Under the pieces are notes generated by a model. That model was not told the DNA's origin and did no database searches. It worked only from the letters and a program-made list of their open reading frames with translations. A DNA stretch of 62,966 bases from Clostridia bacterium (lineage in GTDB: Bacteria; Bacillota; Clostridia; Oscillospirales; CAG-272). The position numbers were made by a program, and so were the translations under genes. Location: assembly GCA_017412675.1 (NCBI GenBank), contig JAFPWV010000056.1:1-62966 (forward strand), written 5' to 3'. Of the stretch, positions 1 through 62,966 are shown one piece after another. Position 1 is the first letter of the stretch, and the number at the start of each line of letters is the position of its first letter.

Positions 1-1748
1 GAGAGCTTGTCGAGCTGCTCGTCGTAGCAGTGCGTGGTGTTGTAGCCTTCAGCGATGTAGGCCGGGTCGGTGGTGAAGTCGAAGGAGAAGTCATACGCAC
101 CGGAGGACCAGCCGGTCGCCAGGTTGAACATGTTGTAGGTCGGGACGGAGTAGTCGCCGCCAAGGCCGTACGCATCCTGACGATACATGTAGTTGAGCAG
201 TTCCGGGAAGGTCATGAGGTTCTGACGAATCTCAACGCCTGCCTGCTTGGTGCCTTCGCCGTTCGCGAGCATGGTCACGAGCAGGTCGGAGACGGAGTTG
301 CCTTCGGAGGAAGCCCAGTTGAGGAGAGCGGGCATCAGGGTGTCGCCGCCGACGGTCTTGCAGAAGGATTCATAGTTCGTCGCTTCCGCAGCGGAGACCT
401 TCTTGTAGCGGAGCTTGCCGGAGCCGTCCACATAGTCGGAGCCGTCTTCGTTGTACACGAAGCCGATGGACTTCAGGAGGGAGACCGCATCTTCCACGCT
501 GTAGTCGTAGGTGTCGATGTTGTCCGCGATGAACTTCTTGGAGTCTTCATACATGGAGAATGCCGTGCAGTACGGGCCGTGAACGACGGAGCCGTAGCCC
601 TGGCAGAAGGTGTTCGCGAATTCGTTTCTGTCGAGGAGGTGTGCAACCGCCTGACGGAATTCGGTGTACTGAGCGGGGCCGAGGTCGCACGCGAATGCGA
701 AGTAGCCGTAACCAGCTCTGTCATATTCGCAGAACTTGGAATCGATGGTGCCGTTGTCCATGAGGTCGTAGATCGCATTGACCTTATCGCCGTCCGCGAT
801 ACCGGAGTAGATCTGGATGCCGCCGGTGGCGATGGTGTCGATGACGGTGTCGTCTTCGGTCTTCACGATGACGAGCTTCTGGATGCCGGGCTTCTGGCCC
901 TCAAAGTTGCCGCAGTAGTTGGGGTTGACTTCGAGAACGATTTCGTTCGCGCTCTTGTCGAAGTTGACAAGGTTGTACGGGCCCGCGGTGACGCGGTTGG
1001 AGGTCGCATACTGAGCGGCGGTGATGTGATCGCCGACGGTGTCGATGGTGAATTCGGTACCGTTGTCGTTGACGAGGTAAGCGCCCTGGCCGTCATCCTT
1101 GACATGCCAGCCTTCGCCGAACCAGTAGGTGAGGTTCACAGCGCGGGCTCCGGCATAAGCGAGGTCGTAGTAGTAGGGCAGGTAGTTGTTTCCGTCGTAA
1201 CCGGTCTTGAGCTGGGTGAGGGAGAACTCATAGTCGCCGAGCAGACGGAGACCGGGCAGAGAGTTGGTCTCGCCGGTTCTGTAGGTGTTGCCGCCGGGGA
1301 TCATGTTGTAGCCGGCAGTGGTGGTGCCCATGTCAGCGCCGGTCTTGGACAGCGTGAAGAGGGACCAGGCAAGGAAGTTCTCGGCCTTGATCGGCTCGCC
1401 GTTGCTGAACACGAGGTTTTCCTTGATCTTGAAGGTGTAGGTGACGTTGCCGTCCGCATCTTCGGTTCTCTTGTAGCCGTTCTTCGCGACGACGGAGTCG
1501 TTGAGGACGTAGTCGCCGTTCTGGTTGGAAGTAACGGTCACGCAGTCATCGGTCAGGGTGATGACATCCTGGTCGGTGGCGTTGATGGAGCTGGTAAACG
1601 CGCCGTAAGCCCAGTCACCGTTCGCTTCGGTGTCCGTGCCGATGACGACCTGTCCAGCAGGCTTGGAGCTTCCGCATCCGGTGAGCGCCAGCGCGGAGAG
1701 CATGAGAACAGCCAGCACGAAGCTGAGTATTCTACTGTGCAGTTTCAT
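1..1748 (-). CDS. ABC transporter substrate-binding lipoprotein, family 5 (oligopeptide-type); runs off the left edge
   Basis: Not in the ORF track because it has no stop in the window. Begins MKLHSRILSFVLAVLMLSALALTGC (lipobox) after RBS GGAGG. Family-5 motifs: TYTFKIKENLVFSNGEPIKAENF, AGPYNL, FRQAVAHLLDR. Confidence 0.85.
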   Translation of the reverse strand, partial: MKLHSRILSFVLAVLMLSALALTGCGSSKPAGQVVIGTDTEANGDWAYGAFTSSINATDQDVITLTDDCVTVTSNQNGDYVLNDSVVAKNGYKRTEDADGNVTYTFKIKENLVFSNGEPIKAENFLAWSLFTLSKTGADMGTTTAGYNMIPGGNTYRTGETNSLPGLRLLGDYEFSLTQLKTGYDGNNYLPYYYDLAYAGARAVNLTYWFGEGWHVKDDGQGAYLVNDNGTEFTIDTVGDHITAAQYATSNRVTAGPYNLVNFDKSANEIVLEVNPNYCGNFEGQKPGIQKLVIVKTEDDTVIDTIATGGIQIYSGIADGDKVNAIYDLMDNGTIDSKFCEYDRAGYGYFAFACDLGPAQYTEFRQAVAHLLDRNEFANTFCQGYGSVVHGPYCTAFSMYEDSKKFIADNIDTYDYSVEDAVSLLKSIGFVYNEDGSDYVDGSGKLRYKKVSAAEATNYESFCKTVGGDTLMPALLNWASSEGNSVSDLLVTMLANGEGTKQAGVEIRQNLMTFPELLNYMYRQDAYGLGGDYSVPTYNMFNLATGWSSGAYDFSFDFTTDPAYIAEGYNTTHCYDEQLDKL

Positions 1749-1943
1749 GGTTTTTTCATCCTCCATAAGTTTTTTTGGACCGTCCGGTTTCCGTCCCGCA
1801 TTCCGCGAAGAACGGGAGGGGCGGTCCGAACCGGTGTATATCTGAAAGCGCATCCGCACATTGATGCGCCTTCATAACGGAATGAATACGGCATCCTCAT
1901 TTCCGCGGCGCGGAGAAGAAGGAATTGTATTACATTACAATGT

Positions 1944-1972
1944 ATTATAGCAAGAAATCACCCGGAAGTCAA
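1944..1972 (-). promoter_or_regulatory. sigma-A type promoter of the family-5 SBP gene
   Basis: TTGACT-17 bp-TATAAT with an extended TG on the - strand. Confidence 0.7.
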
Positions 1973-2100
1973 GATTAAATTCAAGATATTTTCATGGAGG
2001 ATGAAATTTGGTCACCGAAACGACACATTCGGGCGAATATACGTCATGATATGAACATTTTGACGGAAACGCGCGGTCATCCTGCAAAAGAACGGCGGGA

Positions 2101-4425
2101 TCAATGCTGCTCCGCGAGGTAGATCGACGCGCGGGACTGGATCTTTCCGGCGCACTCCTCCGCCGTGCCGACGCCGCCGAGGAACGCCGAGATCTCTTCG
2201 CGGATGATCATCCAGAGCGAGCGGTCCCAGCGCCCGACGAGCGAATCGCCCGCGCTGTCGAGGATGGCTTCCATCCGCGCCGTGTCCTCCGGTTCGGCGA
2301 CATACAGCGCGCCGGGGTATTCGAGATCCGCTTCGGTGAACTCCTCCGAAGAGCCCGGCATGTAGATCGGATAGGGATGGTCGCCGAAATACGCGATCTG
2401 AGCGTGTCCGTAATAGTCCTCGGCGGACCGGCGGAGGTCTTCGCGCAGGGAGGTGGAGATGCCGCCCCTTCCCTCTCCGCCGATGAAGGTCTCCCGGATG
2501 AAGTCCCACGCGAGATCGGGCTCCTCGCAGAAGGTCGTGATGACGAAGACCTCGGTCGGATCGATCTGAATGCCCGCGCCCGCTTCCCGAGTCGACGACG
2601 GGTAGCCGATCAGGACCCAGTCCTTCGTGTTGAAGAGCTTGAACGGGGCCAAGCCGAGCGCGTCCGGCTGGCATTTCGCAAGCGCGATCCGCCCGCTCAG
2701 CCGCATTTCGGCGCGTCCGTCGCTGTCAAGCTCCGCGAACGGCGAGGTCCGGCGGTATTCCTCCTCGGTCGGGAGCGCGTCGAGGAAGCGGAGGAACCGC
2801 ACGAAATCCGGGCTGTCGAAGGAGCAGGTCCCCGCCTCCTGGTCGACGAACGCGCGGTAGGCTCCCTGCGACAGGAATTCATCGCTGACACTCGAGCCCC
2901 GCGTGAGGTTCCAGAGCAGTTCCCGCCCTTCCCCGAGGCTTTCGGCAAAGTCGAGGAACTCCTCGATCGTCCAGCAGCCGCGCTCGCCGATCTCCCCGAG
3001 GATCTCCCGGGTGGAGACGAGCGTCGGGTAGATCGAGACGCCGTTCGTGATCCCCCACATCCCGCCCGCACCGTCGTCAAACATGCGCTTCACCGAGCCG
3101 AAGAGGTTGTCCGGGTTGACGCGCTCGTCTGCCTCGAGGTACGGCGTGAGGTCGCGGCAGAGGCCGTGCCGGAAGGCCTGCTCGATATACGATCCGACAC
3201 CCTCGCTGAGAAGGATGTCCGGCTTGTAGCTCCCGGTCACCATGTCGAGGGTCATCTTGCCGCCGGGCGCGGGGAAATCGATGTCCGGCGGGTCGCCCGA
3301 GCGGTCGTCGATCACGATGCGGTACCCCGGATGGGAGGCGTTGAAGATGCGCATCGCGTCCTTGATATTCATGCCGACCTCCGGATACCGTGTCGCAACG
3401 ACGATCTTCTTGACCGTCCGCAGATCGACGTCCGGGATCGGATCATGCACCACAAGCGAATCCTGGAGGATCGTCATGATGCTGGTCTGGACCGCGAATA
3501 CCCGTCCGTCGCCGACCGCGCAGACATGTTCGAGATTGCCGACGAGGCCGGAGTTGGTGAGATCGGCGATCGTATCCTTCTCCCACGAGCCCTTCTTCGC
3601 CTCGCGCACGCCGTAAACCCCCCCTTCGTTCGAGTAGAAGAAGAGGTAGTCCCCCGATCCGGGCGCCGCCGACGCACGGGAAGACGTATGGAAGACCTCA
3701 CCGAGCTTCCCGGTCTTCGCGTCGATCGGCACGGCGCTTCCGTTGTCGTAGTGGAGCAGGAATCGCCCGTCCGGGAGGGAGAACAGCCGATGCATGACGG
3801 GCTGGACCGATACGGTGTTTTTCACAAGGAGTTTTTCGTCGAAGAGCAGGAGCTGGGTCCCGTAGGAGATGCAGAACCGCCCCTCTGCGCCGACGGTAAA
3901 AGCCTGCGGCAGGCTCCCGTCCGTGACGAGCGCCGCGAGATCCGTGTCGTATGTCACGACCTCTCCGGACGCGGGATCGAAGCGGTTAAGGTAACTGCTC
4001 CCCACGCTGCCGTCCATCCGCACAGAGAGGTACCAGAGGATCCCGTCCCGAATGGATCCTGTCCGGTACCACGAGCCGTCCTCGCTTTCCGGGAGCGGGA
4101 CGGAGGAGAGGATGGTCTCCCCGTCCGTGCGGCAGAACGCGCGCCGGGCGACGGTCGTGATCTCCCCGTCCTCTCCGGCAGCCTCTTCATAGCGCAGCGT
4201 CGTGAAGCGGAGCTCGCCGCGCTCTTCGTCCCACTCGAAGGCCGTCATCGTATCCGGCACCGCGCCCTCTTCCAGTGTGATGGCCTGCGAATCCACAAGG
4301 TGCGTGAGGATATTCGGGTCCCCGGTCTGCTCCGGTTCCTCCGTCTTCTTCCCCTTCCCGCAGCCCGCGAGGAGGGCGATGGCGAGGAGGACGGCGAGGA
4401 GGCGCGTCAGGCGGTTATGTTTCAT
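2101..4425 (-). CDS. large lipoprotein: N-terminal beta-rich (propeller-like) region plus C-terminal extracellular solute-binding domain
   Basis: Lipobox LLAGC. C-half has SBP_bac_1-like motifs (FNASHPGYRI, PDIL, DLTPYLEAD, WTIEEF, AWDFIR, IQSRASIYLAEQ). ATG at 4425 is best spaced from AGGAG; the track starts at 4431. Confidence 0.75.
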   Translation of the reverse strand: MKHNRLTRLLAVLLAIALLAGCGKGKKTEEPEQTGDPNILTHLVDSQAITLEEGAVPDTMTAFEWDEERGELRFTTLRYEEAAGEDGEITTVARRAFCRTDGETILSSVPLPESEDGSWYRTGSIRDGILWYLSVRMDGSVGSSYLNRFDPASGEVVTYDTDLAALVTDGSLPQAFTVGAEGRFCISYGTQLLLFDEKLLVKNTVSVQPVMHRLFSLPDGRFLLHYDNGSAVPIDAKTGKLGEVFHTSSRASAAPGSGDYLFFYSNEGGVYGVREAKKGSWEKDTIADLTNSGLVGNLEHVCAVGDGRVFAVQTSIMTILQDSLVVHDPIPDVDLRTVKKIVVATRYPEVGMNIKDAMRIFNASHPGYRIVIDDRSGDPPDIDFPAPGGKMTLDMVTGSYKPDILLSEGVGSYIEQAFRHGLCRDLTPYLEADERVNPDNLFGSVKRMFDDGAGGMWGITNGVSIYPTLVSTREILGEIGERGCWTIEEFLDFAESLGEGRELLWNLTRGSSVSDEFLSQGAYRAFVDQEAGTCSFDSPDFVRFLRFLDALPTEEEYRRTSPFAELDSDGRAEMRLSGRIALAKCQPDALGLAPFKLFNTKDWVLIGYPSSTREAGAGIQIDPTEVFVITTFCEEPDLAWDFIRETFIGGEGRGGISTSLREDLRRSAEDYYGHAQIAYFGDHPYPIYMPGSSEEFTEADLEYPGALYVAEPEDTARMEAILDSAGDSLVGRWDRSLWMIIREEISAFLGGVGTAEECAGKIQSRASIYLAEQH

Positions 4426-4476
4426 GGTCATGCTCCTTTTTTCCTGTTGTTCAGTCGTCTTTTTCTTCTACACCTC

Positions 4477-4505
4477 ATTTTAGCAAAGTTTCATCCATTT
4501 GTCAA
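4477..4505 (-). promoter_or_regulatory. sigma-A promoter of the solute-binding lipoprotein gene
   Basis: TTGACA-17-TAAAAT with a TG extension. Confidence 0.7.
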
Positions 4506-4594
4506 GACTCGGCGGGCAAAAGAAATAAAAATGCAAAAAACGGGAAAGTTTTTTCGTGTAAAACGGGGATTCGCGCGAAATTGCGCCGGGGTGC

Positions 4595-4623
4595 TTGACA
4601 AGCTCCGCCGCGCGTGGTACAAT
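4595..4623 (+). promoter_or_regulatory. sigma-A promoter of the lysine riboswitch/dap operon
   Basis: TTGACA-17-TACAAT with a TG extension. Confidence 0.8.
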
Positions 4624-4641
4624 ATGCATGAATATACAAGA

Positions 4642-4813
4642 GATAGAGGCGCGCCGCGCCAAAAGTACCGCGAAATCCGGCTGACCGGGCCGCGCGGGAA
4701 AGGGACCGGCGCCGAAGCGGACGCATCCCCGGTCGGGGCGTTTCGCTGGCACGGCGGAGAAGATCCGTCCTGCTGTCGCACGGGTCCCGCCCGGATCCGC
4801 GCGGAGCGCTATC
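4642..4813 (+). ncRNA. lysine riboswitch (L-box) aptamer
   Basis: Conserved blocks GATAGAGGCGC, GAAAGGG, CGCCGAA, CTGTC and GGAGCGCTATC, with P1 pairing GATAG/CTATC. Sits upstream of dapA-dapB-ddh. Confidence 0.92.
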
Positions 4814-4828
4814 GGCATCCACGAGGGT

Positions 4829-4857
4829 GAGATAGCGTCGTCCGCTGTCTCTTTTTT
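4829..4857 (+). terminator. riboswitch expression-platform terminator
   Basis: GAGATAGCG/CGCTGTCTC stem followed by T6. Its 5' arm (GATAGCG) can alternatively pair with the aptamer 3' end CGCTATC as an antiterminator. Confidence 0.85.
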
Positions 4858-4887
4858 ATACCTGTAAATCATTGGAGGTTCACGCGC

Positions 4888-5781
4888 ATGAAAAACACCG
4901 TCTTCACCGGAGCCGGCACCGCCCTCGTCACCCCACTCACGAAGGACGGGGTGGACTTCAAGACATTCGCCGATCTCATCGAATGGCAGATCTCCGAGGG
5001 GATCGACGCCCTCGTCATCGCCGGGACCACGGGTGAGGGCTCGACCCTCTCCGACGAGGAGCACCGGGCCGTCCTCAAGTTCGCCTCGGAGCAGATCCGC
5101 GGGCGCGTACCCGTCGTCGCCGGAACCGGCTCGAACGACACCGCCTACGCGATCGATCTGACGAAATACGCCTGCGAGGTCGGCTGCGACGCCATGCTCC
5201 TCGTCACGCCATATTACAACAAGGCGACCCAGCGGGGGCTCATCGAATCCTTCGCGGCCATCGCCGACGCCTCCTCGAAGCCCTGCATCCTCTACAACGT
5301 CCCTTCCCGCACCGGGTGCAATCTCCTGCCCCCCGCCCTCGCGGCGCTCTCGGATCACCCGAACATCGTCGGCGTCAAGGAGGCGAGCGGGAACATCTCC
5401 CAGATCGCCGAGGAAGCCGCGCTGTGCGGAGATCGGATCGACTTCTACTCCGGCAACGACGACCAGATCGTCCCGATCCTCTCCCTCGGGGGCGTCGGCG
5501 TGATCTCCGTCCTCTCGAACCTCCTCCCGAAGGAGACGTCCCGGATGTGCCATCTCTTCCTCGACGGCGACGTGAAGGCGGCCCGGGAGATGCAGCTGAA
5601 ATACCTGCCCCTCATCAACGCGCTCTTCTCGGAGGTCAACCCGATCCCCGTCAAGGCCGCGATGAGCCGCATGGGCTTCGGCGAGAACTGTCTGCGCCTC
5701 CCGCTCACCCCGATGGAGGAGGAGCACGAGGCCAAGCTCGTCGCCCTGATGCGGGAAGCCGGCGTGCCGATGGTGAGGTGA
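4888..5781 (+). CDS. dapA: 4-hydroxy-tetrahydrodipicolinate synthase
   Basis: GTTGE, PYYNK, LYNVPSRTG and GVKEASG motifs. Confidence 0.97.
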   Translation: MKNTVFTGAGTALVTPLTKDGVDFKTFADLIEWQISEGIDALVIAGTTGEGSTLSDEEHRAVLKFASEQIRGRVPVVAGTGSNDTAYAIDLTKYACEVGCDAMLLVTPYYNKATQRGLIESFAAIADASSKPCILYNVPSRTGCNLLPPALAALSDHPNIVGVKEASGNISQIAEEAALCGDRIDFYSGNDDQIVPILSLGGVGVISVLSNLLPKETSRMCHLFLDGDVKAAREMQLKYLPLINALFSEVNPIPVKAAMSRMGFGENCLRLPLTPMEEEHEAKLVALMREAGVPMVR

Positions 5782-5785
5782 CACG

Positions 5786-6553
5786 ATGAAGATTCTTGTG
5801 AGCGGCCTCGGCGGGCACATGGGCACGGAAGTCGCGCGCCTCGCCGGAGCCGGATACCGCGGGACCTCCCTCCTCGGCGGGATCGATCCGTTCGCGGAGG
5901 CCACGGCCGTCCCGTGCGCGAGATCCTTTGAGGAGGCTGAGACCCTCTTCGCCGCCGATCTCGCAGACCGGCCTTGCGTCGTCGATTTCAGCCATCACAG
6001 CGCGACCCCCGCCCTGCTCAATTTCGCCGTCAAGTATTCGCTCCCCGTCGTTCACGCCACCACCGGGCACACGGAGGAGGAGCTCGCCGCGATCCCCGGA
6101 GCCGCGGAAAAGATCCCGCTGTTCCGTTCGGCGAACATGTCCGTCGGCATCGCGCTCCTCGTCGAGCTGGCGAAGCAGACGGCGGCGGCGTTCCCGGACG
6201 CGGAGATCGAGATCGTCGAGCGGCACCATGACCGCAAGTTCGACGCGCCGAGCGGGACCGCCCTGATGCTGGCGGACGCCATCCGCGAGGTCCGGCCGTC
6301 GGCAACCCTGCATCCCGGACGCGCCGGCTACGGGAAGCGCACCCCGGACGAGATCGGCATCCACGCCATCCGCATGGGGAACATCGTCGGCGATCACGAA
6401 GTCCTCGTCGGCACGCAGAACCAGACCATCACCCTGAAGCATGAGGCCCACAGCCGCGCCCTGTTCGCGGAGGGAGCCCTCGCCGCGGCGGCATTTCTCG
6501 AGGGAAAGCCCGCGGGGCTCTACGATATGAACCGCATGATCCACGACCGGTGA
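5786..6553 (+). CDS. dapB: 4-hydroxy-tetrahydrodipicolinate reductase
   Basis: GLGGHMG, VDFS, ERHHDRKFDAPSGTA. Confidence 0.96.
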   Translation: MKILVSGLGGHMGTEVARLAGAGYRGTSLLGGIDPFAEATAVPCARSFEEAETLFAADLADRPCVVDFSHHSATPALLNFAVKYSLPVVHATTGHTEEELAAIPGAAEKIPLFRSANMSVGIALLVELAKQTAAAFPDAEIEIVERHHDRKFDAPSGTALMLADAIREVRPSATLHPGRAGYGKRTPDEIGIHAIRMGNIVGDHEVLVGTQNQTITLKHEAHSRALFAEGALAAAAFLEGKPAGLYDMNRMIHDR

Positions 6554-6577
6554 CCCCGGAGAAAGAAGAAAACGCCC

Positions 6578-7555
6578 ATGAAAATCGCCATTTACGGTTA
6601 CGGCAATCTCGGACGCGGCGTGGAGTGCGCCGTCACGGCAGCCCCGGACGCCTCCCTCGTCGGCATCTTCACCCGCCGCGACCCGTCCGCCGTCCATCCG
6701 CACACCGACGTCCCGGTTTATCCCGCGGACGATATTCTCACATACCGCGATCGGATCGACGTCCTCGTGATCTGCGGCGGGAGCGCGACCGATCTGCCCG
6801 CGATGACCCCCGCGCTGGCAAAGGATTTCAACGTCGTCGACAGCTTCGACACGCACGCCTCCATTCCGGAGCACTTTGCCCGGGTCGACAGCGCCGCGGC
6901 GGAGAACGGACACATCGCCCTCATCTCCGCGGGCTGGGATCCCGGCATGTTCTCGCTGAACCGCCTCTACGCGTCGGCGATCCTCCCGGACGGCGCGGAC
7001 TACACCTTCTGGGGACGCGGCGTGAGTCAGGGCCATTCCGACGCCATCCGCCGCATCGACGGGGTGAAGGACGCCCGGCAGTACACCGTTCCCGTCCCCG
7101 AAGCCCTCGCAAAGGTCCGGGCGGGCGAAAATCCGACCCTCACCGTCCGCGAGAAGCACACCCGCGAGTGCTACGTCGTCGCAGAGGAAGGCGCGGACCT
7201 CGGCCGCATCGAGCGCGAGATCAAGACCATGCCGCACTACTTCGACGAATACGACACGACCGTGAACTTCATCACGGAGGAAGAACTTCTCCGCGATCAC
7301 CGGGGCATCCCGCACGGCGGCAGCGTCATCCGCACCGGCAAGACCGGCTGGAACGGCGAGAACCGGCACGTCATCGAATATTCCCTGAAGCTCGACTCGA
7401 ACCCCGAATTCACGGCGTCCGTCCTCGTCGCCTTCGCCCGCGCGATCTTCAAGATGCACAGCCGCGGCGTCACGGGCTGCAAGACGGTCTTCGACATCGC
7501 CCCCGCGGATCTCTCCCCGCTCTCCCCCGAAGAGCTCCGCGCGAAGATGCTCTGA
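6578..7555 (+). CDS. ddh: meso-diaminopimelate dehydrogenase
   Basis: GYGNLG, GWDPG, TFWGRGVSQGHSDA, NPEFTASVL. Confidence 0.95.
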   Translation: MKIAIYGYGNLGRGVECAVTAAPDASLVGIFTRRDPSAVHPHTDVPVYPADDILTYRDRIDVLVICGGSATDLPAMTPALAKDFNVVDSFDTHASIPEHFARVDSAAAENGHIALISAGWDPGMFSLNRLYASAILPDGADYTFWGRGVSQGHSDAIRRIDGVKDARQYTVPVPEALAKVRAGENPTLTVREKHTRECYVVAEEGADLGRIEREIKTMPHYFDEYDTTVNFITEEELLRDHRGIPHGGSVIRTGKTGWNGENRHVIEYSLKLDSNPEFTASVLVAFARAIFKMHSRGVTGCKTVFDIAPADLSPLSPEELRAKML

Positions 7556-7577
7556 TCCTGTCCCCCTTTCCACATTG

Positions 7578-7606
7578 AAATCGGCCGCACAGCCGATTTT
7601 CGTTTT
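7578..7606 (+). terminator. intrinsic terminator after ddh
   Basis: AAATCGGC/GCCGATTT stem followed by a T-rich tail. Confidence 0.6.
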
Positions 7607-7610
7607 CATG

Positions 7611-7639
7611 TTGCACTTTCCCGCGGATTGTGCTATAAT
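7611..7639 (+). promoter_or_regulatory. sigma-A promoter of metY-metA
   Basis: TTGCAC-17-TATAAT with a TG extension. Confidence 0.7.
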
Positions 7640-7686
7640 GCTCTCTGTAACCGAAAAATCGTATCAATTCAGGAGGATCCACCCCA

Positions 7687-8970
7687 ATGGCTGGCATCGG
7701 CACCAAATGCGTACAGGCCGGGTACACCCCGAAGAACGGCGAACCCCGGCAGATCCCGATCATCGAAAGCACCACCTTTAAATATGACACCGGCGACGCG
7801 ATGGGCGCGCTCTTCGACCTCGAAGCGAGCGGCTATTTCTATTCCCGCCTCCAGAACCCGACCTGCGACCACGTCGCCGCGAAGATCGCCGCCCTCGAGG
7901 GAGGCACCGCCGCGATGCTGACCTCTTCCGGGCAGGCGGCGAGCTTTCTCGCCATGTTCAACCTCTGCTCCGCGGGGGACCACGTCGTCTCCTCGAGCGC
8001 GATCTACGGCGGCACGTACAACCTGCTGGCCGTCACGATGAAGCGGATGGGGATTTCTTCGACCTTCGTCTCCCCCGACTGCACCGAGGAGGAGCTGGAA
8101 GCGGCCTTCACCCCGGAGACCAAGCTCGTCTTCGGTGAGACCGTCGCCAATCCCGCCCTGAACGTCCTCGATATCGAGAAGTTCGCGGCTGCGGCGCACC
8201 GTCACGGCGTTCCGCTGATCGTCGACAACACCTTCCCCACCCCGGTCAACTGCCGTCCCATCGAATGGGGCGCGGACATCGTCACCCATTCCACCACCAA
8301 GTACATGGACGGCCACGGTTCCGCGGTCGGCGGCGCGATCGTCGACTCCGGCAAGTTCGACTGGATGGCGCACGCGGACAAGTTCCCCGGCCTCTGCACC
8401 CCGGACGAGAGCTACCACGGCATCACCTACGCCGAGAAATTCGGTCAGGGCGGCGCGTTCATCACCAAGGCCACGGCCCAGCTCATGCGGGACCTCGGCG
8501 TGACGCCTTCCCCGATGAGCGCGTACCTCTTGAACCTCGGGCTCGAAAGCCTGCACGTCCGTATGGCGCGCCACTGTGCATCCGCGCAGAAGATCGCCGA
8601 ATTCCTCGAAGCCGACGAGAGAGTCGCGTGGGTCAACTACCCCGGCCTGCCCTCCTCGAAGGACTATGCGCTCGCCGTAAAATACATGCCGAACGGCGTC
8701 TGCGGCGTCATCAGCTTCGGTGTCAGGGGTGGCCGTGCGGCTGCCGGACGGTTCATGGAGTCCCTGCGCCTCGTCGCCATCGAGACCCACGTCGCCGACG
8801 CGCGCTCCTGCTGCCTGCATCCGGCCACTACGACGCATCGCCAGATGAACGACGACGAGCTTCTCGCAGCGGGCGTCTCCGCCGATCTCGTCCGCCTCTC
8901 CGTGGGTCTCGAGGATGCCGATGACCTCATCGCCGACATCACCGCCGCCCTCGAAGCCGCGGCCAGATAA
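7687..8970 (+). CDS. metY: O-acetylhomoserine aminocarboxypropyltransferase (sulfhydrylase)
   Basis: YSRLQNPT, VDNTF, HSTTKY (PLP lysine), HPATTTHRQ, VRLSVGLE. Confidence 0.9.
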   Translation: MAGIGTKCVQAGYTPKNGEPRQIPIIESTTFKYDTGDAMGALFDLEASGYFYSRLQNPTCDHVAAKIAALEGGTAAMLTSSGQAASFLAMFNLCSAGDHVVSSSAIYGGTYNLLAVTMKRMGISSTFVSPDCTEEELEAAFTPETKLVFGETVANPALNVLDIEKFAAAAHRHGVPLIVDNTFPTPVNCRPIEWGADIVTHSTTKYMDGHGSAVGGAIVDSGKFDWMAHADKFPGLCTPDESYHGITYAEKFGQGGAFITKATAQLMRDLGVTPSPMSAYLLNLGLESLHVRMARHCASAQKIAEFLEADERVAWVNYPGLPSSKDYALAVKYMPNGVCGVISFGVRGGRAAAGRFMESLRLVAIETHVADARSCCLHPATTTHRQMNDDELLAAGVSADLVRLSVGLEDADDLIADITAALEAAAR

Positions 8971-9000
8971 CAGAAGCTCCACATCACCGGAGGTACTCCC

Positions 9001-9939
9001 ATGCCCATCAAGATTCCGAACGATCTTCCCGCCGTCCAGACCCTCGCCGACGAAAACATCTTCGCCATGACGGAGACGCGTGCGATCACGCAGGACATCC
9101 GCCCGCTGCACATCCTTCTGCTCAATCTCATGCCGAAGAAGATCGAGACGGAGACCCAGCTCTGCCGCGTCCTCGGGAACACGCCGCTCCAGATCGAGCT
9201 GACGCTCATCCGTACCGCGTCGCATGTGGCGGCGAACACCACGATGGATCACCTCCTGGCGTTCTACAAGACCTTCGACGACGTGAAGGACGAGAACTTC
9301 GACGGGCTCATCATCACGGGCGCGCCGGTGGAACAGCTCGCGTTCGAGGAGGTCGACTACTGGGACGAGCTCTGCCGGATCATGCGCTGGAGTGAGGATC
9401 ACGTCCACTCCGTCATGCATATCTGCTGGGGCGCGCAGGCCGGTCTGTACTACCACTACGGCATCGGCAAGGAACCGCTCCCGGAGAAGCTCTTCGGCGT
9501 CTTCCCCCACCGCGCGGATTACCCGAAATCCATGCTTCTGCGCGGCTTCGACGACGTCTTTTACGTCCCGCATTCCCGCCACACGACGGTGAACCGCGCG
9601 GCGATCGAGGCCTGCCCGGAGCTGAAGATCCTCGCATCCTCCGCGCGCGCGGGCGTCCACGTCATCTACGCGCAGAAGAAGCGGCAGTTCTTCGTCATGG
9701 GACACGCGGAGTACGATCCCCTCACGCTCGATGCGGAATACCGCCGGGACGTCGCAGCCGGACTCCCGATCCATGTGCCGGAGAATTATTATGAGGACGA
9801 CGATCCTGCGAAGCCCCCGATCGTGAACTGGCGCGCGCACGGGAACCTGCTCTACACGAACTGGCTGAACTATTTCGTCTATCAGTCCACGCCGTATGAC
9901 CTCAAGAAGGTCCCCGAGCGGCCCGCGTTGGACGAATAA
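9001..9939 (+). CDS. metA: homoserine O-acyltransferase, MetA family, predicted acetyltransferase
   Basis: [15 protein letters not shown] and GHAEY. TGAPVE has Glu at the specificity position associated with acetyl-CoA use. Confidence 0.95.
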
Positions 9940-10108
9940 TCGTTCCGGAAACGGAATCTTTTCGGCTGCGTTTCTGTTATATTTTCAGATTATTCATTAA
10001 AACGAAACAATCGAATGCTATAATGCTTATTGCTCATGGGTTCCGCTTTCCCGCCAGACGGGGAACGGGACCCGTGTTATCACAACGGAGGGTTCGATCC
10101 GCATCGCT

Positions 10109-11200
10109 ATGGCTATGTTCGAGAAACTGATGGAAGTCTCCCAGGCTTTCCGTCTGCCGGGCACGTTTTATGCCTATGACACGATCAAGAACGGCAACAT
10201 CAATTCCACTTACAAGGTGACCTACCGGGAACCGAGCGGACACCTGAAGTCCTACATCGTCCAGAAGATCAACACAAACGTCTTCAAGAACCCGGAAGAG
10301 ATCATGGAGAACATCGACCGGGTGACGACCCACATCCGGGAACGCTATCCGAACGAGGTCTCCCTGCACTTCCATCACACCGCCGAGGGCAAGAACTATC
10401 TCTACGACGAGGACGACTCGTTCTGGCGCGTGATGAACTACGTCGACTCCATCACCTACAACACCTGCGACGAGCTGCCCGTCATCTCCGCGACCGGCGA
10501 GGCGTTCGGGCATTTCCAGAATCAGCTCTCCGATTTCGACGGGTCCGTCCTTCACGAGACCATCCCGGATTTCCACAACACGCACAAGCGCCTCGACAAG
10601 CTCTTCGACGACGTGGCCGCGAACAAGCTCGGCCGCAACGACGAGGCAACCGAGGAAATCGAGACGATCTCCTCCTACCGCTACAAGGCGGGCCAGCTCA
10701 GCGAGCGCTACATGAACGGCGATTTCCCGGTCCGCGTGACGCACAACGACACCAAGTCCAACAACGTCCTGTTCGACCGCTTCACCAAGCGTCCGCTCGT
10801 AGTCATCGACCTCGACACGGTCATGCCGGGCATGGCGATGTACGACTTCGGCGACGCGGTGCGGTTCATCTGCAACACCGCCGCGGAGGACGAACCGGAT
10901 CTGCGCCGGGTGTACTTCGACACCTCAAAATTCCGCGCGTTCTGCCACGGGTATCTCAGTGAGGTCAAGAATTCGCTGACGAAGGACGAGATCGATTCGC
11001 TCGTGCTCGCCGCCTTCTCCATCACGGTGGAGCTCGCGTCGCGCTTCCTCGACGACTTTTTGACGGGCGACACGTATTTCAAGGTCAACTACCCGGGCCA
11101 CAACCTGGTCCGCACCCGCTGCCAGCTCCAGCTTGCGAAGGACATTCTGCGCAAGAAGGACGAACTCGAATGGATCGTGAGTGAATCCATCGAAGGATGA
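10109..11200 (+). CDS. APH/choline-kinase-fold phosphotransferase (N-acetylhexosamine 1-kinase-like)
   Basis: GNINSTY, QKIN, RVTHNDTKSNN, VIDLDTVMPG, DFGD. Confidence 0.8.
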   Translation: MAMFEKLMEVSQAFRLPGTFYAYDTIKNGNINSTYKVTYREPSGHLKSYIVQKINTNVFKNPEEIMENIDRVTTHIRERYPNEVSLHFHHTAEGKNYLYDEDDSFWRVMNYVDSITYNTCDELPVISATGEAFGHFQNQLSDFDGSVLHETIPDFHNTHKRLDKLFDDVAANKLGRNDEATEEIETISSYRYKAGQLSERYMNGDFPVRVTHNDTKSNNVLFDRFTKRPLVVIDLDTVMPGMAMYDFGDAVRFICNTAAEDEPDLRRVYFDTSKFRAFCHGYLSEVKNSLTKDEIDSLVLAAFSITVELASRFLDDFLTGDTYFKVNYPGHNLVRTRCQLQLAKDILRKKDELEWIVSESIEG

Positions 11201-11211
11201 CCGAATTCATG

Positions 11212-11243
11212 AAAAGAGCCGCTGACCGATCAGCGGCTTTTTT
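11212..11243. terminator. bidirectional terminator between convergent genes
   Basis: AAAAGAGCCGCTGA/TCAGCGGCTTTTTT. Confidence 0.8.
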
Positions 11244-11319
11244 GCGTTTGCAGGGATCTTCCCTCATTTTCTCGGGGCGGAAAAAGCGCGCGCACCCTCG
11301 CGGCACACGCGCCTCTCCG

Positions 11320-11766
11320 TCATCGTCCGCTCTGCGACGCGCTCTCCTCGAATGCCAGAATGTCCCGGCAGAGGTCGGCGGCGTCCCGGGAGCACCCCTT
11401 CGCTTCCATCTCGCCGAGCTTGTCTTCGAGCTGTCTCATGCCCGTCTTCGTTCCCTTCGCGATCATGTCCGCGATGTGGCCGGGCGTCGGATCCATCATC
11501 GTGTTCATCATGATCCCGCCGCGCGTCACCGCCCGTTTGAGGAGCGACGGCTCCTGCGGCCTGGCGGCTCTGCGCTTCAAGAGCTTCGCCGTACGGTCCG
11601 TGAAGTCCGCGTACTGTTCGAGCTGCGCGGTCACCGCCGACATCAGCCCTTTGTCCCGGATCTTCGGGACCACCGCCGCGAGGCTGTCGCTTCCCATTTT
11701 CACGTTCCGGTACATCTCCGCGAGCAGCTCCACCGTTGCCGCGTCGTTTGCATTGGTGCGATCCAT
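11320..11766 (-). CDS. conserved helical (ferritin-like) hypothetical protein, probably sporulation-related
   Basis: RBS GGAGG. All-alpha amphipathic sequence (YRNVKMG...HIADMIAKGTKTG...FEE). Sigma-F-like promoter upstream. Confidence 0.7.
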   Translation of the reverse strand: MDRTNANDAATVELLAEMYRNVKMGSDSLAAVVPKIRDKGLMSAVTAQLEQYADFTDRTAKLLKRRAARPQEPSLLKRAVTRGGIMMNTMMDPTPGHIADMIAKGTKTGMRQLEDKLGEMEAKGCSRDAADLCRDILAFEESASQSGR

Positions 11767-11801
11767 TCGTTATCCTCCGTTCCCTGTTTTCGGGTTACAG
11801 A

Positions 11802-11831
11802 AAGGATTCCCCGCGTGAGGCACCGTTATGC
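11802..11831 (-). promoter_or_regulatory. putative sigma-F/G-type forespore promoter
   Basis: GCATA-15 bp-GGGAATCCTT, close to the sigma-F consensus GYATA-15-GGnnAnAHTR. Confidence 0.45.
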
Positions 11832-11871
11832 GAAAACCGCACGAAATCGCTCCGTGCGGTCTTTTCTTTTT

Positions 11872-11949
11872 TTATTTCTTCCCGATCCGAAACAGCCGCT
11901 TCAGGATCGGAACACACAGCTTCGGGCTTTTCCAGATCACGACCTTCAT
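11872..11949 (-). CDS. spoVM: stage V sporulation protein M (25 aa)
   Basis: MKVVIWKSPKLCVPILKRLFRIGKK, RBS GGAGGTG, Pro at position 9, amphipathic. Directly downstream of thiN as in B. subtilis. Sigma-E-like -10 CATATCAT at 11987-11994. Confidence 0.85.
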   Translation of the reverse strand: MKVVIWKSPKLCVPILKRLFRIGKK

Positions 11950-12018
11950 GTCACACCTCCGCGCACCCGCGTTTTTCGTTCGTTCCATGATATGCCGCGG
12001 GCGGGAAAAGGTTCGCCG

Positions 12019-12654
12019 TCACCTCCGGCTCGTGATGAGGAAGGCTTCGCCCTCGACGATGACCTCCGCTTCCCCGTCCGTCACCTCGTTCGAGACGCCG
12101 TAGGACGGATGCGCGCGATCGAGGACGGCCCGCTCGAGGGGATATTTCGCCCCCCGGATCGTCGCGCGGCACGTCCCCGCCGTGATGAGCGAGAAATACC
12201 CGCCCTCGTCCGGGACCGCCGCCCCCTCATCCCGGAGCACGCGGACCGTGTTGTCCCCGTCGGTGAGGGTGACCTCGATCCCCCGGTCGCGGAGCGCGGC
12301 GAGCAGGAAGAGGTTCGAGAGCTCGTGATCCAGACGCCCGCCCGTCCCGCCGACGATGAGAAGCCGGCGAAATCCGCGCGCTTCTGCCGTATCCGCCGCG
12401 AGGACCGTATCCGTGACGTCCTTTTCCGCGGGCACCCGGACAACCTCGATCCCCTCCGGCAGCGGATCCGTGTAGGAGTCGAAATCCCCCATCAGCAGAT
12501 CGGGCCGGATCCCGAGCGCTTGTGCAGTCCTGAGACCGCTGTCCGCCGCGATCACGATCCCCGGATGCGCCGGCAGGCGTTCCCGCACCGCGTCGACATG
12601 GCAGAATCCGCCCGTAAAGATCACCGCGATCCCTCGTTCTGACGTCGTTTCCAT
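12019..12654 (-). CDS. thiN: thiamine pyrophosphokinase
   Basis: IAADSG, GDFDS, EKDVTD, GGRLDHELSN, GVSNE. Confidence 0.93.
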   Translation of the reverse strand: METTSERGIAVIFTGGFCHVDAVRERLPAHPGIVIAADSGLRTAQALGIRPDLLMGDFDSYTDPLPEGIEVVRVPAEKDVTDTVLAADTAEARGFRRLLIVGGTGGRLDHELSNLFLLAALRDRGIEVTLTDGDNTVRVLRDEGAAVPDEGGYFSLITAGTCRATIRGAKYPLERAVLDRAHPSYGVSNEVTDGEAEVIVEGEAFLITSRR

Positions 12655-13685
12655 TCCGGCACGCTCCTTTGCTCTTCATAAATGCGCACATAGCTTTCGT
12701 GGCGGCTTTCGGCGATCCCGCCGGCATCCCGCTTGGCGAGCACCGCGCACCCCTCTTCCCGCAGATGGGTGCATTTGGTGTACCGGCACTTCCCGAGACA
12801 GTCCTCGAATTCCCGGAACGAGGAGGCGAGCTCGTCGTAGGGGAAGAAGTCGAACCGCGTGAAATCAAGCATCGAGAAGCCGGGCGTATCGGCGATCCAG
12901 AAGGTCCCGCCGTCCATGTCCATCGGCCAGAGCTCGACGTGCCGGGTCGTGTGGCGTCCGCGCTCGGTCTTGCGGCTGACGCTGCCCGTCGCAAGGCGAA
13001 GATCCGGGAAGAGCGCGGTCATCAAGGTGGATTTCCCCGCCCCGGACGCCCCTGCGAAGGCTCCGCTGACATGTCCGCCGTCGGGGCAGCCGCATGCGCG
13101 GTCGCGGATGTATGCCTTGAGCGCGTCCACGCCGTCCCCGGACGAAGCGGAGAGCGGGAAGACGCGATACCCCGCCAGCCCGTAGACCCGTGCGAGCTCG
13201 GCGGCCTTCTCCGGGTCGAGATCGGCCTTGTTCACGACGACGACCGTTTCGATACCGTAGTTCTCCGCAATCACCGTCAGCTTGTCCGCCGTCAGAAGGT
13301 CCGGTTCGGGCGCGGCGCACGGGATCACGGCGAAGAGGATGTCGAGGTTGGCGACCGGCGGGCGGATCAACAGGCTCCGCCTCTCCTCCACCGTGTCGAT
13401 CACATAGTCCACGTCGACCCCTCGGTCGTGCTTTTCGGGACGCTTCATCCGGCTTCCGCCGCGCCGTCCGGTCTCCTCGTCCTCCTGTGGGATCAGGGGC
13501 TCGCTCCGGTCCGCTTCTTCCGCCGGGCGGATCAGCACATCGTCCCCCACCGTCGGGGAGCGCTTTTTCTGCCGGAGGATCCCCCGGGCGCGGCAGAGGA
13601 TCTCCTCTTCGGGCCGCTCGGTGAGACGCACGCCGTAGAGACCGCCCACGCCGCGGGTGACGATGCCGCGCATCATGTCCTTCAT
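12621..13685 (-). CDS. rsgA: ribosome small subunit-dependent GTPase A
   Basis: RPPVAN, NKADL, GASGAGKST, RGRHTT, DTPGF, CRYTKCTHLREEGC Zn site. Confidence 0.96.
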   Translation of the reverse strand: MKDMMRGIVTRGVGGLYGVRLTERPEEEILCRARGILRQKKRSPTVGDDVLIRPAEEADRSEPLIPQEDEETGRRGGSRMKRPEKHDRGVDVDYVIDTVEERRSLLIRPPVANLDILFAVIPCAAPEPDLLTADKLTVIAENYGIETVVVVNKADLDPEKAAELARVYGLAGYRVFPLSASSGDGVDALKAYIRDRACGCPDGGHVSGAFAGASGAGKSTLMTALFPDLRLATGSVSRKTERGRHTTRHVELWPMDMDGGTFWIADTPGFSMLDFTRFDFFPYDELASSFREFEDCLGKCRYTKCTHLREEGCAVLAKRDAGGIAESRHESYVRIYEEQRSVPEWKRRQNEGSR

Positions 13686-13759
13686 AAGAGATGACAGCGG
13701 GGAAAACCCGTGTGAGATTCTCCCCGCTTTCCTTTCGTATTGGTTTCGGTGCCGGGCGC

Positions 13760-15937
13760 TTACGGCTGATAACCGGAGCCGTAGAAGTCGTCGCCGACGA
13801 ATACCCAGCCGCCGCCTCCGCCCGATCCGGAGTCATACCAGTCGCTGCCGCTGTCGGAGCCGCTGCCCGAGCCGCTGTCGTCCTCCCCGCCGTACCACCA
13901 GGTGGACCCGCTGCCGGAGGTGTCGGAGCCGGTCGTATCGCCGCCGGATACGGGTTCAGGATCGGTCGTGACGGGCTGCTCGATCACGGGAGGCTGTTCG
14001 GTCGTTCCCGCATCGGTGCTGCCGCCGGTGTTCCAGTCGGAGACTCCGCCGTCCCACGTGGTCCCGCCGCCGTTCCAGCCGCTCCAGGAGGTGCCGGTGT
14101 CGGTCGACGTGCCCGTGTTCGCGTTTCCGGCAGACGCCGTATCGGTGCCGCCCGCGGGTTCGTCCGTTTTGTCGTCGTTCTTTTCGTCATTCGAGAGGAG
14201 CAGCTTGTCGTTCGACCAGGTGTAATCGCTCTTCTCGGGGATGCGCGTTCCGTCTCCCGTGTAGTAGGAGCCGCCGGAGATGGTGAGCTCCAGTCCCTCG
14301 AATTCCGCGACGGACTGCCACGGCTCGACGCTCTGCTTCATCACCGTTCCCACGGGAGTCTGCCAGGACTGGGCATAGATCACGCGGCTGACCGTCACGC
14401 GGTTCTGCTTGGCGAGGATATACGCCTCCGCCTCCGAATGCCCGATGAAATCGGGGACGACGGTCTGCGTCTGATCGCTGCCGTGGCTGACATAGACCGT
14501 GACGATCTCGTTTTCCTTCATGACCGATCCCACCTCGGGCTCGGTGCCGATCACATAGCCGACCTCGAAGACGGAATTCTCGACGTTCTCCGTCCGCACG
14601 CGCAGACCGAGCTTGCGCAGCTCCGCTTCGACGAGACGGTAGTCCCGGACGGAATAGTCCGCCAGGGTGATCGTCTTCTCGCCCTGCGACACGGTGAGCG
14701 TCAGCTCGCACTTCTGCTTGCCGGGCAGGATCTTGCGGACCTCGCCGGGCAGCGGTTCCTGCTCGACGATGACGTTCGCGGCCGCCTTGTCGTTGTACTG
14801 GAAGACGATCTTGTAGTCGTAGCTGTCGCCGTTCTTCTTCAGCCAGTCCTCGAGCCGCTCGTCGTAGATGTGACCGACGAATTCGTCGACCGTCAGCATC
14901 CGGTAGTTGTTCATCGAGCTGTTGAAGAAGAGCTTGTTGACGAGGTAGTACGCCGCGATGCCCGCCGTGATGAGGAAGGCCAGCGTCACGCCCATGATGA
15001 TCGGGAACATGGCGCGGCTCGACTTCTTCGTGACGGTCTTGACGGGCGCGCTCTTCGCCGTCTTCTTCTGCGGCTTGTTTTCCTTGAAGATGATCTTCGG
15101 GTTTTCACGCAGCTTCACGAGCTGGCCGAGCATTTCCTCCGCGCTCTGATAGCGCTCGGCGGGATCCTTCTCCATCGCCTTGAGGATGATCTGCTCGAGT
15201 CCCTGCGGGATGTGCGGGTTGATCTCGCGCGGCGCGGTGGGTTCGTCGTTCACCTGCCTCAGCGCGATGGAAACCGGCGTGTCGCCCGTGAAGGGGAGCT
15301 GCCCGGTCGCCATTTCGTACATCATGACGCCGAGGGAGTAGATGTCGCTCCGCCCGTCGATCTCGCCGCCCGTGACCTGCTCGGGGCTGATATAGTACAC
15401 CGTGCCGATCGCTTTGTCGGTGACGGTGACGGTCTCCGCGTTCGGACGCTTGGCGATGCCGAAGTCCATGACCTTGATAACGCCGTTTTTGAGGAGCATG
15501 ATGTTCTGGGGCTTGATGTCCCGGTGCACGATCCCCTTCTTGTGCGCGTGGTCGAGGGCGCGGAGAATCTGGGTGGTATAGCTGATGATCTCGCGCAGGT
15601 TCAGAACCTCGCGGTGCTGCATGTAGTTCTTGAGGGTGATGCCCTCGACGAACTCCATGACGATATACTTGATGTTCTCCCGCACGCTCACGTCGTATAT
15701 GCTGGTGCAGTTGGGGTGCGAGAGCATGGCGACGGTCTTCGATTCGTTGATGAACCGTCTGACGGACTCCTGATCGTCGGCAACCTCGTCCTTCAGGATC
15801 TTGACGGCCACGGTGCGGCGCATGAGCAGATCGGTCGCCTTGAAGACGATCGCCATGCCGCCCACGCCGATGACCTTTTCGATCCGGTATCGGTTGTCGA
15901 AAACAAGTCCGACATATTTTTCATATACTTCCATCAT
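13760..15937 (-). CDS. prkC: PASTA-domain Ser/Thr protein kinase (PrkC/Stk1)
   Basis: GVGGMA, HRDIKPQN, DFGIAK, one TM segment, PASTA repeats and a low-complexity tail. Confidence 0.95.
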   Translation of the reverse strand: MMEVYEKYVGLVFDNRYRIEKVIGVGGMAIVFKATDLLMRRTVAVKILKDEVADDQESVRRFINESKTVAMLSHPNCTSIYDVSVRENIKYIVMEFVEGITLKNYMQHREVLNLREIISYTTQILRALDHAHKKGIVHRDIKPQNIMLLKNGVIKVMDFGIAKRPNAETVTVTDKAIGTVYYISPEQVTGGEIDGRSDIYSLGVMMYEMATGQLPFTGDTPVSIALRQVNDEPTAPREINPHIPQGLEQIILKAMEKDPAERYQSAEEMLGQLVKLRENPKIIFKENKPQKKTAKSAPVKTVTKKSSRAMFPIIMGVTLAFLITAGIAAYYLVNKLFFNSSMNNYRMLTVDEFVGHIYDERLEDWLKKNGDSYDYKIVFQYNDKAAANVIVEQEPLPGEVRKILPGKQKCELTLTVSQGEKTITLADYSVRDYRLVEAELRKLGLRVRTENVENSVFEVGYVIGTEPEVGSVMKENEIVTVYVSHGSDQTQTVVPDFIGHSEAEAYILAKQNRVTVSRVIYAQSWQTPVGTVMKQSVEPWQSVAEFEGLELTISGGSYYTGDGTRIPEKSDYTWSNDKLLLSNDEKNDDKTDEPAGGTDTASAGNANTGTSTDTGTSWSGWNGGGTTWDGGVSDWNTGGSTDAGTTEQPPVIEQPVTTDPEPVSGGDTTGSDTSGSGSTWWYGGEDDSGSGSGSDSGSDWYDSGSGGGGGWVFVGDDFYGSGYQP

Positions 15938-15962
15938 AGCGGTGCGCTCCGATCCGTCCAGT

Positions 15963-16745
15963 TCATACCGACAGGACGACGGCCGTGATGTTGTCGGTGC
16001 CGCCCCGTTCGTTCGCGAGATCGATGAGACGCTCGCATGATCTTGCCGCCGATTCCGCGGACATCATGACCGGGAGGTCCGGCCAGGGAGACGCTTCGCA
16101 GACGATTTCGCGGATCTCCTCCGGATCCACATGGTTGGTCAGTCCGTCCGAGCAGAGGACGAACACCGAACCGGGCGCCGCAGTCTCTTCAAAGAAATCG
16201 GGATCGACGGTCTTATAAGTACCGACGCAGCGGGTGATGATGTTCCGGTTGCGGCTGGTCTTCGCCTGTTCCGCGGTGATGCGGCCGGAATCCACCCACT
16301 CCTGCACGACGGAATGGTCGTGGGAGATCTGTCTCACGCCGGACGCGTCCGCCAGATAGAGGCGGGAGTCCCCGACGTTGACGGCGTAGACGTGCTGACC
16401 GAGCAGCAACAGACCGACGAGGGTGGTGCCCATGCCTTCGAGGGCGGGATCGTCCTGCGCCGTCTTGTAGACCGCACGGTTTGCCTCCGTCACGGCCTTC
16501 GACAGGATATCGACGATCTCATCGCCCGGCAGTCCGAAGAACGAGGGATTCTTCTTCTCCGCCTCGTCCATGACCTCCGCGAAAGCGCGCACGGCCACGG
16601 CGGACGCGGTATCCCCTCCGTTCGCGCCGCCCATACCGTCGCAGACAAGCGCGTACAGGACATCCTGCGCGTATTTGTGGATGATGAAATTGTCCTGATT
16701 GGCAGAGCGTCTTCTTCCTACGTCAGTCTTACCGTAAAAAAACAT
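15963..16745 (-). CDS. prpC: PP2C-type Ser/Thr phosphatase (Stp1/PrpC)
   Basis: Start MFFYGKTDVG after RBS GAGGAG. CDGMGG, GMGTT, NVGDSR, CSDGL, GGTDNIT. The track ORF is over-extended to 17210. Confidence 0.93.
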   Translation of the reverse strand: MFFYGKTDVGRRRSANQDNFIIHKYAQDVLYALVCDGMGGANGGDTASAVAVRAFAEVMDEAEKKNPSFFGLPGDEIVDILSKAVTEANRAVYKTAQDDPALEGMGTTLVGLLLLGQHVYAVNVGDSRLYLADASGVRQISHDHSVVQEWVDSGRITAEQAKTSRNRNIITRCVGTYKTVDPDFFEETAAPGSVFVLCSDGLTNHVDPEEIREIVCEASPWPDLPVMMSAESAARSCERLIDLANERGGTDNITAVVLSV

Positions 16746-17008
16746 GTGACTTCTCCTCGATTTCCCTGATCGCTCAGGGTCCGTCTCACGGACAGGCGTC
16801 GGAGCGGCCGGACGCGCGTTCCCTTCCGGGTCGGCGGGGATATGAGCCGCGGGCATACTGGTATCTAATGTATTATACGTCAAAGATGTTGACAGTTCTT
16901 TCGGATTTCTTGAATTCTCTTCGATTATCACGTGAAAAGGCGGTGAATATTTGGGGGTTCGGCGGAAAAATCGCCTCCGTTCCCGCTCTGTTTTGGTGAT
17001 TGCGCACT

Positions 17009-18079
17009 TCAGGCGCCTTCTCCGGCCTTCTGTCTCTGGAGGCGGAGCTGTCCGCAGGAGGCGTTGATGTCCGCCCCGAGACGCCGCCGGATCGTCGCGT
17101 TGACGCCGCGGGAGACGAGCTCGTTCATGAATTCGTTCGCGCGGGCCTTCTGCGGGGTCTCGAGCCCCGTCTCCTTCACCTCGTTCAAAAGGATCAAATT
17201 GACGTGGCACGGCGCGCGCATCCCCTTTTTGAGCACGTCCGCAAGCCGCGCGGCGTCCTCCCGGCTGTCGTTGCGTCCGGCGATCAGGGTATATTCAAAG
17301 GACACGCGGCGTCCCGTCTTCTCGAAATACGCGCGGCAGGCTGCGAGCAGCTCGGCGATGGGATAACGCCGGTTGACGGGCATGAGCGCGCTCCGCGTTT
17401 CGTCGTCCGAGGCGTGGAGCGAGACCGAGAGGGTCACGGGGAGCCCTTCTCCGGCCAGATCATAGATGCGCGGGACGAGGCCGCAGGTAGAGAGCGAGAT
17501 GTGGCGGAGTCCGATCCCCATGCCCCGCTCGTCCGAGACGAGGTGCAGGAACCGGACGACGTTGTCGTAGTTGTCGAGCGGCTCGCCGATGCCCATCAGA
17601 ACGATCCCGTCGACGCGCTCGCCCGTGTCGTATGCCGTGACGGCCGCCTGTCCGAGGATCTCGGAGGCGGTGAGGCTGCGGACCTTGCCGTTCAAGGTCG
17701 ACGCACAGAACCGGCATCCCATCGCGCAGCCCGCCTGGGAGGACACGCAGAGGGAGGTCCCGTGCTCGTAGTGCATGAACACCGATTCGACGCACTCGCC
17801 GTCGGTCATGCGGTAGAGGTATTTGACGGTCCCGTCGATCGCAGAGACCAGCTTTCGCTCGATCTCGGGCCGGCGGTATTCGCCCTCCTCCGCGAGCTTC
17901 TTCCGGAAGGCGGCGGGGAGGTTGGTCATCGCGTCGAGCGGCGCGCCCTTTGCCATCCAGGAAAAGAGCTGGGCGGCCCGGTAGGGCTTCTCCCCGAGGG
18001 AGACGGTATAAGCGCCGAGCTCTTCCGGCGTCATCGACATGAAGTCCGCGCGGACCGTGTCGGATGGATTGTTCGTCAT
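17009..18079 (-). CDS. rlmN: dual-specificity RNA methyltransferase RlmN
   Basis: CxxxCxxC (GCAMGCRFC), MGIGEPL, SLHA, DINASCGQL. Confidence 0.96.
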   Translation of the reverse strand: MTNNPSDTVRADFMSMTPEELGAYTVSLGEKPYRAAQLFSWMAKGAPLDAMTNLPAAFRKKLAEEGEYRRPEIERKLVSAIDGTVKYLYRMTDGECVESVFMHYEHGTSLCVSSQAGCAMGCRFCASTLNGKVRSLTASEILGQAAVTAYDTGERVDGIVLMGIGEPLDNYDNVVRFLHLVSDERGMGIGLRHISLSTCGLVPRIYDLAGEGLPVTLSVSLHASDDETRSALMPVNRRYPIAELLAACRAYFEKTGRRVSFEYTLIAGRNDSREDAARLADVLKKGMRAPCHVNLILLNEVKETGLETPQKARANEFMNELVSRGVNATIRRRLGADINASCGQLRLQRQKAGEGA

Positions 18080-19368
18080 TCCGTTTTCCTTCTCATTTTC
18101 GCCATGAAGAATCCGTCGCAGCCGTCGCGGTGGGGCCAGAAGACGCGGACCTCCTCCCCCTCGAAGGCCGGATGGGTCTCGAGAAAGGCGGACGCCGTTT
18201 CCTCGTTCTCCGCGCGGTTCAGCGTGCAGGTCGAATAGACGAGGACGCCGCCGGGCTTCACATACCGGGACGCGCCGTCGAGGATCTCGCGCTGGATCCC
18301 GGGAAGCCGTTCAAACGCCGCGGGGTCCTTATAGCGGATGTCCGGCTTTTTCGCAATGACGCCGAGGCCGGAGCACGGCGCGTCGCAGAGGACCCGGTCC
18401 GCCGTGCCGATGAGTGTGACGTCCGGTTCCCGCGCATCCCGCGCCGCCGTCCGGATACCGGTCAGGCCGAGCTTTGCCGCGCCTTTTTCGATGAGGGAGA
18501 GCTTGTTCGCGTGCAGATCGAAGGAGAAGATCTCCCCTTCATCCCGCATGTCGAGCGCCATCGAGAAGCTCTTGCCGCCGGGGCAGGCGCAGGTATCGAT
18601 CACGCGCTCGCCGGGCCTGGCTCCGACCGCCGCCGAGACGATCCGGGAGGCCTCGTCCTGCACGAACCACAGTCCTTCGTCGAGTCCCGCGCGCGCCTCG
18701 GGCGTCAGGGAATCGAGGAGCACGAGATCCGGCGCGATCATGGAGAGCACCCCACCCGTGCGCGACGCCGCATCCTCCGGGGAGAGGCGCAGGGTGTTGA
18801 CGCGCAGGCCGACATGGGGTTCGCGGTTCAGCGCTTCGAGCAGCTCGCCGAGCGTGTCCGGATCGTCGAGCGCATCCCGGTAGATCGCGCAGAGCGGCTC
18901 CGGGACCGAATACTTCACGGAGAAATACGTCAGCCCGTCAGCCTCATCGGGCCAGTCGATCCGCTTCCCCGCCCGCAGGAATGCGCGGAGCACGGCGTTC
19001 ACATAACCGGCCTTCGCGTGCGGAACGAGATCCACTGATTCGCCGACCGCCGCGTGCTCCGGGATCCGGTCCATATAGAGGAGCTGGTACAGCCCCAGCC
19101 GGAGGGCACACCGCACGTCCGCGTCGAGTGTGTCCGCGCCGCGGGTCGAATACCGGCCGATGATCCAGTCCAGCGTGATCCGCCGCTCGGTCACCCCGTA
19201 GACGAGGCGGGTATAGAGCGCGCGGTTCGCCGGGTCGAGATCTGTTCCCCTCAGCCGCGCATCGATCTCGAGGTTCGCGTACCGTCCGTCCCGCTCGAGC
19301 GCGAGGAGGGATCGCATCGCCAGCGACCGCGCGGTGGTTTTCTTTGAGGGTTTCATCTGTCCGTTCAT
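18076..19368 (-). CDS. rsmB: 16S rRNA m5C967 methyltransferase
   Basis: NusB-like N-terminal domain, VQDEAS, CACPGGKS, DAPCSGLG, YSTCT. Start chosen after the stop of the upstream gene. Confidence 0.95.
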   Translation of the reverse strand: MNGQMKPSKKTTARSLAMRSLLALERDGRYANLEIDARLRGTDLDPANRALYTRLVYGVTERRITLDWIIGRYSTRGADTLDADVRCALRLGLYQLLYMDRIPEHAAVGESVDLVPHAKAGYVNAVLRAFLRAGKRIDWPDEADGLTYFSVKYSVPEPLCAIYRDALDDPDTLGELLEALNREPHVGLRVNTLRLSPEDAASRTGGVLSMIAPDLVLLDSLTPEARAGLDEGLWFVQDEASRIVSAAVGARPGERVIDTCACPGGKSFSMALDMRDEGEIFSFDLHANKLSLIEKGAAKLGLTGIRTAARDAREPDVTLIGTADRVLCDAPCSGLGVIAKKPDIRYKDPAAFERLPGIQREILDGASRYVKPGGVLVYSTCTLNRAENEETASAFLETHPAFEGEEVRVFWPHRDGCDGFFMAKMRRKTE

Positions 19369-19372
19369 CGGT

Positions 19373-20065
19373 TCACCGGCGTCTGCCGCGGTTCGCAAGG
19401 GAGAGCAGGCGCAGGAAGTTGCCGATCGCCGTCGCCAATGCCGCCACATAAGTCAGGGCCGCGGCGGTCAGGACCTTCTTCGCAGCCTTCACCGATTCCT
19501 CGGACAAGCCCGAGGCGGAAAGGCATTCGAGCGCGCGGCGGCTTGCGTTGAACTCCACCGGGAGGGTCACGAGCTGGAAGATCACCGCCAGACCGAAGAA
19601 GGCGACGCCGATATAGAGAAGCGGCTGGAAGGAGAAGAGGAGCCCGATCAGCACGATCGGGAACGCCAGATTCGAGCCGATGTTCGTCACGGGGAGGATC
19701 GACGCGCGGATCTTGATCGGGAGATACTGCGACGCATACTGAACGGCATGTCCCGCTTCATGCGCCGCAACGCCGACCGCCGCAGCCGTTCTCGCGTCGT
19801 AGGTGCTGTTCGAGAGGCGGATGACGTTCGCCTTCGGATCGTAGTGATCCGTCAGCTCGCCGTTGACGCGCTCGATGCGCACGTCGCCGATGCCGTTCGC
19901 GTTCAAAACCATCCGCGCCGCGTCGGCTCCGGTCATGCCGCGCTCGGACGGCACCTTCGAGTACTTCGAGAAGGCCGATTTCACGCGGAACTGCGCCCAG
20001 AGCGCGAAGATCAGCGGCGGGATGACGAAAACGAGATAAGAAAGATCAACGCCGTTATAATACAA
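19373..20065 (-). CDS. membrane zinc metallopeptidase (YugP-like)
   Basis: LTDHYDP, AAHEAGHAVQ, TLPVEFNASRRA, AALTYVA. TTG start with RBS GGAGG. Confidence 0.9.
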   Translation of the reverse strand: MYYNGVDLSYLVFVIPPLIFALWAQFRVKSAFSKYSKVPSERGMTGADAARMVLNANGIGDVRIERVNGELTDHYDPKANVIRLSNSTYDARTAAAVGVAAHEAGHAVQYASQYLPIKIRASILPVTNIGSNLAFPIVLIGLLFSFQPLLYIGVAFFGLAVIFQLVTLPVEFNASRRALECLSASGLSEESVKAAKKVLTAAALTYVAALATAIGNFLRLLSLANRGRRR

Positions 20066-20087
20066 GGATGAACCTCCTCTCCGGGGG

Positions 20088-21035
20088 TCAGATCCCCCAG
20101 CGGTCCCCGGGGGAGACGCGTCTTCCGCGCACGAAATCCCCGGCGGTCATGTTCTTTTTTCCTGCGGGGATGAGCCCCGTCACGAAGAGCGCGCCCTCTC
20201 CGCACCGAACGGTGATCCCGCCGGTTCCCTTGCCGTCTGCCGCGAGGATCGTCCCGGGCTCGGCGTCGGAATCGTCGTCTACGGCCCTGGCCGCCGTGAT
20301 CTTGAGCGGTGAGCCGTCCGGCAGCGTCGTCGCGGCGCAGGGGGATGGATGGAGGGCGCGGATGCGGTTGACCAGGTCCCGCGCGCTTTCCCCGAAATCG
20401 AGGACCGTGTCCTCCTTTTCGATCTTCGCGGCGTAGCTGGCTCCCTCTTCGGGCTGGGGCGTGCGCGTCACGGTGCCCGCTTCGATCCGGTCGATCACAT
20501 CGCACATCGCCTCGCCCGCCAGCTTCGCAAGCCGTTCGGTGAGGGTGCCGCAGTCGTCCGTCTCAAGGATCGGGCAGGGATATTTTTCGATAATGTCGCC
20601 CGTGTCGAGGCCGTCGTCCATATACATCGCGGTGATCCCGGTCTCGCGCTCGCCGTCGAGGATCGCCCGCTGGATCGGGGACGCGCCGCGGTACTTCGGC
20701 AAAAGCGAGCCGTGCGCGTTGACGCAGCCGTATTTCGGATAGACGAGCACCTCGTGCGGCAGGATGTTCCCGTATGCCGCGACGACGATGAGCTCGGGAT
20801 CGAGCGCGCGAAGGTCTTCGTCGAACGCGCCGCCCCGGAGGGTCTTCGGCTGATACACCGGGATGCCGTGCGCTTCGGCGTATTCCTTCACCGGGGAGGC
20901 GAGCATCTTCATGCCCCTTCCCTTCGGCTTGTCGGGCCGGGTGACGACGCCGACGATCTCGGTGCCTTCCTTTTCGTCGATCGCCCGGAGGGTGACGGCC
21001 GCGAGCTCCGGTGTTCCCATAAAGAGGATTCTCAT
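20088..21035 (-). CDS. fmt: methionyl-tRNA formyltransferase
   Basis: FMGTPE, PDKPKGRG, HGSLLPKYRGASPIQ. Confidence 0.97.
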   Translation of the reverse strand: MRILFMGTPELAAVTLRAIDEKEGTEIVGVVTRPDKPKGRGMKMLASPVKEYAEAHGIPVYQPKTLRGGAFDEDLRALDPELIVVAAYGNILPHEVLVYPKYGCVNAHGSLLPKYRGASPIQRAILDGERETGITAMYMDDGLDTGDIIEKYPCPILETDDCGTLTERLAKLAGEAMCDVIDRIEAGTVTRTPQPEEGASYAAKIEKEDTVLDFGESARDLVNRIRALHPSPCAATTLPDGSPLKITAARAVDDDSDAEPGTILAADGKGTGGITVRCGEGALFVTGLIPAGKKNMTAGDFVRGRRVSPGDRWGI

Positions 21036-21520
21036 TCGCCCTCCCCGCCCATCAGTTCTTCGACCTCTTCCGGCGAGAGGATGTGGACCACATTGTCCGT
21101 GAAGAGGTGTCCGTCGAGGTGGTCGATCTCATGGCAGAGGCAGCGGGCGTTGAGCCCCTCTCCCTCGACCTCGAATTCCTCGCCATCGCGGTTCATGGCC
21201 TTCACCTTGACCCATGCCGGGCGCTTCGTGATGCCCCAGACGTCCGGGACGGAGAGGCAGCCCTCGACTTCCTCCTGCTCGCCCTCGCTTTCGACGATCT
21301 CCGGGTTGATGAGCTCGACGATCTCCTCGCCGAGGTCCACGAGCGCGATACGGCGCAGGATCCCGACCTGAGGCGCGGCAAGTCCGGCCCCGTTCGCCTC
21401 AATCAGCGTCTCCTTCATGTCGTCGAGGAGCGTGAGGATGCGCGGGGTGACTTCCGTGACGGGCCGGCATTTCTTGCGGAGCAGCGGGTCGCCTTCTTTC
21501 ACAATATTCAGTATGGCCAT
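21032..21520 (-). CDS. def: peptide deformylase
   Basis: GAGLAAPQVG, EGCLSVP, HEIDHLDG. Confidence 0.97.
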   Translation of the reverse strand: MAILNIVKEGDPLLRKKCRPVTEVTPRILTLLDDMKETLIEANGAGLAAPQVGILRRIALVDLGEEIVELINPEIVESEGEQEEVEGCLSVPDVWGITKRPAWVKVKAMNRDGEEFEVEGEGLNARCLCHEIDHLDGHLFTDNVVHILSPEEVEELMGGEGE

Positions 21521-21547
21521 GTCGATACCTCTTTATCAATCAAATCG

Positions 21548-24157
21548 TTATACGGTGCTCGGGTTGAGATCGACCGAGACGGTGACGCGCCGGGCGGACC
21601 GGGTCTGCACCATGCCGCCGGTGAAGCGGGAGGGACCCGCCTTGCCGAATTCCGTCAGAAGCTCCGCGAGGAACGCCCGCGTGCGCTTCGTCAGCCTGCA
21701 CTTGAGCACGAGCCGCATCCGGCAGGTGTTCTGGACCCGGTAGATCGGCGCCTCGAAGGGCCCGTAAAGCATCAGCGGGATGTCGCGGAAATCGAGCCGG
21801 GTCAGCTCGATCACGCGCTCGTACATCCGCGTCGTGACCAGCCCGAGATACCCCTCGTCCTCGCCGGACAGCGTGATGACCGCGATGTCGCAGAAGGGCG
21901 GGAAGGTGAGCGATCTGCGCAGCTTGATCTCGCCCTCGTAGAATTTCCCGTAATTTTGTTCCGCCGCGAGCCGGATGACCTCGCTGTCCGGATCGTACGT
22001 CTGGATGACGGCGGTCCCCGGGACATCCGCGCGGCCGGCCCGTCCGATCACCTGCGTCAGCATGGCGAAGGTCCGCTCCGACGCCCGGTAGTCGTCCACC
22101 GTGAGCGATCCGTCCGCGTTCAGCACGCCGACCGTCGCAACCCGCGGGAAATCGTGGCCCTTCGTCACCATCTGCGTGCCGAGCAGCACGTCCGCCTCAC
22201 CGCGCCGGAACTTCGCGAGGATCTCCTCGTGCGCGAATTTCGACTGGGTGGTGTCGTAGTCCATTCTCAGGACTCTCAGATCCGGGAATATCGCGGCGAC
22301 GTCGTCCTCGGCCTTCTGCGTCCCGGCGCCCATGAACAAAAAGTGTTCGCCGCCGCAGAACGGGCATTTTTCCGGGACCTTTTCGCGGTGTCCGCAGAGG
22401 TGGCAGACGAGCAACCCGTTTTCTCTCCGGTTCTCCTCATAGGCCTCGTCGGTCTTGTCGATCCGGGAGAGGCGGGAGCGGAGCGCGTGATAGGTCAGGG
22501 TCACCGAGCAGTTCGGGCATTTGATGCTCTTGCCGCAGGACCGGCAGGCGACGGAGTTGTTGTAGCCGCGGCGGTTGAGAAAGAGGATCGCCTGATGCCC
22601 CGCCGCCTTGTCCTCGCGCAGCTTTTCCGCGAGCCGCGCGCCGACGGGGGAGAGATTTCCCCGCGCCGTTTCCCCGCGCATGTCGACGATCTCGACCTTC
22701 GGCAGGGCGGCGCCGTTGTACCGCTCCTTCAGCTCCACGAGGCGGTAGACGCCCGTCTTTGCCTTGTAATAGCTCACGACGGACGGCGTCGCCGAGGAGA
22801 GCAGCATCACCGCATTGTGTTCCCGGCACCGCCAGCGGGCGATGTCGTGGGCGTGGTACTTCGGATCGGCATCCGATTTGTAGGTGTATTCCTGCTCCTC
22901 GTCGATCACGATCAGACCGATCTGACGGAGCGGTGCGAAGACTGCGGACCGGGTCCCGATCACGACGTCGGCGAGCCCTTCGCGGATGCGCCGCCACGCG
23001 TCGAAGCGCTCTCCCGCGGAGAGGCCCGAGTGGATCACCGCGATCCGGTCGCCGTACCGCCGGAGAAAGATGCCCACGGTCTGCGGCGTCAGGGCGATCT
23101 CCGGCACGAGCATGATCGCACCGCGTCCGTCCTCGAGGACCTTGTCGATCGCCGCGAGGATGACGTTGGTCTTGCCCGATCCCGTCACGCCGTGAAGCAG
23201 CGCCGCCGCAGGCTTGCCGCCCGTGAGGAGCTCTTCGATCTGACGGTACGCGCCTGTCTGTTCCTCCGTGAGGACGGGCTTCGGCGCGCGCTCCGTCGTC
23301 TCCGCTTCGGCGAGGATTGATTCGACGGTGAAGGGATTGCGGTAATCGGTCTCCTCCGCCGCGACGAGCAGTCCCTTTTCGGTGAGAGCTTTCGCCGCGT
23401 TGTGTCCCGCCGCCTGCGTGAGTCCGGCCGCTTCAAAGAGCGCGCTCTCTTCCCGGCTGCCGCCTTCCTCGACGGCATGGCGCAGCGCTTCGAGCAGCTT
23501 CAGCTGGTTCCGTCCGGTGACCCCGGCGAACGCGGCGTCCCAGCCCCCTTCCAGCGCGGAGGAGAGCGAGTAGGTGCGCCGGATGAGCCCCGCGCTCGAG
23601 CGCTTCACCTCGGTGACCTTTTCGATGAGGCCGAGGCCGAGCATGGCTGTCAGGGTCTTCGTGCAGTCGAAATCGACTTCGGCCTGGACGGCCTGGCGGG
23701 TGAACCGCTGACGGTGCTCGATGAGCGACCAGACCAGCCGTCCCCGTTCGCCGACCGCGGCCTTCAGGGCCTGCATGGCGTTCTTCGTGTTCTCGCCGGC
23801 CGGTGCGACCCGGTAATAGGTCACGATCTTCGACATGGCGTTCGGCGGGATGACCGTCCGCAGCGCGTCGCCGAAGGTCGAGAGGGTGTATTCCTTGAGG
23901 AACAGACACAGCCCGAGCAGCTCCCCGTCGAGCACGGGACCGTCTCCCACGACTGCCGCGACGGGTTTGGCGCCCTCGGGCGTCTCGCCGTCCCGGACCG
24001 CGGTCACGATTCCGGTCATGCGGCGGTTCCCTCTGCCGAACGGGACCTCCGCGACGGAGCCGGGCACCACGCTGTCTTCCAGCGTCGGGGGAACGTAGTA
24101 GGTGTATGCCCGGTCGGCGTGAAACGGCACGTCGAGGACGTAGATTTCGGCAATCAT
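21548..24157 (-). CDS. priA: primosomal protein N' helicase
   Basis: GVTGSGKT, VPEIALTPQ, DEEQE, LNRRG, two Zn-finger clusters, GRAGR. Confidence 0.97.
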   Translation of the reverse strand: MIAEIYVLDVPFHADRAYTYYVPPTLEDSVVPGSVAEVPFGRGNRRMTGIVTAVRDGETPEGAKPVAAVVGDGPVLDGELLGLCLFLKEYTLSTFGDALRTVIPPNAMSKIVTYYRVAPAGENTKNAMQALKAAVGERGRLVWSLIEHRQRFTRQAVQAEVDFDCTKTLTAMLGLGLIEKVTEVKRSSAGLIRRTYSLSSALEGGWDAAFAGVTGRNQLKLLEALRHAVEEGGSREESALFEAAGLTQAAGHNAAKALTEKGLLVAAEETDYRNPFTVESILAEAETTERAPKPVLTEEQTGAYRQIEELLTGGKPAAALLHGVTGSGKTNVILAAIDKVLEDGRGAIMLVPEIALTPQTVGIFLRRYGDRIAVIHSGLSAGERFDAWRRIREGLADVVIGTRSAVFAPLRQIGLIVIDEEQEYTYKSDADPKYHAHDIARWRCREHNAVMLLSSATPSVVSYYKAKTGVYRLVELKERYNGAALPKVEIVDMRGETARGNLSPVGARLAEKLREDKAAGHQAILFLNRRGYNNSVACRSCGKSIKCPNCSVTLTYHALRSRLSRIDKTDEAYEENRRENGLLVCHLCGHREKVPEKCPFCGGEHFLFMGAGTQKAEDDVAAIFPDLRVLRMDYDTTQSKFAHEEILAKFRRGEADVLLGTQMVTKGHDFPRVATVGVLNADGSLTVDDYRASERTFAMLTQVIGRAGRADVPGTAVIQTYDPDSEVIRLAAEQNYGKFYEGEIKLRRSLTFPPFCDIAVITLSGEDEGYLGLVTTRMYERVIELTRLDFRDIPLMLYGPFEAPIYRVQNTCRMRLVLKCRLTKRTRAFLAELLTEFGKAGPSRFTGGMVQTRSARRVTVSVDLNPSTV

Positions 24158-24205
24158 GGCAGTGCGTGTCCTTTCCGCCGGAGGGCTGTGATAAAATCGG
24201 AGGGA

Positions 24206-24640
24206 TTATTCGGCGTCCGCCGCTTCGGGGGCGATCTTCTTCCCGGGGGTGTTCGCGTCGAGGGCAAAATTGTCGATGGACTCTTCGCGCTCTTCCTCAT
24301 CCGGGAATTCGCCGGGCTCCGCGAGGTTGTCGGGCTGCTGACGGGAGATGAACTTCTCCTCGCCGTCCGGTTCGATAATCTTGAAATCGCCGTTGTAGAG
24401 ACCGGTGATGGCGGTCTTCACGGCCTTTTCGTCGCGGTATTCCTTCTTGATCATGCTCGCGATGGAGCTCTTCTTCTCGGAATCCTTGCTCGACGCCGCG
24501 ATCTTCTCGGCGACCTCTCTCTGCTTCGTATATTCGTCCGTGATGATCCGGGCGCATTTGGCAGACGCCACCACCAGCGCGTAGCGGTTGTAGCTCGTGG
24601 TCTCGCTGTTCTTCAGTATCGATTCGTTGTTGTTTTCCAT
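24206..24640 (-). CDS. rpoZ: RNA polymerase omega subunit with acidic C-terminal extension
   Basis: NRYALVVASAKCAR...KAVKTAI; located between gmk and priA. Confidence 0.8.
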   Translation of the reverse strand: MENNNESILKNSETTSYNRYALVVASAKCARIITDEYTKQREVAEKIAASSKDSEKKSSIASMIKKEYRDEKAVKTAITGLYNGDFKIIEPDGEEKFISRQQPDNLAEPGEFPDEEEREESIDNFALDANTPGKKIAPEAADAE

Positions 24641-24669
24641 GGCAGTTTCCTTTCTCTTCCCGATCCCGT

Positions 24670-25320
24670 TCAGATCTCGTCGTCGTCGAAATAATCGTGA
24701 ATATAGGTCATCATGCGGTCGGAGCGCATGTGCTCGGCGCGGATGATGGAGAGGATGTCGCGGGCGCATTCCTCGGCGCGGTCGGTTTCGTTCACCGCCA
24801 CGTAATCGTACTTCGGCGCCTCCTTGATCTCCTCCCGCGCGCGCTTCACCCGGGCGGCGATCACGTCGTCATCCTCGGTCCCGCGGCCGCGCAGGCGTCT
24901 CTCCTGTTCTTCGGCGGAAGGCGCGATGAGCATGACGGTCGTGGCGCGGTCTCCCATGAGCCGCTTGATCTGCCCCGCGCCGTCGACCTCGATCTCGAGG
25001 ATGAGGTCTTCGCCCGCGTCGAGGATCCGCTCGGCCTCGCTCTTCAGGGTGCCGTAGTAGTTCCCGTTGTAGATCGTGTATTCGAGCACGCCGCCCTCCG
25101 CGATGAGCTCTTCAAACTGTTCGCGGGTCTTGTAGTAGTAGTTGACCCCTTCGGCCTCGCCTTCGCGCATGGCCCGGGTCGTCGCGGACACCGACAGCCC
25201 CAGATTCGGGCAGAGTCCCCGCAGAATGTCGATCACCGTGCCCTTGCCGCTGCCGGACGGGCCGGAAATCACGAGCACCATGCCCGCCGTTCTCTCCATT
25301 GCGTCCCGATGTTCACTCAT
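24670..25320 (-). CDS. gmk: guanylate kinase
   Basis: SGPSGSGKGT, SATTR, NYYGT, RLRGRGTE. Confidence 0.96.
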   Translation of the reverse strand: MSEHRDAMERTAGMVLVISGPSGSGKGTVIDILRGLCPNLGLSVSATTRAMREGEAEGVNYYYKTREQFEELIAEGGVLEYTIYNGNYYGTLKSEAERILDAGEDLILEIEVDGAGQIKRLMGDRATTVMLIAPSAEEQERRLRGRGTEDDDVIAARVKRAREEIKEAPKYDYVAVNETDRAEECARDILSIIRAEHMRSDRMMTYIHDYFDDDEI

Positions 25321-25585
25321 CGCCGCCGTCTCCTTCCGTTTCTTCATCGGACGCGCCGTTCAGCCGTCCGGATATGGTTTCGTTCTGGATCGCCGAGAGC
25401 ACGATGTGGTCCGAGTCCATGATGACGACGCTGCGGGTCTTTCTCCCCGAGGTGCAGTCGATGGCGCGGCCCGTGTCCTTCGCGTCCTGGATCAGTCTCT
25501 TCGCCGGGGCGGAATCCGACGCGATCACCGCGATCACCCGCTCGGCGTTGATGATGTTGTTGAAGCCTACGTTTACGAATTTCAT
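25313..25585 (-). CDS. remA: DUF370/RemA family regulator
   Basis: NVGFNNI, SAPAKRL, IDCTSGRKTRSV, HIVLSAIQ. Confidence 0.92.
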   Translation of the reverse strand: MKFVNVGFNNIINAERVIAVIASDSAPAKRLIQDAKDTGRAIDCTSGRKTRSVVIMDSDHIVLSAIQNETISGRLNGASDEETEGDGGDE

Positions 25586-25588
25586 CGC

Positions 25589-26482
25589 TCACTCCAGATT
25601 CTGAATCTGCTCGCGGATCTTCTCGATCTCCGTCTTCATGTCGACGACGAGATGCGCGATCCCGGCGTCGCCGGCCTTCGAGCCGATGGTGTTGGTCTCG
25701 CGGTTGATCTCCTGCACGAGGAAGTCGAGCTTGCGGCCCGCCGCCTCGTCGGAGGAGATGATCTCGCGGAATGCCTTGAAGTGGGACGCCAGCCGGACGA
25801 GCTCTTCGTCGATCGCCGCCTTGTCCGCGAAGATCGCCGCTTCGGTCAGGATGCGCTGCTCGGACGCCTCGGCGTCGAAATCCGCGAGGAACTGCCGGAT
25901 GCGCGCTTCGAGCTTGGCCGGATAGCCTGCGATATCCGCCGCGGACATCTCCTTGACCTTCGCCGCCATGCCTTCGAGCGTGTCGATTTTGGAAAGCAGG
26001 TCGGCGCAGAGGTTCTCGCCCTCCTTCGCCCGCATCGCGCTGAACCCGGCGACCGCCTCAGCGAGAACGGTGCGGATCTCGGCCCAGTCGCGCTCGTCGT
26101 CCTCCTCGGGCTTCTTCGTCGTGAAGAGATCCCGGTTCGCCGCGACGCGCATCACGGAAATGTCGTCCTTGAGGCCGAAGGTGTCGCGCAGGTCCTCGAG
26201 CGCCTTGATGTAGGAGCGGGCCGCCTCGTGGTCGACGAGGATCTCGAGCCCCCGCGTTTCGAGGACGTCCGCGCCGACGTAGACCTCCACCTTGCCGCGC
26301 GTGATCCCGGCTTCGGCGAGGTACGCCTTGACCTTGTCCTCGAGGTGCGCGATCTGCCGTGACATTCGCACGCTCACGTCGAGGTAGCGGGAATTGACGG
26401 AGCGCAGCTCCGCCGTGATGTCGAGCGCGCCGTCCGAGGATATCCCCCGCGCACGCCCGAATGCCGTCATACTTTTGAGCAT
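25589..26482 (-). CDS. yicC: YicC/YloC family endoribonuclease
   Basis: KSMTAFGR, SVNSRYLD, GRKLDFLVQEINRETNTIGSK, REQIQNLE. Confidence 0.95.
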   Translation of the reverse strand: MLKSMTAFGRARGISSDGALDITAELRSVNSRYLDVSVRMSRQIAHLEDKVKAYLAEAGITRGKVEVYVGADVLETRGLEILVDHEAARSYIKALEDLRDTFGLKDDISVMRVAANRDLFTTKKPEEDDERDWAEIRTVLAEAVAGFSAMRAKEGENLCADLLSKIDTLEGMAAKVKEMSAADIAGYPAKLEARIRQFLADFDAEASEQRILTEAAIFADKAAIDEELVRLASHFKAFREIISSDEAAGRKLDFLVQEINRETNTIGSKAGDAGIAHLVVDMKTEIEKIREQIQNLE

Positions 26483-26514
26483 ATCGTCTTTCTCCGTTGT
26501 GGTGAATTGCCGTG

Positions 26515-27684
26515 TTATTTCTTCGTTTTCTGCAGCCCGACCGCGAGGACGCCGTCCCCGTCCGTCGATGTGGCGGAGGATGCGAGCTCCTCGTAGGGCA
26601 AGAAGAGCGAGACGGCGGGGTTCTCTTCCCCGTCCTTCTCCGCCGCGATCCGGACCGCCGCCGCATAACCGAAGCGCATGAAGTCCTCCTCGGTCGTCAC
26701 ATGCTTCCCGTCGAGTCCGAGATCGAAGCCCGCAAGCACCGCCGGGATGCTGCCCATATGGCCGAGGAATCCCTCGACGACGCGGAGCCTGGTGCCGGAG
26801 GAGGTGTCCGGGGGAAGCGATGCAGCCGCGTAAACGATCTTATCCCCCGTCGAACGGCTTCTCAGGACCGTGTAGACCAGCGAGCCGCGTTCGGCGGGCG
26901 TGAGGTTCGGGTAGTTCAGAAGGCCGATCGCGCTGCCGGAGGAATAGGTGTAGGCCGACGTCCGGTAGAGGATGCGGATGCGCTTCACCCCGTCGTTCCG
27001 ATCGACGCCGACGGCAAAACCGTCCGGTGCGTCCGCAGCGTCGTCTTCCGCGTACGGCGAGCGCAGGATCAGGATCTCCGTGCCGTTGTGCGCCCCGATG
27101 AGCGCGTCCGCGCGGCGCATGAGCGCGTCTCCGGTCTCCTCCGCATCGCAGGTGAGGACCCACCATGTGCGGCCCGTCCCCTCGAGGACGTCGCCGTAGA
27201 CGAAGCGGTCCGTGTCGGAGAAGGAGAGCGGCTTGCGCCCGATGATGTTTTCGATGAAGGCGTCCGCCGCGGCCTTCGTGCCTTCGAGGTCGTGCCCCGC
27301 GATGACGATCTTCGTCCCGACGAGCGCGTAGCCCCATTGCCACGGCGCGAGCGAATCGAGGAATTCGGCGGTCTCGGGCCGGTTGGTGTCGCCGACGAGG
27401 ATCTCCGTGTCGAGGATCTCGAAGCTCTTGACGCCCTCTTTCCAGAAGTCGGTCGTGAGCCTGAGCTTGTATCCGGCAGCCTCCGCCGCCTCGCGCACGC
27501 TCATGGCGCACCGGGTGAGCGCGTCATCCGCGAAATCGCTGCGGATGATCGTATAGCCGGACAGCATGTCTTCCGTCAGGGTGACCGAAGGCGTCGGATG
27601 GGCGGATCCGGGTGAACAGGCACAGAAGCCGAGGGCAGTCAGCGCCGCCGCCAGAACAAACGCAGTCCATTTTCGCAATGTCAT
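26515..27684 (-). CDS. secreted or lipoprotein hypothetical with a degenerate EEP-like C-terminal half
   Basis: Signal peptide with Cys (LGFCAC), N-terminal module EILVGDTNRPET, C-terminal ILYRT/PAVLAGFD pattern. Confidence 0.6.
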   Translation of the reverse strand: MTLRKWTAFVLAAALTALGFCACSPGSAHPTPSVTLTEDMLSGYTIIRSDFADDALTRCAMSVREAAEAAGYKLRLTTDFWKEGVKSFEILDTEILVGDTNRPETAEFLDSLAPWQWGYALVGTKIVIAGHDLEGTKAAADAFIENIIGRKPLSFSDTDRFVYGDVLEGTGRTWWVLTCDAEETGDALMRRADALIGAHNGTEILILRSPYAEDDAADAPDGFAVGVDRNDGVKRIRILYRTSAYTYSSGSAIGLLNYPNLTPAERGSLVYTVLRSRSTGDKIVYAAASLPPDTSSGTRLRVVEGFLGHMGSIPAVLAGFDLGLDGKHVTTEEDFMRFGYAAAVRIAAEKDGEENPAVSLFLPYEELASSATSTDGDGVLAVGLQKTKK

Positions 27685-27744
27685 TTCACGCCTCCTCGGG
27701 CCGTCTCCGGGATCCGGTATGCCTGCGCCTTTTGTATCTATATT

Positions 27745-27774
27745 ATTATACTATATGAAAAGCGCCGTTGTCAA
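27745..27774 (-). promoter_or_regulatory. sigma-A promoter heading the lipoprotein-yicC-gmk cluster; its -35 lies in the upstream terminator hairpin
   Basis: TTGACA-18-TATAAT; the hairpin GCGCCGTT/AACGGCGC-TTTT overlaps it. Confidence 0.7.
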
Positions 27775-27804
27775 CGAAACGGCGCACTTTTTATGAGATT
27801 GCCC

Positions 27805-28329
27805 TTACTTCCGGCGTCCGAAGCCCAGTTTTTTGCGCAGTTTGACGATGTAGAGAGAGATGCACAGGGTCATCGTGATGTCGTAGAGGATGAAGAAGAG
27901 CGTCCCCATGCCGACGGTGATCCAGTTCAGCGCAAAATAGTCGTCCCCGGCCATGAAAACGTGTTCGGCGAGCACCACGCACACGAGGAGCATCGTGTCG
28001 AGGAAGGAGATCTTCACGGGCCAGGCGAAAAGGGGCCGGAGCCGCTCGAAATGCAGCTTCATGATCGGGTAGACGGCGGCGAAGAGGATGTATTCGATCG
28101 CGTAGAGCTTCGAGGGCAGCAAGAGGAGCGCGAGCACGCCCGTCGCCGCCGCGTAGATCCACGCCGTCTTTTCCCCGGTCTCGACCACGAGAAGCATGGT
28201 CATGAGGGAGCAGACCACGAGGATCGAAAGATCGAGAAGCGTCATCCCGCCGATCCAGAGGAAGACGAGGCAGAGCGCGGCGAATACGCCGCAGAGCGCG
28301 ATTTTCCGCGTCAGGGATTTGTCGGACAT
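27805..28329 (-). CDS. integral membrane hypothetical protein (about 5 TM)
   Basis: RBS GGAGG, hydrophobic helices, basic C-terminus. Confidence 0.8.
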   Translation of the reverse strand: MSDKSLTRKIALCGVFAALCLVFLWIGGMTLLDLSILVVCSLMTMLLVVETGEKTAWIYAAATGVLALLLLPSKLYAIEYILFAAVYPIMKLHFERLRPLFAWPVKISFLDTMLLVCVVLAEHVFMAGDDYFALNWITVGMGTLFFILYDITMTLCISLYIVKLRKKLGFGRRK

Positions 28330-28354
28330 GATGCCTCCATGTAGGATGTTCGGT

Positions 28355-28978
28355 TCAGCAGCACCGGATGAGGTCGCCGCCCATGCATTCGCAGCAGGTG
28401 TCGCAGCAGATCAGGGTCGAGCACGTCCCGCAGAGATCGCAGTCGCCCGCGCCGGTATTCGTGCGGTAGACGCTGCCGTAGTCCGCGCCGCGCCGCTGCA
28501 TCCGCATTTTCGCCTCGCGGTATTCCTCGTTCTGAGGGTCGAGGTAGCACGCGATCTCGATATAGCGCATCGCGTCGTAGTACTGCCCCGCGTAGGAGAG
28601 GAGACAGCCCATGAGATAGTTCCATTCCGCGCCGCGGTCCGCCGGGGGGGTGGAATCGATGATGAGTTTGGCGTCCGCGTAATTGCCTCTGGCGATGAGC
28701 TCGCGGACCTACTCGAAGGAGGTCGTGCCCGCCGACGTGTAGCTCGAGTATGAGGACTGCGTGCCGCCGGAGAACTGGGGACCGCCGCCCGCACGTTCCT
28801 TCTGGATCGCGTCATAGGCTTCATTGATCTCCTTCATGATCTCCTCGTACCCCGCTGCTTGCGCCTGACCGGCGTAGTTGTCGGGGTGCCACTTCCGGGC
28901 GAGGTTGCGGTAGGCGCGCTTGACCTCCTCGTCCGAGGCGCTGCGGGGGATGCCGAGCACCTGATAGGGATCTTTCAT
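28355..28978 (-). CDS. J-domain + TPR-like + Cys-rich-tail protein (207 codons), interrupted by an in-frame TAG at codon 90 (recoded/read-through or pseudogene)
   Basis: J-domain DPYQVLG..KWHPD. The same frame continues after the TAG (28709-28711) as VRELIARGNYADAKLIID..AEWNYLMG..LDPQNEEY..CCDTCCECMGGDLIRCC. The track splits it into two ORFs. Confidence 0.8.
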
Positions 28979-29877
28979 AACCGTTCCTTTCTCCCGTGCG
29001 AGCTCTCCGCTTTGCGGCCGTCGAGAACACGCCCGAGGGATGCCGGGAGTCCGAGATAGATGATATTCTTGACGATCGGGGTGAGGACGTGCGCGGGATC
29101 GAGCTCCTCCGCCGCCTCCCCGAGTTCTTCGAGTCCGATGGGCGCCGACGCCGCGAGGCTCTCCTTCACGATCGGCGAGAGGCGGCCGTTCTCGAGCGCG
29201 AGGGGACCCCAGCCGGCCGAGAGCGGATTGTACCGTCCGCGCCGCACGTCGTCCGCGAGGTCATCCGCCGCGTCGCAGAGATAGACGAACTTCCCAGTCG
29301 CCGTGCCGATCCGCCGGGCGAGCTCCGCGCATGCGCCGCTGAGACCGAGGGAGAAGACGAAGCCGAGCAGATCTCCGAAGAGGGAGACCGTTTCGTCGAG
29401 CGAGGGACAGCCCTCCCGCTCCTTCTGTGCGAGGCGGTCGAGAAACCGTCCGATCTCCCCGTCGGTGTCCGGCGGCAGGAAGTTTACCGCGCGGCGGGCC
29501 ATCGAGGCGGTGAAGGGCTTTGCCGAGACCGCCCTCAGGCGGGTGAAGCCGTGCTCGTCCGCGAGGTCGTCGTCGGTCTTTGCGTCGGCAAGTGCGGCCG
29601 AGAGCGCAGCTGAGAAGGTCAGGACGGGATCGGCCTCCGCCGTCAGACGCCGGTGGGTGGGATGCGCGGGGCACCGCATGGGGACGAACGAGGGCTCGAC
29701 GCCTTCGAGGATGCTCCGCACGGCGGCGAAAAAGGTGAAGTCGTAGGAGAGCGTGAGGCGGGAGAGCTGGCCCGTGGTGCGTCCCATCGCGCGGCAGAGT
29801 CCGCAGTAGAGGGCGCGGTACCGCTCCGCCTCGGAAACCTTGAGCTCCGCTGTGAGCGGCCTGACGTATCCGAACAT
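28975..29877 (-). CDS. DUF5685-like protein with two Asp-rich motifs
   Basis: MFGYVRP..ELKV..YCGLC..LSYD N-terminus; KTDDDLADE and DAADDLADD..YNP motifs. Confidence 0.8.
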   Translation of the reverse strand: MFGYVRPLTAELKVSEAERYRALYCGLCRAMGRTTGQLSRLTLSYDFTFFAAVRSILEGVEPSFVPMRCPAHPTHRRLTAEADPVLTFSAALSAALADAKTDDDLADEHGFTRLRAVSAKPFTASMARRAVNFLPPDTDGEIGRFLDRLAQKEREGCPSLDETVSLFGDLLGFVFSLGLSGACAELARRIGTATGKFVYLCDAADDLADDVRRGRYNPLSAGWGPLALENGRLSPIVKESLAASAPIGLEELGEAAEELDPAHVLTPIVKNIIYLGLPASLGRVLDGRKAESSHGRKERL

Positions 29878-29905
29878 CGTTTGAAGTCCTTTGGAAGATA
29901 CCGAT

Positions 29906-29934
29906 AGAATAGCGCAAACCGGCTGTTTTTACAA
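29906..29934 (-). promoter_or_regulatory. putative sigma-A promoter of the DUF5685 operon
   Basis: TTGTAA-17-TATTCT. Confidence 0.5.
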
Positions 29935-29936
29935 GA

Positions 29937-29961
29937 AATAACCGCTTAATAACCGCTTAAT
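29937..29961. repeat. 11-bp tandem direct repeat (AATAACCGCTT x2), probable regulator site
   Basis: Reads ATTAAG-N5-ATTAAG on the - strand, just upstream of the -35. Confidence 0.6.
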
Positions 29962-30038
29962 TTTTTGTGAATTTTCGCGGTGGCGACAGCGGTTGCGCCG
30001 GAGAATCAAAAAAACGCGGCCCGCTTTCGGAAAAGCAC

Positions 30039-30068
30039 TTGACTTGCTCAGCCCGGACGTGCTACAAT
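30039..30068 (+). promoter_or_regulatory. sigma-A promoter of the oxidoreductase gene
   Basis: TTGACT-18-TACAAT with a TG extension. Confidence 0.6.
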
Positions 30069-30106
30069 GAAACCGCAGATCAATTCTCAAAAAAGGAGTT
30101 TGCGCC

Positions 30107-31171
30107 ATGCCATACAAAGTGGGATTCATGGGGTTCGGCGGCATGATCTCCGGGTATCACCTCGGGACGATCCGCCGGGACGACGTGCCGTTTGAAGCCG
30201 TCGCGGCGTTCGACATCGATCCGGAGAGACGCGCGGCTGCCGAAGCTGCGGGACTCACCGCCTACGACAGTCTGGAGCGCTTCCTCGCGGACGGCGATTA
30301 CGATCTCGTGGTCGTGGGGACGGCCAACAACTATCACAGCGAGCTCGCCTGCCGCGCGATGGAAGCCGGGTTCAACGTCATGACGGAGAAGCCCGCCGCC
30401 CGCAACTGCGCGGAGGTTGAGCGGATGATCGAGGTGTCAGAGCGGACCGGACGGCTCTTCACCGTACACCAGAACCGCCGGTGGGACCCGGACTTTCTGA
30501 AGGTCCGGCAGGCCATCGAGGACGGCTGTGTCGGGAAGCCCTACATGATCGAATCGAGGATCCATTCCGCGAACGGCGGCGGCGATATGTACGGCTGGCG
30601 CGGCATGAAGGATCACGGCGGCGGGATGCTCCTCGACTGGGGCGTCCACATGCTGGATCAGATCCTATACATGATCAGGGAACCGATCCGGACGGTGTAC
30701 GCGAACGTCTTCCCGCTTTGGAGCGAAGAGGTGGACGACTACGCGAAGGTCATCATCACCTTCGAGAGCGGGTTGGTCGCCCAGATGGAGGTGGCCACCT
30801 ACGCGCCGATCCCCCTGCCCCGCTGGGCGATCTGGGGTGACCGGGGCGCGCTGACAATGCAGGACATCGGCTCCCCCGCCGCGCACGTCCGCCGCATCCA
30901 GGAGGATTCCCTCACGCGCGAAAAGGTCAAGGCGTTCGAGGACTACCGGGTCCTCTTGCGCGATCAGAGCCGCCACAGGATCAAGGAATTCGAGGAATTC
31001 GATACGGACAGAAGCCCCGGCGGCGGATGGCATTCGCTGTATCAGAATCTGGCGGGCGTCCTCGCGGGGACGGAAGAGCTGATCGTCAAGCCCGCCGAAG
31101 TTCTGCGGTGCATGAAGGTCATCGAGGCGGCCTTCCGCTCCTCCGAAGAAGGCGTCGCCGTGAAGTTCTGA
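30107..31171 (+). CDS. Gfo/Idh/MocA family oxidoreductase
   Basis: GFGGM Rossmann motif, EKP, HQNRRWD, GGGMLLDWGVH. Confidence 0.92.
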   Translation: MPYKVGFMGFGGMISGYHLGTIRRDDVPFEAVAAFDIDPERRAAAEAAGLTAYDSLERFLADGDYDLVVVGTANNYHSELACRAMEAGFNVMTEKPAARNCAEVERMIEVSERTGRLFTVHQNRRWDPDFLKVRQAIEDGCVGKPYMIESRIHSANGGGDMYGWRGMKDHGGGMLLDWGVHMLDQILYMIREPIRTVYANVFPLWSEEVDDYAKVIITFESGLVAQMEVATYAPIPLPRWAIWGDRGALTMQDIGSPAAHVRRIQEDSLTREKVKAFEDYRVLLRDQSRHRIKEFEEFDTDRSPGGGWHSLYQNLAGVLAGTEELIVKPAEVLRCMKVIEAAFRSSEEGVAVKF

Positions 31172-31185
31172 CGCGGCGGGATAAA

Positions 31186-31218
31186 GGGAAGGACGAGGTC
31201 ATGCCCCGTCCTTCTTTT
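31186..31218 (+). terminator. intrinsic terminator between convergent genes
   Basis: GAAGGACG/CGTCCTTC stem followed by a T run. Confidence 0.65.
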
Positions 31219-31239
31219 TGGCAGAGAAATCGATCCGGC

Positions 31240-32079
31240 TCACACCCTTCTGCGGTCACCGGGGCCCGGGTAATCGGCGGGGCGTTCCCCCGGATTCGCG
31301 CCGGTCCGGCCGGGTCTCGCGCGGGCGATCACGTCGACGCCGAAGAGCAGCTTGGTGAGCCACAGGATGCATACGAGCCCGAGGCACGGCAGGATGCAGC
31401 TCGTCACGACCAGAATCGCCACGGATTCGACATAGCGGTTGAGGAGGACCGCCGCTTTGTTCGCAAGGCTCGTCGCCGTTTCGGAGAGCCGGGAGAGGAT
31501 CGTCGCAACGATGGATGCGTCTTCATCCGCCTCCGCGAGCGGCGCGGTCGCCTCGTTCAGCTCCTCCGAGGAGGCGAGCGTTTCGTCGATGCGGGCGGAG
31601 TACTTGTCGTAGATGCCGTCCGAGACGAGGAGGCTCACCGGGATGGCCACGGCGATCGCCACCGCGAACAGCGCGAGCTTTTTCGCCAGCAGCTTGCCTC
31701 TTCCCCAGAACCAGACGCCAATGATCCCGGCCAGGCAGGCGAGGGGGATGAGCACCTTGAACGCGGCGGCACCGAGCAGCGTCAGAAGCGCCTTTTCGGT
31801 GTACAGCACGCTCAGCACGATCAGGAAGTACCCGGTCAGATCGGCCAGCTTTTCGGCGATCGGGGTGGCGGTGTCGCCGGGGATCGCGGAAATGCCGGCA
31901 GAGGCGACGGCGGACGCGGACGTGAGCTTCATGACCGTCGAGGTCTTCTCGTCAAGGGAGGCGAGGAGCGTGCTGTTGAGCTTCGAGTTGTCGCACATTC
32001 TCGAAACGAGGAAGCAGGAGACGGCGGCCAGAAGCACCAAGAGGAGCGAGATCAGGATCTTGATGAGCTTTTTTTCCAC
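31240..32079 (-). CDS. conserved membrane protein
   Basis: GTG start with RBS GGAGG; ISAIPGDTATPIAEKLADL motif; several TM helices. Confidence 0.8.
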   Translation of the reverse strand: MEKKLIKILISLLLVLLAAVSCFLVSRMCDNSKLNSTLLASLDEKTSTVMKLTSASAVASAGISAIPGDTATPIAEKLADLTGYFLIVLSVLYTEKALLTLLGAAAFKVLIPLACLAGIIGVWFWGRGKLLAKKLALFAVAIAVAIPVSLLVSDGIYDKYSARIDETLASSEELNEATAPLAEADEDASIVATILSRLSETATSLANKAAVLLNRYVESVAILVVTSCILPCLGLVCILWLTKLLFGVDVIARARPGRTGANPGERPADYPGPGDRRRV

Positions 32080-32089
32080 GGCGCCCTCC

Positions 32090-32782
32090 TCATTCCGATT
32101 CCCAGAGGATGTCGTACTTCGTCAGATCGAGGAACCCGCCGATGAAGTTGCTCACGACGCGCCGGGCGTTCTCGTCCGCCTGTTCGAGCAGGCCGCGTTC
32201 GACGGCACGGTTTTTCGCTTTGTTTTCAAGCTCGACGATGGAGCCGTTGAATTCCGAGATCGAGAGCGGATTGCCGAAGCCGTTCTTCTCCGAATAGAGC
32301 ACGAAGCTGTTCGGATCGATGTCGACGTTCTGGATCTCCGCCTTCGGCATCCGGACCGTGACGGTCTTCCCCATGATGTCGAGCGCGATGCGGATGCGCG
32401 TAAAGTCCAGCCCCGCTGTGACGACGCCGTCGTAGGTCGCGACATAGCTCGTCTCGGTGAAGCCGAGCGGAATGCTGAAGAGCGTCTTGACCTTCGACTG
32501 GGTGACGGCGTCGGTGAAATAGTACTCCTGCGTGACGAGCACACCCATGTCCGTGACGCCTTCCTCCAGCGTTTTGACCATGATCTCCTGCTCTACGTCG
32601 AGGATCTTCTTCCCGCCCTTGGCGCTGTTCTGCGTGACCGCGGGCGAAGGGCTCTGTGTCACCGCCGTGTCCGCCGCGTCGACGGCCGTTCCCCAGATCA
32701 CGACCGCGACGATCCCAAGAAAGACGACTGCGATCGCAGCAAGCAGGATGACGGAGCGCCTGCTGTTCAATTTGCGGATCAT
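32090..32782 (-). CDS. DUF4230-like membrane-anchored protein
   Basis: N-terminal TM, then LVT.EY, YDGVVTAGLDF, MPKAEI, GLLEQADENA. Confidence 0.8.
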   Translation of the reverse strand: MIRKLNSRRSVILLAAIAVVFLGIVAVVIWGTAVDAADTAVTQSPSPAVTQNSAKGGKKILDVEQEIMVKTLEEGVTDMGVLVTQEYYFTDAVTQSKVKTLFSIPLGFTETSYVATYDGVVTAGLDFTRIRIALDIMGKTVTVRMPKAEIQNVDIDPNSFVLYSEKNGFGNPLSISEFNGSIVELENKAKNRAVERGLLEQADENARRVVSNFIGGFLDLTKYDILWESE

Positions 32783-32943
32783 GCTTCATCCCTCCCACAA
32801 CTCATAATGCAAAGCGGATCGAAAAAGGCCGAAATTGGTCGAATCCGCTCTTTTTTGGTATGATACCGTATTTCCGGGGAAGAATCAAGAATCAATCCGT
32901 GTGCAAAATGTAAATTCTCCGGGAAGGGGCGCGGAAATAAGCC

Positions 32944-32972
32944 TTGACATTCCACCCCGAACGTGCTAAAAT
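32944..32972 (+). promoter_or_regulatory. sigma-A promoter of the COG0523 GTPase gene
   Basis: TTGACA-17-TAAAAT with TG. A divergent TTGATT-17-TATCAT promoter lies at 32860-32888 on the - strand. Confidence 0.75.
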
Positions 32973-33013
32973 GTGGGATGAGATTTTTGCACCCGAAAGG
33001 AATGATGAAAACC

Positions 33014-34123
33014 ATGAAGAATACCGTCAAAATCGCCCTGTTGACCGGATATCTCGGCGCGGGCAAGACGACGCTTCTCAATCACATCCTCGCCAACACC
33101 GAAGGCATCCGCGCCGCCGTCATCGTCAACGACATCGGCGAGGTCAACATCGACGCCGCCCTCATCGAAAAAGCCGGCGCCGTCGAGCGCAACGACATGG
33201 TCCCCCTCATGAACGGCTGCATCTGCTGCACGCTGAAGGACGATCTGGCGGACGGTCTGCGCAGACTCGCGGCCTCCGGCAAGTTCGATTACATCATCAT
33301 CGAGGCCTCCGGTATCTGCGAGCCCCTTCCGATCGCGCAGACCATCGCGATGATCTGCGAGGAGAGCACCGAGGGCGGTCTGCCGATCGTGCTCGACAAC
33401 ATCGTCGCCGTAGTGGACGCCGCTCGGATGCGGGACGAATTCGACGACGGCAAGAAGCTCCTCGCCGAGGAGATCGACGAGGACGACGTCGAAAGCCTGC
33501 TCATCCAGCAGCTCGAATTCTGCAACACCGTCATCCTCAACAAGGCGGACCTCGTGAGCGAAGAGGACCTGAAGGAGCTTCGCGCGATCGTGCGGAGCCT
33601 GCAGAAGGACGCCGTGATCTATGAGGCGAAAAACTGCGATCTTCCCATCACGAAGCTGCTCAACACCGGGCTCTTCGATCTGGACGCCGCCCTGAACTCC
33701 GCCGCCTGGGTGGACGCGATGGAGCATCCGGAGGAGCACGAGAACCCCGAGGTGCTGGAATACGGCATCGAGACCTTCGTTTACTACCGCCGCAAGCCGT
33801 TCTGCCTCCCCGCCCTCGACGCGCTGTGCGAGGACTGGTTCCCGGGCGTGATCCGCACGAAGGGCATGGTCTGGTACCGCGAGGACCCGGACATGGCGTA
33901 CATCCTCGAACAGTCCGGACGGCAGATCTCGGAGCAGCAGGCGGGCCTGTTCATCGCTTCCGCACCGAAGAAGGAACAGCGGGAGCTTCTGAAGCGGTTC
34001 CCCGAGGCCAAGGAGACGTGGGACCCGGTGTACGGCGACCGGATGATCAAGCTGGTGTTCATCGGACGCAGCATGGATCGCGCGGACATCGAGGCGCACC
34101 TCGACGCGTGCCTGACGGACTGA
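33014..34123 (+). CDS. CobW/COG0523 metallochaperone GTPase
   Basis: GYLGAGKTT, GCICC, IEASG, NKAD, CobW_C (RTKG..LVFIG). Start moved downstream of the promoter; ATGs at 33002 and 33005 are also possible. Confidence 0.92.
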   Translation: MKNTVKIALLTGYLGAGKTTLLNHILANTEGIRAAVIVNDIGEVNIDAALIEKAGAVERNDMVPLMNGCICCTLKDDLADGLRRLAASGKFDYIIIEASGICEPLPIAQTIAMICEESTEGGLPIVLDNIVAVVDAARMRDEFDDGKKLLAEEIDEDDVESLLIQQLEFCNTVILNKADLVSEEDLKELRAIVRSLQKDAVIYEAKNCDLPITKLLNTGLFDLDAALNSAAWVDAMEHPEEHENPEVLEYGIETFVYYRRKPFCLPALDALCEDWFPGVIRTKGMVWYREDPDMAYILEQSGRQISEQQAGLFIASAPKKEQRELLKRFPEAKETWDPVYGDRMIKLVFIGRSMDRADIEAHLDACLTD

Positions 34124-34132
34124 GGACGGGCC

Positions 34133-34681
34133 ATGCGATTCGGACCGCTCACCTTCCGGGACAGGACCGGGGCAGATATCGTCATCCGGAACGCGGCGCC
34201 TGAGGATGCCGACGCGCTGATCCGCTATCTGAAGGTCATCTCCGCCGAGACGCCCTACCTTGTCCGGGAGCCGGAGGAGATCACGATCACGGCGGAGGCG
34301 GAGCGGGCGTTCCTCGAGGGGCTCATGGAATCGGAGCGGGACCTCATGCTCGCCGCATTTGCGGACGGGCGGCATATCGGGAACTGCTCGATCATGAGCG
34401 TCGGGCCGCAGCTGCGGTACCGGCACCGGTGCAGCGTCGGGATCGCGCTCTATCGGGAATTCTGGGGCAGGGGCATCGGCCGGAAGATGATGGAGACCGC
34501 ACTCGACGCCGCGCGTCAGGCCGGATACGAGCAGGCGGAGCTTGAAGCGGTCGCAGGCAACACGGCCGCCGTCTCGCTGTATGAATCGCTCGGATTCGTG
34601 ACCTGCGGCACGCTCCCGTGCAACATGAAATACAAAGACGGGCGTTACGCCGACACCGTCTGGATGATGAAAAGGCTGTGA
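34133..34681 (+). CDS. GNAT family N-acetyltransferase
   Basis: FWGRGIGRKM, N..A..LYESLGF. Confidence 0.88.
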   Translation: MRFGPLTFRDRTGADIVIRNAAPEDADALIRYLKVISAETPYLVREPEEITITAEAERAFLEGLMESERDLMLAAFADGRHIGNCSIMSVGPQLRYRHRCSVGIALYREFWGRGIGRKMMETALDAARQAGYEQAELEAVAGNTAAVSLYESLGFVTCGTLPCNMKYKDGRYADTVWMMKRL

Positions 34682-34688
34682 AGCCGCC

Positions 34689-34718
34689 AAAAAAGACCGT
34701 TTCGTCACGGTCTTTTTT
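34689..34718. terminator. bidirectional terminator
   Basis: AAAAAAGACCG/CGGTCTTTTTT between the convergent GNAT and dnaE genes. Confidence 0.85.
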
Positions 34719-34723
34719 GCATC

Positions 34724-37700
34724 TCACCGGCATACGACGTTCTCTTCTCCGAGGATCTCGCAGAGCTCTGCGAGGACGAACGGGGAGGGCTGGATGCCGA
34801 CGGGGGGCTTGAGATATTCGTTTTTCGCCGCCGAATAGAAGGTCGCGGGGGCATAGCCGGAGAAGATCGCGCAGAAGGCACGGGCGCGGCGGTATGCCTC
34901 GGATTCCTCCGACGGCACGCGCAGATAGATCTTCCGCGGCGCTTCGGGAGAAGTTCCGGAGGACGGCGGCTCCTGCGGGCGCTTCTCATACGAGGGATGC
35001 GCGGGCGCCGGGTCCTGCTTCGGCCGGTCGGCATACGAGGTCCTCGGCGGTGCGGCGAGCATGTCTTCCGCCGGGATCTCGTCGGCGCGGGAATCCGGCA
35101 GCAGCTCGATCGCGCGGTCGGCCAGCAGCTTGACCTCCTCGTCCTCCCGGGCGGACAGCGTCCCCGCGACGGCGATGACCGAGTCGAAGACCAGAAGATG
35201 CCCGTATTTTTCAAGCACCTTCGGGAAGAAGAGCACCTCCATCGACGCCGTCGCGTCTTCGATCGTCACGAACGCCATCTGGTCGCCGTTCTTCGTCGCC
35301 TTGTTCACGCGCTTCGTCACCGATCCGGCGATCGTCACGCGGCTGCGGTCGGCGTATTCCGGCGTGCCCTCCGCGTCCGCCATGTTCTCCGCGCCGTCGT
35401 CCTCCCCTTCGGCAGGTTCGGCGAAGGACGCGCGGATATCGCGGATGCGGGCCGGCCGGATCCGTTCGAGGTGCTGCCCGTAGTCGTCGAGGATGCTCCC
35501 CGAGAGGTAGAGCCCGCAGCTCTCCTTCTCGAGCGCGAGCTTCTCCCTGGCGGTGAACTCCGGCAGCGGCGGGTATTCGATCCGCGGGATCTTCGGCTTC
35601 GCGCTCTGGTCGGCGTCGAACAGTCCGATCTGCGCGTCGTCGATGTTTGCGGCAGCCTGACTTCGCCGCTCGAGCACGAGCTCGTACACGGCGAGCAGAC
35701 GGCTCCGCGCCACCCCGAGGGAATCGAGCGCCCCGGATTTGATGAGCGTTTCGAGCTGCTTCTTATTGAGCTCCCGCCCGCTCATCCGTTCGATGAAGTC
35801 GTCGAAATCGCGGAACATGCCGCCCGTCTCCCGCTCCTCGACGATCTTCTGGATGAAGCTCGCGCCGATGTTCTTGAGCGCGGTCAGCCCGTACCGGATC
35901 GCGTTCCCCTCGACGTGAAAGTCGCCGCGGCTCCGGTTGATGTCCGGCGGGAGGACGGCGATCCCCTGCTTCGCGCAGTCGGCGGTGTATTCCGCGATCT
36001 TGTCGGAGGAATTCAGGACCGAGGTGAGGAGCGCGCTCTCGTATTCGCGGGGATAATGCGTCTTGAGATAGGCCGTGCGGAAAGAGAGCACCGCATAAGC
36101 CGCGGCGTGGGATTTGTTGAAGGCGTAATTGGCGAAGCTGACGATGTCCTCGAAGAGCTTCACGGCGTCCTCTTCGGCGATCCCGCGCTCCTTCGCACCG
36201 TCGAGGAAGGACTGACGCTCGCTTTCAAGCACGCCCGCCTTCTTTTTCGAGATCGCGCGGCGAACGACGTCCGCGTGGCCGAAGGAATACCCGGCGATCT
36301 CGCGGAAGATCTGCATGACCTGCTCCTGATACACGATGCAGCCGTAGGTCACGTCGAGGATCGGGGCGAGCTTCGGGGTACAGTAGGTGATCTTTGACGG
36401 ATCGTGCCGCGCCTCGATGTAGCGCGGGATGGAGTCCATCGGCCCAGGGCGGTAGAGCGCGATCGCCGCGATGATGTCGTCGATGCACCGCGGCTTGAGC
36501 TGGGTGAGCATCTGGCGCATCCCGGCGGATTCGAGCTGGAACACGCCGTCGCACCGGCCGGCCGAGATCGTGTCGTAGGTCGCGGGATCCCCGATGTCGA
36601 CCTTCGTGAGATCGAAGTCCGGGAGGCGTTCCCGGATCTGCCGCTCGGCGTGGTCGATGATCGTGAGGTAGCGGAGGGCGAGGAAGTCGAATTTCAGAAG
36701 CCCGAGCTCCGCGATGGTGTCCATGTCGAACTGCGTGACGATGATGCCGGAGTTGACCGACACGGGGACATACTCCGTCACGGGGAGATCGGTGATGACC
36801 ACCCCGGCAGCGTGCGTCGAGGCGTGGCGGGGCATCCCTTCGAGGGCGGCCGCGGTGTCGATCAGGCGCTTCACACGGTCGTCGCCGTCGTAGAGGCTCT
36901 TCAGCTCGGGGCTCGCTTCCATCGCCTTCGCGAGCGTCATGCCGAGGGCCTGCGGGATCTGCTTCGCCACGGCGTCCACGTCGGCGTAGGGCATCCCGAG
37001 GGCGCGCCCCACGTCCCGGACCGCCGCACGCGCCGCGAGGGTCCCGAAGGTCACGATCTGCGCCGTGTGGTCCTCGCCGTACTTCTCACGCACATAAGCG
37101 ATGGCCTCGTCCCGGCGGTCGTAGCAGAAGTCGATGTCGAAGTCCGGCATACTCACCCGCTCGGGATTGAGGAAGCGCTCGAACAAGAGATCGAAGCGGA
37201 GCGGGTCGATGTCCGTGATCCCGACGAGGTAGGCGACAAGCGAGCCCGCGCCCGATCCGCGCCCCGGTCCGACGGGAATTCCCTTCTGCTTCGCGGCATG
37301 GACGAAGTCCCAGACGATCAGGTAGTATTCGGCGTAGCCCATCTGCCCGATGACCGAGAGCTCGTAGTCGACGCGGGAGAGGTAGTCCTCGCGCGAAAAC
37401 GGCGATCCGGGGACGATGTGGCCGTCCGCGATCTTCTTTTCAAAGCCTTCGAGCGCGAGGGAACGGAGGTATTCGCCGGGAGCCATCCCGTTCTCCGGGG
37501 TGTAGCGCGGGAGCTTGATCTTCCCGAACTCGAAATCGAACGCGCACATGTCGGCGATCTTCACGGTGTTTTCGAGCGCGCCTTCGTAATCCCGGAAGAG
37601 CTTCTCCATCTCCGGGGTGTTCTTGTAGTAGAACTCGTCCGTCTCGAATCCCACGGGATTGCCATCGGCGACGGTGTTCCCGGTCTGGATGCATACGAGG

Positions 37701-38359
37701 ACGTTCTGCGTCTCGGCGTCCGCCTTTTTAATATAGTGGACGTCGTTCGTCGCCGCCATCGGGATGCCCGTGCGCTCCGACAGCCGCCGGATCCCCTCGC
37801 AGACGACCGGATCGTCGCGCAGGCGGTGATTCTGCAGCTCGAGATAGAAATTGCCGTGGCCGAACGCACGTTCCAGCCGCAGGGCGTACTCCTCGGCCTT
37901 GTCGTATTCCCCGGCTACGATCGCGCGCGGGATGTACCCGGCGAGGCAGGCGGAGAGGCAGATCAGCCCGTCCGTGTGCGCCTCGAGCAGATCCGTATCG
38001 ATCCGCGGGCGCGAATAAAAGCCCTCGGTGAAGCCCTTCGACACGAGGGTGATGAGATTCTGGTAGCCCGCCGCGTTCTTCGCCAAGAGGATGAGGTGGT
38101 TGGACGAGCCGTCGAGGTCGCGCTCCCGGTCGAAGCGGCTCCGGCGGGCGACGTAGACCTCGCAGCCGATGATCGGCTTGATCCCCTCCGCTTTGCAGGC
38201 CTTATAGAATTCGACCGCGCCGTACATGTTCCCGTGGTCGGTGATCGCCACGGCGCGGTGACCCGCCAGCTTCGCCGCCTTCGGGATATCCGCAATCCGG
38301 CACGCGCCGTCGAGCAGGCTGTATTCGCTGTGCAGATGCAGATGCACGAAATCCGCCAT
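34724..38359 (-). CDS. dnaE: DNA polymerase III alpha subunit (DnaE)
   Basis: PHP HLHLHSEYSLLDG, GRGSGAG, MPDFDIDF, FNKSH, OB domain. Confidence 0.98.
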   Translation of the reverse strand: MADFVHLHLHSEYSLLDGACRIADIPKAAKLAGHRAVAITDHGNMYGAVEFYKACKAEGIKPIIGCEVYVARRSRFDRERDLDGSSNHLILLAKNAAGYQNLITLVSKGFTEGFYSRPRIDTDLLEAHTDGLICLSACLAGYIPRAIVAGEYDKAEEYALRLERAFGHGNFYLELQNHRLRDDPVVCEGIRRLSERTGIPMAATNDVHYIKKADAETQNVLVCIQTGNTVADGNPVGFETDEFYYKNTPEMEKLFRDYEGALENTVKIADMCAFDFEFGKIKLPRYTPENGMAPGEYLRSLALEGFEKKIADGHIVPGSPFSREDYLSRVDYELSVIGQMGYAEYYLIVWDFVHAAKQKGIPVGPGRGSGAGSLVAYLVGITDIDPLRFDLLFERFLNPERVSMPDFDIDFCYDRRDEAIAYVREKYGEDHTAQIVTFGTLAARAAVRDVGRALGMPYADVDAVAKQIPQALGMTLAKAMEASPELKSLYDGDDRVKRLIDTAAALEGMPRHASTHAAGVVITDLPVTEYVPVSVNSGIIVTQFDMDTIAELGLLKFDFLALRYLTIIDHAERQIRERLPDFDLTKVDIGDPATYDTISAGRCDGVFQLESAGMRQMLTQLKPRCIDDIIAAIALYRPGPMDSIPRYIEARHDPSKITYCTPKLAPILDVTYGCIVYQEQVMQIFREIAGYSFGHADVVRRAISKKKAGVLESERQSFLDGAKERGIAEEDAVKLFEDIVSFANYAFNKSHAAAYAVLSFRTAYLKTHYPREYESALLTSVLNSSDKIAEYTADCAKQGIAVLPPDINRSRGDFHVEGNAIRYGLTALKNIGASFIQKIVEERETGGMFRDFDDFIERMSGRELNKKQLETLIKSGALDSLGVARSRLLAVYELVLERRSQAAANIDDAQIGLFDADQSAKPKIPRIEYPPLPEFTAREKLALEKESCGLYLSGSILDDYGQHLERIRPARIRDIRASFAEPAEGEDDGAENMADAEGTPEYADRSRVTIAGSVTKRVNKATKNGDQMAFVTIEDATASMEVLFFPKVLEKYGHLLVFDSVIAVAGTLSAREDEEVKLLADRAIELLPDSRADEIPAEDMLAAPPRTSYADRPKQDPAPAHPSYEKRPQEPPSSGTSPEAPRKIYLRVPSEESEAYRRARAFCAIFSGYAPATFYSAAKNEYLKPPVGIQPSPFVLAELCEILGEENVVCR

Positions 38360-38371
38360 GCTGCGCCTCCT

Positions 38372-39109
38372 TTACTCTGTTTGCCCGCCGGGGCCGTCAT
38401 CGCATCGCGCCGCCTCGAGCAGTCTTTCGAGCCGGTGGCGCATCCCGGACTTCGAGACCGGCGGATCGGAGAGCTTCCCGAGGTCCTCGAGCGTGAGCTG
38501 GGGATTGGCCTCCCGCGCCTCCGCCGCCGCGCGCACCTCCGCCGGGAGACGGTCGTACCGTCCCGACGCCCGGAGCTTCGCCGCCGCATGGGCGACCTTT
38601 TCCGCCGCCGCGAGCTGCTTCGCAATGTTCGCCGTGTCGAAATTCACCTGCCGGTTGACGTTCCCGCGGAATTCCCGCTCGATCTTCACGTTCATGAAGT
38701 CGAACGCCTCGCCCGTCGCGCCGATGAACGCGAGGAAGTCCCCGATGGTCTCCGCCGCGCGCAGGGTGAGCACGGGCCTGCCCCGCCGATGCGCCTCGCC
38801 GAAGAAGAAGCCGCATTCCGCGAGGATCTGCGCCGCGGTACGGGCAAACTCCCCGTCGTGAAAGGCGAGGTCGAGCTGATAGGACTTCGCGGGATCCGAG
38901 ACCGAGCCCCAGCGGAGAAAAAGGGTGCGCAGCAAAACGCCGCGGCACCCCTCGCACCGGCACCTTCTGAAAACCTCTTCGAGAGCGGCGGCCGCATGGT
39001 CCTCGTCCCCGAGCGCCGCGCAGTCATCCGCCGTGTGCCGGCAGCATTTCTTTTTGATCTCCGCTTCCGCGAGCGTGGTTTTTACTTTCTGCGAAAAGGA
39101 AGGTTCCAT
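38372..39109 (-). CDS. whiA: WhiA (shortened N-terminal region)
   Basis: SFSQKVK start, GSVSDPAKSYQL, VNRQVNFDTANI, C-terminal HTH PPVSKSGMRHRL. Confidence 0.88.
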   Translation of the reverse strand: MEPSFSQKVKTTLAEAEIKKKCCRHTADDCAALGDEDHAAAALEEVFRRCRCEGCRGVLLRTLFLRWGSVSDPAKSYQLDLAFHDGEFARTAAQILAECGFFFGEAHRRGRPVLTLRAAETIGDFLAFIGATGEAFDFMNVKIEREFRGNVNRQVNFDTANIAKQLAAAEKVAHAAAKLRASGRYDRLPAEVRAAAEAREANPQLTLEDLGKLSDPPVSKSGMRHRLERLLEAARCDDGPGGQTE

Positions 39110-39116
39110 GTTGCAC

Positions 39117-40031
39117 TCATTTCACGTGGATGATCTCGCATTCGAGCTCAACCCCGTAGTTTTTCAATACGACTTCCCGGATATGCCCGACGAGAGCGAG
39201 AACGTCACGGGAGGTCGCGCCGCCGCGGTTGACGATGAAGCCGGCGTGCTTTTCGGACACCTCCGCGCCGCCGATGCGAAATCCCTTGAGGCCGCTCTCC
39301 TCGACCATCTGGCCGACGAAATGCCCTTCGGGCCGCTTGAAGACGCTCCCCGCGCTGGGATATTCGAGCGGCTGCTTCGCCACCCGGCGCCCGGCGATGT
39401 CGTTCATCTTCGCCCCGATCTCCTCCCGATTCCCGGGCACGAGCCGGAACGAGGCTGCGAGGACGATGCGGTCCGTGTGCTTATAGACGCTGTCCCGGTA
39501 GCCGTAGGCGTGCTCCGCGAGCGGGATCGAAACGATCTCTCCGGAGGCGGGATCGAAGGCGGTGCTCTCCTCGAGGACGTCCTTGATCTCCCCGCCGTAC
39601 GCACCGGCGTTCATCACGACCGCGCCGCCCACCGATCCGGGGATCCCGTAGGCGAATTCCAGTCCCGCGAGCGAGGCGTCCCGCGCCTTCTTGCAGACGG
39701 AAGAGAGCGACGCGCCCGCCTCCGCCGTGAGCAGATCCCCGTCGAGGGTGATCGCGTCGAGCGCGGAGGACGAGATGACCGCGCCGTCATATCCCGCGTC
39801 GTCGAAGAGCACATTGCTCCCGTTGCCGAGGACGAAGAAGCGCGTCTCCGTTTCATGCGCGGCCCTGACCGCGGCGGTGAAGGCCTCCCGCGTCCGGGGC
39901 ACGAGATAGAGCGCGGCGGGTCCCCCGATGCGGAAGGAGGTGTGCCGGCTCATGGGCTCGTCAAAGCAAACGGAAAGATCCTCTCCGTACGTCCCGGCCC
40001 ATGCGGCGAGCTTGCCGATCGTGTCGTTCAT
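39117..40031 (-). CDS. murB: UDP-N-acetylmuramate dehydrogenase
   Basis: HTSFRIGG, GNGSN, GIPGSVGG, PSAGSVFKRP, HAGFIVN. Confidence 0.97.
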   Translation of the reverse strand: MNDTIGKLAAWAGTYGEDLSVCFDEPMSRHTSFRIGGPAALYLVPRTREAFTAAVRAAHETETRFFVLGNGSNVLFDDAGYDGAVISSSALDAITLDGDLLTAEAGASLSSVCKKARDASLAGLEFAYGIPGSVGGAVVMNAGAYGGEIKDVLEESTAFDPASGEIVSIPLAEHAYGYRDSVYKHTDRIVLAASFRLVPGNREEIGAKMNDIAGRRVAKQPLEYPSAGSVFKRPEGHFVGQMVEESGLKGFRIGGAEVSEKHAGFIVNRGGATSRDVLALVGHIREVVLKNYGVELECEIIHVK

Positions 40032-40741
40032 GATTTCCCTCCGTCGAGCAGATCCCGGATTTCGGACAGTTTTCCGACCGTGTAGGTGAGCGCGCGTCCG
40101 CCGTCCCCTTCCTCTTTCGGATCGAAGCGGCAGATGTCGAGCCCGTAGGCGATCGCGCCGTCGCAGTCCGAGGTCAGGGAGTCGCCGATCACGAGGACCG
40201 AGGACTTCTCCGGCCGACCGAGCGCGGCGAACACGGCGTCAAAATAGGCAGCCGAGGGTTTCTGGACGCCCAGCTCCTCCGAGACGAACATCCCCTCGAA
40301 GTACGGCGCGATGGCCGATTTCGCAAAGCGTTTCCGCTGGATGCGAGAGATGCCGTTGGTGACGATGAACATCCGGTAATGCCCCGCGAGATCCCGGCAG
40401 AGCGCCTCCGCCCCGTCGATGAGGCAGGACTGCTCCCCGAGCGATTCGATGTAGGCGTCCCTCAGAAACGCGGCATACGAGAAGAGGTCGTCCCCCTCCG
40501 CCGCGCCGCATTCCTCGAGCAGGAGGCGGAACCGCTCGAGCTTGAGGCTTTCGAGGTCGATCTCCCGCCGCTCGAGCTTCTTCCAGAGGCTGTCATTGAT
40601 CTCGGAATAGCGCCGGTAAAGCGCGTCCGTATAGACGAGGCCTCCCTTCACCGCCGTTTCCCGGAAGGCGAGCTCCTCCGCCCGGGTGAAATCGAACAGG
40701 GTATTGTCCGCGTCAAAGAGTAGGATCTGATACCGGCTCAT
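40028..40741 (-). CDS. HAD family nucleotidase (YjjG-like)
   Basis: FDADNTLFDF, VTNG, QKP, IGDSLTSD. Confidence 0.9.
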   Translation of the reverse strand: MSRYQILLFDADNTLFDFTRAEELAFRETAVKGGLVYTDALYRRYSEINDSLWKKLERREIDLESLKLERFRLLLEECGAAEGDDLFSYAAFLRDAYIESLGEQSCLIDGAEALCRDLAGHYRMFIVTNGISRIQRKRFAKSAIAPYFEGMFVSEELGVQKPSAAYFDAVFAALGRPEKSSVLVIGDSLTSDCDGAIAYGLDICRFDPKEEGDGGRALTYTVGKLSEIRDLLDGGKS

Positions 40742-41961
40742 TTCGTAAACTTGTGGAAATTCTTCTTGCCCTTGCGGATGATGACGCCGTCCCCGTCGAA
40801 GCGCGATTCCTCGACCGCGATCGAAACATCCGCGACCTTGTCGTCGCCGACGAACACGCCGCCCTGCTGGATCGTCCGGCGCGCGTCGGATTTCGTCGTG
40901 CAGAGTCCCGCCTTGACGAGCAGATCGATCACGGTGATCTTTCCGTCCGTGAAGTCCTCTGCGTTAAGCGCGGTCGTCGGCATGTTGGAATTGTCCGCGC
41001 CGCCGCCGAAGAGCGCCTTTGCCGCAGCCTCGGCCTTCTTCGCCTCTTCTTCGCCGTGCACGAGCTTCGTGAGCTCCCACGCGAGGATCTCCTTCGCCCG
41101 GTTGAGCTGGCTGCCCTCCCATTTGTCCATCGCGTCGATCTCCTCGAGCGGGAGGAAGGTGAGCATGCGGATGCATTTCAGAACGTCCGCGTCGCCCACG
41201 TTGCGCCAGTACTGGTAGAACTCGAAGGGGCTGGTCTTGTTCGGATCGAGCCAGACGGCGTTGCCCGCGGTCTTGCCCATCTTCTTGCCCTGCGCGTCCG
41301 TCAGAAGGGTGATCGTCATCGCGTGGGCGTCCTTACCGAGCTTTCTGCGGATGAGCTCCGTACCGCCGAGCATATTCGACCACTGGTCGTCGCCGCCGAA
41401 CTGCATGTTGCAGCCGTAGTGCTGGTACAGGTAGTAGAAGTCGTAGGACTGCATGATCATGTAGTTGAATTCGAGGAAGGACAGGCCGTGCTCCATTCTC
41501 TGCTTGTAGCATTCTGCGCGGAGCATATTGTTGACGGAGAAGCACGCGCCGACCTCGCGCAGAAGGCCGACGTAATTGAGGTTCATCAGCCAGTCCGCGT
41601 TGTTCACCATCATCGCCTTGCCCTCTCCGAAGTCGATGAAGCGCTCCATCTGCTTCTTGAAGCATTCGGCATTGTGGTCGATGTCTTCACGGGTCAGCAT
41701 TTTCCGCATGTCCGTGCGTCCGGAGGGGTCGCCGATCATGGTCGTGCCGCCGCCGATCAGGGCGATGGGACGGTTGCCCGCCATCTGCAGCCGCTTCATC
41801 AGCGTCAGCGCCATGAAATGCCCCGCCGTGAGACTGTCCGCCGTGCAGTCAAAGCCGATATAGAAGGTGGCCTTGCCCGCGTTGATCATGTTTTTGATCT
41901 CTTCCTCGTCCGTCACCTGCGCGATGAGTCCGCGCGCTTTCAGTTCGTCGTAAATTGTCAT
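40738..41961 (-). CDS. tyrS: tyrosine--tRNA ligase
   Basis: GFDCTADSLTAGH, GGDDQWSN, KMGKT, C-terminal S4 domain. Confidence 0.97.
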   Translation of the reverse strand: MTIYDELKARGLIAQVTDEEEIKNMINAGKATFYIGFDCTADSLTAGHFMALTLMKRLQMAGNRPIALIGGGTTMIGDPSGRTDMRKMLTREDIDHNAECFKKQMERFIDFGEGKAMMVNNADWLMNLNYVGLLREVGACFSVNNMLRAECYKQRMEHGLSFLEFNYMIMQSYDFYYLYQHYGCNMQFGGDDQWSNMLGGTELIRRKLGKDAHAMTITLLTDAQGKKMGKTAGNAVWLDPNKTSPFEFYQYWRNVGDADVLKCIRMLTFLPLEEIDAMDKWEGSQLNRAKEILAWELTKLVHGEEEAKKAEAAAKALFGGGADNSNMPTTALNAEDFTDGKITVIDLLVKAGLCTTKSDARRTIQQGGVFVGDDKVADVSIAVEESRFDGDGVIIRKGKKNFHKFTK

Positions 41962-42036
41962 GAAATTGATTCTCCTGTATGATTGATGGCTTTTTATCGT
42001 GGATCGGCAAGCGGATCGCCCGCCGTGCTTTTGGGG

Positions 42037-43737
42037 TTACCCTTCGTTTTTCGTTCTCTTCGTCAGCATTTCCCGCGCCGCGGCGGTCTGCTTCTCGGTG
42101 ACGCTGATGCCGCCGATGATCCGGGCGATTTCCGCCGTCCGCTCTTCCCCGGTGATCTCGCGGACCGTGCTCTCCGTCCGACCGTCCTCCTCGTGCTTTT
42201 CGATGAGGAGGTGGCGGGGCGCGACGGACGCGATCTGCGGGGAGTGGGTGACGCTGATGACCTGCGTGTTCCGGCCGAGCCGCTCCAGCATGATGCCGAT
42301 GCGCTCCGCCGTGCCGCCCGAAACGCCCGTGTCGATCTCGTCGAAGATCATGGTGCCGGAGTCGTTCTTCCCGGCGAGCGCGGTTTTGAGCGCCAGCGTG
42401 ATACGCGACAGCTCGCCGCCGGAGGACACCCTGCCGAGTGAGCCGAGCTCCTCCCCGGCGTTGACCGAGATGAGGAAGTCGACGTCGTCGCATCCGTCCG
42501 CGCGGAAGAGGGGCGTGCCCTTCTCCGTGAGCGGCGTGACGGCGATGCGGAAGCGCACCTTCGGCATGTCGAGGAACCGCAGCGATGAGAGGATCTCGGC
42601 GGAGAGCTTTTCCGCGGCGGCCGTTCGTTTGGCGCGGAGCCGGACGGCGGCGTCACCCGCGCGGGTCACTTCCCCGGCGAGGCGTTTTTCGAGCTCGGCG
42701 AGCCGGAAGTCCCCGTCCTCGAGGTCCGCGATCTTCTGCCCGATCTGTGCTCTCTTGGCCTTCACCTCCGCGATCGTCGCGCCGTATTTGCGTTCGAGCT
42801 TTTCGATCAGGGCGAGGCGCGCTTCGATCTGGGTGAGCTTCTCCGCGGGATCTCCGACGTCTTCGTCGAGGGCGTCGCGCACCCGTTCGGCGATGTCGAG
42901 GATCTCGTAGCGGTAGTTTGCGAGGCGCGCGGCCATTTCATCCGCTCCCTCGACGACCTCGCCGAGCTGGGAGAGCGCGTTTTCCGCCCGCTCGATCAGA
43001 TATGCCGCCGTCGCGCCTTTTTCGCTCTCCGAGAGGGCCTTGACGACGATCCCGGCATATTTGGTCACCTTTTCGAGACTCTTGAGCCTGGTGCGCAGAC
43101 GGATGAGCCGCTCCTCCTCGTCGTCCGCCGTGAGCCGCGCCGAGTCGATCTCCTTCTTCTGATAGCGGAGGATGTCGAGCAGCATTTCGCGCTGGCTCAT
43201 GGCTTCGCGCTGGGCGGCGATCTGCGCCTTCACCTCCGTCAGGGCGGCGTAAGCGTCGGCGTATTCCGCGCGTTCGGCTTCGTCGTCGGCGAATGCGTCG
43301 AGCAGGGCCGGATAGGTCGCCTTGTCCGCGAAATCGCTCCGCTCGCTCTGCGTCTGGATGCTCAAAAGGATCGGCGCGGTCTCCTTCAGGGCGGAAAGCG
43401 GGGCTGTGCGGCGGTTGATCTTCACCGTCGAGCGTCCGTCCGCCGTGATCGCGCGGAAGAGGGAGATCTCCCCGTTCTCATCCGGCGGATAGCCCAGCGT
43501 ATCGAGGCGTTCTGCCATCGACGGCGTGCAGGAAAAGACCGCCGAAACCGTCGCGCGCTCTTCCCCGGTCCGCAGAAGCTCCCGTCCGTTTTTCGCGCCG
43601 CAAAGGAGGAGCAGGCTGTCGATGAGGATCGATTTTCCCGCTCCGGTCCGCCCGGTGATGACGGTGAAGCCCTCGCCGAAGGAGATGTCCAGCTGACGCG
43701 CGACGGCGATGTTTTCAATGGAAAGGCTCGAAAGCAT
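42037..43737 (-). CDS. recN: DNA repair protein RecN
   Basis: TGRTGAGKS, SSGGELSR, FDEIDTGVSG, THSPQIA. Confidence 0.96.
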   Translation of the reverse strand: MLSSLSIENIAVARQLDISFGEGFTVITGRTGAGKSILIDSLLLLCGAKNGRELLRTGEERATVSAVFSCTPSMAERLDTLGYPPDENGEISLFRAITADGRSTVKINRRTAPLSALKETAPILLSIQTQSERSDFADKATYPALLDAFADDEAERAEYADAYAALTEVKAQIAAQREAMSQREMLLDILRYQKKEIDSARLTADDEEERLIRLRTRLKSLEKVTKYAGIVVKALSESEKGATAAYLIERAENALSQLGEVVEGADEMAARLANYRYEILDIAERVRDALDEDVGDPAEKLTQIEARLALIEKLERKYGATIAEVKAKRAQIGQKIADLEDGDFRLAELEKRLAGEVTRAGDAAVRLRAKRTAAAEKLSAEILSSLRFLDMPKVRFRIAVTPLTEKGTPLFRADGCDDVDFLISVNAGEELGSLGRVSSGGELSRITLALKTALAGKNDSGTMIFDEIDTGVSGGTAERIGIMLERLGRNTQVISVTHSPQIASVAPRHLLIEKHEEDGRTESTVREITGEERTAEIARIIGGISVTEKQTAAAREMLTKRTKNEG

Positions 43738-43740
43738 GAC

Positions 43741-44193
43741 TTATGAATTGATGAGCTTGGTGATCCGGTGCGCGATGACCGCCGCCGCGTCGGGATCCCG
43801 GCAGATGATGATGATGCAGTCGTCGCCCGCCACGCAGCCGAGGATATCCGCCTCGTGGAGGGTGTCCACGCCCGCCGCCACCGCGTTCGCCATGCCCGCG
43901 TAGGTCTTGATGACGATCGCGTTCATCGAGTAGTCGACGCCCTTGACCGAGGAGGCCAGCGCGCGGCTGTACACATGCTGGTTCTCCGTCGCGTTGTTCT
44001 TCGGGACCACGTATTTGTAGGTCCCCATGTCGGACATCTGCTTGAGGAGCTTCAGCTCGCGGATATCGCGGGACACCGTCGCCTGCGTGACTTCAAATCC
44101 GGCGAGCTTGAGCTTTTCGATCAGCTCTTCCTGCGTTTCAATGTTGTAGTTCTCGATGATCTCGAGGATCTTGTTGTGTCTCTTGACTTTCAT
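43741..44193 (-). CDS. argR: arginine repressor
   Basis: TQEEL, TQATVSRDI, GCVAGDD. Confidence 0.96.
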   Translation of the reverse strand: MKVKRHNKILEIIENYNIETQEELIEKLKLAGFEVTQATVSRDIRELKLLKQMSDMGTYKYVVPKNNATENQHVYSRALASSVKGVDYSMNAIVIKTYAGMANAVAAGVDTLHEADILGCVAGDDCIIIICRDPDAAAVIAHRITKLINS

Positions 44194-44252
44194 GATGGTA
44201 TCCTTTCAGACCGCGGGCGGACCCGGCGGGAAATATGGTGCTGTTTCGCAGG

Positions 44253-45107
44253 TTACTGGGACAGCTTCGCGTGGAGAACGCCGAGGAAGCTGTCGTCGCG
44301 GACGCGCAGGAGCTTGGTGACGTACCCGGAGCGGAACACTTCGACCGTGTCGCCCTCGCGGATCGCCAGATCCTCCCGTCCGTCGGCGTTGAGGTACACG
44401 GACGCCCCGTTCGGCTGGATGTTCGTCAGCCGGATGACGGCGTCGCCGCGGAAGATGACCGGACGGCTCGAAAGCGTATGCGGGCAGATCGGCGTGAGGC
44501 AGAACGCTTCGATCGAGGGGTCGAGGACCGGGCCGCCCGCCGAGAGCGAATAGGCCGTGGAGCCGGTCGGCGTCGCCGCGATCATGCCGTCCGCGCGGCA
44601 GGTCTCGAACCGGACGCCGCCGCAGAACACATCGAACGAAATGAGCCGGGAGACCGGACCGTTCGTGAGGACGATGTCGTTGAGCACGGTGAAGGATCCG
44701 CGGAGCGCGCCGTCCCCGTCCGTCACCCGCGCGTCGAGCATCATCCGCTCCTCGACGGTGTAATGCCCCGTGAGGAGACGTTCGAGCAGGCAGAGCTCGC
44801 CGTGCCCGATCTCCGAGAGGAAGCCGACGTGGCCGTAGTTGATGCCGATGATCGGGATGCCGCGGCCGAGCAGACGGTGGGAGGCTTCGATGATCGAGCC
44901 GTCCCCGCCGAGCACGAGGGCTGCGTCGCCGCGCTCTCCGGTATAGGAGACGGCGTTTCCGAGATACGAGAGCTCCCCGGCGTATTCCGGCAGGACGCCC
45001 ACCCGGCAGCCATGCCCCGTCAGCCGCGCCGCGATCTCCGCGATGCGCTCCTCGGGGATGCCCTTGACCGTATTCGGTATGAGGATGATGTCAGTGATCG
45101 GTTTCAT
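44253..45107 (-). CDS. nadK: NAD kinase
   Basis: LGGDGS, GHVGFL, LND, TPTGSTAYSLSAGG. Start set at MKPIT. Confidence 0.95.
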   Translation of the reverse strand: MKPITDIILIPNTVKGIPEERIAEIAARLTGHGCRVGVLPEYAGELSYLGNAVSYTGERGDAALVLGGDGSIIEASHRLLGRGIPIIGINYGHVGFLSEIGHGELCLLERLLTGHYTVEERMMLDARVTDGDGALRGSFTVLNDIVLTNGPVSRLISFDVFCGGVRFETCRADGMIAATPTGSTAYSLSAGGPVLDPSIEAFCLTPICPHTLSSRPVIFRGDAVIRLTNIQPNGASVYLNADGREDLAIREGDTVEVFRSGYVTKLLRVRDDSFLGVLHAKLSQ

Positions 45108-45120
45108 AATCAAATCCGTT

Positions 45121-45894
45121 TTATGCCTGTACGGCGTCCGCCGTCTCCCGTTCTCCGACGGTGCGGGGGATGCCGCGTTTCGCGTAAACGAGAAATTCCG
45201 TATTGCCATCCCCGCCGCGCACGGGGGATTTCATCAGTCCGACGGCGCCGAGGCCCGCTCCGTCCAGCGAGGCGAGGACCTTGCGCACCGCCATGACATG
45301 CTGTTTTTTGTCCCGCACGATGCCGCCCCCTCCGAGCGCTTCCCGTCCGCACTCGAACTGCGGCTTGATGAGCCCGACGTACCCGGCATCCGGCGTCATC
45401 ACCGTGACGAGCGCGGGGATCACCAGCGTCTGCGAGATGAAGGAGAGATCGAGGACCGCGAGCGAGACGGGCTCCGGAATGATCGCCGGGGACAGGGTGC
45501 GCGCGTTGACGCCTTCGCGGTTCACCACGCGGGGATCGGCTCGCAGCGTCGGGTCGAGCTGGCCGTGTCCGGCGTCGACTGCCCAGACCTTCGCGGCGCC
45601 GTGCCGGAGAAGACAGTCGGTAAAGCCCCCGGTCGACGCGCCGATGTCCGCGCAGACGAGGCCTGCCGGATCGATGCCGAAGCGGTCGAGGGCGCTCTCG
45701 AGCTTCATGCCGCCGCGTCCGACGAAGGGGTGCTCCTCGCCGGTGATCACGATCGCGTCGTCTTCTCCGACGTCGTGCGACGGCTTTGTGACGGGTACGC
45801 CGTTGACCGTGACGAAGCCTCCCGCGATGAGGGACTGCGCGCGTGTCCGGCTCTTCGCAAGGCCCAGCTCCGTGAGGCGCAGATCGAGTCTCAT
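45121..45894 (-). CDS. tlyA: TlyA family rRNA methyltransferase
   Basis: MRLD S4 domain, GRGGMKL, DIGASTGGFTD, DLSFIS, KPQFE, GNTEF. Confidence 0.95.
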   Translation of the reverse strand: MRLDLRLTELGLAKSRTRAQSLIAGGFVTVNGVPVTKPSHDVGEDDAIVITGEEHPFVGRGGMKLESALDRFGIDPAGLVCADIGASTGGFTDCLLRHGAAKVWAVDAGHGQLDPTLRADPRVVNREGVNARTLSPAIIPEPVSLAVLDLSFISQTLVIPALVTVMTPDAGYVGLIKPQFECGREALGGGGIVRDKKQHVMAVRKVLASLDGAGLGAVGLMKSPVRGGDGNTEFLVYAKRGIPRTVGERETADAVQA

Positions 45895-46781
45895 TTGTTC
45901 CGCCTGCTGAGCCAGAGGGCGAGATCGGCGAGCGTGTCGGATCCGGCGAAGCCAGCGACCGCTTCCCGCGCATCGCGCACCAGTCCGGCCTCCGTCTGCC
46001 GCGCCTCGTCGAGGGTCATGAACGCGAGGGCGGTCTTCTTGCCGTTCTTCTCGTCGCTCCCCACCTGCTTGCCGAGCGTTTCGGTATCGCTCGTCACGTC
46101 GAGGATGTCGTCGTGGATCTGGAAGCCCAGCCCGACGGCGTTCGCGTAGGCGGTGATCCTTTCGATCACCGTGGGATCGGCCTCGTCCGTCGCCGCGTAA
46201 TACCCGAGGAGGCACGAGGCCCGGATCAGGGCGGAGGTCTTGCCGTCGATCATGGTTTTGAGCTCGTCGTAGTCCTTCATCTCCGCCGCCATGTCGAGGG
46301 TCTGGCCGCCGACCATGCCGCGGGGACCGGCTTCCGCCGCCAGGGTCTTGACGGCGAGGCGCACGGATTCGGCGCTCACGCACGCATTTGACGCGGCGCA
46401 TTCGAAGGCGTAGGTCAGGAGCGCGTCGCCCGCGAGGAGCGCCTCCGCTTCGCCGAACGCGATGTGGCACGAGGGCTTCCCCCGGCGCAGATCGTCGTCA
46501 TCCATGCAGGGCAGATCGTCGTGGATCAGCGAATAGGCGTGGACGCATTCGAGCGCGCAGGCAAACGGGAGCGCCGCTTTCGTTTCTCCGCCGAAGAGCC
46601 GGCAGAACGCGAGCACGAGGAAGGCCCGGATGCGTTTGCCGCCGCCGAGTGCGGAGTAGCGCATGGCCTCCGCGACAGCCGTGTTCCCGGTGTACCGTTC
46701 GCCGAGGGCGTCGGTGAGCGCGTCTTCCAGAAGGCCCACCGCCGTTTTCAGCGCGGCTTCGATGTTGGTTTTGTATTCCAC
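45891..46781 (-). CDS. ispA: farnesyl/geranylgeranyl diphosphate synthase
   Basis: GGKRIR, HDDLPCMDDDDLRRG, FQIHDDILD. Confidence 0.95.
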   Translation of the reverse strand: MEYKTNIEAALKTAVGLLEDALTDALGERYTGNTAVAEAMRYSALGGGKRIRAFLVLAFCRLFGGETKAALPFACALECVHAYSLIHDDLPCMDDDDLRRGKPSCHIAFGEAEALLAGDALLTYAFECAASNACVSAESVRLAVKTLAAEAGPRGMVGGQTLDMAAEMKDYDELKTMIDGKTSALIRASCLLGYYAATDEADPTVIERITAYANAVGLGFQIHDDILDVTSDTETLGKQVGSDEKNGKKTALAFMTLDEARQTEAGLVRDAREAVAGFAGSDTLADLALWLSRRNK

Positions 46782-46794
46782 CGGATGCCTCCCG

Positions 46795-47061
46795 TCAGGT
46801 CATGGGCGGCATGTCGCATTCTTCCGCGGTGCCGTCCGGGTTCGGGATCAACAGCTTCACCTTCTGCTCCGCCGTATCGAGACGCGCGTTGCAGAGCTTC
46901 ACGAGTCCGACGCCCTCCTCGAAGAGCGCGAGGGATTCGTCGAGCGGCGCGGAACCGGATTCGAGGGCGCGCACGATCTCCTCGAGCCGCGCGATTGCCT
47001 CCTCGAAGGTCATGTTCCGTTCCTGTTCTTCTATTTCCACAGTTTCTTTGGTCTTTTTCAT
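46795..47061 (-). CDS. xseB: exodeoxyribonuclease VII small subunit
   Basis: FEEAIARLEEIVRALESG..LDESLALFEEG. Confidence 0.95.
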   Translation of the reverse strand: MKKTKETVEIEEQERNMTFEEAIARLEEIVRALESGSAPLDESLALFEEGVGLVKLCNARLDTAEQKVKLLIPNPDGTAEECDMPPMT

Positions 47062-48302
47062 CGGATTTCCTCCTTCACCTCGTCAACCGTGCAGACGGCC
47101 TCGCCGCCGACGGTCCGGACCGTGACGCGTTCTCCTTCATGCATGTCGCCGACGGAACGCACGAGCGCGCCGTCCGGCCGGTAGACCGCGGCATACCCTC
47201 TCGACAGCGTCGCCAGCGGGTCGAGCGCGGATAGCTTTCCGGCAATCTCGCCGAGTCCCGCACGCCGGACGGCAACCCGGGTCGCTTCCGCGCGGCGCAG
47301 CCGATCCGTAGCCGCGTCGAGCAGCAGCCTTCTCTCCTCCACCGCGCCGATCGGGTCCCGCAGCGCCCGGGAGGAGGCCAGCGCGTCGAGCCTCTGGCGG
47401 TCGAGGTGCACCTTCGAGGCGAGGATGCCCGCTTCCCGCGCGATGAGATTCGTGATTTTCCGCTTCAGTTCCGCCGTATCGGGGACGGCCAGCTCTGCCG
47501 CGGCGGATGGGGTGGGCGCGCGGACGTCGGCGGCAAAATCGCAGATCGTGAAGTCCGTATCGTGGCCGACCGCCGAGATCACCGGGATCCGGGAGGCTGC
47601 CACGGTGCGCGCGAGGGCTTCGTCGTTGAACGCCCACAGATCCTCGAACGAACCGCCGCCGCGCCCGATGATGATCACGTCCGCGGAATCGGTCCGGTTG
47701 AAGTAATCGAGCCCCGCGATGAGCTGACCGGGCGCCTCCGCTCCCTGCACGAGGGAGGGATAGAGCGTGATCCGCGCCATCGGGAAGCGGCGTCCCGTCA
47801 CGTTGATGATGTCCCGGATCACCGCGCCGGTCGGACTGGTGACGACGCCGATGCGGGCGGGGATCTTCGGCAGCGGACGTTTGCGCTCGGGGGAGAAGAG
47901 CCCCTCTGCGCCGAGCTTGTTCTTGAGCTGCTCAAAAGCCACCCACAGCGCGCCGACGCCGTCCGGTTCCATCGTGTCACAGTAAAGCTGATACACGCCG
48001 TCGCGCACGAATGCGGAGAGACGCCCCCGCACCGTGACCTTCATGCCATCCTCCGGCAGGAATTTCAGCCGCGCGGCGGCCGAGCGGAACATGACGGCCC
48101 TGAGCTGGCTCGCCTCGTCCTTCAGGGTGAAATAAAAGTGCCCGGAATAGTGATTCTTGAAATTGGAGATCTCGCCGCGGACCGTGAGGTTCTGGAGAGG
48201 CGCCGACGATTCGAGCATCCGCTTCACGAATTCGTTGAGCTGGCTCACCGTCAGCGCTTCCGGCGTTCTCGGCGCGCGGGAGGAATAATAGATTTCAGCC
48301 AC
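47058..48302 (-). CDS. xseA: exodeoxyribonuclease VII large subunit
   Basis: GEISN, SGHFYFTLKD, RGGGSFEDLW, GHDTD, TPSAAAE. GTG start overlaps the upstream stop. Confidence 0.96.
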   Translation of the reverse strand: MAEIYYSSRAPRTPEALTVSQLNEFVKRMLESSAPLQNLTVRGEISNFKNHYSGHFYFTLKDEASQLRAVMFRSAAARLKFLPEDGMKVTVRGRLSAFVRDGVYQLYCDTMEPDGVGALWVAFEQLKNKLGAEGLFSPERKRPLPKIPARIGVVTSPTGAVIRDIINVTGRRFPMARITLYPSLVQGAEAPGQLIAGLDYFNRTDSADVIIIGRGGGSFEDLWAFNDEALARTVAASRIPVISAVGHDTDFTICDFAADVRAPTPSAAAELAVPDTAELKRKITNLIAREAGILASKVHLDRQRLDALASSRALRDPIGAVEERRLLLDAATDRLRRAEATRVAVRRAGLGEIAGKLSALDPLATLSRGYAAVYRPDGALVRSVGDMHEGERVTVRTVGGEAVCTVDEVKEEIR

Positions 48303-49263
48303 GGCGCATCGCCTCCTGTGCGAGCCACGCGATCCCGGCCGCGTTGTCCGAGGAATAGGCCGCGTCGGCAAACATCCCATATGCGCCGAGCGTCCGGCGT
48401 ACGGTTTCGGAGCTCATGACGCCGCCCGCGTAGATCACCGGCAGACGTCCGTATTGCCCGATGGCGTTCTTCGTCATCTCTTCGAGCGTGCGGGCGATGA
48501 AATCGAGCACGAACAGCGATACCGCCGCCCGGTCCCCGGTTTCGCGCCAGAGCGCCGCCGCCCGGTTCTCGAGCCCCGAGAGGTTGCAGAACGTCCCCTC
48601 CACCGAAACGGATGCGCGCGCCGGCTTGATGCCCTGTTCGGCTGCTTGTGCGGCTGCCCGGTCCAGCGAGGGTCCCGCCGGAAAGGGGAATCCCATCATC
48701 ACCCCGGCGCGGTCGACCGCCTGACCGGCGTTGATGTCCTTCGATCCGCCGATCTGCTCAATCGAAAAGATCCGCTTCTCGTCGGGATTGACGAGCAAGA
48801 GATCCGTGGTCCCGCCGGAGACGTGGAACGCGAAAAACGGCTCCGCGAGCAGCGCGTCACGGCGGTCGGGTTCCTTCCGGCAGGCGGAGGTCAGCGCCGC
48901 CATGACGTGACCGGCCTGATGCGAGAACCTCAAGAGCGGCACACCGAGCGCCTGCGCGGTCATTTCAGCCGCAGAGACGCCCGCGAGAAAGCACGGCATA
49001 TACGAGCCAGGCGTGTCGCGCGGGGTTTCCGATACGCCGACGGCGGCTATGGGATCGTCCGGATGGGCTGCGAGGACCTCCCCGACCATCCGTGCGGCGT
49101 CCGGCAGTCCGCGGACATGATGGAAGACCGCGTCGCTCTGCCGGAGTCCGCGTTCGCCCTCCTTCACGGGCAGGGGGAGCTTCGCGTTGAGGAGCGCTTC
49201 CCCGTTTCGGGAGATCAGGGCGGCGGAGGTCGTGTAGTTGCTCGTGTCGATCCCGAGGATCAT
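48295..49263 (-). CDS. TsaD/Kae1-like (peptidase M22 family) paralog
   Basis: LGIDTSNYTTS, HQAGH, HVSGGTT, GQAVDR, GGVMS, SDNAAG. Confidence 0.85.
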   Translation of the reverse strand: MILGIDTSNYTTSAALISRNGEALLNAKLPLPVKEGERGLRQSDAVFHHVRGLPDAARMVGEVLAAHPDDPIAAVGVSETPRDTPGSYMPCFLAGVSAAEMTAQALGVPLLRFSHQAGHVMAALTSACRKEPDRRDALLAEPFFAFHVSGGTTDLLLVNPDEKRIFSIEQIGGSKDINAGQAVDRAGVMMGFPFPAGPSLDRAAAQAAEQGIKPARASVSVEGTFCNLSGLENRAAALWRETGDRAAVSLFVLDFIARTLEEMTKNAIGQYGRLPVIYAGGVMSSETVRRTLGAYGMFADAAYSSDNAAGIAWLAQEAMRRG

Positions 49264-49685
49264 GATTCGATGAGCCCCCGTTCGCGCGCGATTTTATTCA
49301 GGATCCCGTTGACGAACTTCGGCGCGCTGTCCTCGTCGTAGAGCTTGATGATCTCGAGCGCTTCGTTGATCGCGACCTTCGGCGGGACGTCGGCCCCGGT
49401 CATCTCGTACACCGCCATGCGGAGCACGGAACGGGTCGAGGTGGACATGCGCGACAGCTTCCAGTTTTCGCTCGTGTTTTCGATCTCGGCGTCGATGGCC
49501 TCGCGCGAACCACAGACACCGAGAAAGATTTCCTTGACATAATCCGCCGTCGGCTCCTCGGTGATTTCGATGAAAGCGTCGTAAAAGGCTTCGGGATCGG
49601 CTTCCCGGTCGAATTCCTTTGCGAAGAGGAGCTTGAAGATCAATTCCCGGCAGGCATGTCGGGAGAGTTTTTTCTTGTCAGACAT
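49260..49685 (-). CDS. nusB: transcription antitermination factor NusB
   Basis: WKLSRM, VAINEA, FVNGIL. Confidence 0.95.
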   Translation of the reverse strand: MSDKKKLSRHACRELIFKLLFAKEFDREADPEAFYDAFIEITEEPTADYVKEIFLGVCGSREAIDAEIENTSENWKLSRMSTSTRSVLRMAVYEMTGADVPPKVAINEALEIIKLYDEDSAPKFVNGILNKIARERGLIES

Positions 49686-49738
49686 GATGTACTCCGTACC
49701 GTTTCGTCCCGGGACATCCTCCCGGACAATTCCTGTAT

Positions 49739-49767
49739 ATTATACTATAATTATTCGTTCCTGTCAA
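49739..49767 (-). promoter_or_regulatory. consensus sigma-A promoter of the nusB operon
   Basis: TTGACA-17-TATAAT. Confidence 0.85.
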
Positions 49768-49922
49768 TCGATATTCATTCATTTATCCGCAGAATTTTAT
49801 GCATTTTTCGCCCTCTCCCGCCCCCGATCCGCGCAAATTTACGGTGTGTTCTCACCCGCTCCAAGAAAATTTCATGTTTGCATGGTAGGATGGGGACAGC
49901 AAAACCGAACCGGGAGGCCGCC

Positions 49923-50411
49923 ATGAAATTCCTCACCGCCGCGCGCCGCGTACTCATCCGCGCCTGCGTCTTCTACACCGTTCTCATCACCGCCGCATAC
50001 TTCCTCGGGGCATCGGTCAATGCCGCCTGGCTGCCCGCCGCGCCGACGGTCGTCTCGCTGCTCCTCTTTTCCCTCTGGCTCGGGCTCTCCCGGGAGTTCC
50101 TCGCGTCGGATCTTCTGACCGCGCCGATCCGGGTGATCCTGCATTTTCTCGCGACGTTTCTGGTCTTTTACCTGACGTTTCTGACGCTGGGCGGGTACCT
50201 GAAAAACGGCGGTTCCCTCTTCACGGCCGCCGCGGTCTATGTCTTCGTCTATGCGGTCTGCGCGGTCGTCGTGCTGCTCTGGCGGTGGCTGACGGCGGAA
50301 GCGGCGACCAAGGCCAAGCCGTACCAGTCCCTCTTCGCCGCACGGGAGGACAAGCGGGAGGGGAGCTACACACCGCAGTTCGCGGATGACCGGAAGGAGC
50401 GCGGAAAATGA
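49923..50411 (+). CDS. 4-TM membrane hypothetical protein
   Basis: RBS GGAGG before MKFLTAARR; four hydrophobic helices; stop overlaps the tsaA start. Confidence 0.75.
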   Translation: MKFLTAARRVLIRACVFYTVLITAAYFLGASVNAAWLPAAPTVVSLLLFSLWLGLSREFLASDLLTAPIRVILHFLATFLVFYLTFLTLGGYLKNGGSLFTAAAVYVFVYAVCAVVVLLWRWLTAEAATKAKPYQSLFAAREDKREGSYTPQFADDRKERGK

Positions 50412-51118
50412 CGGCCCTCTCCGTCATCGCGCACGTCCGGACGGATTTCCCGGAGAAATTCGGCCTTCCGCGGCAGAGCGGCATCGTCCCGGAGCTCACG
50501 GGAACGGTCGTGTTCGAGGAGGAATACCGCGTGCCGGAAGCCCTGCGCGGGATCGAAGGATTCTCGCACCTCTGGATTCTCTGGGGCTTTTCGGAGGGGT
50601 TTTCCTCCCGCGGGGCGCCGAAATCCTGGTCGCCGACGGTCCGTCCGCCGCGGCTCGGCGGGAACACGAGGATGGGCGTTTTTGCGACGCGCTCCCCGAA
50701 CCGGCCGAATCCGATCGGGCTCTCGGTCGTGCAGCTCCTCGCCGTCGAACAGGATCCCGCGCTGGGGCCGGTCCTCCGGATCGCGGGGATCGACATGACG
50801 GACAACACACCCGTCTACGACATCAAGCCCTACCTGCCCTTCGCCGATGCGGTCCCGGACGCGGTCGGCGGCTATGCGGACGCTCTCGACGGGGACCGGC
50901 TGACGGTGGAGGATCCCGATGATCTGCTCTCCCTCCTGCCCGAGGAGAAGCGCGCGCCCCTCGTCTCGGTCCTCTGCGGAGATCCCCGGCCGTCCTACCG
51001 CGGCAGAGCGGAAAACGGGACGGACGGGCGGGAATACGGTTTCCCCTACGCGGGGTATGAGATCGCGTTCCGCGTGACGGGAACGACGGCCACGATTCTG
51101 AAGATTAGGAAAAAATGA
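50408..51118 (+). CDS. tsaA: tRNA m6t6A37 methyltransferase TrmO
   Basis: KFGLPRQ, TVRPPRLGGN, GVFATRSPNRPNPIG, DIKPY. Confidence 0.93.
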   Translation: MTALSVIAHVRTDFPEKFGLPRQSGIVPELTGTVVFEEEYRVPEALRGIEGFSHLWILWGFSEGFSSRGAPKSWSPTVRPPRLGGNTRMGVFATRSPNRPNPIGLSVVQLLAVEQDPALGPVLRIAGIDMTDNTPVYDIKPYLPFADAVPDAVGGYADALDGDRLTVEDPDDLLSLLPEEKRAPLVSVLCGDPRPSYRGRAENGTDGREYGFPYAGYEIAFRVTGTTATILKIRKK

Positions 51119-51149
51119 CGCGGAGCCATGTTCGGCTTTCGCGTCATTT
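51113..51149. terminator. hairpin between the convergent tsaA and GDPD genes
   Basis: AAATGACGCG/CGCGTCATTT inverted repeat. Confidence 0.6.
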
Positions 51150-51167
51150 CTCTGGAATCCGGATTGT

Positions 51168-51890
51168 TTATTCGAGGATATTGCTCGTAATGTAGTCGAC
51201 GCCCCAGGAGATGAGCATCGCGGCCTTCTCGGGATCGTCCACGGTCCAGCAGTTGACCTCGATGCCGCGGTCGTGGCAGGCCTTCACGCGCTCCTCCGTC
51301 AGGGCGGTCCACGCGATGTCGAGATCCATCCCGCGCGCCGCGAGCATCTCCGGGTAGTCGTCGTTCCAGCTGCCCGCGAGGAACTGGCACTTCTGGTCGG
51401 GCTTCACGCTGCGCACGAGGTCGAGGTTTGCGATGTTGAACGCAATGAACGTCGTGTTCTCGAGATACCCGTCGAAGATCGCGAGGATCTCGCGGATCTC
51501 GTCCTCCGTGAAGTTCGATTTCAGCTCCGGGACGCAGTGCTTGCCGTATTTTTCGCAGATCTTCCGGTATTCCGCGGGCGTCGCGAGCCGGATCTCCGCG
51601 CGGTCGCTCTTGCCGTCCGTGTCCCGCAGCGTCAGGGCGCGCAGCTCGTCGAAGGTCGATTTCTCGATCACGAGGTCGACGTCGCAGATCCGTCCCGTCC
51701 TGCCGTCGTGGTTGCACATGTACCGGCGGTCGATCGTGCGCCAGATGTCCGTCTCCACGCCGTAATGCGTGCGGTTTCCGGCGGCGATGAACGCGGCGGC
51801 GGTGTTCTCGCATTCAAGTCCGCTCACCCCGCGGTGCGCGACCATGAGGGTCTTCCCCTTTTCGGGGATCTTGATGGTGTCTTTTCTCAT
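51168..51890 (-). CDS. glycerophosphodiester phosphodiesterase family protein
   Basis: AHRG, ENT..AF, ETD, HD, ELK, WTVDD, GVDYITSN. Confidence 0.9.
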   Translation of the reverse strand: MRKDTIKIPEKGKTLMVAHRGVSGLECENTAAAFIAAGNRTHYGVETDIWRTIDRRYMCNHDGRTGRICDVDLVIEKSTFDELRALTLRDTDGKSDRAEIRLATPAEYRKICEKYGKHCVPELKSNFTEDEIREILAIFDGYLENTTFIAFNIANLDLVRSVKPDQKCQFLAGSWNDDYPEMLAARGMDLDIAWTALTEERVKACHDRGIEVNCWTVDDPEKAAMLISWGVDYITSNILE

Positions 51891-52024
51891 AGAGGTCTCC
51901 TTCGCTCGGCGGCTTATTCGGGCCGCTTTTTTTCGTTCGTGTCCATCTTACCACAAACCGGTCCCGTTGTCCAGAGGATCGGCGAAAAACACGGGCTCCC
52001 GCGCTTTTGGGAACCCGATTTCGT

Positions 52025-53389
52025 TCAGCTCATTTCGATTTCCTTGTCGTAGAGGAGGTTGTCGATCACGCTCATCGAATAGATCGCATAGGCGACATAG
52101 ACGATGGTCACCGCCGTGCAGATCACCAGCACCGCCGGAAGGTTGACGAGCAGATACCGGAAGGCGCAGCACATGACGTCGTGAATGATCGCGAGGACGG
52201 AGAGGAGCAGCAGCTTCCCGCCGATGGTGTTGTAGGTCTCGAGGTCGCGGTTGTGCTTCGAGTACATCGCATTGTCCGTCTGGATACCGGAGATCTCGAG
52301 GTGTCCCTTCACCGCCTTCATCAGCGCGGCGAGGAAGAAGAGCACCGACGCGAGCGCCAGGACGTGTTCGACCGTTTCGAGCATGGCGATGCGGTAATAC
52401 CGCGTGTAGGCCTCCGTGACCCTGAGCGTCGCCTCCGGGCTGTAATCCATGAAGTACCGGATCTCGAGGATCATGTTGAAGACCGAGAGCGCGGCGCGGA
52501 CGGCGGCCAGGACGATCGTGATGTACGCGGTCTTCACATATCTCGCGACGATCACCGCCGCGGCGATCAGAAGCCCCGACGAGATCGCTCCGACGAGGAC
52601 GTTGACGTTGTCGAGCGTGAAGATAAAGGACGCGAGCGCGGAGGCCCCGAAGAGCATCAGGGCGATCTTCATGCGCTTGGCGATAAAGAACGTCGTCTTC
52701 GGCAGGATATCCCGCTCATACTTGCGCGTGAGCGCTTCGAGGAAGGGCTTGTCCCTGCGGATCGGGCCGAAGAAGCGGACGACCTTCACGATATAGATCA
52801 CGGCGAAGATCATCGTCACCGCGCCGAAGAGGATGTAAAGCAGCGGCTTGAAGGCGGTCATCCGCACGATGCGGGCGTCGACCGTGCCGATGTTGTCGTA
52901 CATCTGGAGCTCGGTCAGCTCGGGGATGAGCGTCGCGACGATGCGGAAGAGATAGAAGAAGATGATGTACCGCTTCGTGGCGGCCGCCGTCTCGACGGTC
53001 TTCGTCTTTCCGCCGCGCACGGTCTCGCGTTTCGCATAGACCGCCGTCCCGCCGTACCACAGCGCCGCGAAGGAAAGCCCCTCGAAGAGCGCCGTGATCG
53101 CCGGAACGAAGAGGAAGCCCTCGATCAGGCCGAAGACGAACGCGAGAAGCACGTCCGCCGATCCGCTCGCATACGGCAGGATCACGATGGAGAAGAGCTT
53201 CACCACCTCCACGAAGGCCAGCTTCAGAAAGGTCTGACGCGCCTCCTCGATCTTGCCGATGAAGCAGGACATCTTCGTCAGGCCGGCCGTGATGAGAAAG
53301 AAGCCCACCGCGTCCGGGATGACATCCACCACGATGACCACCGGGTTGAAGAGCATGATCAGCCCGGCTATCACCAATCCGATTCCCAT
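52025..53389 (-). CDS. polytopic membrane hypothetical protein
   Basis: Start MGIGL after RBS GGAGG; motif DVIPDAVG; about 12 hydrophobic segments. Confidence 0.8.
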   Translation of the reverse strand: MGIGLVIAGLIMLFNPVVIVVDVIPDAVGFFLITAGLTKMSCFIGKIEEARQTFLKLAFVEVVKLFSIVILPYASGSADVLLAFVFGLIEGFLFVPAITALFEGLSFAALWYGGTAVYAKRETVRGGKTKTVETAAATKRYIIFFYLFRIVATLIPELTELQMYDNIGTVDARIVRMTAFKPLLYILFGAVTMIFAVIYIVKVVRFFGPIRRDKPFLEALTRKYERDILPKTTFFIAKRMKIALMLFGASALASFIFTLDNVNVLVGAISSGLLIAAAVIVARYVKTAYITIVLAAVRAALSVFNMILEIRYFMDYSPEATLRVTEAYTRYYRIAMLETVEHVLALASVLFFLAALMKAVKGHLEISGIQTDNAMYSKHNRDLETYNTIGGKLLLLSVLAIIHDVMCCAFRYLLVNLPAVLVICTAVTIVYVAYAIYSMSVIDNLLYDKEIEMS

Positions 53390-53414
53390 AAAGGTCCTCC
53401 TTCCGTCCAATCCG

Positions 53415-54146
53415 TCATTTCTTCTTTGGATGCGTATTCCGGTTTTTGTTCTTTTTCTGCTTCTGTGCGTGCAGGCGGTCCGCTTCCTCCATCGCCAGCT
53501 TCATCGACTGACGGTGATACTCGTTCTTCTTGTCGTCGAGGGCGTCGAACTTGTCGCTCAGGGTGTTGATGAAGGCGAAGCGGGAGCGCTTCTTTTCGTT
53601 TTCGTCCTCGTCCGCGGGCATGAGGATGCCGAAGCACTGATAGATCAGCGCGAGGTTCAAGACGATCACGACGATGCGGAAGAGGAGGAGCATGAACCCG
53701 ACCGGGCCGAGCTCATCCCCGAGAACGCGGTTGAGCGCGAGGACCGCGAAGGTCGCCGCGTAGGCAAACATCGTCATCACAAAGTTGCGGTCCGTCTTTG
53801 CCGCGAGCTTTTTCGCGTCCGCGCCGAGGCAGATCCCCCGCGTGCCGAGGAAGAGGAAGACGTGCATGACGCAGGCCGCCGCTTCCTTCCCGATGCTCAC
53901 CCAGAGGTCGATGTCCCCGCCCGTCTCATACAGCGCGAACATCAGCGAGGCCGCGTTCACGCCGCAGAGGAGGAGAAAGGCGAAGGTCGCAGCCAGCGCG
54001 CCGCGGAAGTACCGGTTGTACTCCGTGAGCCGCACATACGCCCAGATCGCGATGATCGCGCCGATGATGTCCGCGAAGAAGTAGTACGGGGACAGGGTGA
54101 ACGCAAACATGGCGAAGTAGCCGAAAAACAGCGTGCCGAATCCCAT
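53415..54146 (-). CDS. membrane hypothetical protein with a basic C-terminal tail
   Basis: 3 bp after the secA stop; about 6 TM; Lys-rich end. Confidence 0.8.
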   Translation of the reverse strand: MGFGTLFFGYFAMFAFTLSPYYFFADIIGAIIAIWAYVRLTEYNRYFRGALAATFAFLLLCGVNAASLMFALYETGGDIDLWVSIGKEAAACVMHVFLFLGTRGICLGADAKKLAAKTDRNFVMTMFAYAATFAVLALNRVLGDELGPVGFMLLLFRIVVIVLNLALIYQCFGILMPADEDENEKKRSRFAFINTLSDKFDALDDKKNEYHRQSMKLAMEEADRLHAQKQKKNKNRNTHPKKK

Positions 54147-54149
54147 GGC

Positions 54150-56921
<2,772 letters not shown>

Positions 56922-57079
56922 TGGTTCGAGACGGCCGCTCTGGCCGCTTGTCCCTTCCTGTATTCGGATCGATCCGGAGAATAGAGATAGCTATACATGG
57001 TTATTATATGCCATTTGTGATAAGATTTTAAGCGGAAAATGTAAACTTAATGCAAAAACGGATTCACGCCGCTGTGCTC

Positions 57080-57108
57080 TTGCGAAATCCGCCGCTTTGT
57101 GGTAGAAT
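57080..57108 (+). promoter_or_regulatory. sigma-A promoter of trmL
   Basis: TTGCGA-17-TAGAAT with TG. Confidence 0.55.
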
Positions 57109-57141
57109 GGATTTCGGAAAACAGAGGAAAGGAATCCGTTT

Positions 57142-57630
57142 ATGAAAGACATCAACATCGTTCTGCACGAGCCGGAGATCCCGCAGAACACGGGGAACAT
57201 CGCGCGGACCTGCGCTGCGACCGGAGCCGCTCTGCACATCATCCGGCCGATGGGCTTCGCGATCGACGACCGGAAGCTCAAGCGCGCGGGCCTCGACTAC
57301 TGGCACCTGCTCGACATCACCTATTACGACGATCTGGAGGATTTCTTCACGAAGAATCCGGGATGCACGTTCTGGTGCTTCACGACCAAGGCGCCGCGGT
57401 GCTACACGGAGGCAGCTTACGGGACGCCGGTCTTCCTCTTCTTCGGGAAGGAGACGAAGGGTCTGCCGGAGGATTTTCTGCGGGAACACCTCGAGCGCTG
57501 CGTGCGGATCCCGATGCGGGAAAGCCTCAGAAGCCTGAATCTCTCGAACGCCGTGGCCGTCGGCGTCTACGAGGTCCTCAGACAGCAGGGGTTCCGCGGC
57601 CAGCAGCCCGAGAGCGACCGTCTGCTTTGA
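57142..57630 (+). CDS. trmL: tRNA (cytidine/uridine 34-2'-O)-methyltransferase
   Basis: PEIPQNTGNIARTC, RAGLDYW, FGKETKGLP, RSLNLSN. Confidence 0.95.
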   Translation: MKDINIVLHEPEIPQNTGNIARTCAATGAALHIIRPMGFAIDDRKLKRAGLDYWHLLDITYYDDLEDFFTKNPGCTFWCFTTKAPRCYTEAAYGTPVFLFFGKETKGLPEDFLREHLERCVRIPMRESLRSLNLSNAVAVGVYEVLRQQGFRGQQPESDRLL

Positions 57631-57631
57631 A

Positions 57632-59173
57632 TCAGAGCAGCGGGGCGATGAGATCGAGCGCGGCGCGGAAGAGCTGGGTGAGGAGCCGCGGCTTCTTCGC
57701 CTCGACGGGCTCGCTCGCTTCGATCAGCGCGGTGAAGTCCCGCTTCACGTCCGGGAGGCAGTCGGGCTTGTACATCCAGAGGCCGCACTCGAAGTGCAGG
57801 TAGAGGCTCCGGTAGTCGAGGTTGACGCTCCCGACGACCGCGTATTCGTCGTCGACGAGGAAGCCCTTCGCGTGGACGAAGCCGGGCTTGTATTCGTAGA
57901 TCTTCACGCCGTTCGCGACGAGGTTGGGATAGTAGGATTTGGTGGTCTGGTTGATGAGGATCTTGTCCGGGACGCCGGGGGTGACGATCCGCACGTCGAC
58001 GCCGCACCGGGCCGCGTGGATCAGCGCCTGCTCCAGCCGTTCGTCGACGATAAGATAGGGCGTGGTGATCCATACATAGCGCTTGGCGTTTTCGATGAGG
58101 CCGAGGTAGACGTTTTCTCCGACGGGTTCGCCGTCGAGCGGGCTGTCGGTATAGGGCTGGACATAGCCGCCCCCGTCGATGCCGTCGAGCGCGCCGGGCA
58201 GCGGTTCGTAGGCGGAATAGTCGCCGACCTCGTCGGTCTTCGTGCCGCAGAGGTAGTCCCACATCGTGAGGAACATGACGGCGAAGCTCCACGAGGCTTC
58301 CCCGCGCACCATGACGGCGGTGTCCTTCCAGTAGCCGCACCGCACCTCGGTATTGATGTATTCGTCCGCGAGGTTGATGCCCCCGGTGAACGAGGTGACG
58401 CCGTCGATCACGCAGATCTTGCGGTGGTCGCGGTTGTTCTGGCGGGCGAAGAGGAGGGGGATGAACCGCTGGAAGATGCGGCAGTCGATCCCCTCCCGGC
58501 GGAGCTTTTCGTCGAAATTGCCGGGGATGGCGAGCGCGCTGCCGATATCGTCGTAGACGACGCGCACGTCGACGCCCGCCCGGACTTTTTCGATGAGGAT
58601 CTCATGCACGGCGTCCCACATCTCGCCCTCGCCGATGATGAAGTATTCGAGGAAGATGTAGCGCTCGGCTTTTCTCAGTTCTTCGAGCAGGACGGGGAAC
58701 ATCGCCTCGCCGCTCTCGAAATAGCGGGTCTCGCAGTGCTTCACGGGCGGGCAGAAGGACGTGGTCTTGATGTAGCGCGCCTGACGGGCTGCCGTCGGAT
58801 CCTCCGCTTCGAGATCCCGGAGCGCGCAGCTCTCCCGCGCCGTGCCCGCTCTCGCCGCCTCGCTCATGAAGCGCATTTTCCCGAGCGTCCGCTTGGAGGC
58901 GCGCTTCCCGCCGAAAATGAGGTAGAGCGCGACGCCGAAGACGGGGAAGGTAAAGGCGACGACGATCCAGCAGAGCTTATACGACATGCTCCGGCTGTTT
59001 TTCATGAGGTAGAGGACGAAAATGAAATCGAGGAGCGCCGTCGCGGCGGAAAAGACGTAATAGAAACGGGTGAACTGGACGGCGATCAGAAAGATGAGGA
59101 AGAGCTGAATGACGATGAGCGGCCAGACGATGGCGGCGCGGCTCGTCGCGATGCGTTTGAGCTTTTTTTTCAT
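57632..59173 (-). CDS. cls: cardiolipin synthase
   Basis: N-terminal TMs; two HKD motifs (HRKICVID, HAKGFLVD); start MKKKLK after GGAG. Confidence 0.94.
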   Translation of the reverse strand: MKKKLKRIATSRAAIVWPLIVIQLFLIFLIAVQFTRFYYVFSAATALLDFIFVLYLMKNSRSMSYKLCWIVVAFTFPVFGVALYLIFGGKRASKRTLGKMRFMSEAARAGTARESCALRDLEAEDPTAARQARYIKTTSFCPPVKHCETRYFESGEAMFPVLLEELRKAERYIFLEYFIIGEGEMWDAVHEILIEKVRAGVDVRVVYDDIGSALAIPGNFDEKLRREGIDCRIFQRFIPLLFARQNNRDHRKICVIDGVTSFTGGINLADEYINTEVRCGYWKDTAVMVRGEASWSFAVMFLTMWDYLCGTKTDEVGDYSAYEPLPGALDGIDGGGYVQPYTDSPLDGEPVGENVYLGLIENAKRYVWITTPYLIVDERLEQALIHAARCGVDVRIVTPGVPDKILINQTTKSYYPNLVANGVKIYEYKPGFVHAKGFLVDDEYAVVGSVNLDYRSLYLHFECGLWMYKPDCLPDVKRDFTALIEASEPVEAKKPRLLTQLFRAALDLIAPLL

Positions 59174-59220
59174 AGAGTCTCCTGAGCTGAACATGGAAAA
59201 ACAAGGGCGGCTCAGGATAT

Positions 59221-59248
59221 ATTATACCCTTTTCGCGGGAAAAGTCAA
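59221..59248 (-). promoter_or_regulatory. sigma-A promoter of cls
   Basis: TTGACT-16-TATAAT. Confidence 0.6.
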
Positions 59249-59337
59249 GCAGGAGACGCGCGGAGCCGGTCGATTTCATGAAATTCTAATCAAGATATCC
59301 GTCTGCGCGGCGAATTCGGATGGCTGAAAAAACGACA

Positions 59338-59567
59338 TTCCGACGGTCGGACATGCGTCCTTCTGACGGTCGGACGTGCGGCATTCTGGCGGTCGGACGT
59401 GCGTCCTTCAGACGGTCGGATGTGCGTCCTTCTGACGGTCGGACGTGCGTCCTTCCGACGGTCGGACGTGCGTCCTTCAGACGGTCGGACATGCGTCCTT
59501 CAGACGGTCGGACATGCGTCCTTCAGACGGTCGGACGTGCGGCCTTCAGACGGTCGGACGTGCGGCC
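59338..59567. repeat. tandem array of ten 23-bp units (consensus TTCHGACGGTCGGACRTGCGKCC), each with an internal palindrome
   Basis: Ten contiguous units with no spacers; TCCGAC-G-GTCGGA dyad in the unit; followed by an AT-rich tract at 59568-59606. Confidence 0.95.
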
Positions 59568-59684
59568 ACAAGTAAATAGAGTAGAGTAATATTATAAGAG
59601 TAACATGAGGGGAGTGAGAGAACGCGCGCCGCAGAGGGCGAACAGAGACGGGTTCGGATGGACCATCGCAGGGATCCGCCCATG

Positions 59685-59710
59685 AAAAAAGGACCTCATC
59701 GGTCCCTTTT
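59685..59710 (-). terminator. intrinsic terminator after spoIVA
   Basis: GGACC/GGTCC stem flanked by A and T runs. Confidence 0.75.
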
Positions 59711-61219
59711 TCACAAGATGATGCAGATCAGCCCCTGGCTGCCTTCGTTGATGATCTTCGAGAGGGTCTCGCCGAATTTCTGGCGGGCGTCCTCGGGGAT
59801 ATGGCCGAGCTTCGCGTGGAGACCGTCGTTCACGAGCTCGTAGAGGCTCCGGCCGAACATGTTCGACTGCCAGAGGCTCGCGGGATCGCTCTCGAACTCC
59901 TCCATGAGGTAATTGACCATCTCCTCGGACTGCTCCTCCGTTCCGACGATCGGGTTGATCTCCGCCCCGATCTCTGCGCGGATCATGTGGATCGACGGTG
60001 CGGACGCCCTCAGCCGCACGCCGTAGCTCCCCGCCTGCTTCATGATCTGCGGCTCCTCCAGCGTGAGGTCCCCGGCCTCCGGCATGACGATCCCGTACCC
60101 GCGCTCGTTCACCGCGGCGATGGCGTCCCGGTAGCGGTCGTACTCCCGCTTCGTCTCGGACAGGCGGTTCAGGGCGCCGAGCAGCTCCTCCTCGTCCTTC
60201 ATGGGGATCCCCGTCATCTCGGAGATCGTCGCATAATAGAGACTGTCCGGCAGGGTCACCGTCAGCGTCGCAGAACCCCGTCCGGCATCCGTTTCGGTCA
60301 CCTCGACCCGGGCCTCGGCGGGATCCGATCCCCCGGCCGCCACGGTCTTCGCGATCCCCTCTCCCAGCGACTCGGCGAACGCGCCCCGGATATCGGAGAG
60401 CCGCTTCATCTTCTTCGACGCCGCCGTCACCGCCTCCCGCAGTCCGACGGTCAGCCGGTGGTCGGGCGGCAGGATCCCGGTCCACGCGGGCAGGATGATG
60501 TCCGCCTCCTTGGCCGGGAATTCGCCGAGCAGCATCCCGAGAATGTGCCAGATATCCTCCGCGTCGAGATCGAGGCAGTTCACCAAGGCGACCGGCGCGC
60601 CGTACTTCTCCTCGAGACGTTCGGCCAGGCGCACCGCTTCCGGCGTCTCGGGGCGGGCGGAATTGAGGATGACGGCGTAGGGCTTGCCGAGCTCGGACAG
60701 CTCCGCCGCGATCCGCTCCTCCGCGCCGACGTAGTTCTCCCGGGGGAGGTCCCCGATCGTGCCGTCCGTCGTGACGAGCATCCCGACGGTCGCGTGCTCG
60801 GCGATGACCTTGTGCGTCCCCTCCTCGGCGGCCTCCTCGAACGGGACGGGCGCGGGATGCCAGGGCGTGTTCACCATGCGCGCCTCCCCGTCCTCGGTCC
60901 CGCCCATCGCCTCCGGGATCATGTAGCCGACGCAGTCGACCATCTTGACGCAGAGCCCGACGCCGTCGATGTCGACGCGGACCCCCTCGTCCGGGATGAA
61001 CTTCGGTTCGGTCGTCATGACCGTTCTTCCCCCGGCGGACTGCGGCAGCTCGTCGCGCGCTCTCGCCCGATCGGCCTCGTCGGTAATGTTCGGCAGGACG
61101 ACGGACTCCATGAACCGCTTGATGAAGGTGCTCTTCCCCGTCCTCACGGGTCCGACCACGCCGATGTAAACGTCTCCGTGCGTCCGCTCCGCGATATCGC
61201 GATAAATCGAATCAGTCAA
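59711..61219 (-). CDS. spoIVA: stage IV sporulation protein A
   Basis: IYRDIAERT.GDVYIGVVGPVRTGKSTFIKRFM, TTEPKF, C-terminal GLICIIL; TTG start after GGAGG. Confidence 0.97.
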   Translation of the reverse strand: MTDSIYRDIAERTHGDVYIGVVGPVRTGKSTFIKRFMESVVLPNITDEADRARARDELPQSAGGRTVMTTEPKFIPDEGVRVDIDGVGLCVKMVDCVGYMIPEAMGGTEDGEARMVNTPWHPAPVPFEEAAEEGTHKVIAEHATVGMLVTTDGTIGDLPRENYVGAEERIAAELSELGKPYAVILNSARPETPEAVRLAERLEEKYGAPVALVNCLDLDAEDIWHILGMLLGEFPAKEADIILPAWTGILPPDHRLTVGLREAVTAASKKMKRLSDIRGAFAESLGEGIAKTVAAGGSDPAEARVEVTETDAGRGSATLTVTLPDSLYYATISEMTGIPMKDEEELLGALNRLSETKREYDRYRDAIAAVNERGYGIVMPEAGDLTLEEPQIMKQAGSYGVRLRASAPSIHMIRAEIGAEINPIVGTEEQSEEMVNYLMEEFESDPASLWQSNMFGRSLYELVNDGLHAKLGHIPEDARQKFGETLSKIINEGSQGLICIIL

Positions 61220-61253
61220 AACAAAAACCTCCGTGTGCTTTCCTGTGCGGTAC

Positions 61254-61282
61254 AGCTTATGCACGCGGAGGTTTGAATATGC
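61254..61282 (-). promoter_or_regulatory. sigma-E type promoter of spoIVA
   Basis: GCATATT-14-CATAAGCT matches the sigma-E consensus (TCATATT-14-CATAcanT). Confidence 0.7.
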
Positions 61283-61298
61283 AGGGGATCGGCGCGAT

Positions 61299-62966
61299 TT
61301 ATCCGAAGAGGGAGAGCTGGTTCGTCTGCGACATGCCGGCGAGCGCGCCGTTCTTTTCGAGCAGCTCGAGCACGCTTTTCGAGACCTTCGCCTTCGCGCG
61401 CAGATCGTCCACGGACCAGACCTCGCCGGAGTTCATCGCGTTCATGATGCTCTCCGCGACGCTCGTGCCGAGGCCGGGCAGGCTGGAGAACGGCAGGCGG
61501 ATCTTTCCGGATTCGGGCAGGAATTTCGTCGCGTGGGATTTCTTGATGTCCACGGGCAAGAAGTCGTACCCCCGCTCGTAGTATTCGTTCACGAGCTGCA
61601 GGGCGTCCCGCACGTCGGCCTCGGTCGCGGACAGGTCGCTGCGCTTTTTCAGATCGGAATAGACCTCCCGGACGTGACGCCGCCCGCCCATGACGATCTC
61701 CCCGTCGAAGCCGTCGGGCGCCGCCGTGAAGTAGGCCGCATAGAATTCCACCGGGTAGTGGATCTTATACCACATCAGGCGCACGGCGTCGATCGCGTAG
61801 GCCGCGGCATGGGCCTTCGGGAACATGTACCGGATCTTCTGCAGCGAGTCGATGTACCACTGCGGCACGTTCTGCGCGTGCATGGCGTCCTGCATGTCCT
61901 GCGGGATCACGAGGCCCTTCTTGTTCTTGCGCACGAACTCCATGATCTTGAAGGCGAGGGACTTCTCCACCCCGTACTTGTGGATCAGGGTCATCATGAT
62001 GTCGTCGCGGCACCCGATGACCTCGGAGATGGTGCAGATCCCCTGCTCGATCAGCTCGTCCGCGTTCCCCTGCCAGACGCCCGTCCCGTGGGTCAGGCCC
62101 TGGATCTGGAGTAGGTCCGCGAAGGACTTCGGCTGCGCCTTCATCAGAACCTTCCGGGACAGGGGGGTGCCGAGTTCCGGTAGCCCGAGCGTGGAGGTCT
62201 GGGCGTCGATCCGCTCCGGGTCCACCCCGATGGGGGCGGTGGAGGTCAGGCCCTCGTAGAGCAGCGGCTCGGACAGCGGAACGTCCGTGACGAGGACGCC
62301 GGAGTATTCTTCAAGCCTCTTGTATTTCGTCGGGATATCGTGGCCGAGGATGTCGAGCTTCAAAATCGTGTCGTGCAGGTACTTGAACTCGAAGTGGGTC
62401 GTGATGATGTCGGAGTTCGGGTCGTCGGCCGGGTGCTGGATCGGGCAGAAATCGTAGACCTCGTATTCCGCCGGAACGACGATGACGCCGCCGGGGTGCT
62501 GACCGGTCGTACGCTTGGTGCCGAGGCAGCCGCTTATCAGCCGGTCCATCTCCGCGCGATTGACCGAAATGCCCTTCTTTTCGAGGAATTTCGCCGCGAA
62601 GCCGTAGGCCGTCTTGTCCGCGAGCGTGCCGATGGTCCCGGCCTTGAACGCGTGGCCGACGCCGAAGAGGACTTCGGTGAACTTGTGGGCCGCGGCCTGC
62701 ACGTCGCCGGAGAAGTTGAGGTCGATGTCCGGGGTCTTGTCGCCCTTGAAGCCGAGGAAGGTCTCAAAGGGGATGTCGTGCCCGTCCTGATCGCACGGCG
62801 TGCCGCACACGGGACAGACCTTCGGCGGAAGATCGAACCCGGAGCCGACCTCGCCGTTCGTGAAGAACTCGGACCAGCGGCACTTCGGGCAGCGGTAGTG
62901 CGGCGGGAGCGGATTGACCCGGGTGATCCCCGCCATGGTCGCCGCGAAGGACGAGCCGACGGAGCC
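61299..62966 (-). CDS. polC: DNA polymerase III PolC, C-terminal part (5' end outside the window)
   Basis: GSVGSS, VNPLPPHYRC, PDIDLNFSG, GQHPGG, KLDILGH, YMFPKAHA, NQLSLF. Confidence 0.97.
   Translation of the reverse strand, partial: GSVGSSFAATMAGITRVNPLPPHYRCPKCRWSEFFTNGEVGSGFDLPPKVCPVCGTPCDQDGHDIPFETFLGFKGDKTPDIDLNFSGDVQAAAHKFTEVLFGVGHAFKAGTIGTLADKTAYGFAAKFLEKKGISVNRAEMDRLISGCLGTKRTTGQHPGGVIVVPAEYEVYDFCPIQHPADDPNSDIITTHFEFKYLHDTILKLDILGHDIPTKYKRLEEYSGVLVTDVPLSEPLLYEGLTSTAPIGVDPERIDAQTSTLGLPELGTPLSRKVLMKAQPKSFADLLQIQGLTHGTGVWQGNADELIEQGICTISEVIGCRDDIMMTLIHKYGVEKSLAFKIMEFVRKNKKGLVIPQDMQDAMHAQNVPQWYIDSLQKIRYMFPKAHAAAYAIDAVRLMWYKIHYPVEFYAAYFTAAPDGFDGEIVMGGRRHVREVYSDLKKRSDLSATEADVRDALQLVNEYYERGYDFLPVDIKKSHATKFLPESGKIRLPFSSLPGLGTSVAESIMNAMNSGEVWSVDDLRAKAKVSKSVLELLEKNGALAGMSQTNQLSLFG

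Follow-up and report, generated by a model that had tools for sequence, protein, structure and literature searches.

In the survey of Shulgina and Eddy (PMC8629427), all known bacterial code changes reassign UGA, and in-frame stops in pseudogenes give rise to false stop-codon inferences. A 2026 preprint holds that sense readings of TAA and TAG need both tRNA and phylogenetic support (10.64898/2026.04.02.715157). Code 15, in which TAG means Gln, has been described in gut phages (10.1101/2022.01.06.475225), and bacterial pyrrolysine (Pyl), in the account given in 10.1101/2024.09.30.615893, is confined to a serine dehydratase and methylamine methyltransferases. The gene considered here, which is interrupted by a TAG codon, lies in a window of 62,966 nt (the whole stretch of DNA that was analyzed). 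As in code 15 phages, the TAG stands where the closest relatives have Gln, and TAG terminators are absent from the window; unlike those phages, the window consists of chromosomal housekeeping DNA with one in-frame TAG rather than many, and no suppressor tRNA is encoded in it. As in pyrrolysine decoding, whether by bacterial Pyl users or under the archaeal "Code 34," an in-frame TAG sits in an intact gene and TAG terminators are little used. Here, however, the gene encodes a J-domain protein, the site is a variable polar residue (Glu, Asp, Gln, Lys or Arg), there is no PYLIS-like structure, and the Pfam matches in the window include no Pyl gene. With an amber nonsense mutation, or a young pseudogene, the locus agrees on all points tested: a CAG-to-TAG transition, an intact remainder and TAG terminators in relatives.

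Class C (type III) J-domain proteins consist of a J domain joined to unrelated partner domains, and eukaryotes have TPR-containing J proteins. The product of the interrupted gene, too, has an N-terminal J domain with an HPD tripeptide followed by a TPR-like helical domain; it differs from the class in its distinctive Cys-rich tail (...CCDTCCECMGGDLIRCC) and in the pairing of its gene with a DUF5685 gene. DnaJ proper (class A) is characterized by a G/F region, a CxxCxGxG zinc finger and C-terminal client-binding domains, which this protein of only 207 residues lacks. HPD-bearing J domains are expected to dock on DnaK/Hsp70 and to stimulate its ATPase. A search of the literature found no functional study of the DUF5685/J-TPR-Cys family; DUF5685 is named in a single paper among those covered.

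The Interrupted Gene and Its Product

The features of the locus and of the rest of the window are collected in Table 1. Translation of the minus-strand frame 28978..28352 yields 89 residues, a stop, 117 residues and a second stop. The plus strand reads cta at the interruption, i.e., TAG on the coding strand, and the terminal stop of the J gene is TGA (28355-28357); a reading of TAG as X gives a product of 207 residues. An in-frame TAG at codon 90 of an otherwise intact gene, noticed earlier in a sequence-only reading of the window, is thus confirmed on the minus strand, and translation, Pfam and a structural model together bear out its description of 117 further codons of TPR-like helices and a Cys-rich tail leading to a TGA. 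The 85-codon ORF at 28355-28612, within the part that follows the TAG, has a GC3 of 0.91, similar to that of real genes.

Table 1. Positions, strands and particulars of the features discussed in the text
Feature	Position	Strand	Particulars
Whole interrupted J-domain co-chaperone-like gene	28355..28978	-	207 codons + TGA; translation, Pfam, homologs, AlphaFold model
In-frame TAG, codon 90	28709..28711	-	Start of the first TPR-like helix, right after the invariant GTTSF
89-codon product predicted under the standard code (J domain and linker only)	28712..28978	-	ORF list, Pfam
117 open codons after the TAG (TPR-like domain, Cys-rich tail) + TGA	28355..28708	-	ORF list, translation
DUF5685 gene, upstream of the J gene	28975..29877	-	Pfam PF18937, E = 4e-56; TGA stop and J gene ATG overlap as ATGA
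174-aa hydrophobic protein, downstream of the J gene	27805..28329	-	Starts 25 nt past the J gene stop
Lysine riboswitch RF00168	4636-4819	+	68.4 bits; upstream of dapA-dapB-diaminopimelate dehydrogenase genes, 4888-7555
WhiA homolog, 245 aa only	38372-39109	-	LAGLIDADG-like and HTH domains matched, N-terminal WhiA domain unmatched
Tandem array of a 23-bp unit (TTCAGACGGTCGGACGTGCGTCC)	59338-59564		9.9 copies, 91% match

Ahead of the true start of the J gene (28978) stands GGGAGAAAGGAA. On the 3' side of the TAG, no in-frame ATG, GTG or TTG occurs before the ATG of codon 123 (28612), which falls within the TPR-like domain, and inspection of the sequence on its 5' side found no Shine-Dalgarno-like purine run; the earlier remark that the downstream fragment has no obvious ribosome-binding site therefore holds. 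The TAG site itself lies outside any homopolymer or repeat.

The J domain (residues 3-61) is recognized by the Pfam DnaJ family PF00226 (E = 1.7e-16, 60.5 bits vs a cut-off of 27.8), and its HPD tripeptide, H31-P32-D33, is invariant or near-invariant across alignments. A Gly/Ser-rich linker follows, then the TPR-like helical domain from residue ~88 to 166, which draws weak Pfam matches to TPR_2 and TPR_19 over residues 94-150, and finally the Cys-rich tail. The NCBIfam DnaJ equivalog models match residues 2-80 only and reach 34-58 bits, with cut-offs that range from 338 to 619 bits; because they cover just the J domain and stay below cut-off, the protein is assigned to the class C J-domain proteins and not to DnaJ.

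An AlphaFold model was built on P0002, an intact homolog, together with 37 relatives, and has a mean pLDDT of 69.9. It comprises a helical J domain (1-63), a Gly/Ser linker (65-85) that is unmodeled, a confidently predicted helical repeat domain (helices 89-167, pLDDT ~90) and a Cys-rich tail (169-208) at low confidence. The interrupted codon corresponds to P0002 residue 91, which the model places in the first helix of the repeat domain. When the model was compared with the PDB using Foldseek, the J domain matched 6rzy_A (target TM 0.82), and the idealized TPR 1na3_A was matched with a target TM of 0.73 over 77 columns and an E of 0.09; no match reached E <= 0.001, because the model is multi-domain.

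Homologs and Gene Neighborhood

The read-through protein has 7619 database homologs, the best 120 of which are mostly single proteins of ~200-215 aa. Those of the 120 that carry a name are called "J domain-containing protein" or "molecular chaperone DnaJ," and their source is a metagenome bin of Clostridia or Oscillospiraceae. A search of species-genome contigs returned at least 80 loci (L001-L080), in which the J gene was located by tblastn; the best is 71% identical, the source genome is not among the loci listed, and most come from gut bins, of animal or human origin, labeled Oscillospiraceae, "Ruminococcus" or Clostridia.

In each of the 80 listed loci the J gene aligns, free of internal stops, from residue 1-3 to at least residue 205. 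Opposite the TAG stands GAA in 14, GAG in 12, GAT in 12, CAG in nine, AAG in six and GAC in five, with others making up the remainder, and none of the 80 has a stop codon there. Among the best 120 of the 7619 database homologs, the residue at the site is Glu in 67, Gln in 21, Lys in four, Asp and Ser in three each, Arg in two and another residue in three, while 17 were unmatched by the motif used. The closest listed homologs, P0002 (96% identical), P0012 and P0014, all have Gln there, within FEQVR or FQQVR against FE*VR here. The alignment to homologs that the sequence-only reading had proposed gives Gln in the nearest proteins listed, and the relatives carry a sense codon in an uninterrupted gene in 80 of 80 listed loci.

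The part of the protein that follows the TAG is identical to P0002 at 114 of 117 residues and keeps every alignment-invariant column; the part that precedes it carries four substitutions in 89 residues and one indel. As a side observation, P0012 is near-identical to P0002 over its first ~122 residues and then diverges sharply from the close group, and looks like a product of chimeric metagenomic assembly or of recombination.

Shorter proteins were also considered. Among the best 120 of 370 short homologs (48-156 aa), none ends within 10 residues past GTTSF. The exact 89-aa product, at 100% identity, is absent among the listed proteins of 48-156 aa, where the best match is 84% identical over 69% of the query. 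A query with the C-terminal 117 aa retrieved mostly full-length proteins and contig-end fragments, plus P0243. This last protein, of 117 aa and 69% identical, is encoded on a metagenomic contig of 1725 bp and starts exactly one residue after the TAG site. It may reflect either the choice of a start by the gene caller or, in another lineage, a second case of interruption close to this site or at it; any stop or frameshift in the linker, which is free of start codons, or again a choice by the caller, would yield an ORF of this type.

The neighborhood of the J gene is conserved. In 78 of the 80 listed loci it has a DUF5685 homolog just upstream, within 3 kb, the median offset being 889 bases. The hydrophobic 174-aa protein encoded downstream has no Pfam or NCBIfam match and, judged by eye from its sequence, is a putative multi-pass membrane protein; its homolog adjoins the J gene in 48 of the 80. 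YicC-RemA-Gmk often come next after the module formed by the DUF5685, J and hydrophobic-protein genes (27805-29877, minus strand). The DUF5685/J-TPR-Cys gene pair may perhaps be the more interesting object at this locus.

Stop Codon Usage in the Window and Its Relatives

The 56 ORFs called in the window amount to 55 genes after both halves of the J gene are joined; a gene at 3..1859 (minus strand) that runs off the window, its stop unseen, is outside the 55. These 55 genes end in TGA (41) or TAA (14) and never in TAG, and the only other stop is the one internal TAG. Examination of the intergenic gaps by hand bore out this set of genes. An earlier count of 41 TGA, 15 TAA and no TAG among 56 genes was right about the zero, while the exact totals are 41/14/0 of 55.

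The absence of TAG terminators has to be judged against a baseline, which was taken from genes called in the 80 listed loci with codon models pooled by GC bin. Their 1151 stops comprise 619 TAA, 459 TGA and 73 TAG, a TAG share of 6.3% that is flat across GC bins (5.6, 6.5, 6.5, 7.5, and 6.8%); a variant of the ORF caller gave a similar share in the relatives (75/1107, 6.8%). At 6.3%, the probability of no TAG among 55 terminators is 0.027 under a plain binomial and 0.13 under a beta-binomial fitted to the between-genome spread of the loci. These values replace the earlier estimates of ~0.003 and ~0.06 for 0/56, which assumed TAG shares of 10 and 5%, respectively. Relatives, and not an assumed share of 5-10%, have to supply the baseline for TAG stops.

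Many relatives are as poor in TAG as the window. Half of the listed loci (40/80) have no TAG stop at all, as do 14 of the 38 listed loci with at least 15 genes; the 12 closest loci listed use TAG in 5 of 149 stops, and three high-GC relatives combined (L001, L005 and L049) in 0 of 59. At the same time, 8 of the 80 listed relatives terminate the J gene itself with TAG, directly after the conserved ...CC, and TAG is plainly a working terminator in the genomes of this gene family.

Gene calling affects these counts. A caller self-trained on each locus gave TAG in 128 of 950 stops (13.5%) and was rejected owing to antisense calls in short loci; in L001, for example, a gene was called at 2858-3730 on the minus strand over the plus-strand J gene. 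TAG trinucleotides are unevenly distributed in the window, with 319 on the plus strand vs 86 on the minus strand, where most of the genes lie. Antisense frames are consequently rich in TAG, and naive ORF callers that choose them inflate the count of TAG stops. A GC3-filtered list of frames with in-frame TAGs proved unusable for its part, being dominated by antisense frames of real genes. The first callers also missed PP2C phosphatase, TlyA-like, zinc-peptidase and RpoZ-like genes, because ORFs extended on the 5' side into their neighbors.

Other In-Frame TAGs and Signals of Recoding

The TAG of the J gene is the single in-frame TAG in ~18,900 codons of the 55 genes of the window, none of which is otherwise split by TAG. 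When the window and the listed loci were taken together, 74 calls ended in TAG, and six of them run on in frame, uninterrupted by a stop, into a further called ORF. Five of the six, all in relatives, have the next start 3-12 nt past the TAG and are thus adjacent genes rather than split ones; the J gene of the window is the only one of these pairs with a 96-nt, start-free continuation after the TAG.

ARAGORN found no tRNA gene in the 62,966 nt, and an Rfam scan of the window returned the lysine riboswitch only. The listed Pfam family names for 51 window proteins include no release factor, no Pyl gene and no methylamine methyltransferase. A 129-nt segment that surrounds the TAG and extends beyond it shows no folding advantage over shuffled sequences (z = +0.65; 148 of 200 shuffles equal or exceed it), i.e., no stable RNA structure was detected downstream of the TAG in this segment.

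Origin of the TAG

The codon preferences of the window point to how the TAG may have arisen. Gln is encoded by CAG 375 times and by CAA eight times in window genes, so Gln at the site would be CAG, one C>T transition from TAG. Among the single-base nonsense changes possible in window genes, 60% lead to TAG with equal weights and 64% with a fourfold weight for transitions; an accidental stop that matches the codon not used as a terminator is hence expected. As in other nonsense-mutated genes, the homologs are uninterrupted and the stop is one base away from the ancestral codon, and the lack of decay downstream of the TAG means that the event is either recent or artefactual. The suggestion that a mutation or a sequencing error is an equally simple explanation was sound as to the explanation; "equally" undersold it, as Gln in the homologs, CAG usage and the ~60% of nonsense changes that give TAG favor it by a wide margin.

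Evidence suggests that what interrupts the gene is probably a premature amber stop of the ordinary kind, read under the standard bacterial code and created in the organism by a real single-base change. An ancestral CAG (Gln) codon would have become TAG by a single C>T substitution (G>A at plus-strand position 28711), and translation would now stop after codon 89, leaving a fragment made of the J domain and the linker that lacks the specificity domains. The TPR-like domain and the Cys-rich tail would make the protein specific for a partner or a location, probably in concert with the upstream DUF5685 protein, and the truncated product would represent a recent loss-of-function (or truncated) allele. 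We infer the presence of the TAG in the living population, and not just in the assembly, and likewise the function of the protein. Trace near-cognate read-through occurs at any amber codon, and read-through here would be at most at that level.

The foremost rival to a real mutation is that the TAG stems from an error in base calling, consensus or assembly, or from a minority variant that became fixed in a metagenome consensus, and that the real gene has CAG and is intact. This is a serious though rather unlikely possibility. In its favor are a lone substitution with no other lesion and a perfectly conserved downstream part; the window may itself come from a metagenome, as every close relative found is either a metagenome-assembled genome or a short metagenomic contig, and no listed database protein of 48-156 aa is the exact 89-aa product. 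Substitution errors are, however, rare in consensus assemblies, the site is not in a homopolymer or repeat, and the assembly appears clean, with no sign of damage in any other gene of the window.

A different kind of explanation would have the cell read the TAG as an amino acid, either Gln, through a suppressor tRNA-CUA or a code-15-like change, or pyrrolysine, with the full 207-aa protein as the product and TAG purged from terminators. The zero of 55 terminators (P = 0.027 in the binomial) is in its favor, Gln in the nearest listed relatives is what a TAG=Gln code predicts, and the 117 preserved codons of the intact downstream frame fit read-through as well as they fit a very recent mutation. 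Yet a lone in-frame TAG in 55 genes, a window free of tRNA genes and Pfam matches that lack Pyl and methylamine-methyltransferase families all speak against decoding, as do relatives that use TAG and are equally poor in it, the P of 0.13 once the spread between genomes is allowed for, and the 43 of 51 scanned window proteins that, translated under code 11, have Pfam matches, mostly over their full length. Decoding of TAG as an amino acid is thus very improbable, and the earlier proposal of TAG decoding, be it throughout the genome or at this site, is unsupported by the other genes of the window, by the TAG-poor relatives, or by any tRNA or RNA structure in the window. There is an equally slender chance that the organism or its lineage reads TAG as Gln usefully, by means of a suppressor tRNA-CUA that is chromosomal or borne by a prophage, which would be an early-stage TAG=Gln code in a free-living bacterium; the gene would go on yielding its full-length protein while terminators gradually lost TAG. 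P0243, if it does mark another interruption nearby in a different organism, would also count against an ordinary mutation. If true, such recoding would be a TAG-to-Gln code in a bacterial chromosome, as against the UGA-only reassignments of the Shulgina and Eddy survey (PMC8629427).

Programmed, site-specific read-through, which would supply both a J-domain-only and a full-length isoform, is just as hard to credit as amino acid decoding. The downstream frame is intact and conserved, and the stop coincides with a domain boundary in the model, where the first TPR-like helix begins; against this, the RNA around and after the TAG folds no better than its shuffles, none of the 80 listed relatives has a stop at the site, and none of the best 120 short homologs ends within 10 residues past GTTSF. 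The arrangement is therefore unconserved, unlike a programmed device, and the earlier idea of 89- and 207-aa isoforms made by read-through lacks both a conserved stop and a downstream RNA element. Least probable of all, and by any measure extremely unlikely, is a functional split in which the downstream part is made separately from its own start. P0243 does correspond to the C-terminal part alone, but the first in-frame start here lies inside the TPR-like domain with no ribosome-binding site, and the other C-terminal-only matches fetched, mostly from contigs shorter than 3 kb, start at the conserved internal MKEINEAY, begin without Met (P0008, a partial protein) or have an unrelated N-terminus.

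A recent amber mutation, the reading preferred here, makes the locus a useful negative example: one nonsense mutation, combined with the normal avoidance of TAG terminators in a lineage, can mimic amber recoding in a short window. Its consequence for annotation is modest, i.e., an interrupted or pseudo J-domain gene under table 11.

Other Features of the Window

The window is ordinary chromosomal DNA, not phage. The Pfam matches among its proteins represent for the most part full-length housekeeping genes and include DapA/DapB, MetY/MetA-type enzymes, RsgA, a PknB-type kinase, RlmN, RsmB, Fmt, Def, PriA, Gmk, RemA, YicC, DnaE, WhiA, MurB, TyrRS, RecN, ArgR, NAD kinase, XseAB, NusB, TrmO, SecA and SpoIVA. 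The tandem array sits in a 516-bp gap between a cardiolipin-synthase-like gene (57632-59194) and spoIVA (59711-61264). The WhiA homolog begins 7 nt past the murB stop, which leaves no room for a longer form.
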